Positions 1-64,000 of a stretch of DNA of 64,000 nucleotides are shown here, piece after piece. The position numbers were made by a program, and so were the translations under genes. Positions within the stretch are counted from its first letter, which is position 1, and the number at the start of each line of letters is the position of its first letter. The notes beneath the pieces are model-generated. The model did no database searches. It was not told the DNA's origin and saw only the letters and a program-made list of their open reading frames with translations. Origin of the DNA: an uncultured Bacilli bacterium (GTDB lineage Bacteria > Bacillota_I > Bacilli_A > RF39 > UBA660); assembly GCA_944358535.1 (NCBI GenBank), contig CALVRH010000003.1:6252-70251 (forward strand), given 5' to 3'.

Positions 1-964
1 GTGGAGATAACAAGTTTAATTGAAAGAAGTTATTTATTAATACAGGAGTACTTGATAGAAAAGCTATTAAAGATATGGCTAGGTTTTTAGCAAAATAGTT
101 ATGTTTATTACTAATTATTTTAGAAAAAAATATTAAGAAGAAAGAAACTGTAAAAGATAAAAGAAATCCTAAATTATATATATAATATGGGTTATATACT
201 AGAAGAATACCACAGGTTATAGTAAGTAAATTAATGGTATTTATTTTTAGTTCGAATTGTTTATTAATTGTTAAGATTATAAAGAAAATTGTGGCTCTTA
301 AAATAGATGCTTGAAAGTTTGTTACAAAAAGATAGAATACTAGGAAGATAATTATTAATAAATAAGAAGTTGGTTTAGAAAATATTTTATTAAAGATAAA
401 AAGTAATATACAGGAAAAAAAGGTTATTTGAGTACCTGATATAGCTAGTAGATGACTAATACCATTTGTTTGATAGCTATCTTTAATATTTTCACTTAAT
501 CCATTATCATCACCTAATACTAGGGCTTTTAGGTAGTTTTCTGTTTTATATTTTTGTGTATGATTATAAAGCGTATTTTTTATTTGATAAAATATGTTTG
601 GTTTATTATTGAATATTTTTATATTATTAGCTGTAAAGGTATAGTATATTTTTTCGGATAAGAGGTAGTTTTGATAATTAAAAAGATTAAAATTTGTATT
701 TTTGTTTGGAAGTTTCATTTCGCCTATGGCTTTTATTTTTTGACCTAATTTACAGTTAAAGTTTTCATAATAGTTAATTAAAATATTTTCTTTACCTTTT
801 ACTTTAAGAGTTGTTTTTCCTTCTTTAGTTTGACAAGCATAGATATAACCGGTTATTTCTTTATCATTTAAGGAATATTTACTTAATGGTTTATTATTTA
901 TGGCAAATAGAACATATAGGATAACTAATATACTAAACGGTAATATTATTTTTAATTTTTTCAT
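1..964 (-). CDS. comEC: ComEC/Rec2 competence channel protein, N-terminal part (gene runs off the left window edge)
   Basis: Absent from the ORF track because there is no stop codon in the window. My hand translation of the minus strand from ATG 964-962 stays open to base 1: MKKLKIILPFSILVILYVLF...KALVLGDDNGLSENIKDSYQTNGISHLLAISGTQITFFSCILLF...LRATIFFIILT... The GISHLLAISG block and the multi-TM character are typical of ComEC. It lies directly downstream of comEA and overlaps it by 32 nt. Confidence 0.8.
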   Translation of the reverse strand, partial: MKKLKIILPFSILVILYVLFAINNKPLSKYSLNDKEITGYIYACQTKEGKTTLKVKGKENILINYYENFNCKLGQKIKAIGEMKLPNKNTNFNLFNYQNYLLSEKIYYTFTANNIKIFNNKPNIFYQIKNTLYNHTQKYKTENYLKALVLGDDNGLSENIKDSYQTNGISHLLAISGTQITFFSCILLFIFNKIFSKPTSYLLIIIFLVFYLFVTNFQASILRATIFFIILTINKQFELKINTINLLTITCGILLVYNPYYIYNLGFLLSFTVSFFLIFFSKIISNKHNYFAKNLAISLIAFLSSTPVLINNFFQLNLLSP

Positions 965-1625
965 ATACACTATCACCGATGCCTGAGACATTTTTAAGGT
1001 CTTCTATTGTTTTGAAGTTTCCGTTTTTTTCACGATAGTCGATGATGGCTTTTGCTTTTGATTCGCCTATACCATCTAATGTTTGGAGTTGTTCACTAGT
1101 GGCAGTATTGATATTTATTTTACCATTTATTTGACTATTTTCTTCGGACGATGTTTCACCATTTTCCGAATTATCTAATTTAGCTTTTTCATCTTCTTCT
1201 TTTATACAGGCGTCATTACATGGTGGGCATTCTATTTTTGGTTCTTCCATCTTTTGAATTTCACTTTTTGAATAGACGATGATAACCATTTCGTTTTCTA
1301 GTTTTTTGCTTAAGTTAATATTGCTGGTATCACTATTTTTAGTTAAACCTCCAGCTTTATTGATGGCGTCAATAACGGTATTATTAGATGTAAGTTCATA
1401 GACACCTGGAGTATTTATTTCACCTTTGACATCAACTAAGACTTTTTCTGTTTGACTTTTGGCTTTTTCATCATCTTTTGTTTCTTTTTCAGTTATTTCA
1501 GACTCTGTTTTAATATCGTTTTCGGTTTCGTTTTCCATACTATAGGTATCATAAATAGTAAAGGCAGTGAAAAAAATAAAAATTAAGATAAATATTTTAC
1601 TTTTATGTTTTTTTAAAAATTTCAT
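933..1625 (-). CDS. comEA: ComEA DNA receptor (N-terminal TM, SLBB-like domain, C-terminal tandem helix-hairpin-helix)
   Basis: The C-terminus NINTATSEQLQTLDGIGESKAKAIIDYREKNGNFKTIEDLKNVSGIGDSVYEKI is a classic ComEA HhH. It is followed by comEC. Confidence 0.85.
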   Translation of the reverse strand: MKFLKKHKSKIFILIFIFFTAFTIYDTYSMENETENDIKTESEITEKETKDDEKAKSQTEKVLVDVKGEINTPGVYELTSNNTVIDAINKAGGLTKNSDTSNINLSKKLENEMVIIVYSKSEIQKMEEPKIECPPCNDACIKEEDEKAKLDNSENGETSSEENSQINGKININTATSEQLQTLDGIGESKAKAIIDYREKNGNFKTIEDLKNVSGIGDSVYEKIKNNITV

Positions 1626-1674
1626 TTAATCACCTCTATATATAAACATACGACCAAAAAATAAAAATTCCTTT

Positions 1675-2847
1675 TTATTTTTGAGGAATTTTTATTTTTT
1701 TATTTTTTGATTCAACACAAATTCTTTGAACAATGGCTAGTGAAGATAATAAAGACAGTACAAAACTACCACCATAACTTAAGAATGGAAGTGGGACACC
1801 GGTTAATGGAATAATGCCAAACATACCACCTAAGTTAATAAATATATGAATGAATATATAACTAGCAATACCAACACAAATATATCTTCCTCTTAAACTA
1901 GAGGCTTTAGAACCAATAACAGATATACGATATAAAACAATACCATATAAAATGAAGATGAAGATTGTACGGTAAACACCATATTCTTCAGCAATAATAG
2001 CAAAGGCTGAATCGGTATGAGGCTCTGGAATATAAGAATATTTTTGTTTACTTTTACCGATACCAAGTCCCCAAAGTCCACCATCATTTATGGCTATATA
2101 ACTATTACATACTTGATATCCCCCATTTTCATAATTACCACAGGGGTCTAGAAATGAGGTGAATCTACTAATTCTAGCGTCATTTAAAATATAACCTTGA
2201 ACGTTATATATAACTAGTAAAGCTAAGCTACCTAAAACTACCATAAATAAAAATGTTTTTATTTTATCTATTTTTAGAATTGGACTAGCTAAAAACATCA
2301 TACCAATTATAAATAAAATTATAAGTAAGGTTCCAAAGTCCTTTTGAAGTACAATGGTAGCAGGAATAATCATAGCAATCAAGAGCATTGTTGCAATAGT
2401 GTCATAATGTTTTATATTAACAGTTCTTAATTTACGATAGTTTTTTTCAAATAATATTGCAAGTAAACATATAATAATTGGTTTTGAAAATTCACTGGGC
2501 TGAAGTTTGATGAATTTTAAGTCAATCCAGTTTTTAGAACCCGATAGTTCTTCAAAGGTTAAAGCCCAAAGGTTTAAAGCGATAACTGCGACAAATAGAA
2601 CTGGAACAATTATTTTATAATACTTAGTATCTGTTTTAAGAATGATTGCGCCACCAATTAAGCCAATGATGATGAAGGCTAGTTGACGGTAAAAATAATA
2701 GTATATAGAAACATCATAGTTAACAACGGCTGCTCTTGAAGAAGCTGTAACAATATTTAAAAGCCCAAATATAAATAAAGCCGCTGAGGCGAATAATAAT
2801 GGTTTATCTATGTCTTTTAAAAGTTTAAATAAAGATTTTTCTTTCAT
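1675..2847 (-). CDS. SEDS-family peptidoglycan glycosyltransferase (FtsW/RodA/SpoVE)
   Basis: A 390-aa polytopic membrane protein. The motifs EPHTDSAFAIIAEEYG and GIIPLTGVPLPFLSYGGS are typical of the FtsW/RodA family. Confidence 0.85.
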   Translation of the reverse strand: MKEKSLFKLLKDIDKPLLFASAALFIFGLLNIVTASSRAAVVNYDVSIYYYFYRQLAFIIIGLIGGAIILKTDTKYYKIIVPVLFVAVIALNLWALTFEELSGSKNWIDLKFIKLQPSEFSKPIIICLLAILFEKNYRKLRTVNIKHYDTIATMLLIAMIIPATIVLQKDFGTLLIILFIIGMMFLASPILKIDKIKTFLFMVVLGSLALLVIYNVQGYILNDARISRFTSFLDPCGNYENGGYQVCNSYIAINDGGLWGLGIGKSKQKYSYIPEPHTDSAFAIIAEEYGVYRTIFIFILYGIVLYRISVIGSKASSLRGRYICVGIASYIFIHIFINLGGMFGIIPLTGVPLPFLSYGGSFVLSLLSSLAIVQRICVESKNKKIKIPQK

Positions 2848-2990
2848 GATTCGCCTCCTATCCTTATATAATCATAGCATATTCTAAGTTTTTTTACTAG
2901 TTTTGATTTTTAAAAATTAAAATTAGGTGTTTTTAATATACGGTTTTTTACTTTATCATAAACTATATTAGAATAGATAGGAGGTATTAT

Positions 2991-3152
2991 ATGTATTACT
3001 ATGGTGGGTATCAAGGCTATGGCTGTGGCAATCCATGTGGTGGCTATGGCTATGGTGGCGGATACGGAACAGGTTATGGCGCAGCAATCATTTTAGTTCT
3101 ATTTATTTTACTTGTAATAATTATCGGAGCTAGAGCTTGGGGTAATAACTGA
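2991..3152 (+). CDS. YjcZ-like tiny Gly/Tyr-rich membrane protein (53 aa)
   Basis: Below the ORF-track size cut-off. GGAGG lies 6 nt upstream of the ATG. Hand translation gives MYYYGGYQGYGCGNPCGGYGYGGGYGTGYGAAIILVLFILLVIIIGARAWGNN. A G/Y-rich head plus a single TM tail matches the YjcZ / tiny_TM_bacill sporulation family as I remember it. A hairpin terminator follows. Confidence 0.6.
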   Translation: MYYYGGYQGYGCGNPCGGYGYGGGYGTGYGAAIILVLFILLVIIIGARAWGNN

Positions 3153-3156
3153 TTTT

Positions 3157-3190
3157 AAAAAGGCTGTTATATTTTAATAACGGCCTTTTT
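3157..3190. terminator. Bidirectional intrinsic terminator between the yjcZ-like gene and the convergent 3192..4085 gene
   Basis: AGGCTGTTAT (3161-3170) pairs with ATAACGGCCT (3177-3186), a 10-bp stem with one G-U pair. The hairpin is flanked by an A-run and a T-run. Confidence 0.7.
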
Positions 3191-3191
3191 G

Positions 3192-4085
3192 CTATTCAAT
3201 GGTATATGGATCAGACTCTGTGCCTGTTCCTTCAATTTTAATTTTAGAATTTAAATATAAAGCAGGTCTTATTAACGCGTTTTCACCAGCATACTGTTCA
3301 TAAATATAACCTCTATTATAAATATAAAAAACTGTTGAATCATTTTTATCACTTGGTGTTAATAACCACCAAGCTATTCCAAGATGTTGCCAATTTGTAT
3401 TATTACATGTTTCAGGCCATGCATTAAAAGAACCACAATATTCTTTATTGGAGTTAGCTCTTATAAATTCACTAGCAGTAATTAGTCCAATTTTTCCATG
3501 CCATTTATTAGAATTTTCATTATTTATTTGAGTTTTTATATTATTATTATTGTATGTTACTGCTCCTATGCTCCAATTTTTTGCAACTATTTGACTTTTA
3601 GCAATATCAGTTAAATTTTTATAATATTCTTCATTTAAATATGTATTTAATGTAGATGGACGCGCCCAATTATTATTTCCATCAGTTCCAAACACATTAT
3701 CCCACTTCATACTATCAATAACAGTATTTTTTGTTATTTTAATTGTTTTATCACACTCTACTGATATTATTCGCCAGCTTTCATTATTAAAAGTTATATA
3801 GTTATTTGGGCTTGCTCCAGTAAAAAAATATCTACATTCATATTCATCTTTTTCTAAGTTATTATCTTTTATTATTTGATCTCCTGCACTCGGAAAACAT
3901 ACTCCATATAATTCATCTATAGCATCTTGAACATTTTCTGATTTTAATTCGGTATTTGTATTATCATAAGTGGTTTGGTTACTTGGGAAAAATGTTTCAG
4001 CATACACAGTTATTATACTAACGGAAATTATTCCTAATATGAATCCTGGTAAATAACATTTAAAAAAATCTTTTATTTTTTTCAT
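3192..4085 (-). CDS. Membrane-anchored extracellular protein of unknown function
   Basis: N-terminal TM (YLPGFILGIISVSIITVYA), an Asn/Trp-rich ectodomain and a C-terminal WWLLTP...ALIRPALYL motif seen in many uncharacterised Firmicute surface proteins. No family is named with confidence. Confidence 0.45.
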   Translation of the reverse strand: MKKIKDFFKCYLPGFILGIISVSIITVYAETFFPSNQTTYDNTNTELKSENVQDAIDELYGVCFPSAGDQIIKDNNLEKDEYECRYFFTGASPNNYITFNNESWRIISVECDKTIKITKNTVIDSMKWDNVFGTDGNNNWARPSTLNTYLNEEYYKNLTDIAKSQIVAKNWSIGAVTYNNNNIKTQINNENSNKWHGKIGLITASEFIRANSNKEYCGSFNAWPETCNNTNWQHLGIAWWLLTPSDKNDSTVFYIYNRGYIYEQYAGENALIRPALYLNSKIKIEGTGTESDPYTIE

Positions 4086-4248
4086 TAATTAACTCTCCTT
4101 TACTTTCTATATGAAGTATAACACATTTTTGATGCCTTGTTAAGATATATCTTAATAATTTTTAGTGGTATTAAGTTCTTTATACTTTAAATTTATAATT
4201 TATATATAATTAAGTTTTGTCTTAATATAGTAAAGGTAGAGTGAGAAA

Positions 4249-4509
4249 ATGAAAGCGATGGAATTAGTTGGATTAAATACTAAGTGGTATAGATATCAAA
4301 ATAGGTTAACCCAAGAGCAATTTGCCAATAAAACTAAGTTTAAAATGGCATATATTAGTACTATTGAAAATGGCGATGCGAATTTAACTTGTAAAAATAT
4401 AGATAATATTGCTAAAACATTTGGAATACAAGTTAATTTATTGTTTGATGAAAAAACAGCTAAATTAGCTAAAAGCTTGCCAAAGCGTGTTGATTTATAT
4501 AAAAATTAA
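4249..4509 (+). CDS. XRE-family helix-turn-helix regulator
   Basis: LTQEQFANKTKFKMAYISTIENGDANLTCKNIDNIAKTF is a Cro/C1-type HTH. The gene is divergent from 3192..4085. Confidence 0.75.
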   Translation: MKAMELVGLNTKWYRYQNRLTQEQFANKTKFKMAYISTIENGDANLTCKNIDNIAKTFGIQVNLLFDEKTAKLAKSLPKRVDLYKN

Positions 4510-4651
4510 ATTATAGTCTTTAAAAGACTTTTTATTTTGACAATTTATCTTTATAAGTTTATAATACTCATTGCTTTTAAGGTGTAAATAAATATAAAAA
4601 CATTAATTATTTATTATTAAATATGGTAAAATAGATATATGGAGGTGGAAT

Positions 4652-5200
4652 ATGTTTAAACCTTTAAATATTTTAGATGAGAAGCACAAGATTCTTAGAC
4701 AGACGAGTAAAGAAGTTATGCTTCCACTATCTAAAGAAGATAAAAAGACAATTGACCAAATTATTAAACATTTAACATATAGTCAAATAGAAAAATATGC
4801 GGAAAAGTATGATTTAAGACCTGGTATGGGACTTGCTTTCCCACAACTTGGACAACTTAAAAGAATAATTGTGATTGTATATGAGTATGAAGATGGTAAA
4901 TTTCAAAATTATGTAATTGTTAATCCTAAGATAATTAGTCACTCTGAAGAGAAAGTGGCATTAGAAACGGGAGAAGGTTGCCTTAGTGTAAACCGTGAGG
5001 TTGAAGGACATGTACCTAGGTATGCCAGAATTACAATTACTGGTTATGATCCAGATGGTGAGAAAATAACAATTAGAGCTAGAGAAGATTTATCAGTGGC
5101 TTTTCAACATGAGGTAGATCATTTGGATGGGATTTTATTTTTTGATAGAATAGATAAAAATAAACCATTTTTTAACGAAAATGAGATTAGATTGATTTAG
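4652..5200 (+). CDS. def: Peptide deformylase
   Basis: Three PDF motifs are present: GMGLAFPQLG, EGCLS and HEVDHLDG. Confidence 0.9.
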   Translation: MFKPLNILDEKHKILRQTSKEVMLPLSKEDKKTIDQIIKHLTYSQIEKYAEKYDLRPGMGLAFPQLGQLKRIIVIVYEYEDGKFQNYVIVNPKIISHSEEKVALETGEGCLSVNREVEGHVPRYARITITGYDPDGEKITIRAREDLSVAFQHEVDHLDGILFFDRIDKNKPFFNENEIRLI

Positions 5201-5202
5201 GA

Positions 5203-6942
5203 GTGGTTGCTTTGAAAAAAATAATTGCGAAATATTTGATATTAATTATTATTACTTTTGCAGTATCAATTTTTATTTATGAATATGTGATGGATAACAA
5301 ACCAATTGATACAGAAAGTGATATATTTGCAGTTCAACATGAAAGTGAAATGCAATATTTAAGTAATACAAATTATACTATTGAGAGTCCAAATGTTATT
5401 TTGAATCCGTATGGTAATTCTCCGCTTTCTGCTTTAATTGTTTTTCAAACTAAAGATTTAACTACAACTACAGTTACGATTAAAGGTAAAGATGGTGCGA
5501 ATGATTTAAAACATACATTTACACCAACTAAGGTACATATTTTACCAATTTATGGCCTTTATGCAGGCTATGATAATAAAGTAATTATTGAAGCTAGTGG
5601 TATTACTAAAGAAATTACAATTACAACTTCTTCACTACCGGATGATTTTTCAAAGGTAACTGACTTATCAAATGCTGATTTTGAAACTGATGAATTTTAT
5701 TTTACGACACCAGAAGAGATAGGTTATACAGCAGCTTATGATGAAAATGGTGAAGTTAGATGGTATTTAATTGGTGATTACAAATGGGATATTCAAAGAC
5801 TAAATAATGGGCATATTTTACTTAGTAGTGACAAGATTTTAAGAAGAAATTATAGTATTGGCCTTATCGAGATGGATTTGCTTGGAAAAATATATTATGA
5901 ATATACGGTACCTGGTGGTTACCATCATGATGTGTATGAACTTAATAATGGAAATTTTCTTTTAGCCTCAAATAAAATTGGTCGCTCGACATTTGAAGAT
6001 ATTGCGATAGAAATTGATCGAGCAAGTGGTAATATTGTTAAAGAAATTGATTTGTATAAGATTTTACCTGGTGAGAAGAAAGGTAATTGGTTTGGAATGA
6101 ATTCAATCAATTACGATATAAATACTAATTCTATTACAATATCTGGGTATAACGGAAATATGATAGTGAATTTGGACTACCCTACTTTAGATATTAACTG
6201 GATTATTGCTGATAAAGATAAAGTTGATAGTGACTATAAGCCATATCTATTAAATGTGGATGGTAACATCGACTATCCTAATAAGCCAGAATCTGTTAAT
6301 TTACTTAACGATAATAAGCTGTTATTTGCTAGCGAAGTCAATGGAAAAAAACATTTACTTACATACAGAATAGATTATTCAAATAGAACGGTTAAAGAGC
6401 TTGATGATTTTGAATTACCGACTAATGAAGAGACCTATTTGGAAATTTTAGGCGAAAATGATTTTGTTATTACTCAAGGGCATACACTTATGGAAGTTCA
6501 AAATAATAAAGCGGTTATAAGTATGAATGTCAATTCTACTTTATATAATACTAAAAAAATGAGTCTATATGCGAATGATGTTTATACAGGAGTTTATGGT
6601 GTTAGACTTGGCAGTTTAGGTGAATCTAAAACTACTAATAACCATTTACTTTTAGGGGCAAAAAATGATGATTCTATTTTAGATAAGTATGCTATTTCGC
6701 TTTATAAGGATGTTTATGGGCTTAAAGTTAATGGAACATTTAAAGAAAGTGATGAGGTTCAAATTATTTTGGACAATGTTTTAGATAAAAAGACATATGA
6801 TTTATTGTTGCCAAAGGATTCTAGCAAAAAAACTACTACTTCGAGATATATTAGTGAAGATGGTATTAAAGGAAAATATTATATTTATTTAAGAATTAAT
6901 GGAAAAATTTATAAGTTACATAAATATGTTAATTTTTATTAA
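5203..6942 (+). CDS. Membrane-anchored arylsulfotransferase (ASST)-like beta-propeller protein
   Basis: GTG start and N-terminal TM. GGYHHDVYELNNGNFLL and the repeated propeller-like segments resemble the aryl-sulfate sulfotransferase family. This is a recognition-level call only. Confidence 0.5.
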   Translation: MVALKKIIAKYLILIIITFAVSIFIYEYVMDNKPIDTESDIFAVQHESEMQYLSNTNYTIESPNVILNPYGNSPLSALIVFQTKDLTTTTVTIKGKDGANDLKHTFTPTKVHILPIYGLYAGYDNKVIIEASGITKEITITTSSLPDDFSKVTDLSNADFETDEFYFTTPEEIGYTAAYDENGEVRWYLIGDYKWDIQRLNNGHILLSSDKILRRNYSIGLIEMDLLGKIYYEYTVPGGYHHDVYELNNGNFLLASNKIGRSTFEDIAIEIDRASGNIVKEIDLYKILPGEKKGNWFGMNSINYDINTNSITISGYNGNMIVNLDYPTLDINWIIADKDKVDSDYKPYLLNVDGNIDYPNKPESVNLLNDNKLLFASEVNGKKHLLTYRIDYSNRTVKELDDFELPTNEETYLEILGENDFVITQGHTLMEVQNNKAVISMNVNSTLYNTKKMSLYANDVYTGVYGVRLGSLGESKTTNNHLLLGAKNDDSILDKYAISLYKDVYGLKVNGTFKESDEVQIILDNVLDKKTYDLLLPKDSSKKTTTSRYISEDGIKGKYYIYLRINGKIYKLHKYVNFY

Positions 6943-6955
6943 AAACGTTAGATTT

Positions 6956-7390
6956 TTAGTCTAACGTTTTATTGTTACCATTATATCCTTCGGTTTCATA
7001 ATTTGTACCACATTTTAAATATGGCTTATAAGAAATTTGAGCCTTGTCTTGAATAAATTCAACATAGCCTGTACATTCAGTGTTTTTATCATTAGGGTCT
7101 ATAAGCTTATCTAAATAGTTTGCTTCTCTTAGCATGGAGTAGCTTAGTTCCCATATTTCAGTATCATTAGAGTTACCAGAATAAGTATCATTTTGATATC
7201 TTTCGGCAGCTTTTTCAAGTTCTTTTTCTAAATCTTGATAAGTAACTTTTTTAGTTTGTTCTTTGACATCTGAAGTAACATCAGCACTTGGAATGATACT
7301 TCTATATAATGAGGCAATAATTATTATGCAAATAAAGATTACAGCAAATACGATAACAAATTCTTTTAAACCAAATCCTTTTTGATTCAT
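6956..7390 (-). CDS. Prepilin-type N-terminal cleavage/methylation domain protein (pseudopilin-like)
   Basis: The N-terminus MNQKGFGLKEFVIVFAVIFICIIIIASL fits the class III signal G/FxLxE with Glu at +5, followed by a hydrophobic helix. The start overlaps the stop of the upstream gene by 4 nt. Confidence 0.6.
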   Translation of the reverse strand: MNQKGFGLKEFVIVFAVIFICIIIIASLYRSIIPSADVTSDVKEQTKKVTYQDLEKELEKAAERYQNDTYSGNSNDTEIWELSYSMLREANYLDKLIDPNDKNTECTGYVEFIQDKAQISYKPYLKCGTNYETEGYNGNNKTLD

Positions 7391-8046
7391 ATTCTCTTGC
7401 CTTTCATTTTATCAATATTAAATCTATATAGAGTACCTGGACGTCCACTAGATTTTGCTTGTTTAAAGCCAGTATCAACAACTAAATCTTGATTAACGAA
7501 TTTTTTGTGGAAGTTTCGGCGGTCAATTGGTTTTTCTAATACATATTCATAAAAGTTTTGAAGTTCTGGAAGTGTGAAATCGCTTGGGAAAAATTTGATA
7601 AGTATATCATCATAATTAGTAGTTATTTTATTTCTTAAATCATTGATTACTGCATTAATTATTTGTTCATGGTCAAAACCTAGTTTTGGAAGTTCATCTA
7701 TTTGAAACCAAGATTTATCATTAGTATTTTGTTTAATATCAGTTAAAGTTTTATCAGTGATAGCAGTAAAAGATATTGCAATTACTCTTTCACTATTATG
7801 ACGATTTAGGTTACTAAAGGCTTGAGTTTGAAAGATAGTACCTTCATCAAGTCCTGTAGTATTTTTATAAATTGCTTCAGCATTTTCTTCTAAGGTAGTT
7901 TCTCTATCTAGAAATTTACCAGGAATAGTCCAATATCCTTTATATGGTTCTTCTTTCTTTTTTTCTAGATAAATTTTTAGTTTTCCTTCATCAGATGATA
8001 AAATAAGTAATAATGTTTCGACGACATTATAATAAGAATTTTTCAT
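7387..8046 (-). CDS. NrtR-like regulator (degenerate Nudix domain plus C-terminal winged helix)
   Basis: The Nudix-like core GYWTIPGKFLDRETTLEENAEAIYKNTTGL lacks the canonical REx2EE. The C-terminal DRRNFHKKFVNQDLVVDTG...GRPGTLYRFN matches the NrtR wHTH signature. Confidence 0.6.
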   Translation of the reverse strand: MKNSYYNVVETLLLILSSDEGKLKIYLEKKKEEPYKGYWTIPGKFLDRETTLEENAEAIYKNTTGLDEGTIFQTQAFSNLNRHNSERVIAISFTAITDKTLTDIKQNTNDKSWFQIDELPKLGFDHEQIINAVINDLRNKITTNYDDILIKFFPSDFTLPELQNFYEYVLEKPIDRRNFHKKFVNQDLVVDTGFKQAKSSGRPGTLYRFNIDKMKGKRI

Positions 8047-8103
8047 AAAATCACCCTTTGCGTAAAAATTTACGCATTATTATATATCGATATTGATAAT
8101 TTG

Positions 8104-8613
8104 TCAATTTAGGGTGTTTTGGCTTTGATTTTTTATTTTGTCATAAGTAATTGCCATAGCGTATTTAAAGTTTGGATTGGCTTCTATTTTCATCATTAAA
8201 TCATTATATTCTTCATTTTCTATAGGATAAGAAAATATGCATAAATCTTCAGCTTCGATATTTTTTTTAGTTCTTAAAGCGGTTTCTAAGACTGCTATAT
8301 CTGAGGTAATTGCATTATATTTATCCGTTTGCCTATAAGCTAAAACTGTCTTAATCATCATAAAAGTGATGATACTATGATTATATTCTTTTTGAAAATA
8401 TTCATCTAATAGTTTTACTTGGTCACGATAATCATTAGTATTACTAATACATGAATAATCTTTTTTATATATCATCATAACTAATTTTACTAAATCGTAT
8501 TTTTTGAAATGTTGAGTCTTTATAGCATAATTTATAGCTTCATCTACAATATCATATACTGGATTTTCAAATTCTAGTTTTAATTTTAAATTTAATATTT
8601 CTTCATCTGTCAT
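8104..8613 (-). CDS. Hypothetical cytoplasmic protein
   Basis: Clean 169-aa ORF with a plausible RBS and no recognisable motif. Confidence 0.4.
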   Translation of the reverse strand: MTDEEILNLKLKLEFENPVYDIVDEAINYAIKTQHFKKYDLVKLVMMIYKKDYSCISNTNDYRDQVKLLDEYFQKEYNHSIITFMMIKTVLAYRQTDKYNAITSDIAVLETALRTKKNIEAEDLCIFSYPIENEEYNDLMMKIEANPNFKYAMAITYDKIKNQSQNTLN

Positions 8614-8681
8614 GTTTAACCCCTTCTTTACTATATAACATTATAGCAAAAAAAACAGATAAAAAAAAGAGCGATTTGCTC

Positions 8682-10124
8682 TTAGTTGATTTCAATATGA
8701 TTTAAGGTTTTAGAACTTGCTATTATTTCTACGCTGACGTCATTTAGGTGAGTATAATCATAGATTTTATTGTCTTTTAAGTTATTAATAAAATCTTTAT
8801 ATCTTTGTTTTTCACTATTATAACCACCGGTATATGCATAGGTTATGGAATAATAGTTATACGTTTTTTCACATAAATGTTTATCTTCTAGTGTTTCACA
8901 GTAGGTGCTTGAAAAATTATAATTTGGGTCATTATATGAATCTATTTTAATATTATCTTTATCATAAGTTAGTTTAATTTTAAATTGATTATCAGGCATG
9001 GTTTCATCAATAGTTTTAGTTATTTCACCACCTAGGCGAAAGTCAATATAAACATCTTTATCTGTGGTGTAACTTTTAGTTTCAGTTTCGGTTTTAAAAG
9101 AATTTGGGGCTTTATCAATATATTCAATATTTGTTATCATATCAATGAAAAACATTGTTCCAAATGCGGTAATAATTAAGCCAATGAAAAATGGAATGAT
9201 CGTGGTTTTTCCTTTAGAAAATGTTAGATTATAAATAAGCATGGTAAACCAAATAAATAAAGTGGATACACCTAATAGAAGTAAGGTAAGGCCAAATAAA
9301 TCAATACCTTTAATCCAGTAAAATATTGATATAAATAATCCAAATATGGTAGCTAAATCAATACAGAAAAATGGTAATAATATAAACAAGGTAATCCATA
9401 TTTTAACAATCAGTAATAGAACTGAACCAACGGTAGGACCATTTTTTTTGATTATTTTAACAGTTTTATCCTTTTTTTCAGATTCTTTTACTTTAGTATT
9501 GTTATTTTCTTCGGTGATATCTTCTTTTGTATCATCGGTTGTTTTTTTAAAATACTGTTTAAATAAAGCGATAATTATAAGAAGACCTGCGCCTAGATAA
9601 AGGGCGACAAATAATAGTAAGATAATTACTTTAATTAGGCCACTAAATGGGGAGAAAAATGTGTCAGCAAATGAAAATCCTAAATCTTTGAATATTCTAA
9701 AAGGAATAGTTAATATAGCTAATATAATAAATGTACAAAAAATTTTAATGATTATCTCAAAGACTAAGTTAAGGTTTCTTTCAGTGTCATTTTCTTTGAT
9801 GTTACTAGCAAAGTCTCTAGTCATATCGGCTAATTTGCTGGCACCTTTTTTTATAAGTTTTTCTCCTTCTTCAGTAATTTTACCAATATTGCTTTCTTTC
9901 TGACCATATTCAGGATTAATTTTATAAGCGTCTAGAATTTCGCTTACAAGTTCATCTAAATTACCAAAGTCTTTGACTGCTTCTTCTTCAGTTTGACCAT
10001 GTTTGACTTTTTCTTCAATGGTGTCTTTATATTCATCAATGATATCTTTTCTTTCCTTTTCATTTAAAATAGATAATTCTTTATCTAATTTTTTTAGAAA
10101 TTCATCTTTAGTCATTTTTTTCAC
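8682..10124 (-). CDS. DUF1700/HAAS-domain polytopic membrane protein partnered with PadR
   Basis: The N-terminus MTKDEFLKKLDKELSILNEKERKDIIDEYKDTIEEKVKHGQTEEEAVKDFG is a typical DUF1700 (HAAS) head. It is followed by about 6 TM segments and an extracytoplasmic tail. The gene overlaps the upstream padR stop. Confidence 0.6.
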   Translation of the reverse strand: MKKMTKDEFLKKLDKELSILNEKERKDIIDEYKDTIEEKVKHGQTEEEAVKDFGNLDELVSEILDAYKINPEYGQKESNIGKITEEGEKLIKKGASKLADMTRDFASNIKENDTERNLNLVFEIIIKIFCTFIILAILTIPFRIFKDLGFSFADTFFSPFSGLIKVIILLLFVALYLGAGLLIIIALFKQYFKKTTDDTKEDITEENNNTKVKESEKKDKTVKIIKKNGPTVGSVLLLIVKIWITLFILLPFFCIDLATIFGLFISIFYWIKGIDLFGLTLLLLGVSTLFIWFTMLIYNLTFSKGKTTIIPFFIGLIITAFGTMFFIDMITNIEYIDKAPNSFKTETETKSYTTDKDVYIDFRLGGEITKTIDETMPDNQFKIKLTYDKDNIKIDSYNDPNYNFSSTYCETLEDKHLCEKTYNYYSITYAYTGGYNSEKQRYKDFINNLKDNKIYDYTHLNDVSVEIIASSKTLNHIEIN

Positions 10125-10431
10125 TCTCCTTGATAAAATTATTTACAGAATCACTAAATTCAGTCCATCCTTTTTTTAATTCTTTGAGTCTTTTTTGTCC
10201 TAAAACTGTAATTTTATAATATTTTCTTGATGGTCCTTCGGATGATTCTTGTAAGTATGTTTCAAAATAGTTTTCATTGGTTAATCTTTTTAAAAGCGGA
10301 TAAATTGTGCCTTCGTTAACATCAACTACTTTGGATACTTCTAATACTAGCTCATAGCCATACATATCTCTTTTATCTACTGATACAAGAACAATTAATT
10401 CTAAAACGCCTTTTTTAAATTGTGAGTTCAT
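10108..10431 (-). CDS. PadR-family transcriptional regulator
   Basis: LELIVLVSVDKRDMYGYELVLEV...EGTIYPLLKRLTNENYFETYL...GPSRKYYKIT is a canonical PadR wHTH. Confidence 0.85.
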   Translation of the reverse strand: MNSQFKKGVLELIVLVSVDKRDMYGYELVLEVSKVVDVNEGTIYPLLKRLTNENYFETYLQESSEGPSRKYYKITVLGQKRLKELKKGWTEFSDSVNNFIKESEKND

Positions 10432-10576
10432 AAATCACCTCTTCAGTGACATTATATTCTAACTACCTTGTATTGTCAAGTACTAAATTATAAAAAGTAG
10501 TTATGTTTTTGTCAACTAAGGGAAAAATGATTGAAAATACCTCTTATTTGTAGTATACTTATTTTAATAGGAGGCT

Positions 10577-11128
10577 ATGAAAATGAACGATAAAAATCTT
10601 TTTAATGGAGATAGTTCTAAAACTTCTTATAACAATTTTTTGTTTGATTCAAAGTCGGAGGCAAGAACTAGAAAAAATTTAGAGGCTATTGAAAGTTTAT
10701 TTGGAGAATGGGACGATGAAGATAAAAATAATACAGGAGAATTTAGTTTAGATAGTCAAGTAAATTCAAACTTTGATTTTAATGATTCGCCAGCTATTCA
10801 AGATAGTTCATTTGATAGTGAGCCTTCTTTGTATACACCAAGTGATGATCCTTTAGAAAAAACAATGGAAATTAAAGATGTTAATTTGCAGGAAATGAAG
10901 GAATTACAAGCTAAGTTACATGAGCTATATGATGAGCCAGTTGAAGAAAAAACAGCTAGTGAAGGTCAAAGTCAAAATAAAGGTAAATCACTCGTTAAAG
11001 CGACAAAACAAGGTATTGCTTTCTCTAATGGAAGTATGACAAGAACATTTTTGGATTGTGTAGTATTATGTTTTATAACTGCTTCTATGGGTTATGGAAT
11101 GTTTATGTATATAATGACACATATTTAA
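10577..11128 (+). CDS. Hypothetical acidic protein with C-terminal TM anchor
   Basis: 183-aa ORF. It is low-complexity and acidic with a C-terminal hydrophobic segment CVVLCFITASMGYGMFMYI. Confidence 0.4.
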   Translation: MKMNDKNLFNGDSSKTSYNNFLFDSKSEARTRKNLEAIESLFGEWDDEDKNNTGEFSLDSQVNSNFDFNDSPAIQDSSFDSEPSLYTPSDDPLEKTMEIKDVNLQEMKELQAKLHELYDEPVEEKTASEGQSQNKGKSLVKATKQGIAFSNGSMTRTFLDCVVLCFITASMGYGMFMYIMTHI

Positions 11129-11192
11129 GGCTTTGGCCTTTTTTTTATTTCTTTTTTATTTTAAAATTACATATATTGTTACTGAGGTGTGA

Positions 11193-11888
11193 TTGATGTT
11201 TGAATTTTTAAAAAAGCTATTTAAAGATTTTTATCTTTTTACAGCTTCTTATTCTAATAATGTGTTCCCCGACCCTTTGTCTAAGGAAGATGAAGAAAAA
11301 TACATCAAACTAGCTAATATGGGAGATAAGGAGGCACGAAATAAACTAATTGAACATAATTTAAGATTAGTAGCTCATATAGTCAAAAAGTATGATCATG
11401 GTTCAGAGATGAGTGATGATTTAATAAGTATTGGAACAATTGGCCTTATTAAAGGGGTTGATAGTTACTCTTTTAAGCACAAAACAAGACTGACAACTTA
11501 CTGTGCGAGATGTATTGAAAACGAGGTTTTAATGTTTTTTAGGTCGGATAAGAAAAATAGCAAGAATATAAGTATTGATGAACCAATTGGTTTTGATAAA
11601 GAAGGAAATGCGATTACTTTTTTAGATATATTAAAAACGGATAAACCCGATTTTGCACTTGATTTACATATTCAGGATAATATTAAATTATTAAAGAAGT
11701 ATTTTCAAGTTTTAACTGATAGAGAAAAAGAAATTATTATTAAAAGATATGGGTTAGATGGCAAGGATGAAATAACTCAAAAGGAAATTGCGAAAGAACT
11801 TGGTATTTCTAGGAGTTATGTATCTAGAATAGAAAAAAGAGCACTTACGAAGATGCTTAGGGAGTTTATTCGCGATAAAAAAAGTTAG
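11193..11888 (+). CDS. sigK: Sporulation sigma factor, SigK-like, with N-terminal pro-sequence
   Basis: YSNNVFPDPLSKEDEEKYIKLANMGDKEARNKLIEHNLRLVAHIVKKY...LISIGTIGLIKGVDSY...TYCARCIENEVLMFFR closely parallels B. subtilis SigK (SigE is the next closest). The gene is uninterrupted. Confidence 0.8.
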   Translation: MMFEFLKKLFKDFYLFTASYSNNVFPDPLSKEDEEKYIKLANMGDKEARNKLIEHNLRLVAHIVKKYDHGSEMSDDLISIGTIGLIKGVDSYSFKHKTRLTTYCARCIENEVLMFFRSDKKNSKNISIDEPIGFDKEGNAITFLDILKTDKPDFALDLHIQDNIKLLKKYFQVLTDREKEIIIKRYGLDGKDEITQKEIAKELGISRSYVSRIEKRALTKMLREFIRDKKS

Positions 11889-12223
11889 GCTTTTTCTCTG
11901 CCTAAAATTAAATCAATGGAAAAGTTTTTATATATTTTACTTAAATTAAATAGAAAGCTTGTTGGAATTAAATAAATAGCGTTTTCATAATGCGCATAAG
12001 CTGATTGGCTGGTGTTTATTACCTCGGCCACTTCGCTTTGCGTTTTTTTGTTTTTAATTCTAATGTTTCTTAGATTCTTCCCTACTACCTTTAAATCAAT
12101 ATTAAGTGGCTTATATTTTTCGTTTGTATTTGTTAGGCCAAATAAATAATCTAAACTTAAATCGAATCTATTAGCAAATTCAATTAAGGGTGATGGTTCA
12201 GAAAATAATCCATATACAGCAAG
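11885..12223 (-). pseudogene. 5'-truncated XRE-family gene remnant (tail of one HTH plus a complete second HTH, no start codon)
   Basis: Hand translation of the minus strand between the in-frame stop at 12226-12224 and TAA at 11887-11885 gives LAVYGLFSEPSPLIEFANRFDLSLDYLFGLTNTNEKYKPLNIDLKVVGKNLRNIRIKNKKTQSEVAEVINTSQSAYAHYENAIYLIPTSFLFNLSKIYKNFSIDLILGREKA. The only in-frame ATG/GTG/TTG is an internal GTG. This is why the ORF track does not list it. Confidence 0.45.
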
Positions 12224-12236
12224 TTAAATATATAAT

Positions 12237-12267
12237 AAAAAGAAGACTTTTGATTAGTCTTCTTTTT
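12237..12267 (-). terminator. Intrinsic terminator of ileS
   Basis: Perfect 12-bp stem AAAAAGAAGACT / AGTCTTCTTTTT with a 7-nt loop. It overlaps the ileS stop codon. Confidence 0.7.
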
Positions 12268-15004
12268 CGTTTAATGTTTCTACAATTTCGTGACATCTTG
12301 GACATAGATGATTAGTTAAGTCAATTTCATTAAAGTAATTCCAACATCTTTCACATCTTTCGCCTTCAAATTTTTGAACTTGAACTCCAGAGTATTCATA
12401 TTTTGAAAGTTCTTCGGCGGTTAAAATAACGTCTGAGACAATTAATAATTGTTTTAAATGAGATAGAATTGGCTTTAATGTTTCTTTATCTTCATCTCTT
12501 AGTTTTAAGAATACTTTGGCTTCTAGAGATTTACCGATTATTTTTTCATTACGTGCTTCTTCTAAAGCTTTATAAACATCATCTTTAATTCCAAAGAACA
12601 AGTCAAACATTTCTTTTAATTCTACTTCATTTTTATATGTTTTTACTTCTGGGAAATTTTCTAGGTGAATACTCTTTTCTTTTTTACCTAGAATTAATTT
12701 ATATACTTCTTCACTAGTATATGGCAAGATTGGAGCCATTAATTTAATTAATGAAGTTAAAATTTCATATAAAACTGTTTGAACGCTTCTTCTTACATAA
12801 CTATCAGCTTTTTCAATATATAAAATATCTTTAGTAAAGTCTAGATAGAAGTTTGAAAGTGAATTTACATAATTATTAATGATTTTATAAATTTCATCAT
12901 AGTTATAATCATCATATTCTTTAATTATTTTAGAGATAATGTTATTTAGTTCAACTAACATATATTGATCAGCTGGTGGTAATTTATCATAATTTACTTT
13001 ATCAGTATCTGGGTTAAAGTCAAACAAGTTACCAAGCATAAATCTATAAGTATTTCTGATTTTTCTATATGATTCTTTTACTTGGGCGAGCAATTCATCA
13101 CTGAATCTAACATCCTCGGTATAATCAACACTAGCAACCCAAAGTCTTAGAATATCAGCTCCTTGTTTACCTACGACATCCATTGGTCTTACAATATTAC
13201 CAATTGATTTGCTCATTTTTAAACCTTTACCATCAAGGACAAAGCCTGCAGATATTAATTCTTTATATGGGCTATGACCACTATAGGCCATACTACAAAT
13301 TAATGATGAGTTAAACCAACCACGGTATTGGTCTGAGCCTTCTAGATAAACATCAGCTGGGTATGGTAATTTTCTTTCAAGCAAAGTGCCAGCCCAAGAT
13401 GTTCCAGAATCAAACCAAACGTCCATGATATCGGTTTCTTTGGTAAATTTACCGTTTGGACTAGCTGGGTTAGTATAATCTTTTGGGAGCAGGTCTTTAG
13501 CGTCCTTTTCAAACCAAATATTTGAACCATATTTCCTAAATAGTGAGGCAACATGCATCATGACATCATAGTCAACGATGGCTGAGCCATCTTCATTATA
13601 GAAAATTGGAATTGGAACACCCCATGCTCTTTGTCTAGAAATACACCAGTCTCCCCTATCTCTAATCATGTTATAGATTCTAGTTTTACCCCAATCAGTA
13701 TGAAATTTAACATTGGTATCTAATTCTTTTAAAATTTCATCTCTAATTTTATCGACACTACAGAACCATTGTTTAGTGGCTCTAAAGATGATTGGTTTTT
13801 TAGTACGCCAATCATGAGGATATGAGTGGGTAATTTTCTTTAATTTTAATAAATAACCATTTTCTTTTAACCATTTTGGGATTTCCTTATTAGCTTCTTC
13901 AACTGATAATCCTTTAAATATCCCAGACTCTTCGTTTAAAATACCTTGATCATTAACGCCATTAACCATGCCTAGGTTATATTTTTTGCCAATGACAAAG
14001 TCATCTTCACCATATGATGGAGCGGTATGAACTAGACCTGTTCCAGCATCTAAGGTTACATGGTCACCTGTGACAACTGGTGAAGTTCTATCCATGAATG
14101 GATGAGCATATTTTACTCCTTCTATATCACTACCTTTAAATGTTGAAACTTTTTTATAATTTTCAAAGCCAAATTCGTTCATTAAATCTTTTAATAAGTC
14201 AGTGGCAACAATATAATGTTCTTCTTCTACTTTGACTCTGGAATAATCAAAATTTTCACCAACACAAACGCCTAAATTACCTGGCAAAGTCCAAGGGGTA
14301 GTTGTCCAAATGACTAATTTATCTCCTTCTTTTACATGTTTATTTCCTTCAACAACTGTAAAGGCAACATAAATTGAAGGATCAGTTTTATCTTTATATT
14401 CGATTTCAGCTTCAGCTAAGGCGGTTTCGCTACTTGGTGACCAATATACTGGTTTTAGTCCTTGGAAGATTAAACCTTTTTCAGCCATTTTAGCGAATAC
14501 TTCGATTTGTCTAGCTTCGTATTCTGGTTTTAAAGTGATATACGGATGTTCCCAATCAGCAATAACGTTTAATTTTTTGAAATCATCCATTTGGGTTTGT
14601 ACTTGTTTTAGGGCATATTCTTTACAGTATTCTCTAAATTCAAAAGTACTCATTTTCTTTCTATCAATGCCACTATTAGTAACTGCTTGTTCAATTGGAA
14701 GGCCATGGGTATCCCATCCTGGAATATATTCAACATAATATCCTTCCATCATTTTAGAACGATTAATAAAGTCTTTTAAAATTTTGTTTAAAGAGTGACC
14801 TAAATGAATGTTTCCGTTAGCATACGGTGGGCCATCATGAAGAATAAATGGTTTATTACTTTTATTTTTATTTTTAATTAGGTTATACAAATCCATTTCA
14901 TTCCACTCTTCACGCTGTTTAACTTCATTTTCAGCTAAATTACCACGCATTTTAAATTCTGTTTTTGGCATTAATAATGTGTCTTTATAATCCATAAAAT
15001 ACAT
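12254..15004 (-). CDS. ileS: Isoleucyl-tRNA synthetase
   Basis: Class I signatures PYANGNIHLGH and KMSKS, plus C-terminal CxxC...CxxC zinc knuckles. The true start is probably the ATG at 14995 (MDYKDTLLMPKT). Confidence 0.95.
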   Translation of the reverse strand: MYFMDYKDTLLMPKTEFKMRGNLAENEVKQREEWNEMDLYNLIKNKNKSNKPFILHDGPPYANGNIHLGHSLNKILKDFINRSKMMEGYYVEYIPGWDTHGLPIEQAVTNSGIDRKKMSTFEFREYCKEYALKQVQTQMDDFKKLNVIADWEHPYITLKPEYEARQIEVFAKMAEKGLIFQGLKPVYWSPSSETALAEAEIEYKDKTDPSIYVAFTVVEGNKHVKEGDKLVIWTTTPWTLPGNLGVCVGENFDYSRVKVEEEHYIVATDLLKDLMNEFGFENYKKVSTFKGSDIEGVKYAHPFMDRTSPVVTGDHVTLDAGTGLVHTAPSYGEDDFVIGKKYNLGMVNGVNDQGILNEESGIFKGLSVEEANKEIPKWLKENGYLLKLKKITHSYPHDWRTKKPIIFRATKQWFCSVDKIRDEILKELDTNVKFHTDWGKTRIYNMIRDRGDWCISRQRAWGVPIPIFYNEDGSAIVDYDVMMHVASLFRKYGSNIWFEKDAKDLLPKDYTNPASPNGKFTKETDIMDVWFDSGTSWAGTLLERKLPYPADVYLEGSDQYRGWFNSSLICSMAYSGHSPYKELISAGFVLDGKGLKMSKSIGNIVRPMDVVGKQGADILRLWVASVDYTEDVRFSDELLAQVKESYRKIRNTYRFMLGNLFDFNPDTDKVNYDKLPPADQYMLVELNNIISKIIKEYDDYNYDEIYKIINNYVNSLSNFYLDFTKDILYIEKADSYVRRSVQTVLYEILTSLIKLMAPILPYTSEEVYKLILGKKEKSIHLENFPEVKTYKNEVELKEMFDLFFGIKDDVYKALEEARNEKIIGKSLEAKVFLKLRDEDKETLKPILSHLKQLLIVSDVILTAEELSKYEYSGVQVQKFEGERCERCWNYFNEIDLTNHLCPRCHEIVETLNEKED

Positions 15005-15597
15005 CTCCTTATTTTATTTTTGTTTTGTTTTGAATTAATTTTATCATTTATAAGTTTTTGATAATTATTTAAAAATTGTTCTAAATCACTTGAAGAAATG
15101 TTTTTTTGTCTAAATTCATCCCAAAAATTATTTATAACTTTTTTATCTTGAGTTAATGATTTAAAAAATTCATTAACTTTAGTGTAGATAATATCATCTT
15201 TACGATAATTTAAATAATATTCATATGATATTTTTTGAAAGTTTTGTTCATATATATATTGCTTTAGAGATTCTGTTACGATGATAAAACTTTCAGGATT
15301 TTGACAAGGAATAAAATCAATGGTGATTTCATTTTGAGCAAAGTCTTTATATATTCCGGTACCTTGAGCAATAGCCTTCATTAATTTTAAAACAAAGTCA
15401 ATACCAATTATTTCTGTGCCATGCGTGCCAGCAATAACAACTAAATGCTTATGACCATGACCAATTGAGTAATGCTCTATAGGAAAGCCACATGGTGAAA
15501 ATGCAATGGCAGGATGTTTTGTTACTTTGTTTTTATAGTTATTATGGGTTAATTCATATAAGTATTTATTTAATTTATCATAAGTGATAAAGAGCAT
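14971..15597 (-). CDS. M14 carboxypeptidase-like protein, short/degenerate (N-terminal half only)
   Basis: VVIAGTHGTEIIG carries the HxxE zinc motif and IPCQNPESF is NPxG-like. The 208-aa product has no candidate for the third zinc-ligand His. Its last codons overlap ileS. Confidence 0.5.
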   Translation of the reverse strand: MLFITYDKLNKYLYELTHNNYKNKVTKHPAIAFSPCGFPIEHYSIGHGHKHLVVIAGTHGTEIIGIDFVLKLMKAIAQGTGIYKDFAQNEITIDFIPCQNPESFIIVTESLKQYIYEQNFQKISYEYYLNYRKDDIIYTKVNEFFKSLTQDKKVINNFWDEFRQKNISSSDLEQFLNNYQKLINDKINSKQNKNKIRRCILWIIKTHY

Positions 15598-16790
15598 TAT
15601 TTAACTCCTTTTTTTATTCCACCACCATTATATTCACTTAAAATACTTGATGTAAAACTAGAGGTTTTTCTTTTTTCATTTTTATAGTCTTTGATTGCTG
15701 ATTTAATTAATTCATCGGTCAACGTTTTATAGTCTTTGCCTTTTGGAGTATATAAATAAAAGGCAAGTGAACCTGGAATAGTGTTTGGTTCGTTAACGTA
15801 TATTTCTTTAGTTTTTCTATTAACTAAAAAGTCTATACGACAAACACCTTTTAGGTTTAGCATTCTAAATACTTTCTTTGATATTTCATATATTTTCTTT
15901 TCCATTTCTTCTGAAATATTGGCAGGTACTTCAAATTCACTATTTGACATTGAATTTGGAGTTTTAACTGAACCTTTTAGACCTTTACCTTTTGCGCCAC
16001 CTAGGTATTTATCTTCAAAAGTTAAAAGTTCATGTTTCATTTTCATTTCAGCTATGAAACTTGTTTCAGAATATTCATAGTTACCACAAACTGCACAGTT
16101 TAATTCTTGTAGATTTGGAATCATTTCTTCGACAACTATTTTTCTTTCATATTCGGTGGCTTCTTCTATTTTTGTTTCTAATTCATCTTTATTATGAGCC
16201 ACACCAATACCAATAGTACTGCCTAGGTTAGCTGGTTTAACAATTACTGGATATCCTAGTTTTTCTATTTGATTTATGATATTTTCTTTATTCATGTTAT
16301 ATTCATAATCATAAAACCATACGTATTTTGGTGTTTTTATATTATTAGCTTCTAAAACTTGTTTTAAAACAGCTTTGTCTTGACCTAAAGCAGCTCCTAA
16401 GACTGAAGGCCCAACTACTGGAAGGTCTAATGTTTCGAGATAGCCAGCTAAAGATCCATCTTCAACACCTTTTCCATGAACAATTGGAAAAGCGACATCA
16501 ATGGTATTAACGTTTCTGCCAAATAAACCTTTGATTTTTTGCAAAACAATGTCATTTCCTTTACGACATATGGTTATTTCTTTGACATATTTTTTCATAC
16601 TATCAAAGTATTTGAATGTTTCCATATCTCTTAAGGCATTGCCTGTATAAAAATGACGGTCTTTACTAATATAAATAGGTATAATTTCATATTTTTCTTC
16701 ATCAATATTTTCCATGGCTTGGAGAGCTGAGATAATACTTACTTCGTGCTCTACTGAATCACCACCAAAGAATACTCCAATTTTAATCAT
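15597..16790 (-). CDS. ddl: D-alanine--D-alanine ligase family (ATP-grasp)
   Basis: IGVFFGGDSVEHEVSIISA, GEDG-like GKGVEDGSLAGYLE, VKPANLGSTIGI and EPNTIPG. Confidence 0.9.
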   Translation of the reverse strand: MIKIGVFFGGDSVEHEVSIISALQAMENIDEEKYEIIPIYISKDRHFYTGNALRDMETFKYFDSMKKYVKEITICRKGNDIVLQKIKGLFGRNVNTIDVAFPIVHGKGVEDGSLAGYLETLDLPVVGPSVLGAALGQDKAVLKQVLEANNIKTPKYVWFYDYEYNMNKENIINQIEKLGYPVIVKPANLGSTIGIGVAHNKDELETKIEEATEYERKIVVEEMIPNLQELNCAVCGNYEYSETSFIAEMKMKHELLTFEDKYLGGAKGKGLKGSVKTPNSMSNSEFEVPANISEEMEKKIYEISKKVFRMLNLKGVCRIDFLVNRKTKEIYVNEPNTIPGSLAFYLYTPKGKDYKTLTDELIKSAIKDYKNEKRKTSSFTSSILSEYNGGGIKKGVK

Positions 16791-16804
16791 TATAAATCAC
16801 TCCT

Positions 16805-18400
16805 TTATTTTTCGTTAAATATATCTGGTAAATCATTTTCTAAAAGAACGTAGGTTTCATTTTCTTTTAATGTTTGAATTAATGGAAAGGCTTTTAACAC
16901 ATCATTTATGATATGAATTTTACTTTCATCAAAATTTTTCTCTTTTAAGCCTTCTAGTATTGGTTTAGTTTTTTCTGCTCCAACTAAAATTACTTCGTCG
17001 GTGCTTTCAGCTATTTGGGTACCGAACTCTTTATTTTTTTTATATTCTTCATCGCCTAGTTCAATCATACCTGGAGTTACAACTATATGTTTTCCTGGCA
17101 TCATTTTTAGAACATCTAAGGCCATTTTAGCTCCAGTTGGATTAGAGTTATAGGCATCATCTATGATATTTATATTACCGATTTTTTTTAGCTCTAAACG
17201 ATGTTCGACAGCTTTAACTTTAGCAACGCCAGCCTTTAGTTGTTCTATTGTCATACCAAATTCACGCCCTAAAGCAATACCGGCTAGAATATTATAGACA
17301 TTAGCATAACCTAATAATTTTGTTTCAAACTGATATGGTTTATTACTATCTTTAAAGTAACAGTCAAATTTTGTTCCATTTGGACTTAATTTAATATTTG
17401 TGGCTCTAACATCGACATCTTCACTATCAATACCAATCCATTTGATTTTACAATTATTTTTTATTTTATAGTTTCTTTGCCATTCATCATCACCGTTTAA
17501 AATACCGAGGCCATCACTTGGCAATGATTCTATTAATTCAAATTTGGTTTTTTGAATGTTTTCTCTACTGCCAAAGGTGGCAAGATGAGCAACTCCTATT
17601 TTAGTAATGATACCGTATTTTGGATGAACTAAGTTGCAAAGTTCTTTAATGTCACCACTTTGACAAGCGCCCATTTCGGCAATGAAGACATCCGTGAATT
17701 TATCTAAGTAATTATTTATGGTAATCATTAAGCCAAATGGGGTATTGAAATTTTTGGGAGTTGGCAAGGAGTTATATTTAATATTTAAAATGTCATTTAA
17801 AATATTTTTACTACTGGTTTTACCATAACTTCCAGTGATGCCTATGACTTTTAATGTTTTCATACTTTTTATTTTATGAATGGCTTTATTTTTGAAATAA
17901 AAACCAACTAAGCTTTCGACTGGAGTATTTATTAAAAGAGCTAGTAAAATATACAGATTATTCAAGTAAGCAAATAATCCTAAAATTAAATAACAATAAA
18001 CTAAATTACTTTTATTTACAAATAAGGACATAACAATTATTGGTATTAATACTACTAATATGTTAGTAAAGGTTAAACGTTTAACTCTAGCTGTATATTT
18101 AAGTGGCAATTTATTTTGTGATTGTTTTCTTTCTAATAATAAATTTGCTATTAAAAATAGATATATAAAATTAAAACATAATATTAGTAAAAAGGTATTA
18201 TCTATAAAAATAAATACGGATAGTAATATAAAGATAATACTAAGATTTTTAAAGGCTTTAGTTTTATTTTTATTCAACCATTTTAAATAGGTTTTTTTTC
18301 GGTTATATTTATTTTGTTGAAGCATGTGCATAGAGTCTTCACTTCTAAAGAAAATGTATACAAAATATATAACCGAAGATATTAAAAATTCTTTTGTCAT
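16805..18400 (-). CDS. MurF-like Mur ligase with an N-terminal polytopic membrane domain replacing the usual domain 1
   Basis: Residues from about 190 onward carry the Mur ligase core GITGSYGKTSSKN, and DDAYNSNPTGAKMALDVL...TPGMIELG is MurF-like. Residues 1 to about 170 contain 4-5 hydrophobic helices. Confidence 0.75.
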   Translation of the reverse strand: MTKEFLISSVIYFVYIFFRSEDSMHMLQQNKYNRKKTYLKWLNKNKTKAFKNLSIIFILLSVFIFIDNTFLLILCFNFIYLFLIANLLLERKQSQNKLPLKYTARVKRLTFTNILVVLIPIIVMSLFVNKSNLVYCYLILGLFAYLNNLYILLALLINTPVESLVGFYFKNKAIHKIKSMKTLKVIGITGSYGKTSSKNILNDILNIKYNSLPTPKNFNTPFGLMITINNYLDKFTDVFIAEMGACQSGDIKELCNLVHPKYGIITKIGVAHLATFGSRENIQKTKFELIESLPSDGLGILNGDDEWQRNYKIKNNCKIKWIGIDSEDVDVRATNIKLSPNGTKFDCYFKDSNKPYQFETKLLGYANVYNILAGIALGREFGMTIEQLKAGVAKVKAVEHRLELKKIGNINIIDDAYNSNPTGAKMALDVLKMMPGKHIVVTPGMIELGDEEYKKNKEFGTQIAESTDEVILVGAEKTKPILEGLKEKNFDESKIHIINDVLKAFPLIQTLKENETYVLLENDLPDIFNEK

Positions 18401-18401
18401 G

Positions 18402-19142
18402 TTACTTCTCCTTTATAAAATTTCTTATTATGGAAACGGTTTGGTTTATCCTTTCTAAATATGCATAATGAGTACATCCTTCATATGGAATAACAGCTGA
18501 GTCATTAATTAAGGTTTCTAGTTCGTAAGCATCTTCAATTGGTACAGCGATGTCATTGGTACCCCATATGATGATTGTTGGACATTTTATTTTTTTGACG
18601 TTTTCAGTTATGTCGGTATTTACGTGCTTAACTAATATATTTCTCATCATTGGACTAGCGTTTCGATAATCTGTAGAGCCTATATGCTTTTTCATAGTTT
18701 CGGCAAGTTTATTTAACCCTGGAATTTGTTTTAATTTTTTTAAGGTTTTAATTTTTAAACTATTAGGGTTTTTCTTTACTTTAAATGGGCTACCAAATAA
18801 AATTAGTTTTTTTGTTTGATACATGCTGGCATAAAGTAAGCTTATTTTACCACCAAAAGAATGACCAATTAAAATTGGGTTATCAATATTTAAACTTTTT
18901 AGTAATTCATGAATCATATTTGTGAAGTCTATTAAGTCCCATATTTCTTTAGGTTCTTCACTTTTACCATGACCAGGAAAGTCAATGATGATAACGTCAT
19001 AGTCAGTTAAATTATCGCCTACTGGTTTCATCATTTCGATATTTTGTCCCCAACCGTGTAATAGGACAACTGTCTGACTATTTATATTACCGTACCTTAT
19101 ATAATTTATATTAGTGTTTTTATAATTAAACATTTTTGTCAC
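18402..19142 (-). CDS. Alpha/beta-fold hydrolase
   Basis: VVLLHGWGQ (oxyanion region), GHSFGG nucleophile elbow, and a C-terminal His in GCTHYAY. Confidence 0.8.
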   Translation of the reverse strand: MTKMFNYKNTNINYIRYGNINSQTVVLLHGWGQNIEMMKPVGDNLTDYDVIIIDFPGHGKSEEPKEIWDLIDFTNMIHELLKSLNIDNPILIGHSFGGKISLLYASMYQTKKLILFGSPFKVKKNPNSLKIKTLKKLKQIPGLNKLAETMKKHIGSTDYRNASPMMRNILVKHVNTDITENVKKIKCPTIIIWGTNDIAVPIEDAYELETLINDSAVIPYEGCTHYAYLERINQTVSIIRNFIKEK

Positions 19143-19303
19143 CTACTCATAATTATAGCATATCATTTACATTTTGGGCAATAATATCAAGAACAAAGGC
19201 CAAATTTTATTTGTTTTTTTAGTTTGTTGGATATACTTTTTATTAATATAAAATCGCCCTTGTCTTAGGACGATTTTATATTAATAATTTTTAATAGAAA
19301 AGT

Positions 19304-19783
19304 TTATAATTCTAAATCATCAATATCGTCGATTATTTCAAGCTGCGATTCAATAATATTTTTAAGTCTACGTTTTAAAACATTGATATTGCGCTTCATG
19401 GTTTCAGCATCATTTTCTATTTTTTCGGCTTTAATTAGGGCATCATTAACGATTCGGCTAGCGTTTTTTTTGGCGTCATCTAAGATTATTTCGCTTTCAC
19501 GGTGAGCAGATATTTTTAATTGGTCAGATGTTTTTTGAGCCATCATGATAGCTCTATTTAGAGTGTTTTCCATTCTTTCGTATTGTTCAAGCTTTTCTTT
19601 CATGGCGCTTGTCTGTTCAATACTAGCTTTAAGCTTTTTTATTTCTTCATTTTGATTTTCTATCAGTTTATTTTTTTTATCAATATCAGCTATCATTTTT
19701 TCGACCCTTCTAATAACTTGATCTAAGAAGTTATTAACTTCATCAGGGTCATAACCTCTCATGACTCTTGTAAATTTTTCCAT
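19304..19783 (-). CDS. divIVA: DivIVA-family cell division protein
   Basis: FTRVMRGYDPDEVNNFLDQV followed by coiled coil. Confidence 0.85.
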   Translation of the reverse strand: MEKFTRVMRGYDPDEVNNFLDQVIRRVEKMIADIDKKNKLIENQNEEIKKLKASIEQTSAMKEKLEQYERMENTLNRAIMMAQKTSDQLKISAHRESEIILDDAKKNASRIVNDALIKAEKIENDAETMKRNINVLKRRLKNIIESQLEIIDDIDDLEL

Positions 19784-19819
19784 AAATTCAACCTCACCTC
19801 GGCGCTTTCGCCCATTTTT

Positions 19820-20224
19820 TTACCACTCTATATCTATATTGTTATTATCGTGAATACCTTTTCCTTCAGTATCATTAGTTATTTTACCTTGAACACTAAC
19901 ATTATTCGGCGTACATAGGAAAATTCCGCCACCTATTTTTTGCAAGTCCCCACCTATTGCATAAATAGTTCCACTTAAGAAATCAACAATTCTTTTTGCT
20001 TGTTCAGGGGTTACTCTTTTTAAATTCACAACTACTGTATTTCTTTTCTTTAGATGGTCAGCGATTTGTTGTGATTCAGAGTAAGCTCTTGGCTCTAATA
20101 AAATCATTTTAGCGCCGCCCTCTTCAGTTAAAGCTTCTTCAGCTTTTAAATCATAGTATTGATCATTTGATGGTGCGGAAAAGACATCTTCTTCTTCACC
20201 AATGATTTTTTTTATCAAACCCAT
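19820..20224 (-). CDS. sepF: Cell division protein SepF
   Basis: [31 protein letters not shown]...[20 protein letters not shown]. Confidence 0.8.
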
Positions 20225-20421
20225 ATTTATCCTCCTTAGTTTTAATACTTTGCTATAGATAATTTTATCATAGAATTGGGAAAAAGAAAATGGTTTTTGT
20301 TTTTCTTTTGTTATTTTGTGTAAAGTAAACCATTAAATACTATTTTTTTAGATAAAATTTGATTTTAAACTACACTTTATTTCTTTTTTTAGGTAAAATT
20401 GTTTTAAAGGATGTATGATTT

Positions 20422-21705
20422 ATGGCAAAAAGAAAGGAAAAAAGGACAAGAAGGAAATTTTTAATATTTACGTTTATTTTAATCATAATTTGTGTGATTA
20501 TCATAGGTTATATGTTTTTAAATAAAGAAGCTTTTTTAAGTAAAATCAATTATACAATTAGTGGAAATATTACTTATTATGATATTTATGGTATTCATAT
20601 GAATTTTGAAGGTGATTTTGAATTAGATGATGGTTTTAGTAATCCTAAGCTTGTTTTAGCAAACGCATCTAAAGAAAAGGTTATTTCATGGAATTTAGAA
20701 AATGAAAATAGCAAGTACACATTTAAAACGAGTGATTATATAAATGATGGAATTAATTTGGAAGGTTTAGATAATGGTACTTATTATTTTTTGATTAAGG
20801 TTAATAATAAGGATGGTAAGGATGTATATTTTCCTCTTATTAATAAAACTGAGTATAGTGATTTAACATACTATACTTTGACAAAGAATGACAGTAATAA
20901 GGTTATTGATATTAACTGGGATAAGTATCAAGGTAATGAGGTTTTAGGATTTCATATTAAAAATACTAAGTTACCTAAGGATGTTTATGATATTACAATT
21001 GATCCTGGGCATGATGGGAATGATGCGGGTATGATTGTGTGTGCGAATGGAGATGTTCCTAATAGTTTGGGAGAATGTTCGAGAAGTAAAGCTTATAAAG
21101 AATCTGATATTAATTTTACGGTTTCTAAGGCTTTGAAGGGCGAACTAGAAAATTTAGGGTATAAAGTTAAATTAACTAGGGATAGTAAAGATGATACAGT
21201 ACCTACTTATGGAAAAATGGGTAGTGGAACGACAGCTAATGCGACAAAATCTAAATTTAATATAGCTCTTCATCACAATTCAACTAATGTGCCTGGTGGT
21301 ATGTCATCTACTCATGGTTTAGAGGTTTATGTGGCTGGGGATAGTAAGTTTGATTTAGCTAAATTATTTGTTGAAAAGGTATGCGAATATGGAAAAACTT
21401 CTACTTCTACTAAAGAAGAATTTAAGGTTGAAGATGGAATTTATCAAAGATTTTCAGATGACGGTATAACACCTTACTATTATATGATTAGAGAAGTTGG
21501 AGGTATTGCGACCCACGCTTATGTGGATGGAAGTAATACTAAATATGACGAAAATCCTTATTATAATTCTAATAATACTGCTGAAGGATATTTATTAGAA
21601 CTTGGTTATATTGATAATGTTAAAGAGCTTGAAAATATTTTAGATAATTCAAATGGGTATGCGAAAGGAATTGCTTTAGCAATAGATGAATATTTGAGCA
21701 TTTAA
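20422..21705 (+). CDS. Membrane-anchored N-acetylmuramoyl-L-alanine amidase (Amidase_3)
   Basis: ITIDPGHDGNDAG, NIALHHNS and EVGGIATH motifs, with an N-terminal TM. Confidence 0.8.
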   Translation: MAKRKEKRTRRKFLIFTFILIIICVIIIGYMFLNKEAFLSKINYTISGNITYYDIYGIHMNFEGDFELDDGFSNPKLVLANASKEKVISWNLENENSKYTFKTSDYINDGINLEGLDNGTYYFLIKVNNKDGKDVYFPLINKTEYSDLTYYTLTKNDSNKVIDINWDKYQGNEVLGFHIKNTKLPKDVYDITIDPGHDGNDAGMIVCANGDVPNSLGECSRSKAYKESDINFTVSKALKGELENLGYKVKLTRDSKDDTVPTYGKMGSGTTANATKSKFNIALHHNSTNVPGGMSSTHGLEVYVAGDSKFDLAKLFVEKVCEYGKTSTSTKEEFKVEDGIYQRFSDDGITPYYYMIREVGGIATHAYVDGSNTKYDENPYYNSNNTAEGYLLELGYIDNVKELENILDNSNGYAKGIALAIDEYLSI

Positions 21706-21732
21706 AAGATATATCATTTTTTGATATATCTT

Positions 21733-22620
21733 TTATTTTTTTACAAGCCTTTTGTTATGTGTTTTTTTATTAGCAAGCGTTCCAAGACCTATAATAGCAA
21801 GGGATGAGATAGCTAATACACTTGGAAATGATTTTTTATGGCCAATTATTCCAGCAAGTCCAATACTAAATATGACTGATGCGATAGTAGCGCTAAATAA
21901 GGCGACTAACCCTGGTGAATTTTTCTTTTGAAGGCTATATCCTGTTTGTTTTGGTTTTAGCTGACTTGTTTTTTGATTGTTGGTAACTTTATTAGTATTT
22001 TCTTTTGCCTTTTCTGTTTTAGAAATATATGTAACAGCCGGTTTATTTATTTTAATTATTTTATTCTTTTTCATAGTGAGATTTACTGTTTTAGCTACCG
22101 CTTTTGAATGTTTTTCTTTTTCCTTTGACTGTTTTAGCTTATTTATTTGATTTTTTTTCATTTCTCCCATAATCATTTTGTGTTTAGGACTGATATATGG
22201 GGTTATAGTAATAACTTTAGTAAATAGTTTTTTTTGCTCTGAGATGCGACTAGTTTCATGTTCTTTTGAAGGTTTAATCTCTATTTTTTTCTTTTGATTT
22301 ATATTTTCTTTTTGGCTTTCATTTTTTAAAGTTGTAACTTTAGATAATTCTTTTTTTGGGATTTCACCAATACCTTTTTGATGTTTGTTATTTTCACTTT
22401 TTAAATGTTTATTTTGTCCAATAATTGTGAATACTGCGGCCCCACTTTCACCAGAATCGTTTTCAGTTAAGTATGTTAAATTTTTATTCAATATTATTAT
22501 AGAAATATTACTTATGGATGTGTTTAAACTTAATAACCCGAAAATTTCATATGCACTTATATTAGTAAATATTGCTTTTATAAAATCATTTTGGGATAAT
22601 GTAATTTTTCTCACAAGCAT
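21733..22620 (-). CDS. Hypothetical Lys-rich protein with two C-terminal TM segments
   Basis: 295-aa ORF with a long K/E/T low-complexity centre and the C-terminus LVALFSATIASVIFSIGLAGII...LAISSLAIIGLGTL. Confidence 0.4.
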   Translation of the reverse strand: MLVRKITLSQNDFIKAIFTNISAYEIFGLLSLNTSISNISIIILNKNLTYLTENDSGESGAAVFTIIGQNKHLKSENNKHQKGIGEIPKKELSKVTTLKNESQKENINQKKKIEIKPSKEHETSRISEQKKLFTKVITITPYISPKHKMIMGEMKKNQINKLKQSKEKEKHSKAVAKTVNLTMKKNKIIKINKPAVTYISKTEKAKENTNKVTNNQKTSQLKPKQTGYSLQKKNSPGLVALFSATIASVIFSIGLAGIIGHKKSFPSVLAISSLAIIGLGTLANKKTHNKRLVKK

Positions 22621-22646
22621 TCTTCCTTTCTAATATTGAATAATTA

Positions 22647-24017
22647 TTAAAATTTGATTTTTTCGTTTAAGTAATTTTTTAACTGCTTTATTTTTATGAC
22701 ATCTTGTTTCATGGTGTCTCTATCTCTTACTGTTACAGTGCCATTATTAATTGTTTCATCATCTATTGTTATACAAAATGGAGTTCCAGCTACATCTTGT
22801 CTTCTGTATCTTTTACCAATATTACCTGTTTCATCATATGTTATTATAAAGTCTTTGGAAAGCATATCGTATACTTCTTCGGCTTTTTCTTTATGATGTT
22901 TTTTGACAAGTGGTAGAACTGCGGCTTTATAAGGGGCTAAGAATGGATGAAAATGCATTACTTCTCTAGTGGTACCGTCTTCTAGTGTTTGATTTTCATA
23001 AGCATTACATAAGATGGCTAAAGCAAGGCGGTCTGCTCCAACACTTGATTCAACGACAGTTGGTAATATTTTTTCATTAGTATCTGGGTCAAGATAACGC
23101 ATTGAATTACCCGAATATTCTTCATGTCTAGATAAATCATATGTCCCTCTATGATGTGTTCCCCAAAGTTCATCAAAGCCAAATGGAAATCTATACTGAA
23201 TATCACAAGCGGCTTTACAGTAGAAAACTAATTTTTCATGGTCTTTAAATCTAATATCATCTTTTTTGATACCTAAATTAATTAAGAAATCCCAAGCTTT
23301 TTGTTTATAGTTTTCATAAAAATTCATTGAATCTTCGTCTTTACAGAAAAGTTGGTGTTCCATCTGTTCAAATTCAACGGTTCTAAAGGTAAAATTTCCT
23401 GGAGTGATTTCATTTCTAAAGGCTTTACCTATTTGACCAATTCCAAATGGTAGTTTAGCTCGCATTGATTTTTGAACATTTAAGAAGTTGACAAACTCTC
23501 CTTGGGCTGTTTCACCTCTTAAATATACTTTAGATGAGTCATCTTTAATAACTCCTCTACTTGTTTCAAAAAGTAAGTTAAACTGTCTAATTTTGGTCCA
23601 GTTTGATTTACCACATTTTGGACATTTGATGTTATGCTCGATGATATAATTATATAATTCTTCATCGTTCATGGAGTCCCCATCGATTTCAGGGTTATAT
23701 TCTTCGATTAATTTATCAGCTCTTTGTCTTGCTTTACATTCTTTACAATCGATTAGTGGATCTGAGAAGTTTTGAACGTGGCCTGATGCTTCCCACACTT
23801 TTGGATTCATTAAAATGGCGGCATCAACGCCATAGCTATGTTTACTTTCCCCTATAAATTTCTTCCACCAAGCTTTTTTTAAATTGTTTTTAAGTTCTAC
23901 TCCAAGTGGTCCGTAATCCCAAGTGTTTGCAAGTCCTCCATATATTTCACTACCTTGAAATATAAATCCATATTGTTTACAAACACTTACTAATTTTTCC
24001 ATTGTTAATTTTTCCAT
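22647..24017 (-). CDS. glyQS: Glycyl-tRNA synthetase, single-chain GlyQS type
   Basis: Colinear with class II GlyRS across 456 aa (FRNEITPGNFTFRTVEFEQME, SVGADRL). It is preceded by a T-box leader. Confidence 0.95.
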   Translation of the reverse strand: MEKLTMEKLVSVCKQYGFIFQGSEIYGGLANTWDYGPLGVELKNNLKKAWWKKFIGESKHSYGVDAAILMNPKVWEASGHVQNFSDPLIDCKECKARQRADKLIEEYNPEIDGDSMNDEELYNYIIEHNIKCPKCGKSNWTKIRQFNLLFETSRGVIKDDSSKVYLRGETAQGEFVNFLNVQKSMRAKLPFGIGQIGKAFRNEITPGNFTFRTVEFEQMEHQLFCKDEDSMNFYENYKQKAWDFLINLGIKKDDIRFKDHEKLVFYCKAACDIQYRFPFGFDELWGTHHRGTYDLSRHEEYSGNSMRYLDPDTNEKILPTVVESSVGADRLALAILCNAYENQTLEDGTTREVMHFHPFLAPYKAAVLPLVKKHHKEKAEEVYDMLSKDFIITYDETGNIGKRYRRQDVAGTPFCITIDDETINNGTVTVRDRDTMKQDVIKIKQLKNYLNEKIKF

Positions 24018-24154
24018 AATTACCTCCTAATTAAAAAAACTCCTAGCAATATATAAGGACGGTATTACCGCGGTTCCACCTTATTTATTCTAGAAGAATC
24101 ACTTTCTAATATATGACTCTGGGTTTCCAAGCCCGTCATCGCCTTTCAATATAT
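24018..24154 (-). promoter_or_regulatory. T-box leader of glyQS
   Basis: The minus strand reads AAGGUGGAACCGCGGUAAUACCGUCCUU. This is an antiterminator with the 7-nt UGGAACC bulge and a GCGGU-AAU-ACCGU inner hairpin. It is followed by UCCU...AGGA and a U7 tract just before the RBS. The upstream promoter is TTGACT-N17-TAAAAT (24189-24161). A GGC triplet is present, but its position in Stem I could not be verified by eye. Confidence 0.7.
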
Positions 24155-24190
24155 ATTTTTATTTTATGTTTTTCTTTTATTTTAGTCAAG

Positions 24191-24931
24191 TTAATTTGTT
24201 AATTTTTGTAAATTTTTTATAAAACTTTTACTTTTTAAATATAAGCCAGTATATCTAGAATAGTAGTCATCCAAAAAGTGATTTATTTCATTTTTAGATT
24301 TGGGACTTATATCTAGTTTAGAAATTTTTTCAATATCGACATAATAAAACATTCTAATTAGCTTAATGGTTTTATCACTGACCATATTTTCATTAGTATA
24401 GCAGTCTTTACAAACGTAACCACCACGATAACTAGATAATGTTACGATACCTGTTTTTCTACCACATATAGCGCATGAATCAATTATTGGCATGACACCT
24501 AGAAATTCTAAGTATTTAAGTTCTAGAATATTCATGATAACTAGTGGGTCAAATCCTTCATCAATTTTTTTTAAACTTTGAATTAATAAATCAAAGATAT
24601 GAGGATTATTATTTTGTTTGATAACTCCTTCACTTAGTTCTAAAATATAAGCTGCATAACTAATTGAAGCAATATCTTTTTTTAAGTTTTTAAAATTATC
24701 TAGGATACTTACTTCTTTTAGGGTAGATATTTTATTTTCTTTATAGTAGATAATGAATGTTCCATAGGTTAATTTTGAGGAAACACTTCTAAGTGGGCTT
24801 TTTATATTTTTACAGCCTTTAGCCATTAGTGAGATTAAACTTTTTTCTTTGGTTATGACATTTATTATTTTACTAGTTTCACCATAGCTAGTTTCATTCA
24901 CGATTATTCCCGTTACTTCTTCTAGATTCAT
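24191..24931 (-). CDS. recO: DNA repair protein RecO
   Basis: The era-yqzL-recO synteny, the OB-fold N-terminus and the zinc motif CAICGR...CKDC. Confidence 0.85.
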   Translation of the reverse strand: MNLEEVTGIIVNETSYGETSKIINVITKEKSLISLMAKGCKNIKSPLRSVSSKLTYGTFIIYYKENKISTLKEVSILDNFKNLKKDIASISYAAYILELSEGVIKQNNNPHIFDLLIQSLKKIDEGFDPLVIMNILELKYLEFLGVMPIIDSCAICGRKTGIVTLSSYRGGYVCKDCYTNENMVSDKTIKLIRMFYYVDIEKISKLDISPKSKNEINHFLDDYYSRYTGLYLKSKSFIKNLQKLTN

Positions 24932-25016
24932 CTTCTTCCTCTTTTTCTTTGTATTTTAAATAGTATTCAATTTTACCAGTTAATCTAAATAGATTCCATA
25001 AATCTTGCTTTTCCAT
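24894..25016 (-). CDS. yqzL: YqzL-family small protein (40 aa)
   Basis: Below the ORF-track cut-off. GGTGA RBS. Hand translation gives MEKQDLWNLFRLTGKIEYYLKYKEKEEEDESRRSNGNNRE. The W..F..TG.I..YL core and the era/recO position match B. subtilis yqzL. Its 3' end overlaps recO by 38 nt. Confidence 0.6.
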   Translation of the reverse strand: MEKQDLWNLFRLTGKIEYYLKYKEKEEEDESRRSNGNNRE

Positions 25017-25055
25017 GTTATCACCTATTAATATTGTGGTAATATTAGTTATTTT

Positions 25056-25943
25056 TTATTCAGTAAAGTCATTGAAGTTAAATTCAGCAAGGTATTTTTC
25101 TTTTTCTCGCCATTTTTCAATGGTTTTAACATATAGTTCTAAATAAACTTTGGTACCTAAAATTTTTTCTAAATCTTTTCTAGCCATAGTTCCGATTTTT
25201 TTAATCATACTACCGCCTTTACCAATGATGATTTTTTTTAAGGCATCTCTATCGACAATAATGGCAACATTTATTATATTTTTATCTTTGTCTTTGACAA
25301 TTTTTTCTAAGACACACGTTACAGAATGTGGCACTTCTTCTTTAGTTAACCAAAGTATTTTTTCTCTGACGATTTCAGCAATCATAAACTGTATACTTCT
25401 ATTAGTGATTGTATTATCCTCAAAGTATTTAATACTATCTGGCAAATAATCCTTTATTACTTTGATTAATTCATCTATGTTTTTATTTTTTAAAGCAGAT
25501 ATTGGGACTATTTCTTGAAAGTCATATAAGTCTTTATATTCGTTTATTTTTAAGAATATTTCATCTTTAGATAGTCCATCTATTTTGTTGATTACTAAAA
25601 TGACTGGTTTATTTATATTTTTTAATCTTTCGATAATATATTTATCCCCTTTACCTAAACCAGCTTTAGCATCGATTAACAAACAGATAACATCTACATC
25701 ATCAATACTATAGTAAGCTCCTTTATTTAGCATTTGGCCTAGTTTATTTGTTGGTTTATGGATGCCTGGGGTATCAACAAAAACTATTTGAGTATCTTCG
25801 TTATTATAGATACCTTGAATTATGTTTCTAGTGGTTCCAGGCTTATCGGAAGTTATGGCTATTTTAGTTCCGATAATTTGGTTTATTAATGTTGATTTAC
25901 CGACATTTGGTCTTCCTACAAAACTTACAAATCCTGCTCTCAT
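25056..25943 (-). CDS. era: GTPase Era
   Basis: G1 GRPNVGKST, G3 DTPG, G4 NKID and a C-terminal KH domain with IIIGKGGSMIKKIG. Confidence 0.95.
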   Translation of the reverse strand: MRAGFVSFVGRPNVGKSTLINQIIGTKIAITSDKPGTTRNIIQGIYNNEDTQIVFVDTPGIHKPTNKLGQMLNKGAYYSIDDVDVICLLIDAKAGLGKGDKYIIERLKNINKPVILVINKIDGLSKDEIFLKINEYKDLYDFQEIVPISALKNKNIDELIKVIKDYLPDSIKYFEDNTITNRSIQFMIAEIVREKILWLTKEEVPHSVTCVLEKIVKDKDKNIINVAIIVDRDALKKIIIGKGGSMIKKIGTMARKDLEKILGTKVYLELYVKTIEKWREKEKYLAEFNFNDFTE

Positions 25944-25944
25944 A

Positions 25945-26346
25945 TTATCCTCCTATAAATAGTAAAATTTTTGGTATAAAGATGATACATCCAATTACTA
26001 TGGCTGTTAGGCCAAAAACTAAGACGGCTGCAGCTGCGGTATCTTTGGCTATTTTGGCAAGTGGATGAACTTCTTTAGTAACTAAATCGATTGTGGCTTC
26101 AATACTTGTATTTATGAGTTCAGTTGCGATAACTAAACCAATTATTAAAGTTAAAACTAGCCATTCTATTAGAGATATTTTAAAGAAGATGCCGGCGATA
26201 ATGACTAAAATAGTAGCTAAAGTGTGAACTAGGATATTTTGTTCATATTTAAAAGCATATTTTAGACCATCAAAAGCATAAGTAAAGCTTTTGAATAGTC
26301 TTTTGAAGCCTTTCTTTTTTAAATCATCTCTTGAGACCATAGGCAT
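25945..26346 (-). CDS. dgkA: Diacylglycerol/undecaprenol kinase (DgkA family)
   Basis: 133-aa 3-TM protein with ELINTSIEATIDL and AKDTAAAAVL. Confidence 0.85.
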   Translation of the reverse strand: MPMVSRDDLKKKGFKRLFKSFTYAFDGLKYAFKYEQNILVHTLATILVIIAGIFFKISLIEWLVLTLIIGLVIATELINTSIEATIDLVTKEVHPLAKIAKDTAAAAVLVFGLTAIVIGCIIFIPKILLFIGG

Positions 26347-26770
26347 TTAAAATCTCCTCCTGCTTTTGAAACATTACTTTTTCTTCTTCTTTAGTCATAT
26401 GATCATATCCTAGTAAATGAAGTAAGCCATGAATGGTTAAGAAACCCATTTCTCTTGCTTCACTATGGCCATATTCTTTAGCTTGAGCTTTCATTTTTGA
26501 AACGCATATATAAATATCTCCTAAGAGTCTGCCAAATTCAAAGGGAATATTTCCATCACCATCTTCTAAGGCGAAGCTTATGACATCAGTCTCTCTATCA
26601 ATGTTTCTATAATCTTTATTCAATTTTCTTATTTTTTCACTATCTACAAAGATGACATTGAAAGTAACGTTAGTTAAGTTTTCGTGTTTTAAGGCAAAAT
26701 CAATTATTCTTTTTTCTTCTTCGATGTCTATTTTTTCATCTGTTTCATTAAATACTTCAAAATTGTTCAT
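26324..26770 (-). CDS. ybeY: rRNA maturation endoribonuclease YbeY
   Basis: HGLLHLLGYDH zinc motif. Confidence 0.9.
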   Translation of the reverse strand: MNNFEVFNETDEKIDIEEEKRIIDFALKHENLTNVTFNVIFVDSEKIRKLNKDYRNIDRETDVISFALEDGDGNIPFEFGRLLGDIYICVSKMKAQAKEYGHSEAREMGFLTIHGLLHLLGYDHMTKEEEKVMFQKQEEILNAYGLKR

Positions 26771-26772
26771 TA

Positions 26773-27393
26773 CTACACTCCTAATTCTATTAAGTTAAAC
26801 ATGTACATTGCCATAAAAATGGCACATAACACTATAATTATATTATAAACAATAGGATTTTTCAACATTTCTGGTAAGTGAACATTAATAAGGTCTAAAA
26901 ATTTATATATGAGAAATCCAAGGATTCCGCCAATGATATTTAAGATGATATCGTCAATATCAAATACTCTACCGATTAATAATTGTGTTGTTTCAATGGA
27001 AGCAGATACTAATAAGATTAAAAGAAAAGCCGATAGTGGTTTTTTTAGTTTGAGATAATAAGATACGAAAAATCCATAAGGAATAAACATGATGATATTT
27101 CCTAAAACGTTTTTTATGAATAATTTACTACCAAAGGAATATCTAAACATTTCTTTAAATGGAACAAAGTTAGAGCTAGACCAACCGACATCTTGAAAGG
27201 TTACGACATAGAACAAACACAATACGTAGATTATGAATATTAAAGCAAGAAGTTCTCTATATAAAATTATTTTTTGTTTATTTTTGATGAGATAAACTAG
27301 TCGCATGCTGATAGCAATAACACTACTAATTAGGATGGTTGGCCAAACCTCACCTAGTATTTCTAAAATACTACTTCTAATCAAGTACATCAC
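26773..27393 (-). CDS. VanZ-like membrane protein
   Basis: Polytopic protein with SIETTQLLIGRVFDIDDIILNIIGGILG, typical of the VanZ family. Confidence 0.7.
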   Translation of the reverse strand: MMYLIRSSILEILGEVWPTILISSVIAISMRLVYLIKNKQKIILYRELLALIFIIYVLCLFYVVTFQDVGWSSSNFVPFKEMFRYSFGSKLFIKNVLGNIIMFIPYGFFVSYYLKLKKPLSAFLLILLVSASIETTQLLIGRVFDIDDIILNIIGGILGFLIYKFLDLINVHLPEMLKNPIVYNIIIVLCAIFMAMYMFNLIELGV

Positions 27394-28538
27394 CCAATTT
27401 CTGCATAGTCAGTTATGTTTTCGTAAACTGCAAAAAACATTTCTACTTCTACTATACTCTCTTTTACGGTGCTTTTCAAATATTTGCTTCTAATGATGTA
27501 TTCTTCTTTGGATAAATTTTTTTTGATGTCGTTTTCAGCTTTTTGTTTAGCTTTATAAATTGCTTCTTCGACAGTTAGAATTTCGTCTTTAACTTTTGTT
27601 TCGGTTTGTTTTTGTTTGACTATTTTAAATGGAATTAGGTTATGTTTTAATATTTCTTTTTCTTCTATTTGCTTGGTTTTAAATTTATTAAATGTAAGTT
27701 CTAAAGTGTGATTTAAGAATTTTATAGCATAGACATTTTTTGTGTTTTTGGTTTTTGTTTCCTTAAAGGTAAATATGGGATATTCAGTTTTAGTGACATA
27801 CCAAACTTCAGCAAAGGCTTTACCTTCGGCCTTAACTTTACCTTTTACTTCATCGTTAAATATTAGTTCTCCACTAACAATTAAGTCTCCTTTTTTGACG
27901 TAGTCGTTCATATCTTTAACGATATCACCTTTTTCGGCGATGACTTTTTTTAAAACACCATCTTTTTTGGCAATGATGTTTCTAGGGGTATTATCATTAT
28001 CTTTTTTTACAATGGTTCTTTCTTCTACTCTGACGGTATATTTAGTTCCGTTTTCTTCGATTTCGAGCCATTCTATTTTGTCTTTATATTTATTTAAAAT
28101 ATTTTCTTTTATTTGACTTATTTTGCTATATGATTTTTTTAAGGAAAATGGTTTGATGTTTTCTTTTTTTAGTTCGGATAAAATTAGATTCCTAATATCT
28201 TTATTAGAATGAATGACTTCAACATTAAAGATTATATGGGTGAAGATTAGAAATATGATGAAGGCTATTACTGTTATAATGATTAAATGTCTAGAAATTT
28301 TTAATTTTCTTTTTATTTTAATTAAGCCAAAGACGTCTAGTTCGGTTACTTCATAGATACTTTTTATTTTTAAAACTGTTTCATAGTCTTTTTTATAAAT
28401 GATGATATCTACTTGATTTTTGTCAATGTATTTTAAAGATAAGATTTCGATTTTATTTGTTCTTAATTTTTTGATGAACCTATTTATGTTTTTCCCTTTG
28501 ATATTTAAGGAAATTTTACTTACTAATTTATCAATCAT
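27390..28538 (-). CDS. yqfD: Sporulation protein YqfD
   Basis: The size, a central TM, its position after yqfC, and the DGVLKKVIAEKGDIVKDMNDYVKKGDLIVSG beta-rich C-terminal half. Confidence 0.75.
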   Translation of the reverse strand: MIDKLVSKISLNIKGKNINRFIKKLRTNKIEILSLKYIDKNQVDIIIYKKDYETVLKIKSIYEVTELDVFGLIKIKRKLKISRHLIIITVIAFIIFLIFTHIIFNVEVIHSNKDIRNLILSELKKENIKPFSLKKSYSKISQIKENILNKYKDKIEWLEIEENGTKYTVRVEERTIVKKDNDNTPRNIIAKKDGVLKKVIAEKGDIVKDMNDYVKKGDLIVSGELIFNDEVKGKVKAEGKAFAEVWYVTKTEYPIFTFKETKTKNTKNVYAIKFLNHTLELTFNKFKTKQIEEKEILKHNLIPFKIVKQKQTETKVKDEILTVEEAIYKAKQKAENDIKKNLSKEEYIIRSKYLKSTVKESIVEVEMFFAVYENITDYAEIG

Positions 28539-28780
28539 TGAAATTCGATGTTTTTGATTTTCCCTAAGATTAAAAGTTCATCATTGAGTAATTTTGAGAT
28601 TGTTAGGTCTTCTCCTTTTATGATGACTAGACCATTTTGAAATCTGACAATAATTTTGGTATCGTCAAAATGATCAATTTCGCTATAGTTTACAATGTCT
28701 ATTCGGTCAGTTAAGATAGTTATTTTAAATTTATCTTCTAAAATATAACTGCGAAGATTATTCAACATGATATCACCCAT
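28535..28780 (-). CDS. yqfC: Sporulation protein YqfC
   Basis: 81 aa. GLVIIKGEDLTISKLLNDELLILGKIKNIEF matches the YqfC signature. It overlaps the yqfD start. Confidence 0.75.
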   Translation of the reverse strand: MGDIMLNNLRSYILEDKFKITILTDRIDIVNYSEIDHFDDTKIIVRFQNGLVIIKGEDLTISKLLNDELLILGKIKNIEFQ

Positions 28781-28944
28781 ATAATTTTATGGGGATGAGT
28801 TTTTAAATATACTAATAAATAGTTATTATTTCGTCATAAACATGTAATTTATAAGTCATTTTTATCACCTAAGTATATTTTAAAATACATTAGTTATAAA
28901 AAATGTCAAAAAAAAGCAATTTTATTTGCTTTTTAAAATTTATC

Positions 28945-29832
28945 TTATTTTTTATCTTTAAACATTTCCGAAATTGTCGTTCCTAGAGTGGCTAAGTCTT
29001 GCAGGTTAGATGGAACGATTATTTTAGTTGCTTGGCCATTAGCCATTTTAGCTAGAGCATCAAAGCTTCTTAGGGTTAAGACTGATTTATCAGCACCAGC
29101 TTCTTTTAAGTTTTTAATAGCAGTAGCCTCGGCTTCACTACGCTTTAGGATGGCTTCAGCTTCACCTTCGGCCTTTTTAATTTGCGCTTCTTTAGCTGCT
29201 TCTGCCTCTAAAATCAAGCTCTCTTTTTGTCCTTCGGCAATTAATACACTTGATTTCTTTTCACCTTCGGCTTGCAAGATTTTTTCTCTTCTTTCTCTTT
29301 CAGCGCGCATTTGTTTTTCCATTGCTTCTTGAATATCATGAGGTGGCAAGATGTTTTTAACTTCGACACGGTTGATTTTAATTCCCCATGGATCTGTTGC
29401 TTCATCTAGGATTGAACGCATTTTTGAATTTATAATGTCTCTTGATGTTAAAGTTTGATCTAATTCTAATTCACCTATAATATTTCTTAGGGTTGTGGCA
29501 GTTAGGTTTTCAATAGCGCTTATTGGATTTTCAACACCGTATGTATATAATTTTGGATCGGTTATTTGAAAGTATACAACGGTATCGATTTGCATAGTAA
29601 CATTATCTTTGGTAATTACTGGTTGCGGTGGGAAATCTTTAACTTTTTCTTTTAGACTAATTACTCCAGCTATTCTATCAACAAATGGAATTTTTACATG
29701 AAGTCCGTTAGCCCAGGTTGTGTAATAAGAACCTAATCTTTCAATGATATAACATTTTGATTGTGGCACTACTTTTATATTTGGTATGACAATAAATAAT
29801 ACTAATACTAAAATAACGATAAATACTGACAT
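28945..29832 (-). CDS. SPFH/Band 7 (stomatin-like) membrane protein
   Basis: The SPFH core (TKDNVTMQIDTVVYFQI, LRNIIGELELDQTL) followed by an Ala/Glu-rich coiled coil. It is paired with NfeD. Confidence 0.85.
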   Translation of the reverse strand: MSVFIVILVLVLFIVIPNIKVVPQSKCYIIERLGSYYTTWANGLHVKIPFVDRIAGVISLKEKVKDFPPQPVITKDNVTMQIDTVVYFQITDPKLYTYGVENPISAIENLTATTLRNIIGELELDQTLTSRDIINSKMRSILDEATDPWGIKINRVEVKNILPPHDIQEAMEKQMRAERERREKILQAEGEKKSSVLIAEGQKESLILEAEAAKEAQIKKAEGEAEAILKRSEAEATAIKNLKEAGADKSVLTLRSFDALAKMANGQATKIIVPSNLQDLATLGTTISEMFKDKK

Positions 29833-29833
29833 A

Positions 29834-30259
29834 TTATTCTCCTATCTTTTCGACTTTTATTTTTACCCCTTTTATTTCTAACACTTTAACTAAATTACCT
29901 TGTTGAATTGTTTTATCAGCAAAGGCGGTCCATCTTTTACCATCAACTTTAACTTCGCCATTTTCATTTTTACTTATTTTTTCAGTGACAACACCAGTCA
30001 TACCAATAATTCTATCTATATTGGTATGTATTTTGTGTTGTTTAATGAATTTGGTTAAAAATGGCTTGGTGGTAATTAATAATATGACGCCGGCAACAAC
30101 AAATGTACCAAATTGAAGTAAATAGTTGTCGACAAATAATGATATTATTAAAGCTAATATACCGCTTGCAACAAACCAGATGGTTGTTAAATTGACTGTT
30201 GTGATTTCAATTAAAGCGAGTAAAATAACGATTATTAACCATACTACCCATTGTTCCAA
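29834..30259 (-). CDS. NfeD-family membrane protein
   Basis: Three TM segments plus a C-terminal OB-like GEVKVDGKRWTAFAD...VKVLEIKGVKIKV. Confidence 0.8.
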   Translation of the reverse strand: MEQWVVWLIIVILLALIEITTVNLTTIWFVASGILALIISLFVDNYLLQFGTFVVAGVILLITTKPFLTKFIKQHKIHTNIDRIIGMTGVVTEKISKNENGEVKVDGKRWTAFADKTIQQGNLVKVLEIKGVKIKVEKIGE

Positions 30260-30374
30260 ACTTATCGCCTCCTACTTATATAGTATAGCATAGTGACTAT
30301 TAAATTACAATAAAAGCTCCGAAAAAGTTATTCGGTGCTTTTGTTTTATTTACATAAATATTTGCGTAAAATTA

Positions 30375-32000
30375 TTATCTTGTTCTTCCTTTGACTTGTT
30401 CTTGAGTTTCAGTCATTGGCTGGGTGTTAAGACTATTTAAATAAGATGAAAGGTCAAATTGATTATTATTTAAACTAGTTTGTTCTTTAGGTTGACTATC
30501 TTGTGGTATAAATGAATTTGTCTCTTCAATAATAGGTGACGTTTTCCAATTAGCTGTTACTTCATCATTAGAGGCAGTAAGTGTACCTGGATAATCTGGA
30601 TTTGTTGATTCTAAAATTATATTACCATTATTTATTTTAGTATCATCAAAGTCTGATATTTCATCGACTAATGATGATTCTTCTACTTGTGGCTCTACTG
30701 TAGTTGTTTCTTCTTTAGGCTCTACGGTGGTTGATGGCTTTTCTACATGTTTAGATGCTTTTTGTTCTGAATTAGCTTTGCGCTTTTTAGCAAATTCTGC
30801 CTCTTCTTCTTTAAGAATGTCGTCAACTCTTTTTTTTGAATCGAAGTTAGAATCAGCTTTTTTTGGAGCTAATTGTACGATGATTTCATCCATTTCGTCT
30901 ATTTTGGCATTAGCTTTATCACTTTCATTATTTAAAGTTCTTAGACTAGAACCAGCTCTTTGGTTTTGTTTATTTAAATCAACATTTTCAGCTTCAAGCC
31001 TAGCAATATCATCTTTTTCATTTCTGATAGTTTCTCTATTTTCTTTAACTCTTTCTCTTCTGCCTTCAATTTCTCTATTTAATTTATCTTTCTCGATTTG
31101 ACGTTCAGCCTCTTCAGCTTGAGTAATCCTTTTAATGGTTTGTGCTTCTTCAAGTCTAACACTTATAAAGCGTTCTTCAGTAAGCAATTCGCCAGTTTTT
31201 GTTTTATTTTCTCTTTCTTCATCAGAAAATGAATTATAATAATCTTCCCAAGTGTTAAAGCTTATTAAATCTCCATATTTCTCATTTAAATCTTTTAATG
31301 TTTCAGGATCTGATTTTTTAGGCTCATCTATTTGGTTTGCCTCCTTTATATCATTCCTTTTAGCTGGTATAATATGCAAATTTATTGGAATTGCAGTTTT
31401 AGCTGGTTTTGCTTTATCCATTATATCATCTTTACTTACACGTTTACCAGAAATAACTTTTTTAGAAGTATTTTCAGTTTCTTTATCGTTGTTTTCTACA
31501 TTCTCTTTTTCATCTTGTTCATCTTTATTTTTTATAAAACTATTTATGATATTTCCAAAAATTGTTTTATGTTCAGTTGGTTCATCGATTTTGCCTTTTT
31601 CTTTATCATCTTGCTCTGTTGTTTCAGCAGCTTGCTCAGGTTCCTCGCTTTGACTATTTGGAAGTGCTGATTCAGGTTCGATAGTTGTTTCTGTTTTAAT
31701 AGATGGTTCCTCATTTTGAATATTTGTAAGTGCCGGTTCTGTTTCGATAATTGGCACTGTTTTAATAGAAGGTTCTACAGTAGAAGATTTTTCTATTGTT
31801 GGCGCTTCTTCTAAAGCGCTTATAACTTTTTTTAAGGCTTTGACAACTACAAATTTCACACTTGGAATATGCATTGTGTCTCTTTTTTCTTTAAGAGCTG
31901 TAGCAATCTTTCTAAAGGCATTAGTAAATTTAGATTTTATGTTTATTTTTCTATCTTCATTTAAGTCCGCTTGAATTTGATCCATTTCCATTTTAATCAC
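30375..32000 (-). CDS. Hypothetical acidic repeat / coiled-coil protein
   Basis: 541-aa ORF translationally coupled (ATGA overlap) to the upstream DUF1292 gene. It has a 22-aa tandem repeat, a long E/K coiled coil, and no catalytic motif. Confidence 0.5.
   Translation of the reverse strand: MIKMEMDQIQADLNEDRKINIKSKFTNAFRKIATALKEKRDTMHIPSVKFVVVKALKKVISALEEAPTIEKSSTVEPSIKTVPIIETEPALTNIQNEEPSIKTETTIEPESALPNSQSEEPEQAAETTEQDDKEKGKIDEPTEHKTIFGNIINSFIKNKDEQDEKENVENNDKETENTSKKVISGKRVSKDDIMDKAKPAKTAIPINLHIIPAKRNDIKEANQIDEPKKSDPETLKDLNEKYGDLISFNTWEDYYNSFSDEERENKTKTGELLTEERFISVRLEEAQTIKRITQAEEAERQIEKDKLNREIEGRRERVKENRETIRNEKDDIARLEAENVDLNKQNQRAGSSLRTLNNESDKANAKIDEMDEIIVQLAPKKADSNFDSKKRVDDILKEEEAEFAKKRKANSEQKASKHVEKPSTTVEPKEETTTVEPQVEESSLVDEISDFDDTKINNGNIILESTNPDYPGTLTASNDEVTANWKTSPIIEETNSFIPQDSQPKEQTSLNNNQFDLSSYLNSLNTQPMTETQEQVKGRTR
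31644..31775 (-). repeat. Two tandem 66-nt (22-aa) coding repeats inside 30375..32000
   Basis: EPSIKTVPIIETEPALTNIQNE followed by EPSIKTETTIEPESALPNSQSE. The DNA copies are offset by exactly 66 nt. Confidence 0.85.
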
Positions 32001-32275
32001 TCCTCGTTTCTAATAATTTCACGCATTACTTCTTTGACTTCTTTCCATTCATCATCTGGAATTTTGTCTAATTGATAACCCTTTTCATTTTCATTTAATA
32101 TAGCTGCATGTATTGTTTCCATATCATTAGCATCAATCTCATTAAAGGTGTATAAAATATATTTTTTCCCAGTTTTTTCTAGTTCAAAACATAGTAAGAT
32201 TTCAGCTTCTACTTCTTCTCCACTTGGTTTTTTTACTTTAAGAATTTGTTTTGTATCCATACAAACCCCCTCCAT
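31997..32275 (-). CDS. DUF1292-family small protein
   Basis: GEEVEAEILLCFELEKTGKKYILYTF...DDEWKEVKEVMREI is typical of DUF1292. The promoter TTGTCA-N17-TATAAT lies just upstream on the minus strand (-10 at 32291-32286). Confidence 0.7.
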   Translation of the reverse strand: MEGVCMDTKQILKVKKPSGEEVEAEILLCFELEKTGKKYILYTFNEIDANDMETIHAAILNENEKGYQLDKIPDDEWKEVKEVMREIIRNEE

Positions 32276-32426
32276 TCTAACAATAATTATAGCATACGCT
32301 TTTTAGATTGACAATGTTTTTTGTCAATCACTTTACTTTTTTTGGACAGTTTTTATTTTTTTTATTTTTTTATGATTCAATTTTATTATAGTTTATGTTT
32401 TATGACGAATTTTGCGGAATTTTGTC

Positions 32427-33089
32427 TTAATTATAAATTATTTGAGCTTTACCACCACAGTATGTGTTTATTAAGTCGATTATTTCACTGGCGACTTCTA
32501 TTAAGTATTCGGCACTGGTGTTTTCATTTCCTTCGATGATAATTAAAATATTTTTTGTATTATCATCTACTTTTGTATTGGGATTTTGATCGATTTCTAA
32601 TCTTTGAACTATATTTTTTTTATCTTTACATATATATTCGTTTGGACCAGTTATTTTTGTTTCACTATTTTTACTTATATATGCTTCACTTTTTTTACTT
32701 ATGGTTAAAGTGAGGTTTCCAGTTATCTTATCTTTATCATAAATAAATATTGGTAATCTAGAATCTAGGATAACAATATTATATAGGTTAATTAATTTGT
32801 TTTCAGACGGTAATTTTTCACTTTTTAAAAACATTTTTAAAAGTAGCTCATTAATTGGTGTATGTTTTCTTCTTTTAACACCAATTTTTTTATGAATATT
32901 ATTAAATCCTCTTAGAATTAAATCGGTTTCTATGTCAAAGTTTTTATATTTCTTTTTTAAGGCAGTGTAAGCAGTTTTTTGAAAGTTTAAGAATTTTTTT
33001 GTTTGTGTTTTAATATCAATATCATCGATGGTAATGGCTACAATTTTTAGTCCTAAATCCAAAACTTCTCGGCTGACGCTGAATGTCAT
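32427..33089 (-). CDS. B3/B4 (PheT-like) tRNA-binding-domain protein
   Basis: 220 aa. The overall layout resembles stand-alone B3_4 domain proteins, a recognition-level call. It has its own promoter TTGAAA-N17-TATAAT (33152-33124) and an unusually G-rich RBS, AAGGGGGG. Confidence 0.45.
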   Translation of the reverse strand: MTFSVSREVLDLGLKIVAITIDDIDIKTQTKKFLNFQKTAYTALKKKYKNFDIETDLILRGFNNIHKKIGVKRRKHTPINELLLKMFLKSEKLPSENKLINLYNIVILDSRLPIFIYDKDKITGNLTLTISKKSEAYISKNSETKITGPNEYICKDKKNIVQRLEIDQNPNTKVDDNTKNILIIIEGNENTSAEYLIEVASEIIDLINTYCGGKAQIIYN

Positions 33090-33160
33090 ATATACCCCCC
33101 TTATTTTAATTATTTTATTTAATTATACAGCCTTTTTCATAAAGTTTCAATATAAACGCC

Positions 33161-33249
33161 AAAAGAAGCCAAATGGCTTCTTTTCAGGGGGTTGGTTAGC
33201 TACTCTTTAGGTAATAAGTAGCTGGCATAGATTACCTTTACCTATGCAT
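33161..33249 (-). ncRNA. Candidate small RNA (about 89 nt) with a C-rich single-stranded motif, downstream of recG
   Basis: Promoter TTGACA (33283-33278) - N17 - TATACT (33260-33255). The RNA reads AUGCAUAGGUAAAGGUAAUCUAUGCCAGCUACUUAUUACCUAAAGAGUAGCUAACCAACCCCCUGAAAAGAAGCCAUUUGGCUUCUUUU. It has two hairpins, an unpaired CCCCC and a GAAGCC/GGCUUC terminator with a U4 tail. No ORF. Confidence 0.4.
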
Positions 33250-33317
33250 TAAAAAGTATATTGTTTTTAAAGATTATTGTCAATATTTTTTTGGTGATTT
33301 TTGTATACTTTACACAT

Positions 33318-35300
33318 TTAATCTAAATTTGTAGATTCGTTAATTTTATTTTTGATATAACTATATTTTTCGAGTTTATATTCTTTATTTTTTAGGAAGT
33401 ACTGGCTATCTTCTTTGGCTTTTAATAATAAATCGTAATCGTTTTTAATATCGGCAAGTTTAAAGTTCATGTCCCCACTTTGCCTTAGACCAAAGATATC
33501 GCCACCTCCTCTTAGTTTGAAGTCTTCTTCGCTGACTTTAAAACCGTCGTTTGTTTTGGTTAGAACTTCTAGTCTTTTTGTTTCTTTGTCACTAATTAAA
33601 ATACAGTAACTATCTAAGTCGTTTCTACCTACTCTTCCTCTTAATTGATGAAGAGCAGAAAGGCCAAAGCGGAAGCTATCAAATATGACAATCATAGTGG
33701 CATTAGCAACATCGACTCCAACTTCAATGACGGTTGTACTGATTAGAATTTGTATTTTGTTTTGTTTGAATGCATCCATGACCTTTTCTTTTTCTTGATT
33801 AGTCATTTTACCATGCATAATACCAATATGGCATATTTTACCGAAAGCTTTTTGCATTTTTTCTTCTAACTTATAAATGTTTTCAAGGTCAATTTTATCA
33901 CTTTCTTCGATTAAAGGGGCGATGACATATATTTGATGATGGGCTTTGATTTGATCTAACATCATATATAGAACATCTTTAATTTCTTTATTTGTTTTAA
34001 CGTACGTTTTGACGGGTTTACGACCACTTGGCATGGTTCTAATACTTGATATATCCATGTCACCATATAGGGTTAAAGCATAGGTTCTTGGAATTGGGGT
34101 AGCACTCATGTATAATATGTCTGGAGTGATACCTTTATTTTTTAGGTTACCTCTTTGAGCTACACCAAAGCGATGTTGTTCATCAGTTATTACAAGACCT
34201 AAGTTATTATATTTAACATCTTCACTGATAAGTGCATGAGTTCCGATGATGATGTCTGCTTTTCCTTCTTCAATCTGTTTTTTGATTTCTCTTTTTTCTT
34301 TGGCTTTTAATTTGCCGGTTAATAAGACGGTGTTTAAGTTTGGGAAAAATTTGATAAAGTTGGTATAGTGCTGGGAGGCTAGTATTTCAGTTGGGGCCAT
34401 TAATGCTCCTTGATATCCACCTAAATAATTTATATACAAACTGATGAATGAGACGATTGTTTTTCCACTACCGACATCACCTTGCAAAAGCCTATTCATT
34501 CTTCTTGGGCTAGTTAGATCATCATATATATCTTTAACGGAAATTAACTGGTCTTTGGTTAGTTTGAAAGGAAGTTTTTGAATAAAGTCTTCAATTTTTG
34601 CATAAGGTACTTGTCTAGTTAGGCCATTATCTTTTTTTTTGGTGTTTTTCAGATTATTTATTTTAAGCATAAATGTAAATAGCTCTTCATATTTTAAAAG
34701 GTCTAAGGCTTTTTTTAGTTCTTCTTTGTTTTTTGGATTATGAGCAATATTAACAGCTTTGTTTTTATCTATGAAGTGATATTTATCTATTAGGTATTCT
34801 GGAAGAAAATTTGGAATAGTTATTTTTTTTAAGGCTGAGTTTATGATTTTTGAGATTTTAGTACTGTTTATTTTAAAAGATGAGTGATATATTGGTTCTA
34901 TTAAGGTTTTATCTATAAGTCCAAATTTGATATCGCTAGCGGTAATACTATTATGTTTTTTATCAAATTTTCCAATGACGGTGATTTGTGAACCGATTAA
35001 CAGTTTGCTTTTTAAAAAAGCACGATTGAAAATGGTGACATTAGTGATGAAAGAGCCTATGTTTAGGTGGAAACTCATTTTATTTAATTTACGATTAAAA
35101 TGAAAAACTGAAGGAATATTTTCTAGGATGCCACCAATGATTATTTTATCGCCATCATTTATGGTTTTGAGATCTGAATTTTCAATGATTTCATATCTAA
35201 ATGGATAATATTCGACTAGGTCTTTTACGGTGTATATACCTAGTTCATTTAAATATTTCGTTGTGGTAAGTCCTAGTCCTTTGATATCTTGCAATTGCAT
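33318..35300 (-). CDS. recG: ATP-dependent DNA helicase RecG
   Basis: Wedge/OB N-terminus, Walker A GDVGSGKT, DEQHRFG, and LHQLRGRVGR. Confidence 0.95.
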   Translation of the reverse strand: MQLQDIKGLGLTTTKYLNELGIYTVKDLVEYYPFRYEIIENSDLKTINDGDKIIIGGILENIPSVFHFNRKLNKMSFHLNIGSFITNVTIFNRAFLKSKLLIGSQITVIGKFDKKHNSITASDIKFGLIDKTLIEPIYHSSFKINSTKISKIINSALKKITIPNFLPEYLIDKYHFIDKNKAVNIAHNPKNKEELKKALDLLKYEELFTFMLKINNLKNTKKKDNGLTRQVPYAKIEDFIQKLPFKLTKDQLISVKDIYDDLTSPRRMNRLLQGDVGSGKTIVSFISLYINYLGGYQGALMAPTEILASQHYTNFIKFFPNLNTVLLTGKLKAKEKREIKKQIEEGKADIIIGTHALISEDVKYNNLGLVITDEQHRFGVAQRGNLKNKGITPDILYMSATPIPRTYALTLYGDMDISSIRTMPSGRKPVKTYVKTNKEIKDVLYMMLDQIKAHHQIYVIAPLIEESDKIDLENIYKLEEKMQKAFGKICHIGIMHGKMTNQEKEKVMDAFKQNKIQILISTTVIEVGVDVANATMIVIFDSFRFGLSALHQLRGRVGRNDLDSYCILISDKETKRLEVLTKTNDGFKVSEEDFKLRGGGDIFGLRQSGDMNFKLADIKNDYDLLLKAKEDSQYFLKNKEYKLEKYSYIKNKINESTNLD

Positions 35301-35371
35301 TTTTTATCCTCCTTTTTAATTTTTTTATAAAAACCTATTGACATATTTTAATTTTCTGATATTATATATAA

Positions 35372-35472
35372 CACCAATTCAATTTTAGTTGAATTGGCGC
35401 TAGTGTAAACTAGCCAGCCCCTTTTTATTCTTTTATTTGGAACAGTCCTTCAGGGGGAACTGTTCCTTTTTT
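35372..35472 (+). ncRNA. Candidate small RNA (about 100 nt) with a C-rich single-stranded motif, divergent from recG
   Basis: Promoter TTGACA (35338-35343), 16-nt spacer, extended -10 TGaTATTAT (35357-35365). Hairpin CCAATTCAA/TTGAATTGG (35374-35397). Hairpin GCTAGT-GTAA-ACTAGC (35399-35414). Unpaired CAGCCCCUUUUU. Terminator GGAACAGT/ACTGTTCC (35439-35466) plus T6. No ORF and no downstream plus-strand gene. Confidence 0.45.
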
Positions 35473-35562
35473 GTTTTCTACAATAATTATACAAGATTTT
35501 TGATGATTTTCTTTTTTTATTTTAGAAAAAAAACAGATTTCTCTGATTTTTTAAAATAAGTG

Positions 35563-36831
35563 TTATTTGATAATATCAATAATTAATTTTGGCTTATCAA
35601 TTTTTTGATTGGTAAAACTATAGCATGACAAAAACTCTTCATCGGTAATTTGTTTATCATTATATAAAATTTCAGCTAAGGGTTCGTTTTTTTGAACATA
35701 ATCTCCTACTTTATGGTTTAAAATTATACCAACAGTAAGGTCAATTTGATCATCTTTATTTAGTCTACCGGCGCCTATTTTTCGGGCAAGTTTACCGATT
35801 TCTAAGGCATCTATTTTACTAATATAACCTTCATTTTTTGCAAGAATTGTTTTTTTATTTTTTGCTATTTTTATATTTTCAATATTACCGCCTTGAGCTT
35901 GAATCCATTCAAGCATTTTTTGATAACCTTTACCATTATACAAGTTTTCTTTAACTTTTTCTTCGGCTATTTTTTCATCGATGTTTAAGGCCATGTGGGT
36001 CATCAGTCCGCCTAATTTAATGACAAGGTTGGTTAAGTCTTCTGGTCCTTTTCCTTTTAAAGTATTGATGGCTTCGATAACTTCTAGTGAATTGCCAATA
36101 GCATAACCGAGTGGCTCATCCATATTTGTTAAAACGCAGGAGGTTTTTTTATTATTGTTTTTTCCTATTTTAACCATTAAATTAGCTAGCTTTTTAGCTT
36201 CATCTAAACTATTTACTAAAGCTCCACTACCAACTTTTAGGTCAATAACGATATTAGAGGCACCACTAGCTAGTTTTTTGCTCATTATTGATGAGGCAAT
36301 TAATGGTATTGAGTCAACTGTGCCTGTAACGTCTCTTAGGGCATATATTTTTTTATCGGCAGGAACTAAGTTACCCATTTGGCCAACTAATGCAAGACCA
36401 ATTTCATTTACTTGGTTTTTAAATTTATCTAAAGTCATGGATGTTTGAAAGCCTTGAATTGATTCTAATTTATCGATTGTTCCACCTGTATGGCCTAGAC
36501 CACGACCACTCATTTTAGCTATTTTAACTCCTAGTGATGCAACTAACGGAGCAAGAACGATTGTGGTTTTATCACCAACACCTCCAGTTGAATGCTTATC
36601 TGAAAGATTATTAATGCCTAGGTCTAAGGTTTCACCACTATGAAGCATGATGTCTGTCAGGTTTATGGTTTCTTCTTCGGAAAGACCTAAAAGGTCTATT
36701 TCAGTTAAAAAAGCGGACATCTGATAATCTTTTATAGTGCCATTTAAGTAGCCCTCGACAGTATATTTTAATTCTTCTTTAGTGAGTGTTTCTCCTTTTT
36801 CTTTTTTATCAATGATATCTAGTATATTCAT
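35563..36831 (-). CDS. pdp: Pyrimidine-nucleoside phosphorylase
   Basis: DKHSTGGVGDKTT, SGRGLGHTGGTIDKLE. Confidence 0.9.
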   Translation of the reverse strand: MNILDIIDKKEKGETLTKEELKYTVEGYLNGTIKDYQMSAFLTEIDLLGLSEEETINLTDIMLHSGETLDLGINNLSDKHSTGGVGDKTTIVLAPLVASLGVKIAKMSGRGLGHTGGTIDKLESIQGFQTSMTLDKFKNQVNEIGLALVGQMGNLVPADKKIYALRDVTGTVDSIPLIASSIMSKKLASGASNIVIDLKVGSGALVNSLDEAKKLANLMVKIGKNNNKKTSCVLTNMDEPLGYAIGNSLEVIEAINTLKGKGPEDLTNLVIKLGGLMTHMALNIDEKIAEEKVKENLYNGKGYQKMLEWIQAQGGNIENIKIAKNKKTILAKNEGYISKIDALEIGKLARKIGAGRLNKDDQIDLTVGIILNHKVGDYVQKNEPLAEILYNDKQITDEEFLSCYSFTNQKIDKPKLIIDIIK

Positions 36832-36890
36832 ATTTTTCCTCCTTTATTATATTTTACAAGATTTTGGCAAAAAGAAAAATAGTTTTTAGA

Positions 36891-37244
36891 CTATTTTAAA
36901 CGCAAATTAATTAATTTAACTGTTCGTTTTGTGTCATTACAAAGACGTCTATAAAGATTTGGATATAATTTTAATTCATTTAGTATTTGCATGTCTTTAC
37001 TAGAAATTCTGGCTTTATATTCTTCATCTTCGGCAATGATGTCAACTGGTTGGTCGAGTCCTAATAATAGATCTACTGGCAAGTTTAAAACTTTACTTAG
37101 TTTTAATAGATGATCTAAGGTGGGATTACGCCCATCTCGTTCAAAGTAATTTATAGATGATTTAGAAACACCAATTAATTCTCCTAATTCTTTTTGAGTT
37201 AGTCCTTTGTTTTTTCTAGCTTTTTTTATTTCTGTGCCTAACAT
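36891..37244 (-). CDS. XRE-family regulator with C-terminal extension (paralog 1)
   Basis: LTQKELGELIGVSKSSINYFERDGRNPTLDHLLKLSKVL. The C-terminal domain is shared with 37310..37681. Confidence 0.75.
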   Translation of the reverse strand: MLGTEIKKARKNKGLTQKELGELIGVSKSSINYFERDGRNPTLDHLLKLSKVLNLPVDLLLGLDQPVDIIAEDEEYKARISSKDMQILNELKLYPNLYRRLCNDTKRTVKLINLRLK

Positions 37245-37309
37245 TATCCATCACCATACCATGAATTATAACAAGATATGATGTTTATTACAGTTAAATC
37301 CACCTGTAG

Positions 37310-37681
37310 TTAACTATCTATTTCGGGAATAAGTTTTTTAAGATTACTATTTATAAGATGAATATTGCGCTTTGGATTATTTATTAATGCTTTATAAAGA
37401 GTAGGATTATCTTTAATGCATGATAAAATTTTTAAATCTTCTTTAGATAATCTTACTTGATATTCTTCTCCGTCATTAACAGTGATTTCTCTACCTAAAA
37501 CTTCGTCGGCACTTATGTTTAAAATGTCTAGCATTTTTCTGAATACTGGCCAACGAGGAGTTCTTTTATCAGATTCATATTGTGAAATTTCTGCGGCTTT
37601 AATTCCTAGCATATCAGCAAGTTCTTGTTGGGTTAAATTTACTTTCTTTCTGGCTTCTCTTAATCTCTGTCCTGCAACCAT
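37310..37681 (-). CDS. XRE-family regulator with C-terminal extension (paralog 2)
   Basis: LTQQELADMLGIKAAEISQYESDKRTP. The C-terminal LSKEDLKILSCIKDNPTLYKALINNPKRNIHLIN parallels ISSKDMQILNELKLYPNLYRRLCNDTKRTVKLIN in paralog 1. Confidence 0.75.
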   Translation of the reverse strand: MVAGQRLREARKKVNLTQQELADMLGIKAAEISQYESDKRTPRWPVFRKMLDILNISADEVLGREITVNDGEEYQVRLSKEDLKILSCIKDNPTLYKALINNPKRNIHLINSNLKKLIPEIDS

Positions 37682-37820
37682 ATTATCGTTATCCTTTCGT
37701 TAACTAGCATTATAGCAACAATTAGCAAACAATACATCTTTTCTAACTTTATGTTAGTTTTTTCTTGAAATTAACTTCAAGTTAATATATAATGTATTTA
37801 GATTACACAATTATTTTATT

Positions 37821-38042
37821 ATGTGGGAGGTGTCGAAAATGAAAGAATTAAAGGATATGCGTGTAAAAAATAAGTTTACTTGTGAGTATATGGCAAGTCA
37901 CTTAAAAATTAGTAAGCCATTTTACTGGCAAATTGAAAATGGAAAAAGACGCCTTTCTTACAAGATGGCGGTTAAAATTGCGAAGGTATTTGGGTGTAAA
38001 CCCGATGATATTTTCTATAATGAGTTTAAAAATTGCGATTAA
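37821..38042 (+). CDS. Small XRE-family HTH protein
   Basis: FTCEYMASHLKISKPFYWQIENGKRRLSYKMAVKIAKVF. The likely true start is the ATG at 37839 (MKELKD), preceded by GGGAGG. Confidence 0.7.
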   Translation: MWEVSKMKELKDMRVKNKFTCEYMASHLKISKPFYWQIENGKRRLSYKMAVKIAKVFGCKPDDIFYNEFKNCD

Positions 38043-38102
38043 AAAACTGTTTAGATTTAATTTTCTAAAACAGTTTTTGTTATAGGAGTGTACTTTTTGT
38101 TT

Positions 38103-38423
38103 TTATTTTTTTGAGGATAGAAATGTAATTTTATCAACAACTACTTCGGTAATATATTTGCGACCATGTTCGGTATCGTAATTATAAGTTTCAACTCTTC
38201 CTTTAATTCCAACAAGGTCGCCTTTTTTACAATAGTCGCTAGTTCTTTGTGCAATTCCTTGCCAAAGTTTACAATATATGAAATCTGTTTCATATTCACC
38301 AGCTGAATTTTTATAAGCTCTTGGTACTGCTAAAGTCATTTGGACCATTTTTTTGCCTGTTTCTGTTTCAAATAATTCAGGGTCACTGGCTAGACGGCCT
38401 ACTAAAACTATTTGGTTCAACAT
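38103..38423 (-). CDS. ssb: Short single-stranded DNA-binding protein lacking the acidic C-terminal tail (SsbB-like)
   Basis: MLNQIVLVGRLASDPEL...GEYETDFIYCKLWQGIAQ...GDLVGIKGRVETYNY is the OB fold. The 106-aa protein ends without the usual Gly/Gln-rich linker and DDLPF-type tip. Confidence 0.8.
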   Translation of the reverse strand: MLNQIVLVGRLASDPELFETETGKKMVQMTLAVPRAYKNSAGEYETDFIYCKLWQGIAQRTSDYCKKGDLVGIKGRVETYNYDTEHGRKYITEVVVDKITFLSSKK

Positions 38424-38587
38424 AGTTCCCTCCTTTCGCTTTGGTACTATACTAGGTATTTATTTTAAAAGCAAAAGTCTAAAATGGGAATTTTGGTAGT
38501 TTTTATTTTTTAATTTTGTTAAATCTGCTTAGCAAATTTTGGGATTTTAGAGGAAAAAACATTTACAAAATAAAAAAACACAAGTTT

Positions 38588-38926
38588 TTAACATTTTAGT
38601 TCAACTTGTGTTTTTTTTGCTTTTCCAGTTTTATAATCGATAGTAACATTAGCGAATGTTTTTGTTTTATCACATTTTTCTAAACCTTTTAAATCATATT
38701 CTTCACCATTTTGATTAGCGGTTTCTAAGTCTTCTAAAGTGACTTTATAACTATTGGCACTATCGTTAGCACTGACATATTTTTCAAAGTAATCGCGGCT
38801 AGCAGTATCTATTTTATTTTCTAATTCATTAGTTTCACTTTTTGTGGTTTGGAAATAGAAATAACTAGCTATAGCAGCGGCTACAATTAAAATTAATACA
38901 ATTATAACAAATATTTTCTTTTTCAT
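38588..38926 (-). CDS. Small membrane-anchored protein, last gene of the suf-like operon
   Basis: 112 aa with an N-terminal TM. It starts 15 nt after the sufB stop. Function unknown. Confidence 0.4.
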   Translation of the reverse strand: MKKKIFVIIVLILIVAAAIASYFYFQTTKSETNELENKIDTASRDYFEKYVSANDSANSYKVTLEDLETANQNGEEYDLKGLEKCDKTKTFANVTIDYKTGKAKKTQVELKC

Positions 38927-38941
38927 TTTTATCCCCTTCTA

Positions 38942-40264
38942 CTAAAAATAATTTTTTAATAATGCGTTTAGTTCAACAGCATATTCCATTGGTAAGTTTT
39001 CTCTAAATTCATCGATAAAACCGATAATTAAAAGTTCTTTAGCTTTTTCTTCATCTAAGCCCCTACTCATCAGATAAAATAATTTTTCTTCATCTAGTTT
39101 GGAAACTGTGGCCTCATGTTCTAAATATGATGAGGAGTTTTCGACGATGTTTTTTGGAATGGTATCACTTTTAGATTTATTATCTAATATAATAGTATCA
39201 CATTTTATGATACTTTTAGAGTTAATTGCTTCTTTGGCAATTTTAACAGTACCTCGGTAGTTACTGATACCACCATTTGCGGCAATTGATTTACTGATGA
39301 TATTGCTAGTAGTATTAGGAGCAAGATGGATCATTTTTGCTCCAGCATCTTGAATTTGGTCTTTAGAGGCAACAGCTACTGAAATACAATTACCACTAGC
39401 GTTCTTTCCTTTTAAAATACATGATGGATATTTCATATTTGTTTTAGAGCCAATATTTCCATCGATCCATTCCATGGTGCCATTTTCTTCAACAATGGCT
39501 CTTTTGGTTACTAGGTTATAGATATTATTAGCCCAATTTTGAATTGTGGTATATCTACAGCTTGCGTTTTTACCGACATATATTTCAACGACGGCGGCGT
39601 GTAATGAGCTAGATGTATGATATACAGCAGTGCATCCTTCCATATAGTGGATATGACTATCGTCGTCAACAATGATTAGAGTTCTTTCAAATTGACCCAT
39701 GTTTTTGGTATTTAGTCTAAAGTAGCTTTGAAGCGGCCTATCTATGGTAACACCTTTAGGAACATAGATAAAAGTCCCGCCACTCCAGACAGCTCCATTT
39801 AAAGCAGTGTATTTATTTTCATCGTATTTTACTAGATGGTTAAAGTATTTTTTGAATAGTTCTGGATGGTTTTTTAAAGCATCATCAGTACTACAAAAGA
39901 TAACGCCTTTTTCCTCTAGTTCTTTAATCATACTATGATAAACAACTTCACTTTCATACTGAGCTCCGACACCATTTAGGTATTTTTTTTCGGCATCAAT
40001 TAAGCCAACCTTTTCAAAGGTGTCTTTGACTTGACAAGCGACATTATTCCAATTTGATTCTACTTTATCTGTAACTTTTTTATAATAATTTATTTTATCG
40101 AAATCTATTTTTAACTCTGGACCAAAGTTTGGATTTGAAATTGTTCTAAATGCTTGATATGATTTTAGGCGAAATTCTGTCATCCATTTGGGCTCGTGTT
40201 TTTGTTTAGATATTTCGATTATTTTATTTTCGTCTAAACCCAGTTCTTTACTCACGCTTATCAC
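38942..40264 (-). CDS. sufB: Fe-S cluster assembly scaffold SufB
   Basis: [11 protein letters not shown], the [15 protein letters not shown] beta-helix repeats, and C-terminal [22 protein letters not shown]. Confidence 0.9.
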
Positions 40265-40302
40265 CTATTAACATTATACTAGATTTTGCCAAAAATAAAA
40301 AG

Positions 40303-40773
40303 CTATTTTTCATTAGCTTTTAATTGATTTAATATTTTTTCAATACCCCACCATGAAAGTAAGGCACATTTTTTACGGTTAGGATTTTTATAAATATCAT
40401 CGTAAACGATGGCTTCTTCTAAAATTTCTTTATCATATGGTTTTTCATCTAGCATGTTTAGAAAGTTTTCTAGGATAGTTTCGGCTTCTTTGACCGTTTT
40501 TCCGATTAAAGTAGTTGTCATTATTGATGCGGATGAGATACATATGGCGCAGGCTTCACCATCAAATCTAATATCTTTAATGATGTCATCTTCGATTTTT
40601 ACCTCAAGATTTAATTCATCAATACAGCTTTCATTATTCATATTGGTTTTTAGGTATGAATCGTCGTTTAATAGTCCTTTGTTTTTTGGATTTTGATAAT
40701 TTTCTAAAATGATTTCTCTTTTTATGTTATTATCCATTAATATCACCTTCAATTTCTCCATATACAGTTTCAT
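40303..40773 (-). CDS. sufU: SufU/IscU-type Fe-S sulfur-transfer/scaffold protein
   Basis: ILENYQNPKNKG, DGEACAICISSASIM, NRKKCALLSW. The likely true start is the ATG at 40737 (MDNNIKREI), which overlaps the upstream stop in ATGGATAA. Confidence 0.8.
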   Translation of the reverse strand: MKLYMEKLKVILMDNNIKREIILENYQNPKNKGLLNDDSYLKTNMNNESCIDELNLEVKIEDDIIKDIRFDGEACAICISSASIMTTTLIGKTVKEAETILENFLNMLDEKPYDKEILEEAIVYDDIYKNPNRKKCALLSWWGIEKILNQLKANEK

Positions 40774-41419
40774 CTAATTCAAAGTAAAAGTTTCTTAGTT
40801 CTTCAAAGGAACAAAAGAAAATTGTTGGAAGGTTTAATGTGGCTTTTTCTTTTAATGTTTTGATGACATCGCTGATGTTGTCGGCTTTTTTTGTGTTTAT
40901 TTTGTTTATTTGTTTATCTTTATAAATAGATATGCCACATTTACCTTGACTATATAGGGTTTCATTTGTAGCAAATAAGATATCGGCTGAGGTAATGTTA
41001 TTTATTATTTTAGCAATATTATATATGGTATTCATAAGGGTTAAGTTATGAGTTTGTTTTTCAATTTTAGTTTCTTCAACTATTTCTTTTATTCGCGTAA
41101 ATAGTTGGTCATCGTCTTTGCTTTCACAAGATAATTCGGCAAATATTTTACCATGATGTGATCTGATATTAAATTCACAATCAGGCACTTCTAAGGTAAG
41201 ATCAATTAATCTACCGATAGTATTTAAATGAGCATGGTCTAAGGCTAAGATGATATAGGCTACTTTATTTTTACCATGTCCTTTACTAGCTAAGGTGGGC
41301 ATGATTCCATTGTTATAACACGTATGAAGTAATAATTCTAAAGAACGTGAGTCTTCGGCCATATCGTGAAAATAGATTGATCTTTCTTGATCATTTTCAA
41401 GATTTACATTTTTAATCAT
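40730..41419 (-). CDS. Uncharacterised Cys/His-containing protein, first gene of the sufU-sufB operon
   Basis: 229-aa ORF with no Walker motif and no PLP lysine context, so it is neither SufC, SufD nor SufS by eye. It is translationally coupled to sufU. Confidence 0.45.
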   Translation of the reverse strand: MIKNVNLENDQERSIYFHDMAEDSRSLELLLHTCYNNGIMPTLASKGHGKNKVAYIILALDHAHLNTIGRLIDLTLEVPDCEFNIRSHHGKIFAELSCESKDDDQLFTRIKEIVEETKIEKQTHNLTLMNTIYNIAKIINNITSADILFATNETLYSQGKCGISIYKDKQINKINTKKADNISDVIKTLKEKATLNLPTIFFCSFEELRNFYFELDETVYGEIEGDING

Positions 41420-41526
41420 ATGGACTCTCCTTTTTTTATAAATGGTATATTTATTTTGTACAATATTGGTTACTGGAATATTTTAAGTTTATCCTCATAT
41501 ATTTAAGTATAAAGGAGGAAATAAAC

Positions 41527-41787
41527 ATGGAAACACTTAAAGTACGGGCTAAAAGTAATCCTAATTCAGTAGCTGGAGCTTTAGCTAATGTTTTTCGCGA
41601 GAAAGGAACTGTTGAAATTCAAGCAATTGGAGCTGGAGCTTTGAATCAAGCGATTAAGGCGGTCGCAATTGCGAGGGGGTTTGTGGCTCCTAGCGGAAAA
41701 AATTTAATATGCATTCCGGCATTTACCGATATTATTATCGACGGTGAGGAGCGAACAGCTATTAAACTGATTGTCGAATCAAGATAG
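41527..41787 (+). CDS. spoVS: Stage V sporulation protein S
   Basis: Near-identical in layout to B. subtilis SpoVS: LKVRAKSNPNSVAGALANV...EIQAIGAGALNQAIKAVAIARGFVAPSG..LICIPAFTDI.IDGEERTAIKLIV. Confidence 0.9.
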   Translation: METLKVRAKSNPNSVAGALANVFREKGTVEIQAIGAGALNQAIKAVAIARGFVAPSGKNLICIPAFTDIIIDGEERTAIKLIVESR

Positions 41788-41804
41788 GTCAACTATCTTT
41801 TTTC
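41781..41804 (+). terminator. Intrinsic terminator of spoVS
   Basis: AAGATAG / CTATCTT 7-bp stem with a 5-nt loop, followed by a T-run. It overlaps the stop codon. Confidence 0.6.
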
Positions 41805-41870
41805 TATATCAAGTATACCATATTTTGACTTTGATGAGTGATATTACGACAAATGTTGACACAATTTTAT
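41805..41870. repeat. Copy A of a repeated 66-nt intergenic element
   Basis: Ungapped alignment with 47071..47136 gives 51/66 identical by my count. It starts TATATCAAGTATA and ends ATTTTAT. Both copies are preceded by a T-run. Confidence 0.6.
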
Positions 41871-41928
41871 TTTTTTATTATTCATGTTTTCCTTGGTATG
41901 ATATAATTTAAGAAGAATGGTGAGGTGA

Positions 41929-43110
41929 ATGTGGATGAAAAGCAAGGTTTCAAAGTTTGGAGTATTGTTTACAATTTTGTTTAATGTAGTTATGGTAGTG
42001 TTTATAATATTTAGTGTTTTGTTTATGAGAAGTCAGTTACCTAAGGTAATAAGTGTTGATGATTTTACTATTTATATGAAAAGTAAGGGATGTGTGCTTA
42101 CAGATTTACAGGCTGAGAAAAAATATGATGGTGTAGATTCATTTTTGGTTAGTAATGTCGAAAGTTGTCCTTATTTAGTTAGTTATACAATTTTTAATGA
42201 TGATTATGTTCGCGATGATTATTTTAAGCAAACTAGAGATGATGTTTTAAATAATAATCAAAATGTAAAATTAACTGAGCGTTCACAGATTAATGTGTTT
42301 TCTAAGTTTTATGAGTATTTGACTAGCGGAGATTATTACAAGGTAGTGACACTTAATGGTGATTCTGTTTTATATATATCTGGTAATGATACACAAAAAG
42401 ATGAGATTGATGAGCTTTTGGATAATTTTGGATACAGATATGTTCCCCATGAGAATTTAATTTTAATTATTTGTAGTTTTGCTATTTTGAGTTATATATT
42501 TTATGCGGTTTGTTTATGGGGTACTTTTAAAAAGACTGGACGAAATAAGAACGCCGCACTTATTCCTATTTATAATACAGTTTGTTTAGCTAAGGATGTT
42601 CTTGGAAGTGGCTGGTATGCAATACTATTTTATATTGTACCGTTTGTGAATGTAATATTTTCTTTTGTACTTTTCTATATGCTTGGAAAAAGGTTTGGAA
42701 AAAATACTGGATACTCAATACTGCTTATGTTACTACCGATGATTTTTTGGCCACTACTTGCATTTGATAATTCTAGGTATTCTAAGTATGAAAAGACTAA
42801 AGTAAATGTTCAAAAGAAATCTTCATCTAAAGTTATCAAGGAAGATAGCAAGGGTGTTAGGGTTTTTAAGTGGATATTGACTGGTTTTTTACTTTTTATA
42901 AGTTTGATATTTATATTAGTTTATATAGATGATACAAAACTAATTAGTTATTTGGCCTCAGGGGGTATGTTTTTCATTTATGCGTTACTTGCCTGCCCTA
43001 CTATTACAAGCTATACGAGAAGGTTTAAAACTTATATGAATTTTAAGTCGTTTATAATTATGATTTTAGCGTTTATTAATTTAATTTTAGTTTGCGCACT
43101 TCCATATTAA
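41929..43110 (+). CDS. Polytopic membrane protein with a DUF5684-like central segment
   Basis: AALIPIYNTVCLAKDVLGSGWYAILFYIVPFVNVIFSFVLFYMLGKRFGKNTGYSILLMLLPMIFWPLLAF resembles the DUF5684 repeat. The call is low-resolution. Confidence 0.45.
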   Translation: MWMKSKVSKFGVLFTILFNVVMVVFIIFSVLFMRSQLPKVISVDDFTIYMKSKGCVLTDLQAEKKYDGVDSFLVSNVESCPYLVSYTIFNDDYVRDDYFKQTRDDVLNNNQNVKLTERSQINVFSKFYEYLTSGDYYKVVTLNGDSVLYISGNDTQKDEIDELLDNFGYRYVPHENLILIICSFAILSYIFYAVCLWGTFKKTGRNKNAALIPIYNTVCLAKDVLGSGWYAILFYIVPFVNVIFSFVLFYMLGKRFGKNTGYSILLMLLPMIFWPLLAFDNSRYSKYEKTKVNVQKKSSSKVIKEDSKGVRVFKWILTGFLLFISLIFILVYIDDTKLISYLASGGMFFIYALLACPTITSYTRRFKTYMNFKSFIIMILAFINLILVCALPY

Positions 43111-43138
43111 AACAATCACTTTGATGATTGTTTTTTCA

Positions 43139-45337
43139 TTATTTTTTTAATCTTAAGGTGTTTAAAATAACAGTGATACTACTACATACCATTGCTAAAC
43201 TTGCAATCATAGGTGTTATGGATATACCTATTGGTTTTAACAAACCTATGGCAACAGGAATCATAATAAGGTTATAGAAAAAAGCCCAAAATAAATTTTG
43301 TTTGATAATTTTAAATGTTTTTTTACTTATATTTATTAGTTTTAAAATACTATTTAAATTATTTTGAGTTAAGATAACGTCTGATGAATCCATGGCGATG
43401 TCGGTAGCACCACTGATACTAACACCAATATCGCTTAAAGACAAAGCTGGTGAATCGTTGATACCATCGCCACACATCATAACGTATTTGTTTTCGTTTT
43501 TTAATTTTTTTATGACTTCGGCTTTTTCGGAAGGTATAACGTTACTATAAACTATGGTTATGCCTAGTTCTTCAGCAATTTTATTAGCTGCTTTTTCATT
43601 ATCTCCAGTGAGCATAACGGTCGTAATGTCCTGTTCTTGCAATTCTTTAATTACATTTTTGACGTTTTCTCTAATGATATCGCAGGCTCCGATTAAAGCA
43701 ATAATTTCATTATTCTTTATAACATATATTATTGAATTACCATTTGAAGATAAGGTATTTTCATCACCTGTGTGATTGTTTTCGATGTTATATTTATCTA
43801 ATAATTTAGAGTTACCAAGCATTATTTCTTCGTTTGCTACTTTGCCTTTAATACCAAAACCTGGAATGTTTTCAAAGTCCGATACTTCTAATTGGGTTAC
43901 ATTATTTTCAGACATATAACCTTCAAAAGCTTTACTGATTGGATGGCTTGACTTAGCCTCGAGACTAGCGGCTAACTGCAATAATTTTTGGTCCTCTAAA
44001 TTACTATAGTTTATAACTTTAGCAATTTTTAATTTGCCATAGGTTAAAGTTCCGGTTTTATCAAATACTATAGTATCGACCTTTTGAATATTTTCTAGTA
44101 TTTCACTTTTCTTAATTAGAATTCCCTCTTTAGCACACTTTCCCTCACTTACAACGATTGCTAGGGGTGTGGCCAATCCTAAACTACAAGGACAAGCGAT
44201 AACTAAAATGGTAACAAATGTTATTAATGACTCACTTAAGTCTTTAGTTATAAGTAAATATAATATTAAAGTGATGATGGCAATTAAGATAACGATTGGA
44301 ACAAAGATTCCAGATACTTTATCGGCTATTTTAGAAATGGGTGCTTTAGTATTACTAGCTTCAATAACTAATCTAACAATTTCAGATATAGTGGAATCTT
44401 TACCAATTTTTTCAGCTTGATATTCGATGTATCCATCATAGTTCATACTACCAGCTAATACTTTAGATTCTATATTTTTATTTACGGGTTTACTTTCACC
44501 TGTTATAAATGATTCATCAAAATGAGCTGAACCTAATGTTATTTCACCATCGACAGCTATTTTTTCACCGGCTTTACAAATGACAATATCCCCTTTTTTG
44601 ATTTCATCTAAAGTTACTTCTTTATAAGTATTTTCTTTTTTGATGGTGGCTTTGGTTGGAGTTATGGTTACTAGTTTACTGATAGCTTCTTTTGTTTTAT
44701 CTTTACTAGCGCCATCGATGAATCTACCTAATTTTATAAAGTAAATAACAATAGCCGATGATTCAAAGTATAAATTCATTACAGCGTCATGATTACCTTT
44801 GAAAACTAAGTACATATTATAAAGACTATATAAGAAACTCGTTATAACACCAATTCCAACTAAAGTATCCATGTTTGGAGTTTTGTGGATTAGGTTTTTA
44901 TAACCATTTTTGATAATATCAAATCCATAAATTAAGAAGGATATAGTTAGTAAAAGTAAAGTAATCATATATGGGTATATGTGTTTATGCGGATCTAAAT
45001 AAGGAATGGAGGGTAGGTTTAACATATGACTCATAGAGATATAGATTAGAATTATAGCTAGAATGGTAAAGATGATTAATTTTGTTTTTTCATTTTTACT
45101 TTTAGTTTTTAATTTTATTTCTTTAAATTCACCTAGACTTTTGAAGCCAGCTTTTTTGACAAATGTTTCTAGTTTTGGAATATCTAATATTTTTTCATCA
45201 TAATCAATGGTAGCACTTGCCATAACTAAGTTAACTGAGGCATTATAGATACCGTTTTGTTTATTTAGATATTTTTCTAGGCCATTTGAACAAGCTGAGC
45301 AAGTCATGCCATCGATAGATAAAATTATTCTTTTCAT
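43139..45337 (-). CDS. copA: Copper-translocating P1B-type ATPase
   Basis: N-terminal HMA GMTCSACSNGLEK, TM CPC (IACPCSLGLATP), DKTGTLT, GDGINDSPAL. Confidence 0.9.
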   Translation of the reverse strand: MKRIILSIDGMTCSACSNGLEKYLNKQNGIYNASVNLVMASATIDYDEKILDIPKLETFVKKAGFKSLGEFKEIKLKTKSKNEKTKLIIFTILAIILIYISMSHMLNLPSIPYLDPHKHIYPYMITLLLLTISFLIYGFDIIKNGYKNLIHKTPNMDTLVGIGVITSFLYSLYNMYLVFKGNHDAVMNLYFESSAIVIYFIKLGRFIDGASKDKTKEAISKLVTITPTKATIKKENTYKEVTLDEIKKGDIVICKAGEKIAVDGEITLGSAHFDESFITGESKPVNKNIESKVLAGSMNYDGYIEYQAEKIGKDSTISEIVRLVIEASNTKAPISKIADKVSGIFVPIVILIAIITLILYLLITKDLSESLITFVTILVIACPCSLGLATPLAIVVSEGKCAKEGILIKKSEILENIQKVDTIVFDKTGTLTYGKLKIAKVINYSNLEDQKLLQLAASLEAKSSHPISKAFEGYMSENNVTQLEVSDFENIPGFGIKGKVANEEIMLGNSKLLDKYNIENNHTGDENTLSSNGNSIIYVIKNNEIIALIGACDIIRENVKNVIKELQEQDITTVMLTGDNEKAANKIAEELGITIVYSNVIPSEKAEVIKKLKNENKYVMMCGDGINDSPALSLSDIGVSISGATDIAMDSSDVILTQNNLNSILKLINISKKTFKIIKQNLFWAFFYNLIMIPVAIGLLKPIGISITPMIASLAMVCSSITVILNTLRLKK

Positions 45338-45345
45338 AATTTCAC

Positions 45346-45552
45346 CTACTCTACTACTTTAAAGTCTAAATCTTCGATTGCTTCTTTTAAAGTATTTATG
45401 TCAACATCTTTATTTAATGTGATTTTAATGTTTTTGTCCGTGTGACTTGCTTTAGCGTTTTCAACACCATTAATATCCATTAAGACATTTTGAATACGTT
45501 TTTCACAGCCTTCACAAGTCATTCCTTCTACTTTTAATTCTATTTCTTTCAT
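45346..45552 (-). CDS. copZ: Copper chaperone CopZ (HMA domain)
   Basis: 68 aa with GMTCEGCEKRI. Confidence 0.85.
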   Translation of the reverse strand: MKEIELKVEGMTCEGCEKRIQNVLMDINGVENAKASHTDKNIKITLNKDVDINTLKEAIEDLDFKVVE

Positions 45553-45569
45553 ATAGATTTCCTTTCTAA

Positions 45570-46898
45570 TTAATTATTTTGTTTATGAGTTTTCTTCCAC
45601 TCTTTGATTTTTTCTAATCTTTGTTTGAATCTAGCTTCATTGCCTTGAATGCTTGGTTTATAATAAACTCTACCCTTTAGAGATGTGGGCAAGCACTCCA
45701 TATTTGTAAGTTTTTCTTTAGTGTCGTGGGCATATTGATAGCCTTTACCATAGTTTAAGTCTTTCATTAGTTTGGTTGGAGCATTTCTTATTACTAATGG
45801 GACTGGTTCAGCTAAAGTGGTTTTAGCATCAGATGAGGCTAGTCTATAAGCAACATCACAAGCATTTGATTTTGGGGCCAGTGACATATAAATTACGGCT
45901 TCAGTTAGATGAACATTACACTCGGGCATACCGATGAAATGGCAGGCTTGATAGACGTTAATAGCTACGTTTAGAGCGTTAGTGTCGGCAAGACCGATGT
46001 CTTCAGAGGCAAATCTCGTGATTCTTCTCGCAATATAAATTGGGTCTTCACCAGCTTCTAACATTCTAGCAAGCCAGTAAACAGCGGCATCAGGATCGGA
46101 ATTTCTCATGGATTTATGTAAGGCAGAGATGATGTTATAGTGTTCTTCCCCGTTTTTATCATAAAGTAAGGCTTTTTTTGAAATACAATTTTCGATGATA
46201 TCTTTAGATACTTGGATAGTCCCGTTTTTGTCTTCTTTGGTATTGGTGATGATTATATCTAAGGTAGTTAAGGCATTTCTCGCATCACCGTTGGCATAGT
46301 TAGCAATTATTTTTAGGTTTTCTTCGCTAATGTTTATTTTTTGTTTACCAAAACCTCTTTCATCAGTAATGGCTCTTTTAAGTAAGGTTAAAATATCATT
46401 ACTAGATAATTCTTTTAAGACAAATACCCTACATCTTGAAAGTAAGGCGTTATTTATTTCAAAGGATGGGTTTTCGGTGGTGGCTCCGATTAAGAAGATT
46501 GAGCCTTTTTCAACGAATGGTAAAAAGGCATCTTGCTGGGCTTTATTAAATCTATGAATTTCATCGACAAAGACAATGGTTTTTATACCTAGTCTCTTAT
46601 TATTTTCGGCATCTTCCATAACTTTTTTTATCTCTTTGATACCTGAGGTTACAGCCGAGAATGTAATAAATTCAGATTTAGTTTCATGGGCAATTATTCT
46701 GGCTAATGTAGTTTTACCTACACCTGGTGGTCCCCAGAAAATCATGGAAGATATGTTATCTGATTCAATCATTTTTCTAAGTAGTTTACCTTCTCCTATT
46801 AAATGAGTTTGACCGGCAAATTCAGTTAGGTTTCTTGGGCGCATTCTAGATGCGAGTGGTTCATTTTTAGGTATTTCAAATAGTGACTGTTGATGCAT
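45570..46898 (-). CDS. rarA: Replication-associated recombination protein A (RarA/MgsA AAA+)
   Basis: GPPGVGKTT, VFVDEIHRFNKAQQDAFLP, and the MgsA C-terminal DPDAAVYWLARMLEAGEDP. The promoter TTGAAT-N17-TATAAT lies about 15 to 45 nt upstream of the start on the minus strand. Confidence 0.9.
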   Translation of the reverse strand: MHQQSLFEIPKNEPLASRMRPRNLTEFAGQTHLIGEGKLLRKMIESDNISSMIFWGPPGVGKTTLARIIAHETKSEFITFSAVTSGIKEIKKVMEDAENNKRLGIKTIVFVDEIHRFNKAQQDAFLPFVEKGSIFLIGATTENPSFEINNALLSRCRVFVLKELSSNDILTLLKRAITDERGFGKQKINISEENLKIIANYANGDARNALTTLDIIITNTKEDKNGTIQVSKDIIENCISKKALLYDKNGEEHYNIISALHKSMRNSDPDAAVYWLARMLEAGEDPIYIARRITRFASEDIGLADTNALNVAINVYQACHFIGMPECNVHLTEAVIYMSLAPKSNACDVAYRLASSDAKTTLAEPVPLVIRNAPTKLMKDLNYGKGYQYAHDTKEKLTNMECLPTSLKGRVYYKPSIQGNEARFKQRLEKIKEWKKTHKQNN

Positions 46899-47070
46899 GT
46901 TATCACCTCTAATAAAATTATATATTATTGGTAGTTTTAATTCAAGTTTGGGTTTTAAATAGAGCTATTAATGCAATTGCTTGTGTTGTTCTAGTGACAA
47001 AAACTCGGCATTCATTCCTGCTTTTATTGACATTGTCATCGTTAAAGCAAAATAGAATATTTTATTTTTT

Positions 47071-47136
47071 TATATCAAGTATATCATAATCCAACTTTTA
47101 TGAGAATTATTACGGTAAATATCAACACGATTTTAT
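47071..47136. repeat. Copy B of the repeated 66-nt intergenic element
   Basis: See copy A (41805..41870). Confidence 0.6.
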
Positions 47137-47205
47137 ATTTTTTCACATGAGTGTGTTATAAATGATTTATAAAATAAAGGTTTCTTAAAGTAAACTACTA
47201 TAATT

Positions 47206-47235
47206 AAACCACCATTAATTTCGTTATGGTGGTTT
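47206..47235 (-). terminator. Hairpin terminator downstream of 47242..47961
   Basis: Perfect 10-bp stem AAACCACCAT / ATGGTGGTTT with a 10-nt loop. Confidence 0.6.
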
Positions 47236-47241
47236 CTATAT

Positions 47242-47961
47242 TTATCTTTTTTTATTTCCTTTTGTTAATTCATCGTATAAACTTTTTAAGTGGGAATTAT
47301 CCAAATTTGATAAGTTTTCAATAATAACATTTGCCATACGAGCTTTATCTTCATCTGAAAATTCAATGTATTCGTCTGGGTCTACTGGTGGTAATTCACT
47401 CTCATCTTCTAAAGAAATGGTATAGTCAAAATTGTTTTTATGATATATTCCAACACTTTCTGATATTGATGAGAGTTGCCCATTTAAGAATCTACTATTT
47501 TCCCATCCTTTACTACTGATAAATAGGCTTTCAGCATCTGATGTTGGTAAATTATTTTGTATGTTAGTTTTTTTATTAATCATAGAAAAATTTCTACTAA
47601 ATTTATATGGTCTATAAGCTGAAAATACAAAATCTAAATCATAATTTCTAATGAAATCGTTTAGCAAAAACAAATCGGCTTTTAAATGAGAAGTCTTGGC
47701 TTCTAGTGATGTATCAATTATTTTATCATAAAATATAACGCCAGAAGAATGTTCTAACATTCCCATTCTTTCAAATGCATAATTTTTCATTTCTATTTTT
47801 GGAAAGTTAAAGGTATGATTTAGTTTTCCTTCTAAAACTGCATTTATAATTCTAGTTTCATTTGCTAGTATTTTTTCTAAGACAGTAAATAAATCTTTTC
47901 TATCAGTCATTAATGATTTTATATTATCAGAGTGATTGAAAACACTTTCAAATTCTTGCAT
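47242..47961 (-). CDS. Hypothetical cytoplasmic protein co-oriented with the GT2 synthase
   Basis: 239-aa ORF located 46 nt downstream of the GT2 gene. It has no TM segment, no recognisable motif and an acidic C-terminus. Confidence 0.45.
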   Translation of the reverse strand: MQEFESVFNHSDNIKSLMTDRKDLFTVLEKILANETRIINAVLEGKLNHTFNFPKIEMKNYAFERMGMLEHSSGVIFYDKIIDTSLEAKTSHLKADLFLLNDFIRNYDLDFVFSAYRPYKFSRNFSMINKKTNIQNNLPTSDAESLFISSKGWENSRFLNGQLSSISESVGIYHKNNFDYTISLEDESELPPVDPDEYIEFSDEDKARMANVIIENLSNLDNSHLKSLYDELTKGNKKR

Positions 47962-48007
47962 ATTGGCTTTGATGACTTTTTCTTCTAGACCTAATATGTG
48001 AAAAAGT

Positions 48008-49153
48008 CTAGTTGAAGAAATCGTTACTTTGTCTTTTTATTTCTATAACTAAGCATAATATCATACCAAGTAATATTACTAATAGAGTTAGAAGGCCCAT
48101 GAATAAATTATTATGGAATAGTAAGAAGATGAGTCCTAGAGGGATAAATATTAAGAGTGCGAAGTCGACAAATGGGAAAAATATATTCATGCACATTAAA
48201 AATTTTGATTTTAGGTTTAGTTTTTTTGAGGTTATGATTTTTGTTTGTTTAAAGGCTTCAATCATACCTCTCGCCCATCTTTTTCTTTGTCTAAATAGTC
48301 CTTTAAATGTATCTGGGGCTTCGGTAAAAGCAACAGCGTTTTTGGCAAAGTTTGTTTGATAACCTTTTGATAGTAAGTTCCACGTTAGGACAATGTCTTC
48401 ATCAACGCATGGTCTCCAGCTGCCTATTTCTTTTATTTGTTTTGTTTTATAGGCACTGAAAGCACCTTGGGCTACTAAAGTAGAATGATAGCTTCCTTGA
48501 TATAGTTTTACACCAAATATGCCTAGAATGTAATCCCACTCTTGCAGTTTAGTGACAAAGTTTTTTTGATCATTTTTGACAAATATACTTCCGGCGGTGG
48601 CTACTACTTTTTCTTCTGAATTAACTAATTTATTCATGATGTTTTTTATGGCTAGTAGATGAAGTGTGGTGTCGCTATCTACGGTGATGACATAATCTGT
48701 TTGGACATGTTTTAATCCTTCGTTTAAGGCATATGATTTTCCTCTATGTTTTGTTTCTAATATAGTTATTTGGTTATCACAGTTTATTTTCTTTAATAGT
48801 TCTAATGAACCATCGGCCGATTCATCATCTATGGCGATTATGTGTATGTTTCCATGATATTTTTGACATGTAATAGATTCGACGGTTTTTTTGATGGCCT
48901 TTTTAGCATTATATATTGGTACTAATACGGTTACATCGCATTCTTGTTTTTGACAATGTTTTCTTTCTTTTTTCATAAATAGTAAGCTTAAAAGTGTGAA
49001 CATATAAATAAAGCCTGGTATTAAGGCGACAAAGGTTACAAGGTATATGGCTATTGGATAACCGAAATAGCAAGCAATATCTTGAATCCAATTAATATTA
49101 ATACATATAGCAAATACAAGATACAAAAGTGAAATAATTAATACTATAATCAT
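48008..49153 (-). CDS. Processive family-2 glycosyltransferase, IcaA/PgaC-like membrane synthase
   Basis: N- and C-terminal TM clusters. VLVPIYNAKK, AIDDESADGS, DSDT, QGAFSAYK, QRKRWARG (QxxRW). Confidence 0.8.
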   Translation of the reverse strand: MIIVLIISLLYLVFAICININWIQDIACYFGYPIAIYLVTFVALIPGFIYMFTLLSLLFMKKERKHCQKQECDVTVLVPIYNAKKAIKKTVESITCQKYHGNIHIIAIDDESADGSLELLKKINCDNQITILETKHRGKSYALNEGLKHVQTDYVITVDSDTTLHLLAIKNIMNKLVNSEEKVVATAGSIFVKNDQKNFVTKLQEWDYILGIFGVKLYQGSYHSTLVAQGAFSAYKTKQIKEIGSWRPCVDEDIVLTWNLLSKGYQTNFAKNAVAFTEAPDTFKGLFRQRKRWARGMIEAFKQTKIITSKKLNLKSKFLMCMNIFFPFVDFALLIFIPLGLIFLLFHNNLFMGLLTLLVILLGMILCLVIEIKRQSNDFFN

Positions 49154-49227
49154 TCTATCACCTTTACTCTATCTTATGAGGCTGGGAAAAGGATGGTTAC
49201 TATTTGTAAGGGTTTGAATATGATAAA

Positions 49228-50010
49228 GTGGTGATGATTATGAAAAAGATAGTTATATTAATTATTCTTGTTTTAATTATTGTTATTGGGTTTTTGTGTT
49301 TAAAGAAAGACAAAAGAGAAAATAAAGATATTCCGATACTTTTATATCATGATTTTGTGGTGAGGGTCCCCGATGAAAATCCGGATGATTTTAATTATAT
49401 AAATACACCTTTAAGTTTTGAAGAAAATATTAAAACATTATTAGATAATGATTATACTTTTTTATCATTTAAAGATTTGAATGATGCTTATAACGGGAAG
49501 AAAGAACTTCCTGACAAACCGATTTTAATTACGTTTGATGATGGTTATTATAGTAATTACAAATATATTTTTCCAATTTTAGAGAAGTATAATGTGAAGG
49601 CTTCTATTTTTATAGTTACGGATAATATTGGGAAGATGATTGATGGTAAAAATTATTTATCTTGGAGACAGTGTGAAATTATGTATGAAAGTGGTTTAGT
49701 AGAGATTTTTAGTCATAGTACGAAACATGTGTTTTATGATAGACTACCAGTTAGAGAGCTTAAGGATGATGTTAATGAATCGTATCAAGAAATTGAAAAG
49801 CATTTAGGAAAACAAGATTTAAAGATTTTTGCTTATCCTTATGGTGCTTATACAAAGGAAAGTGTTTTTGTTTTAAAATTACATGGTGTGGATATGCAGG
49901 TGTATGATATTGGAATGAACAATTTTAAAGATTTTGATAAAAGTTATATAAAAAGATTTAATATTCCGTGTGAAATGACTGGGTTAGAAATTATTGATGA
50001 GATTAATTAA
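49228..50010 (+). CDS. Membrane-anchored polysaccharide deacetylase (NodB/CE4)
   Basis: ILITFDDGYYSNY, SHSTKHV, AYPYGAY. It is divergent from the GT2 gene. Confidence 0.8.
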   Translation: MVMIMKKIVILIILVLIIVIGFLCLKKDKRENKDIPILLYHDFVVRVPDENPDDFNYINTPLSFEENIKTLLDNDYTFLSFKDLNDAYNGKKELPDKPILITFDDGYYSNYKYIFPILEKYNVKASIFIVTDNIGKMIDGKNYLSWRQCEIMYESGLVEIFSHSTKHVFYDRLPVRELKDDVNESYQEIEKHLGKQDLKIFAYPYGAYTKESVFVLKLHGVDMQVYDIGMNNFKDFDKSYIKRFNIPCEMTGLEIIDEIN

Positions 50011-50047
50011 AAAGACAATTCTAGGATTTAGAATTGTCTTTTTTAAT

Positions 50048-50584
50048 CTACTCTATTTCATTAATGATGCTATCTAATTTAGAAAAATCAGCAAAATTAA
50101 TTTTTTGATTATATGTTTCAATCATTGCTTTGTCTTCAGTACTTTGTTTTTCTTTTGGTAATTTTTTTATGGCATTATAAAGTAATTTCATCATTGTTTT
50201 ATGGGTGAATTTTAATTTTGAATAATCTATTCCACCTCTTAAATGAAATATTTTAGCATTTTCGAATATTTCTTTTTTTAGCTGGACTTTTATATTATTT
50301 CTTATGTTATTTTGATTTTGTTTATCAATTGGGTCAGCAAGTCCAACGGTTACTATGATGATTTTTTTGTTTGAAATACTATTTATTTTATTTAGAGTTT
50401 TATTCATTCCTAGTACTCCGCCTGCATAAAGTCCACCCATGTAAATAATTTGGTCATAGTCATCGATGTTTTTTATGCTTTGATAAGGCATGGCTTCTAT
50501 ATTAGTTTTCTTTGATAGTTCTATAGCATATTCTTTTGTAGTTCCATAACAAGAACCATATATTATAATTTTTTTCATAAGCAC
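50048..50584 (-). CDS. Flavodoxin-domain protein
   Basis: The N-terminus KKIIIYGSCYGTTKEYAIELS is a flavodoxin-like FMN loop. Confidence 0.6.
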   Translation of the reverse strand: MLMKKIIIYGSCYGTTKEYAIELSKKTNIEAMPYQSIKNIDDYDQIIYMGGLYAGGVLGMNKTLNKINSISNKKIIIVTVGLADPIDKQNQNNIRNNIKVQLKKEIFENAKIFHLRGGIDYSKLKFTHKTMMKLLYNAIKKLPKEKQSTEDKAMIETYNQKINFADFSKLDSIINEIE

Positions 50585-50599
50585 CTCTATAAATATTTA

Positions 50600-51346
50600 T
50601 TATATATCATTATCAATTATCTTTGGGCATTCAGCCTCAAAAATACAACTATTACATTTTGGATTTTTTGGTCTACATGTATTTTTACCTAATTTCCAGC
50701 ACGTTAAATCTAATATACCTGGGAATTCTGGATTTATTGATCTTGCTTTATAAACTATTTTATCGATGTTTTGAATATCTTTTTCTTTTATTAGCCCCAT
50801 TCTTTTGAATACTCTTTTCACATGTGCATCTGGTGAAATATCTATTGAATAATAATCTGATAATGGGATTTTAAAATCTCTTGATAATAGATTAGTAGCC
50901 ATAGTAGATATTTTTATGCCCATCCCGTCAAAATCTAAAAATCTGGAAACAACGGTTGCACTGCTTGGATTATCGTTCCAAATATTGGAAGCGTCACCAT
51001 TATATTCTTCTACAATTTTATGAACTGTACTATAAAATACTTTGGCCATATCGTCATTAAATCTATGAAGTTTGTTTTCGTGAAATATTTTTTTATATTC
51101 TTCGAGTGATACGTTATACAATTTTTCAATAGAGAATGTTCCCAAAATTTGTTTTATTTGATATGGGATAGACCAAGCTCTTTCGGCTGTTATTTGCCTA
51201 TCCATGGCACATGCTAGTACAAAGGCATGAGGATAATTAATTAAATCACTTACTAATTTGTTTTTTTCTTCATCTTCTACTAATTTAATTACTTTTTGCT
51301 TATTATATTCAGCAATTGATACTTCTTTTAATTTTTCTTCTATCAT
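50600..51346 (-). CDS. HhH-GPD-superfamily protein with C-terminal 4-Cys iron-sulfur cluster loop
   Basis: GMGIKISTMATNLL (HhH-like) and a C-terminal C-x7-C-x2-C-x5-C (CRPKNPKCNSCIFEAEC), as in the endonuclease III / MutY clade. The specific function is not assignable. Confidence 0.5.
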   Translation of the reverse strand: MIEEKLKEVSIAEYNKQKVIKLVEDEEKNKLVSDLINYPHAFVLACAMDRQITAERAWSIPYQIKQILGTFSIEKLYNVSLEEYKKIFHENKLHRFNDDMAKVFYSTVHKIVEEYNGDASNIWNDNPSSATVVSRFLDFDGMGIKISTMATNLLSRDFKIPLSDYYSIDISPDAHVKRVFKRMGLIKEKDIQNIDKIVYKARSINPEFPGILDLTCWKLGKNTCRPKNPKCNSCIFEAECPKIIDNDI

Positions 51347-51708
51347 TTATATTTTATCCTTTCAAATGTTATTTATTTTCTTTCCATTCGTGATACAAGA
51401 TATCTTTTAAAACTAACATACTATCTAACTGGTTACACCCGTAGTGATTGCTTAGACTATTAAGAACTTTTCTGATTTTTTTTATTTATTTAGATGTATC
51501 TACTTATTTTTGGTAAGTGTCTAATATGAAATATTTTTTTACTCAAGTCATTAGTCCAATTTATTTTTGATGTTTTTTCTTCATTGGTATATTTAATGAC
51601 TTCCTCTATTTTGTTTAATTTTTTTCTAATTCGTCTAAATTCATTTTATAAACATCTACCTTTTTATTATAATAGCAGAAAAAATCAATATTTAGTTGAT
51701 TATATATA

Positions 51709-52128
51709 CTATTTACATGTATAGCCTTGCACTTCTAAGACTTGTTTTAATTCGGAGATGGTTATTTCTTGGGTGGTGTCTATTCCTATGAAACTACCAC
51801 CATGTTCTTTGGTTACAAATCTAATTCCATCATCGGTTACAGAGGCGCTCATATATGGTTTAGTTTGTCTTATTATATTAACGTAATTTTGTCTTTGATC
51901 TAAAAGGTCTTCTGGGAAAATCATATTAACGGTAAATACCATATCTTTTATTTTTTTATTATTAACTTTTATTTCTAGGTTTGATTTTGTTTTAATATTA
52001 GATGAGGTGCCTTCGGCTGTGCAGGTTAAAGTTTTGGTGTTTTTAGAATCGATTAGAAAAACTATAATTCCAAATGCTATGAGTAATAATACTATAAATA
52101 CTATCAACTTTTTATCTATTTTTTTCAT
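51709..52128 (-). CDS. Small membrane-anchored/secreted protein
   Basis: 139 aa with an N-terminal TM. Unknown function. Confidence 0.4.
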   Translation of the reverse strand: MKKIDKKLIVFIVLLLIAFGIIVFLIDSKNTKTLTCTAEGTSSNIKTKSNLEIKVNNKKIKDMVFTVNMIFPEDLLDQRQNYVNIIRQTKPYMSASVTDDGIRFVTKEHGGSFIGIDTTQEITISELKQVLEVQGYTCK

Positions 52129-52135
52129 ATATTTC

Positions 52136-52591
52136 CTACTTTCCTAAGGCATCCATTATTTTATCTTCATTTACGGCTCCAACTAATGTTTCTTTAACTT
52201 TGCCATTTTCAAATATTATGAGTGTTGGAGTAGCGCTGATTTCATATTTTTCTATGATTTCATCATTTTCACTAGCATCCATGTCAACGGTTGCTATTTT
52301 GATATTTTCATTATTTTTGGCAATATCTATTAATGTAGTTAACATAGCTACACAAGGTGGACAGGATTTAGATGTAAATTCTAAGACAACCGGTTTATCG
52401 GCACTTAAAACTTCTTTTGAAAAGTTCTCATCAGTGACTTTAACTATTCCGACATTGGCAGCTTCTTCTGGTTCTTCTAAGTTACTTTGACTAAAATAAT
52501 AGATGCCGGTGAATGCACATAATATAGCTATAAAAATTACGATTTCAATTATTAATTTTACTTTTTTATTCATGTTATACCTCCTAACCAA
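52136..52591 (-). CDS. Membrane-anchored thioredoxin-fold protein
   Basis: N-terminal TM, active site SCPPC, TPTL cis-Pro loop. It overlaps the ccdA stop. Confidence 0.8.
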   Translation of the reverse strand: MVRRYNMNKKVKLIIEIVIFIAILCAFTGIYYFSQSNLEEPEEAANVGIVKVTDENFSKEVLSADKPVVLEFTSKSCPPCVAMLTTLIDIAKNNENIKIATVDMDASENDEIIEKYEISATPTLIIFENGKVKETLVGAVNEDKIMDALGK

Positions 52592-53237
52592 TTATGCCGA
52601 TAATTCCTGTGATGGTGTACCAAACTCCACTTAGAATTAAGATGCTTCCCGATATTTTGTTTATGATATTATAATGTTTCTTTATGAAGTCAAAGGTGCT
52701 TTTCATTTTTTCTAGGAATAAGGTTGTTACAATAAACGGGATGGCAAGTCCTAGAGAATAGATTAATAATAAGGTTGCGCCTTTTAAAACACTGCCTGTG
52801 GTGCTGGCTAATATTAAAGCGGATGATAAGAAGGCTCCAACACATGGTGTCCATGATAATGAGAAGATTATGCCAAATAAGACTGATGTTATAAATGTTA
52901 AGTTTTTCTTTTCTTGATTTGTGCCTTTTGTTTTATTTAAAAATTTGATGAATAAGACACCGATATAATTTAAACCAATTATGATTAAGAATATTCCAAA
53001 GATGATATTGATATAATCTGTGTACTCATGAACAAATTTGCCAAAAGTACCGGCAAATACACCTAAGAGGATAAAGATTATACTGAATCCACAAACAAAC
53101 CCTAATGAATTAATGATGGATTTTTTCATGCTTTTACTTTCGGTAGCAAAATAAGAAATATAAATTGGAATTACAGGTAATATGCATGGCGAGATGAAAG
53201 AAGCGATTCCTTCGATAAATGTAATTAGATATTCCAT
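52584..53237 (-). CDS. ccdA: CcdA/DsbD-type transmembrane thiol-disulfide electron transporter
   Basis: Six TM segments with the two conserved Cys motifs FISPCILPVIPIY and SWTPCVGAFL. Confidence 0.8.
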   Translation of the reverse strand: MEYLITFIEGIASFISPCILPVIPIYISYFATESKSMKKSIINSLGFVCGFSIIFILLGVFAGTFGKFVHEYTDYINIIFGIFLIIIGLNYIGVLFIKFLNKTKGTNQEKKNLTFITSVLFGIIFSLSWTPCVGAFLSSALILASTTGSVLKGATLLLIYSLGLAIPFIVTTLFLEKMKSTFDFIKKHYNIINKISGSILILSGVWYTITGIIGIIG

Positions 53238-53304
53238 TTTTAGCCTCCCTCTTATTTACTTAACACTTTAAATGATAACACAAAAAAGTGGGCTATTCAA
53301 TATA

Positions 53305-53487
53305 TTAGTTTTTGGATTTTTTATTCGCTTTTTTGTTATTTATTCTAGTGATTTCGTTTATTTTTTCTTGGTAACCTTTTAAGGCAGAAAAGGGAGCGAA
53401 CTGAGCGGAACGATTTTTAAGAGACATTGGTTTTCTTTTCTTTGATACATGATGAGGCATATTTATAATATCATCATAGTTAGGCAT
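53305..53487 (-). CDS. YolD-like small protein accompanying the Y-family polymerase
   Basis: 60 aa. PHHVSKKRKPMSLKNRSAQFAPFSALKGY resembles the accessory proteins encoded next to uvrX/yqjW-type polymerases. It overlaps the polymerase stop by 8 nt. Confidence 0.5.
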   Translation of the reverse strand: MPNYDDIINMPHHVSKKRKPMSLKNRSAQFAPFSALKGYQEKINEITRINNKKANKKSKN

Positions 53488-54967
53488 GATGACCTCCTAT
53501 TTGTTCGTTTCGCTTTTTGGTGGTGGCAGCTTTTTCTAAATCCATAAGTTTTAAAATGGAATTTTTGCCATATTTTTCTTTAATATTTAAAAGGGTTCCT
53601 TGGAGTTTTCTTTCTTTTGCTTCTTCTTTTTTTTCATTTTCTAAAATGTTAGTTTGTTTTTCTGAATCTGAAAATAAATCTAGTTGGTGATATTTTGTTT
53701 TATGAATTTCTAATTTTTCATCTGTTACATCAATGGCGGTTAGGTTAATTCTTTTGATTAATAGTTTGGGCTCAATAATTTTATCATATAGTTTTATTAG
53801 AGCATTCATGATTATTTTAGAAGATGATGTTTTATGGGTTAAGGTTATGGTCCCATGAGCATGTTTAGGAATTTTTCTTCCATAAAAGTCAGTGGTTATT
53901 TCTCCTTCATAATTATTATTTATGTTTTGAATGTCATAGCCAATAGTTAAGGTTAGTTTATCTGTGACAAGGCTTTTGGCGGTAAGGTCAAGGGCAAGTG
54001 AATCAGCCATTTCACAGACTACTAATTTAGTTTCTTTATAATTATATGGACAATCAAGTACTTGACCTGAGGTTATACATCTATTATTTGGAGTATAGGA
54101 TTTTATAGACTCTATTGTACAGGGTTCATATCCCCAAGCGTGGTCGATTAATAGTTCGGCATTTATACCGAATAGTTTATAAAGTAAGTCTTCGTTTTGA
54201 ATGGAGCATCTAGCAATATCTCCCATGGTATAGATGCCATATTTTTCTAATCTTTTGGCGATTCCTTTACCTACCCGCCAAATATCGGTAATTGGTTTAT
54301 GATACCATATTTGTTTTCTATAAGACATTTCATCAAGCTTAGCTATTCTAACTCCATATTTGTTTGGCTTAGTGTGTTTTGCTACAACATCCATTGCAAC
54401 TTTAGCTAGAAATAAATTGGCACCTATGCCAGCGGTGGCAGTAATACCTGTTTGTTTATAAATATCATTAATTATTTTGGTGACAAGTTCTTCTGGGGCA
54501 AGGTTATAATATTTTAAATAATTAGTTATATCGGCAAAAATTTCATCAATTGAATATACGAATATGTCATCACTTGATAAATATTTTAGATATATGCTAT
54601 AGATTTTGGCTGATGTATCTATATAATGAGCCATTCTGGGTTTAGCTATTATGAAAGATAATTCTTTGGTTTTATCTTTTTTTAATTCATCATCATTAGA
54701 GGATTGACCAGTAAATGGTTTATAACTATTTTGTTTTTTTCTTAGTTTATTTATTTCTTTGACTTTTGATATTACTTCAAATAGTCTTGGTCTACCACCT
54801 ACTCCATACTGTTTTAATGATGGGCTTACAGCAAGGCAAATGGTTTTTTCAGTTCTTTCTTCATCGGCAACAACGAGGTTTGTTTTTAAAGGATCTAATC
54901 CTTTTTCTACGCACTCTACTGAAGCATAGAAACTTTTTAAATCGATACATATATAAGTCTTCTCCAT
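53480..54967 (-). CDS. Y-family (translesion) DNA polymerase, UvrX/YqjW-like
   Basis: ICIDLKSFYASVE, YSIDEIFADIT, ATAGIGANLFLAKVA, VGKGIAKRL. Confidence 0.85.
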   Translation of the reverse strand: MEKTYICIDLKSFYASVECVEKGLDPLKTNLVVADEERTEKTICLAVSPSLKQYGVGGRPRLFEVISKVKEINKLRKKQNSYKPFTGQSSNDDELKKDKTKELSFIIAKPRMAHYIDTSAKIYSIYLKYLSSDDIFVYSIDEIFADITNYLKYYNLAPEELVTKIINDIYKQTGITATAGIGANLFLAKVAMDVVAKHTKPNKYGVRIAKLDEMSYRKQIWYHKPITDIWRVGKGIAKRLEKYGIYTMGDIARCSIQNEDLLYKLFGINAELLIDHAWGYEPCTIESIKSYTPNNRCITSGQVLDCPYNYKETKLVVCEMADSLALDLTAKSLVTDKLTLTIGYDIQNINNNYEGEITTDFYGRKIPKHAHGTITLTHKTSSSKIIMNALIKLYDKIIEPKLLIKRINLTAIDVTDEKLEIHKTKYHQLDLFSDSEKQTNILENEKKEEAKERKLQGTLLNIKEKYGKNSILKLMDLEKAATTKKRNEQIGGHHA

Positions 54968-55069
54968 TTATATCACCAATTATATTTTATCACAAACATT
55001 TGTTCTCTTGAATAATTTTTCTTACTTTGGAAAAATTTTACAAAAAAAGATTATCTTTTGATAACCTTG

Positions 55070-55744
55070 TTATATCAAAAATATAAGCCATATTCCTAAA
55101 GCTATAAATATGATGAATAGGATTATACTGGTTTTACTGATGCTTACTTTTTTTAAGTTATGTTTTTCTAATTCCTTTGTTTGTTTAATATATTTTAGAC
55201 CAAATAGTTTGGTTTTACTTAAATCTTTGTTTGTATATAGTCCAAAAGCCATTGGATTATCATATTCTGAGTATTCAAAGTCTTTTAATTTTAATAGATC
55301 CAAAAACATGATTAAGTCAGCTGAACATCCTGATATATTTAAAATGGATAACCAAATTAAGACAGTATTGTTTGTAAGAATTCCTATGATATAAGTAATA
55401 ACACCAATTATGACGAATGGGAATAATAAAGAAATTAAAATATTTCTTTTACTGATATTTTGTTTACATAAACAACATAGTATCCCCTTCTCTAGATGAG
55501 CACCATAGGTAATGTTTTTGAATTTGGCGCCATTAATAACGTAAGCTAGACTGTGCAGTAGTTCGTGGAGAATTAGATATGGAATGATAAGTAAAAATAT
55601 TAATTCAAAATCTTTATCAGTCATAGTAATCTCATTGGAGAAATAGAAAGTTATAAATAGCATAATAATTAAAAATATAACTGATATTATTTGGAGAGTT
55701 ACTCCATTCATTTCATATACATAATATTTCTTTTCTTGATTCAT
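55070..55744 (-). CDS. DUF3267-like membrane metalloprotease candidate
   Basis: Polytopic protein with an HExxH motif in LHELLHSLAY. Confidence 0.55.
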   Translation of the reverse strand: MNQEKKYYVYEMNGVTLQIISVIFLIIMLFITFYFSNEITMTDKDFELIFLLIIPYLILHELLHSLAYVINGAKFKNITYGAHLEKGILCCLCKQNISKRNILISLLFPFVIIGVITYIIGILTNNTVLIWLSILNISGCSADLIMFLDLLKLKDFEYSEYDNPMAFGLYTNKDLSKTKLFGLKYIKQTKELEKHNLKKVSISKTSIILFIIFIALGIWLIFLI

Positions 55745-55760
55745 TTCCAGGCTCCTATAA

Positions 55761-56282
55761 TTAATTTAGTGACTTATAAAGGTTAAGGATTTCTAGCATT
55801 TCTTTAGTGATACCTTTTTTATCACCATATTTTTGTACATTTTCCTTTAGTTCTTCTTCAACATCATTTACAGGAATATATCTTAATTCAAAGTTTCCAT
55901 CTTTTTCGCTTTCAGTATATTCGGTATTATTTAGGTTTGGTTTTTCATCAGTTTTAAGTTCATAATAATATATTTCCATTTTTCGGTTTTTACCTTTTTC
56001 TGGCCAGTCTTTATAGTAACTTATCATTTTGGCAAAAGGATTAATATTCAAATGATTTAAGACTATTCCTGTTTCTTCTTTTATTTCTCTTTTGATTGTT
56101 TGAACTAAATTTTCGCCTTTTTCAACATGTCCACCTGGAAATTGGTAATCACTATGAGAATAACCTAATAAAATTTCTTTCTTAGAATTGGTTATTAATA
56201 ATTTAACTCTTTTTACTACTTCTGTGACATCTGTTTCTTTTAAATTGCTTTCATTTCTAATAATTTCTTTCATATCAATCAC
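55761..56282 (-). CDS. NUDIX hydrolase
   Basis: Complete Nudix box GGHVEKGENLVQTIKREIKEETGI. The track start is GTG, and ATG at 56273 is an alternative. Confidence 0.85.
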   Translation of the reverse strand: MIDMKEIIRNESNLKETDVTEVVKRVKLLITNSKKEILLGYSHSDYQFPGGHVEKGENLVQTIKREIKEETGIVLNHLNINPFAKMISYYKDWPEKGKNRKMEIYYYELKTDEKPNLNNTEYTESEKDGNFELRYIPVNDVEEELKENVQKYGDKKGITKEMLEILNLYKSLN

Positions 56283-56394
56283 CTTTTATAAAATTTTTTT
56301 CAAAATTATATTTTTTTAGTGTATCAAGAGAAAAAACAGAATTTTCTCCAGCCGCTTTTGAAATTGTATGAATATGAAGATCAATTTTTTTCAA
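56275..56394 (-). pseudogene. 39-codon fragment resembling the N-terminus of a PHP-domain phosphoesterase
   Basis: Hand translation from TTG 56394 (RBS AGGAAGAG) gives (M)KKIDLHIHTISKAAGENSVFSLDTLKKYNFEKNFIKGD, then a stop. IDLHIHT is the first PHP metal-binding motif. The ORF is far too short to be a domain. Confidence 0.3.
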
Positions 56395-56459
56395 TGTAAT
56401 CTCTTCCTATAAATTATTTTATCATTCCTTGTAAAATTAATAAATATTTATCAGAAAAT

Positions 56460-56492
56460 TTACTAGGAAATTACTAGGAAATTACTAGGAAA
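56460..56492. repeat. Three perfect tandem copies of the 11-nt unit TTACTAGGAAA
   Basis: Read directly: TTACTAGGAAA TTACTAGGAAA TTACTAGGAAA followed by TGTG. It lies 40-70 nt upstream of the ATG at 56532. Confidence 0.9.
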
Positions 56493-56531
56493 TGTGATAT
56501 GATTAATTTGACAATAATTGGAGGTGTAAAG

Positions 56532-56687
56532 ATGATAGAATCCATTGAAGACTCAAGAACAGAATTTAAAGTTAAATTAGTGGATGACTTGGAAGAAACA
56601 GTTATAGCATTTTTAAATAAAGATGGTGGTATCATCTATATTGGCGCTGATAAAAATGGCAAATGGATTGTTATTGATAGAAAATAA
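56532..56687 (+). pseudogene. 5' fragment of an AlbA_2/Schlafen-type (divergent AAA / putative DNA-binding) gene, truncated after about 50 codons
   Basis: GGAGGTG RBS. MIESIEDSRTEFKVKLVDDLEETVIAFLNKDGGIIYIGADKNGK matches the E..EFK...AF.N..GG.I.IG N-terminus of AlbA_2 proteins, which are normally 400-500 aa. The frame stops at 56685-56687. Confidence 0.55.
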
Positions 56688-57032
56688 TTAGAACAGAAAA
56701 ATTGTAGCAATAAAATGCTATGATTTTTATTTTTAGAATGATTTTTATGTACTCCAAAGTTGCATAGAAGTTCGAAAAAAAATCAAATCCATTTCTGAAT
56801 TTGATATTTATCATAATGCTCAAAAGTTTGAGCAGATTCTTCTTTGGAGCGATAGTTGAGTGAGTACACAACTTTTTTCTCACATGAGGATGATATATAA
56901 ATCACCCATCTATATTTATTATATCATATATTTATTTTTTTTAAAGAATATTGTTAAATAATATCAAAAAATATGCTATAATTATTGTAGTTGAATATCA
57001 TTATGATATTCTTTTTTCTTTTGAGGTGTTTT

Positions 57033-57443
57033 ATGGAGAAAAAAATAAGTCATTTAAATATGATACAAAGTATTATTACTAGGATGGGAAATAACTCTTT
57101 CGCTTTAAAAGGATGGGCAGTTGGAATTATGATTGCTGTTTATGCATTTGCTGGGAACTCAAACGTTAAAGCTGTAATTGTAACTTTAATGCCATTAATT
57201 GTATTTTGGTTCATAGATACATATTATTTAATGCTAGAAAGAAAATTTAGATGTTTATATGATGATGTTAGAATAAAAGATGAGAAAGATATAGATTTTA
57301 GTATGAATCCGAATGATGTTAAGATAAACCTTGATGAAGTTAAAAAATATGGATTCTTTAGTATTTTCTTTTCAAAATCAGTTCTACCATTTTATCTTGT
57401 GTGCATAGCTACAACACTAGTAATATATTTTGTAAAATTTTAA
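57033..57443 (+). CDS. Small three-TM membrane protein (136 aa), first gene of the TIR operon
   Basis: The ATG at 57033 is preceded by GAGGTG. The track's TTG at 56991 is less likely. MEKKISHLNMIQSIITRMGNNSFALKGWAVGIMIAVYAFAG..AVIVTLMPLIVFWFIDTYYLMLERKFRCLYDDV..(charged linker)..VLPFYLVCIATTLVIYFVKF. An extended -10 TGcTATAAT lies at 56974-56982. Confidence 0.6.
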   Translation: MEKKISHLNMIQSIITRMGNNSFALKGWAVGIMIAVYAFAGNSNVKAVIVTLMPLIVFWFIDTYYLMLERKFRCLYDDVRIKDEKDIDFSMNPNDVKINLDEVKKYGFFSIFFSKSVLPFYLVCIATTLVIYFVKF

Positions 57444-57456
57444 AAGGAGGTAACTT

Positions 57457-58080
57457 ATGGGTAAAAAAATATTTGTATCCTATAAATATGCTGATAGTGA
57501 TGTACGTAAAATTACTAATGATTATTTTCATACAGATACTGTTAGAGATTATGTTAATAAACTAGAAGAAAAAATTGGTAAGTCTGACATTTACAAAGGA
57601 GAAAGTGATGATAATGATTTATCACAATTAACCGATGACTCAATTTGGAACCAATTAAAACAAAAAATATACGATAGTTCAATAACGATAGTATTAATCT
57701 CTCCAAATATGAAAACTTTATGGAAATCTGAAAAAGATCAATGGATTCCACAAGAAATATCATACTCTTTAAAAGAAATAACTCATAATGGTACAAGAAA
57801 AAGTAAATCAAATGCATTAATATATGTTATATTACCTGACAAATATAATAGTTATGATTATTTTATACAAAAAAGTTATTGGGATACAGAAACATATCGA
57901 TATGATAAAATATTTAGTATCATGAAAAATAATCTAAATAATTATAAATATAGCAGTGATATTAGTTATGCAGTAATTGTTAAATGGGATACATTTTTAA
58001 ATAACTATAGTACCTACATAAATTCTGCTATAAAGAAACAAGAAAATATAGATAGTTACAATATCTGCAAACAAATATAG
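57457..58080 (+). CDS. ThsB-like (DUF1863-type) TIR-like domain protein
   Basis: AAGGAGG RBS, 13 nt after the upstream stop. KKIFVSYKYADSD...SSITIVLISPNMKTLWKSEKDQWIPQEISYSL...ALIYVILPDKYN is colinear with the F-S-[FY]-x-Y-x-D, T-x-V-L-I and W-x-x-x-E-I blocks of Thoeris ThsB as I remember them. Confidence 0.7.
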   Translation: MGKKIFVSYKYADSDVRKITNDYFHTDTVRDYVNKLEEKIGKSDIYKGESDDNDLSQLTDDSIWNQLKQKIYDSSITIVLISPNMKTLWKSEKDQWIPQEISYSLKEITHNGTRKSKSNALIYVILPDKYNSYDYFIQKSYWDTETYRYDKIFSIMKNNLNNYKYSSDISYAVIVKWDTFLNNYSTYINSAIKKQENIDSYNICKQI

Positions 58081-58108
58081 AGCATTGTTGAAAATGCTCT
58101 TTTATTTT
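58079..58108. terminator. Bidirectional terminator shared by the TIR operon and the convergent ASCH gene
   Basis: AGAGCATT / AATGCTCT 8-bp stem with a 6-nt loop, followed by TTTATTTT. Confidence 0.65.
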
Positions 58109-58509
58109 AAATCTTTTTCTTCTATATTTAGGTTCCATAATCCTAATTGTCCATTAACTTCTTTATCATAATTTATTTTTTTAATGTTATTTAATTTCCA
58201 TGCATAACCAGTTCTAACTTTATTTCCGTATGCAATATTATTTTCAGATATTATTCTATGATTTAATTGTTCATCTAATTCTAGACAATCTTCTATTTCA
58301 ACAATAGCAATAATTCTTCTAGAAGGAAATTTCAAATTCATATTCTTATATTTTTTCATATCTTCTTTATCTATTCCTGTTCCTGCATGAATTAAAACTT
58401 TTCCTCTGTAATTAGTTTTCCAAGATCTAAATTCATATTTTTTTATTCCTTCTGCAACTAAAGTTGCCCAAGGTTGTCTTAATGTTAATACTTTCAATTT
58501 AATCACCAC
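58102..58509 (-). CDS. ASCH-domain (PUA-like fold) protein
   Basis: VLTLRQPWATLVAEGIKKYEFRSWKTNYRGKVLIHAG is the hallmark ASCH N-terminus. Confidence 0.8.
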   Translation of the reverse strand: MVIKLKVLTLRQPWATLVAEGIKKYEFRSWKTNYRGKVLIHAGTGIDKEDMKKYKNMNLKFPSRRIIAIVEIEDCLELDEQLNHRIISENNIAYGNKVRTGYAWKLNNIKKINYDKEVNGQLGLWNLNIEEKDLK

Positions 58510-58591
58510 TTATATTTTATCATAATTTTTATAAATTCTTTGAAGTTACTTAGGAATAACTTGAAAATATGGTATAATTATTTATAAGGTA

Positions 58592-59704
58592 ATGGTGATA
58601 AATATGAGTAAGATATACAAGACGATAGATTTATTTTCAGGTTTGGGTGGAATAAGAAAAGGTTATGAAATGACAGGTAGATTTAAAAATGTTTTATCTG
58701 CTGATGTAGATAAGTATGCATGTCTTACTTATAAGCATCTATATGGTGAAGATTCATATAATGACGTTACCTCAGAAGAATTTAAAGAAAAAGTTGAAAA
58801 AACAAATTATGATATTCTTTTAGGTGGATTCCCATGTCAAGCATTTTCTATAGCAGGTCTTCAAAAAGGTTTTGCTGATGAAACCAGAGGAACATTATTT
58901 TTTGATATTGCAGATATCATTAGAAGAACAAGACCAAAAGCATTTATGTTAGAAAATGTTGAAGGATTGTTAAAACACGATAAAGGAAATACATTCAAAG
59001 TTATTACAAGAGTTTTGGATGAGTTGGATTATAAAATTGTAGGAGTTGATTTTTGTGGCGACAATCCTATTTATAATTCAAAGGATTTAGTTAGAACTAC
59101 AAAAGATTTTGGAATTCCCCAAAAAAGAGCAAGAATATTTATAATGGGATTTAGAAGAGATATTATTCCAGATAATTATATTTTTCCTAGACTACCAGAT
59201 CATTCTGATAATAAGATATATAATAATTTATATGATTTACTTGATGATAATGTTGATCCAAAATATTATTTATCAGAAAAGTTATTAACTACACTTAAAA
59301 ATCATAAAAATAATCATTCTGCAGTAAAGTCTGGTTTTGGTTATATAGTAGTTAACGAAGGAGAAAATCCAGTTTCAAATACAATTATGGCAACTGGTGG
59401 TTCTGGAAAAGAAAGAAATTTAGTAAGACAACATCATAAAGAATATGATAACTTAATAGTTGGTAAAAAGAATCCAATTAATACTGAAGGCATAAGAAAT
59501 ATGACTCCTCGTGAATGGGGAAAACTACAGGGTTTCATCAATTATGCATTTATTGAAAATGGTGTTGATACTTTTTCTTTTCCTGAAGGAATTAGTGATA
59601 CACAACAATACAAATTATTTGGTAATTCAGTATCTATTCCTGTAATACATGAAATGGCAAAATATATGATAGAAAGGTTGGATGAATTTTATGGCGATGA
59701 ATAA
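58592..59704 (+). CDS. DNA (cytosine-5)-methyltransferase
   Basis: All the ordered m5C motifs are present: I DLFSGLGG, IV GFPCQAFS, VI ENVEGL, VIII QKRARIF, IX REWGKLQGF, X GNSVSIPV. The true start may be the ATG at 58605. Confidence 0.95.
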   Translation: MVINMSKIYKTIDLFSGLGGIRKGYEMTGRFKNVLSADVDKYACLTYKHLYGEDSYNDVTSEEFKEKVEKTNYDILLGGFPCQAFSIAGLQKGFADETRGTLFFDIADIIRRTRPKAFMLENVEGLLKHDKGNTFKVITRVLDELDYKIVGVDFCGDNPIYNSKDLVRTTKDFGIPQKRARIFIMGFRRDIIPDNYIFPRLPDHSDNKIYNNLYDLLDDNVDPKYYLSEKLLTTLKNHKNNHSAVKSGFGYIVVNEGENPVSNTIMATGGSGKERNLVRQHHKEYDNLIVGKKNPINTEGIRNMTPREWGKLQGFINYAFIENGVDTFSFPEGISDTQQYKLFGNSVSIPVIHEMAKYMIERLDEFYGDE

Positions 59705-60755
59705 AGGCGAATGGTCAGAATTATATGCAATTTTGCATATGCTATCTGAACCAGACTTAACAATTGTAGATGATAATCTAGAAGAAATAACTAACGAGCT
59801 ATATAGTGTTAAGAATTTATCAGTTAAAGAACAAGAAAACATTATTAAATATGTTCTAGAAAACAATATGGATGTACAAGTATATTTTAATGATGACATC
59901 AAACAACTTATCTCAAAAGAAGAAATATCCTTTAATAAAAAACTTATATTTGATGGAATCATTCATTCTATAAATGGTAATGGTGCTTTTGAAATATCTG
60001 GATCTAATGCAATATTATCTAAAATGACTCCAGATGGTTTATTAAAAGCATCTTCTTATTCAAAAGCTGATTTACAAGCTATAGTTTTAGATAATAGACT
60101 TGGTGAAGAAAAAGAATTAAAGTATAGTATTAAATCAAGTTTAGGTAGTCCTGCAACTATTTTAAATGCTAGTATGCAAACAAACTTTATTTATGAAGTA
60201 AATGGAATATCAAAAAATGATATAGAAAAAATCAATTCAATTAATACAAGAACTAAATTACTTGATAGAATAAAAATGATTAGAAGTTTAAATGGAGATA
60301 TTAATTTTGTAAAAGTTCAAAATGATAATTTTGAGTACAATCTTAAACTTATTGATAGTAATATGCCTAATTATCTTGGAGATGCTTTACTTAATTCATA
60401 TGAAAAAGATACAAAAAATTTAAAGTCATTATTTTTAATGTCTTCAAAATTTGATGATGAAACATTTGCATTAAAAAAATTGGGCGATTTCTTAGAAGGA
60501 ATAAGTTTTGGATTCTTTCCTAGTCAAAAATGGGATGGAATAAATGATGTTAATGGTGGTCTTATAGTTGTTAAAAGAAATGGTTCTGTCGTAATATTAG
60601 ATTTAGTTTATTACAAAAACGAGGTAAGAAAATATTTAATTGATAGAACAAAATTTGATTCACCAAGTACTACTCGATATAAAATGTTAGAATTATTTGA
60701 AAAAGACGGTAAAATATATTTTACTTTAAATCTACAAATTAGATATTCAGAATAA
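59682..60755 (+). CDS. Type II restriction endonuclease, HpaII-like (putative CCGG specificity)
   Basis: It overlaps the methyltransferase stop (an ATG at 59697 sits 5 nt before the TAA). The N-terminus NKGEWSELYAILHMLSEPDL and a length of about 350 aa match my memory of the R.HpaII family. No other motif was verified. Confidence 0.55.
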   Translation: MNFMAMNKGEWSELYAILHMLSEPDLTIVDDNLEEITNELYSVKNLSVKEQENIIKYVLENNMDVQVYFNDDIKQLISKEEISFNKKLIFDGIIHSINGNGAFEISGSNAILSKMTPDGLLKASSYSKADLQAIVLDNRLGEEKELKYSIKSSLGSPATILNASMQTNFIYEVNGISKNDIEKINSINTRTKLLDRIKMIRSLNGDINFVKVQNDNFEYNLKLIDSNMPNYLGDALLNSYEKDTKNLKSLFLMSSKFDDETFALKKLGDFLEGISFGFFPSQKWDGINDVNGGLIVVKRNGSVVILDLVYYKNEVRKYLIDRTKFDSPSTTRYKMLELFEKDGKIYFTLNLQIRYSE

Positions 60756-60769
60756 TAAAAAAAAGATGA

Positions 60770-62137
60770 TTAACGTTCATAATCATCTTTTTCTTTGACT
60801 TTTTCATTGTCCCAACCTGTAATTCTATCAAAAGTTTTTTCACTAATAATTTGATTATCATATAAATCACCAACAACTTCTGCATAGATATCTTCTTTAT
60901 CTTTTCTGTGGAACATTCTTTTTAAGAAATTAATTAGTTTTTCAAATAATTGTTGTAGTTCTTGAAGTTGAAATTTTAAATTAAAATTATCTTTTCTGTA
61001 TTCATCAATTTGTTTTTCTTGTGTTTCTACTTTTTCACTTAAAGAATCTACTCTTAATTGTAATGCATCATTACTTTCTTTTAAGTTTTTAATTCTTCTA
61101 GAATCCTGTCTAGCTTGTTTAGTAATAATATTTAAGTTTGCTGATAATTCTTTTACATTTCTATACTCATCAGTTGTTTTATCAACTTTATTAATATAAT
61201 CTTCTAATTTATTTTTTTGTTCTTTAGAAATGATAAATAAATCATCTCTTAAAGGAACTTTTTTAAGTTTATTTATTTCTTCTTTTATATTATTAGAATT
61301 AGTTTTTAACTCTAATGAATTATTACTTATTGAATCTATTTCTTTTTGATGTTTTTCAATTAGTTCTTTTGTTTCTTGGTAGTTAGTCATATCAGCTACG
61401 TTGATATCTCTATTTCTACCTTTCATTTTTTGTTTTAAAGTTGCATCTAGGTTATATTCTTTGTTGTATTCTTCGATACATAAAGTTCTCATTTTATCTT
61501 GTAATTGCATTAAAGAAGTTCTAGTAAATACATCGGTTTTACCAACTTGTTTACTCATACCAGTTTTACAATTATATTTTATTGGAACACCTACAATATG
61601 CATATGAGGACTTGTTTCATCATAATGAATAATAGCACTACATACTTTAAAGTTTGGCATTAACAATTCTAAATCATCAACTTGTTTTGAATAAACATTA
61701 GTCATTTTATGCTTATAATCTAAATCTTTTGTATCCCAAAATTTCTTATCTCCAAGTTCAATTATAATCTCACAAGCTAAATCACTTTTAGAATTCTCAC
61801 TTACTTTTTTGAAGTAGTCATCGATCTTCCTATCATCTCTAGTTTGTTTATTATTGTATTCTAATCTTGCTTCTTCAAATTCAGTTTTATAAAAATCTTC
61901 TACATCTTTGTAAAGGGAAGAAGTACCTTTAACGATTACAATTTGTTCTTGTTCGTTATCATATTTTCTATAATTATGCTTATCACATTTTGATAATGTT
62001 TTAGCATTTTGTATTCCGTTATTAGTCATTGAAGTAGTTCCACTTATATTATTTTTAGCAGAACTTCTAACACTATTTTTTCTATTCTTATTACTACCTA
62101 AATGCAATGAATATGGAAGTTCACTTATAATAATCAT
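60770..62137 (-). CDS. MobV-family (Mob/Pre) relaxase
   Basis: HxxR (KHNYRK) and HxDExxPHxH (HYDETSPHMHIVGVP) motifs, followed by a long C-terminal coiled coil. Confidence 0.85.
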   Translation of the reverse strand: MIIISELPYSLHLGSNKNRKNSVRSSAKNNISGTTSMTNNGIQNAKTLSKCDKHNYRKYDNEQEQIVIVKGTSSLYKDVEDFYKTEFEEARLEYNNKQTRDDRKIDDYFKKVSENSKSDLACEIIIELGDKKFWDTKDLDYKHKMTNVYSKQVDDLELLMPNFKVCSAIIHYDETSPHMHIVGVPIKYNCKTGMSKQVGKTDVFTRTSLMQLQDKMRTLCIEEYNKEYNLDATLKQKMKGRNRDINVADMTNYQETKELIEKHQKEIDSISNNSLELKTNSNNIKEEINKLKKVPLRDDLFIISKEQKNKLEDYINKVDKTTDEYRNVKELSANLNIITKQARQDSRRIKNLKESNDALQLRVDSLSEKVETQEKQIDEYRKDNFNLKFQLQELQQLFEKLINFLKRMFHRKDKEDIYAEVVGDLYDNQIISEKTFDRITGWDNEKVKEKDDYER

Positions 62138-62186
62138 CTCCTTTCTTATGGCTTAATTTTGGCTTGTCAAAATGTATAACCCCCTA

Positions 62187-62300
62187 GATATCTTGTCATG
62201 CTAACAAGATATCAGTGGGCTAAGGAATATTCCTTAGAATCCTTTATGCAATACTTTGTAATGAAACTATGTACTACATACTTTCAAAACTTCGTATTGT
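62187..62300. other. Candidate oriT region upstream of the relaxase gene
   Basis: Perfect 10-bp inverted repeat GATATCTTGT-N7-ACAAGATATC (62187-62213). It is followed almost immediately by the perfect 18-bp palindrome CTAAGGAATATTCCTTAG (62220-62237) and two ATACTTT motifs (about 62251 and 62278). The nick site is not identifiable by eye. Confidence 0.4.
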
Positions 62301-62393
62301 ATGGATGAAAATATTTTATCTTCATAAAACATTTTCTTTTGTAAAAATGCTATCGCCACTTTCATTACTGCGTAACAAAACGTGCCACGCATT

Positions 62394-64000
<1,607 letters not shown>

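Follow-up and report, generated by a model that had tools for sequence, protein, structure and literature searches.

Of the described anti-phage systems, the one closest to the locus considered here is type V Thoeris, in which the TIR protein ThsB is combined with the small membrane protein ThsF [Yirmiya et al., December 2025 preprint, bioRxiv 10.64898/2025.12.03.692087]. The type V system of Bacillus thuringiensis (Bt) DAR 81934 defends B. subtilis. Both type V TIRs that were tested made 3′cADPR, and the Bt TIR does so upon infection. Added 3′cADPR was toxic only to cells carrying the Bt system, and the Tad1 sponge blocks defence. The effector, which has three transmembrane (TM) helices, was modelled as a heptameric channel, both the oligomer and its ligand pocket being AlphaFold3 models. 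The V. cholerae type V system, one of three tested, gave no defence in E. coli, and with the system of Bacillus sp. 1NLA3E added 3′cADPR gave no intoxication [for all of these findings, see bioRxiv 10.64898/2025.12.03.692087]. The insensitivity of the 1NLA3E system suggests that ThsF clades may differ in their signal or in some second requirement. The same type of effector appears in PADLOC as PDC-M50, one of 145 "phage defence candidates" that are predictions only [Payne et al., bioRxiv 10.1101/2024.01.29.577857].

The window, i.e., the whole stretch of DNA that was analyzed, comprises 64,000 nucleotides from an uncultured Bacilli bacterium. At positions 56974–58108, it carries a two-gene unit that encodes a 136-aa three-TM protein (ORF1) followed by a 207-aa ThsB-type TIR protein (ORF2). 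Judged by homology, the two proteins are in all likelihood ThsF and ThsB, and the pair a type V Thoeris anti-phage system. As the described and tested type V system covers it, the pair is a further instance of that system and not a new kind. An earlier, sequence-only reading of this DNA held that the architecture belonged to no named system. That statement is outdated: ORF1 matches both PADLOC PDC-M50 and the named type V effector, which is the kind of match that speaks against the claim.

Similarity to contigs L013, L094, L096, L098, L099, and L100, the left flanks of which are unrelated, starts at 56844/56845. This position marks the left end of a mobile element (see below) and of the shared cassette, which spans 56845–58121, with the upstream leader of the operon at 56845–56973 (plus strand). 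A putative extended −10 promoter element, TGCTATAAT, can be read at 56974–56982 (plus strand) and is identical in contig L013. It is absent from the output of the promoter scan, as no −35 element is located at 16 to 18 nt; a candidate −35, TTGTTA at 56952–56957, leaves a 19-nt spacer. Each gene, both on the plus strand, is preceded by a strong RBS. For thsF (57033–57443), this is GAGGTG at 57023–57028, 4 nt upstream of the ATG at 57033 and identical in contig L013, while for thsB (57457–58080) it is AAGGAGG at 57444–57450, within the 13-nt gap that separates the genes. The unit ends with a single terminator-like hairpin at 58079–58108, which has an 8-bp stem (58079–58100) with 3 GC pairs and T-runs on both strands. 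Since it is terminator-like on the minus strand too, the hairpin could also serve the convergent ASCH-domain gene that follows. The scan gave 3 terminator-like sites vs 0.4 in shuffles. The promoter, RBSs, intergenic gap, and terminator of the sequence-only reading, as well as its topology for ORF1, were all found where it had placed them. To judge by their relatives, ORF1 and ORF2 are both real genes, because ORF1 has 4007 homologues among representative sequences (50% clustering, E ≤ 1e-3) and ORF2 has 3280 matches.

The assignment of ORF1 builds on its similarity to the validated ThsF of B. thuringiensis DAR 81934 (L011:4773-5198), with 39% identity over 123 aa (BLASTP, E 8e-31). The two proteins have the motifs MIQxxIxRMxxNSFxLKGW, FWxxD, and ExxFRxLYDxVR..DFSM in common. 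Moreover, all four PADLOC PDC-M50A models match ORF1 (best E 7e-44), and Bt ThsF is matched at E 1.8e-48. Hydropathy reveals hydrophobic stretches at residues ~27–41, 43–63, and 116–136, and an AlphaFold2 model of the monomer (pLDDT 95.4) has helices at 2–39, 44–80, and 118–135. The layout thus begins with an amphipathic N-terminus, which is followed by a TM hairpin, a charged linker of ~45 aa, and a third TM helix, in keeping with the earlier description of a small three-TM protein too short to hold a SLOG, Macro, or SAVED domain. No significant Pfam or NCBIfam domain was found in ORF1, and its model had no match in the PDB by Foldseek, the best hit being to K+ channel helices at E 2.4.

The preprint labels ThsF as DUF2270. 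In our hands, Pfam PF10028 (DUF2270) did not match ORF1 at E ≤ 10, and a Pfam search of the validated Bt ThsF gave 8xMP at E 0.012 only, with DUF2270 absent. Among 125 members of the ThsF family, DUF2270 matched 13, all weakly (best E 1.7e-3). Judging from these searches, the label is a loose annotation at the level of representatives and offers no discriminating criterion. Relatives of ThsF occur across many phyla and also on 32 viral contigs. Four basic residues, R17, K26, R73, and R80, are conserved in the family and are retained also in versions fused to SLOG, such as P0266 and P0284, in which the TM module lies downstream of a nucleotide sensor. Retention in the fusions suggests that these residues may act in gating or assembly instead of in ligand binding. 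They are also compatible with the charged inter-protomer pockets of the modelled ring.

ORF2 had been read from the sequence as a TIR of the ThsB type that retains the catalytic Glu, and Pfam, PADLOC, and Foldseek agree on the ThsB-type TIR. Pfam ThsB_TIR scores 21.8 bits (cutoff 21.2) and the PADLOC ThsB family E 1e-62, the PADLOC TIR clade being PDLC00428; NCBIfam gave no significant match for ORF2. Its nearest characterized relative is ThsB1/TIR1 of Cytobacillus dafuensis (PDB 9vyl, "BdThsB1 with NAD"), with 46% identity over the full length and E 5e-52 by sequence, and with E 9.8e-23 and a TM-score of 0.85 by fold (Foldseek). A profile of the ORF2 family run against PDB sequences had 9vyl as its sole match. 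The Glu of the WIPQE motif, E100, is the predicted catalytic residue. It is invariant across 59 ORF2 homologues, and WIPQE aligns with WIPWE of BdThsB1. E100 also falls opposite E85 of BcThsB, with the motifs in register, in a weak hhalign alignment (E 0.034); BcThsB E85Q is an inactive control [Ofir et al.]. Lysates of infected cells expressing C. dafuensis TIR1 activate B. cereus ThsA. In the 2025 preprint, that ThsA serves as a 3′cADPR-specific sensor [bioRxiv 10.64898/2025.12.03.692087]. By its homology to TIR1, ORF2 is likely to produce a signal of the same class. ORF2 is also 42% identical (E 1e-43) to the TIR of cluster 2742576382, listed in Table S1 of the preprint as "DUF2270 - Type V".

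The cassette is the terminal, left-end cargo of an integrative mobilizable element of ~8 kb that has a restriction-modification (R-M) system aboard, as the sequence-only reading had proposed when it placed the pair on a mobile element beside an R-M system. After thsB lies an ASCH-domain gene (58102–58509, minus strand; Pfam ASCH 8.9e-9), which is context and not part of Thoeris. It also follows thsB in L093–L100, being carried along with the cassette by the mobile element. L013 has no ASCH gene downstream of thsB; there, upstream of thsF, is a gene that is ASCH-like (38% identity). The HpaII-type R-M system (58592–60755, plus strand; Pfam DNA_methylase 9e-76 and RE_HpaII 3e-72) is a second defence cargo, consisting of a C5 methyltransferase (58592–59704, plus strand; Pfam DNA_methylase) and an endonuclease (59682–60755, plus strand; Pfam RE_HpaII). 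The slot it occupies holds a different cassette in L093, L095, L096, L097, and L100. Mobility functions are provided by a Mob_Pre relaxase (60770–62137, minus strand; Pfam Mob_Pre) and a large serine recombinase (from 62394 to beyond 64000, minus strand; Pfam Recombinase), which is 642 aa long in L094 and L098. The possibility that the recombinase ORF is truncated or a pseudogene was rejected, as its frame is open through the window end and runs off it. No ThsA-type (SIR2-SLOG) gene is present in the mobile element, where every gene has another Pfam assignment, and the earlier remark that the pair comes with no ThsA-type sensor is borne out to that extent. The element was found in at least 8 chromosomal contexts that are unrelated to one another, each time with the same ThsF-ThsB pair. 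In gut metagenomes, a small mobilizable element with an exchangeable R-M module spreads the present cassette.

The association of ThsF with TIR proteins extends well beyond this element. ThsF relatives are encoded in at least 496 of the stretches that were scanned. In a survey of loci found with an alignment of 20 ThsF sequences, covering 80 species-representative genomes from many phyla that have a ThsF relative, a TIR gene directly adjoins the ThsF gene in 66 of the 80, and the pair is conserved as neighbours. The TIR gene lies on either side of ThsF, so both gene orders are present, and at 14 loci ThsF is flanked by one TIR on each side. The adjacent TIRs match the seeds of more than 10 groups in Table S1 and belong to several unrelated TIR clades; even ThsF relatives that are 65 to 74% identical to ORF1 have as their partner a different, 163-aa TIR clade. 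This swapping of partners among TIR clades is easier to reconcile with a diffusible signal than with a fixed protein complex. An alternative signal-making enzyme was sought in 10 neighbouring ORFs, drawn from the 14 loci at which no TIR was detected. None was found among those with a Pfam assignment, which are unrelated genes (Fic, Mob_Pre, oxidoreductases, radical SAM, and VIT1). The ThsF-TIR pair also occurs without the present mobile element, in many phyla and contexts. The DNA of the cassette had no match among GenBank phages.

Extrapolation from the literature on the homologues would give the locus a role in phage defence and the following course of events. Infection would be sensed by ThsB, the TIR domain of which, through E100, would turn NAD+ into a cADPR isomer, most likely 3′cADPR. 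The signal would then bind ThsF, expected to be a ring-shaped homo-oligomer, as modelled for the homologues, in pockets of positive charge that lie between protomers and face the cytoplasm. Binding would open or rearrange the ring, so that the membrane is breached and the cell is stopped or killed before phage progeny appear. This course corresponds to the first of the mechanisms offered by the sequence-only reading, with the membrane protein as the effector of a TIR product, which is backed by published experiments on the ThsF family.

The logic of type V might hold while the signal used by the present ThsB and ThsF clades differs from 3′cADPR, or while a second infection cue is required. Candidates for the signal would then be 2′cADPR, canonical cADPR, or an ADPR derivative not yet described. 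For the 1NLA3E system, the authors themselves allow for another molecule or a second signal [bioRxiv 10.64898/2025.12.03.692087]. Moreover, many of the TIR clades that partner ThsF also sit, at other loci, in systems with other signals (Table S1), and the identity of ORF1 to the 3′cADPR-responsive ThsF is no more than 39%. Against these points, the closest characterized relative of ORF2, C. dafuensis TIR1 (46%), activates the 3′cADPR-specific B. cereus ThsA, and 3′cADPR is the product of both type V TIRs tested, so that we regard a different signal or an added cue as rather unlikely. If true, the very compact cassette from a gut Firmicute, which comes ready on a mobilizable element, could be a convenient model of nucleotide sensing by a 136-aa membrane protein that has no soluble domain.

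Two other readings give the pair a different function. Many bacterial TIRs are NADase effectors, and this common role raises the thought that the TIR itself kills by depleting NAD+, with the small membrane protein as sensor, anchor, or regulator, which was the second mechanism offered by the sequence-only reading; ThsF has no recognizable ligand-binding domain, and the preprint concedes such a possibility for TIR configurations that were not verified [bioRxiv 10.64898/2025.12.03.692087]. Yet, in the validated homologous system, the toxicity of 3′cADPR needs the system, and a 3′cADPR sponge abolishes defence. ThsF proteins that are nearly identical have partners from unrelated TIR clades, the SLOG-ThsF fusions have their TM module placed downstream of a nucleotide sensor, and the nearest relative of ORF2 is a signal producer for ThsA, all of which makes a killing TIR highly improbable. 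The constancy of the pair as terminal cargo across the insertion contexts (at least 8), next to an R-M cassette that is variable, would also suit a pair that mainly serves the mobile element, through addiction and stabilization or by excluding competing elements, instead of being dedicated to phages. However, defence cargo is the norm on mobile elements, the pair also exists apart from the element, as described above, and homologous systems protect against phages. Only a very slight chance is left for the pair being mainly in the service of the element, and the preferred reading is a type V Thoeris system in which ThsF responds to a signal made by ThsB.

The value of the locus lies in annotation and not in discovery, since two proteins that standard tools leave as hypothetical can now be named as type V Thoeris. 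For practical work, PADLOC PDC-M50A or direct homology to a validated ThsF serves as a detector, while DUF2270 is irreproducible with the Pfam-A copy used here. ThsF is very widespread, and for the study of how it senses its ligand the present locus gives no special handle beyond the systems already in hand.

Several known systems resemble the pair in part. Rst_2TM_1TM_TIR is a three-gene system of P2/P4 hotspots in which TM proteins are encoded beside a TIR. It shares with the present locus the placement of TM protein genes next to a TIR gene but has three genes, whereas the present locus has two. A PADLOC search with both ORFs (E ≤ 1) returned the PDC-M50A and ThsB families only, and an affinity to Rst_2TM_1TM_TIR was rejected on both counts. 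Type VII Thoeris and CBASS SLATT effectors, as well as the type II TM-Macro effector (ThsC), follow the same logic, in which a nucleotide signal acts on a small oligomerizing membrane protein that breaches the membrane. ThsF differs from the SLATT and Macro effectors in that it has three TM helices but lacks a separate soluble sensor domain. ORF1 matched neither the Pfam SLATT nor the Macro families at E ≤ 10, and SLATT profiles matched none of the 125 ThsF family members at E ≤ 0.05; an affinity of ORF1 to SLATT was likewise rejected. Thus, the SLATT and 2TM-1TM-TIR affinities suggested by the sequence-only reading found no sequence support in Pfam or PADLOC.

With type I Thoeris of C. dafuensis (ThsA/TIR1/TIR2), the likeness is on the TIR side, where ORF2 is a full-length homologue of TIR1/BdThsB1 with the WIPxE catalytic motif. 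The difference is on the effector side, as the present element has no SIR2-SLOG ThsA and a membrane protein takes the place of the NADase as effector. To PDC-M50 the link runs through the effector, as ORF1, Bt ThsF, and the C-terminus of P0266 all match PDC-M50A; a text search of the literature gave nothing useful for PDC-M50 or 9VYL. The likeness is greatest to type V Thoeris, in which a TIR and a three-TM effector of ~140 aa form a two-gene operon. Validated examples come from B. thuringiensis DAR 81934 and Bacillus sp. 1NLA3E, and Table S1 pairs TIRs of the ORF2 type with an effector of the ThsF type. The present locus differs from these systems in its gene order, thsF-thsB vs thsB-thsF in B. 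thuringiensis, and in its TIR, which falls in cluster 2742576382, whereas the two validated TIRs fall in 2734579397 and 2612357774. It differs also in its setting, a low-GC gut Firmicute in which the cassette is carried by a mobilizable element.

The two genes form a compact unit on the + strand, with ORF1 (thsF; 57033-57443, 136 aa) followed by ORF2 (thsB; 57457-58080, 207 aa). Re-reading of the region bore out the layout proposed in the sequence-only reading, i.e., a -10 element, two ORFs with ribosome binding sites and a hairpin. On this strand, GAGGTG is positioned 4 nt 5′ of ATG 57033 and AAGGAGG lies within the 13-nt spacer between the ORFs (both read in the sequence). The terminator scan, which gave three terminator-like sites compared with 0.4 in shuffles, detects a hairpin with an 8-bp GC-containing stem at 58079-58100, followed by a T-run. 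Since it is detected on both strands, this hairpin could double as the terminator of the convergent ASCH gene. The putative extended -10 TGCTATAAT (56974-56982, + strand), read in the sequence, represents a plausible promoter; it is absent from the promoter-scan output because there is no -35 at 16-18 nt. Over the upstream 190 nt, a stretch that takes in the -10 and the ribosome binding site, identity to the independent contig L013 is ~95%, a match that reflects a common mobile cassette and not independent selection.

ORF2 passes the Pfam ThsB_TIR cutoff narrowly (21.8 bits vs 21.2), and the PADLOC ThsB model PDLC00428 covers it end to end (1e-62). Over its full length, ORF2 is 46% identical to the chain in PDB 9vyl, which an exact-sequence look-up identified as Cytobacillus (Bacillus) dafuensis TIR1 (A0A5B8Z670). 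The same entry, named "BdThsB1 with NAD", is the top Foldseek match (E 9.8e-23, TM 0.85), followed by the ThsB structure 9b7d and then SARM1 TIR domains. Residue E100 in the WIPQE motif is unchanged across 59 homologues and aligns with WIPWE in BdThsB1 and, in a weak alignment, with E85 in B. cereus ThsB.

ORF1 matches no Pfam or NCBIfam family in profile searches of both. Four PADLOC models named PDC-M50A match it (best E 7e-44), as does PHROG family 19896, which together with 13658 covers both window proteins. The ORF1 family is very large, with 4007 representative members at E<=1e-3 (1881 at E<=1e-10) in a 50%-identity clustered library. Members are uniform in size (~130-145 aa), and L8, R17, N21, S22, F23, K26, W28, P54, F58, W59, D62, E69, R73, Y76, and S114 are near-invariant. 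Hydropathy identifies three hydrophobic stretches (27-41, 43-63, and 116-136). In the very confident AlphaFold2 monomer (pLDDT 95.4), helix 2-39 comprises an amphipathic start leading into TM1. After a 4-residue turn, helix 44-80 (TM2) runs on into the conserved ERKFRxLYDxVR segment, and a loop with short helices precedes TM3 (118-135). Foldseek found no similar solved structure in the PDB.

Thoeris types V-XI were defined by Yirmiya et al. (bioRxiv 10.64898/2025.12.03.692087). Type V consists of ThsB and ThsF, the latter with three membrane-spanning helices, and the B. thuringiensis DAR 81934 system protects B. subtilis from phage. We retrieved this locus through the exact ThsB sequence in their Table S1 (P0391); the gene adjoining thsB encodes a 141-aa protein, the validated ThsF. 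This protein and ORF1 share motifs and 39% identity across 123 aa (E 8e-31), and the B. thuringiensis protein also matches PDC-M50A (1.8e-48). Table S1 lists the TIRs of cluster 2742576382 as "DUF2270 - Type V"; these are plainly of the ORF2 type (42% identity between ORF2 and one of them, E 1e-43). Together, these similarities identify the window pair, at the level of homology, as a type V Thoeris system. Before that, PADLOC had listed the ThsF effector family as an untested candidate, PDC-M50, one of 145 "phage defence candidates" (Payne et al. 2024, bioRxiv 10.1101/2024.01.29.577857).

Yirmiya et al. label ThsF "DUF2270 (PF10028)" and describe their effector labels as representative-based and noisy. 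In the Pfam-A copy used, PF10028 matches neither ORF1 nor the validated B. thuringiensis ThsF (4773-5198 in locus L011), even at E<=10. Among 125 family members, DUF2270 is found weakly in 13, DUF3278 in 35, and 8xMP in 16, all below threshold. The ThsF family is without its own Pfam model. As the DUF2270 label is unreliable, membership should rest on homology to the validated ThsF or on PDC-M50A.

With one genome per GTDB species, at least 496 stretches encode a ThsF relative. The 80 loci kept derive from Bacillota, Bacteroidota, Pseudomonadota, Patescibacteria, Cyanobacteria, Planctomycetota, Chloroflexota, Poribacteria, and others. A phmmer search with 22 Table S1 TIR seeds placed a TIR gene next to thsF, on either side, in 66 of the 80 (on both sides in 14), and the best-matching seeds represent more than 10 of the preprint's groups. 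At seven loci (L015, L016, L018, and L020-L023), ThsF is 65-74% identical to ORF1 and its partner is another TIR of 163 aa, not of the ORF2 type. Six of these (L016, L018, and L020-L023), the nearest ThsF relatives outside the clade of the window protein, carry a conserved 123-126-aa protein directly 5′ of thsF, by eye a putative XRE-like helix-turn-helix, which together with thsF and the downstream TIR may constitute a regulated three-gene variant. In four Candidatus Poribacteria loci (L059, L074, L075, and L081), a conserved 160-185-aa ORF directly upstream of thsF looks by eye like a nucleoside 2-deoxyribosyltransferase; at L074 and L075, the 22 seeds detected no TIR adjoining thsF.

In two family members, P0266 (378 aa) and P0284 (362 aa), the ThsF module is C-terminal to an added domain. 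P0266 begins with a SLOG domain (Pfam LD_cluster2, 1.7e-15, plus a weak STALD match) and its C-terminus matches PDC-M50A (1.2e-48); the P0284 N-terminus is P0266-like but has no Pfam match. These fusions probably correspond to the "4TM SLOG" class, which did not protect E. coli (Yirmiya et al.). The free exchange of TIR partners and the fusion to a nucleotide sensor point to ThsF as a signal-responsive effector. The conserved basic residues are kept in the fusions despite the extra sensor, and their modeled role as a ligand pocket is therefore not secure.

By analogy with the DAR 81934 system, ThsB would detect infection and its TIR domain would make a cADPR isomer. ThsF oligomers, as modeled, would bind this isomer on the cytoplasmic side and compromise membrane integrity, aborting infection. 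In that system, the TIR makes 3′cADPR upon infection, addition of 3′cADPR is toxic only to system-carrying cells, and the 3′cADPR sponge Tad1 abolishes defence; in the AlphaFold3 model, ThsF forms a homo-heptameric, channel-like ring whose inter-protomer pockets carry positive charge (Yirmiya et al.). The add-back and sponge experiments, and the swapping of partners between ThsF and TIRs, argue against the alternative that the TIR is itself an NADase effector with the membrane protein as its sensor, which we regard as very improbable. The main functional idea of the sequence-only reading, a TIR signal acting on a small membrane effector, thus appears right through homology to type V Thoeris. 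The signal of ORF2 is probably 3′cADPR, since lysates from C. dafuensis TIR1, its closest characterised relative, activate B. cereus ThsA (Ofir et al.), a reporter described as 3′cADPR-specific (Yirmiya et al.). Among other type V systems, that of Bacillus sp. 1NLA3E was unharmed by 3′cADPR addition and that of V. cholerae gave no defence in E. coli (Yirmiya et al.).

In the assembly collection, 340 blocks index a protein identical to ORF1. Across the eight loci shown (L093-L100), ASCH and a restriction-modification cassette come after thsF-thsB, followed by a Mob_Pre relaxase in seven and, farther downstream, by a serine recombinase in six (642 aa, with a complete gene in both L094 and L098); the L099 copy is degraded and L100 stops at the relaxase. 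The cassette, either of HpaII type (the window and some copies) or two unknown genes with two C5 methyltransferases, is exchanged between copies, and L095 combines the left flank of the window with the other kind. Otherwise the left flanks differ and similarity to the window begins at 56844/56845, which places the start of the element at 56845. Window positions 56845-64000 would accordingly be most of a predicted ~8-kb integrative mobilizable element, the recombinase gene of which extends past 64000 and which is found in at least eight different chromosomal contexts in metagenomes. The Bacilli MAG contig L013 shares with the window only 56845-58121, exactly the Thoeris cassette. Relatives of ThsF are also encoded by 32 IMG/VR viral contigs, often close to contig ends, and together with the PHROG matches this indicates that phages or prophages also carry predicted type V Thoeris.

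In the metagenomic copy L093, an insertion sequence (5673-7886) lies just 5′ of thsF; its 605-aa product gives a faint DDE_Tnp_1 match. The insertion is flanked by window sequence 56842-57011 on one side and from 56918 onward on the other, so the -10 element remains beside thsF. A 62-aa N-terminal SLFN_AlbA_2 fragment (56499-56687), situated ~160 nt to the left of the element boundary, may be what is left of a gene that was disrupted; L093 has an intact 433-aa AlbA_2 and HATPase_c_4 gene. Farther left (53305-54967 and 55070-56282), there are genes for a Y-family DNA polymerase (IMS; overlapped by a small 60-aa ORF), a putative zincin peptidase (DUF3267) and a NUDIX hydrolase, which seem to belong to the ordinary chromosome and to have no connection with the Thoeris cassette.

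The pair had initially been considered to match no named system, a view superseded by the description and naming of type V Thoeris. On the homology presented here, the window locus would be a further instance of this known system, carried on a mobile element.
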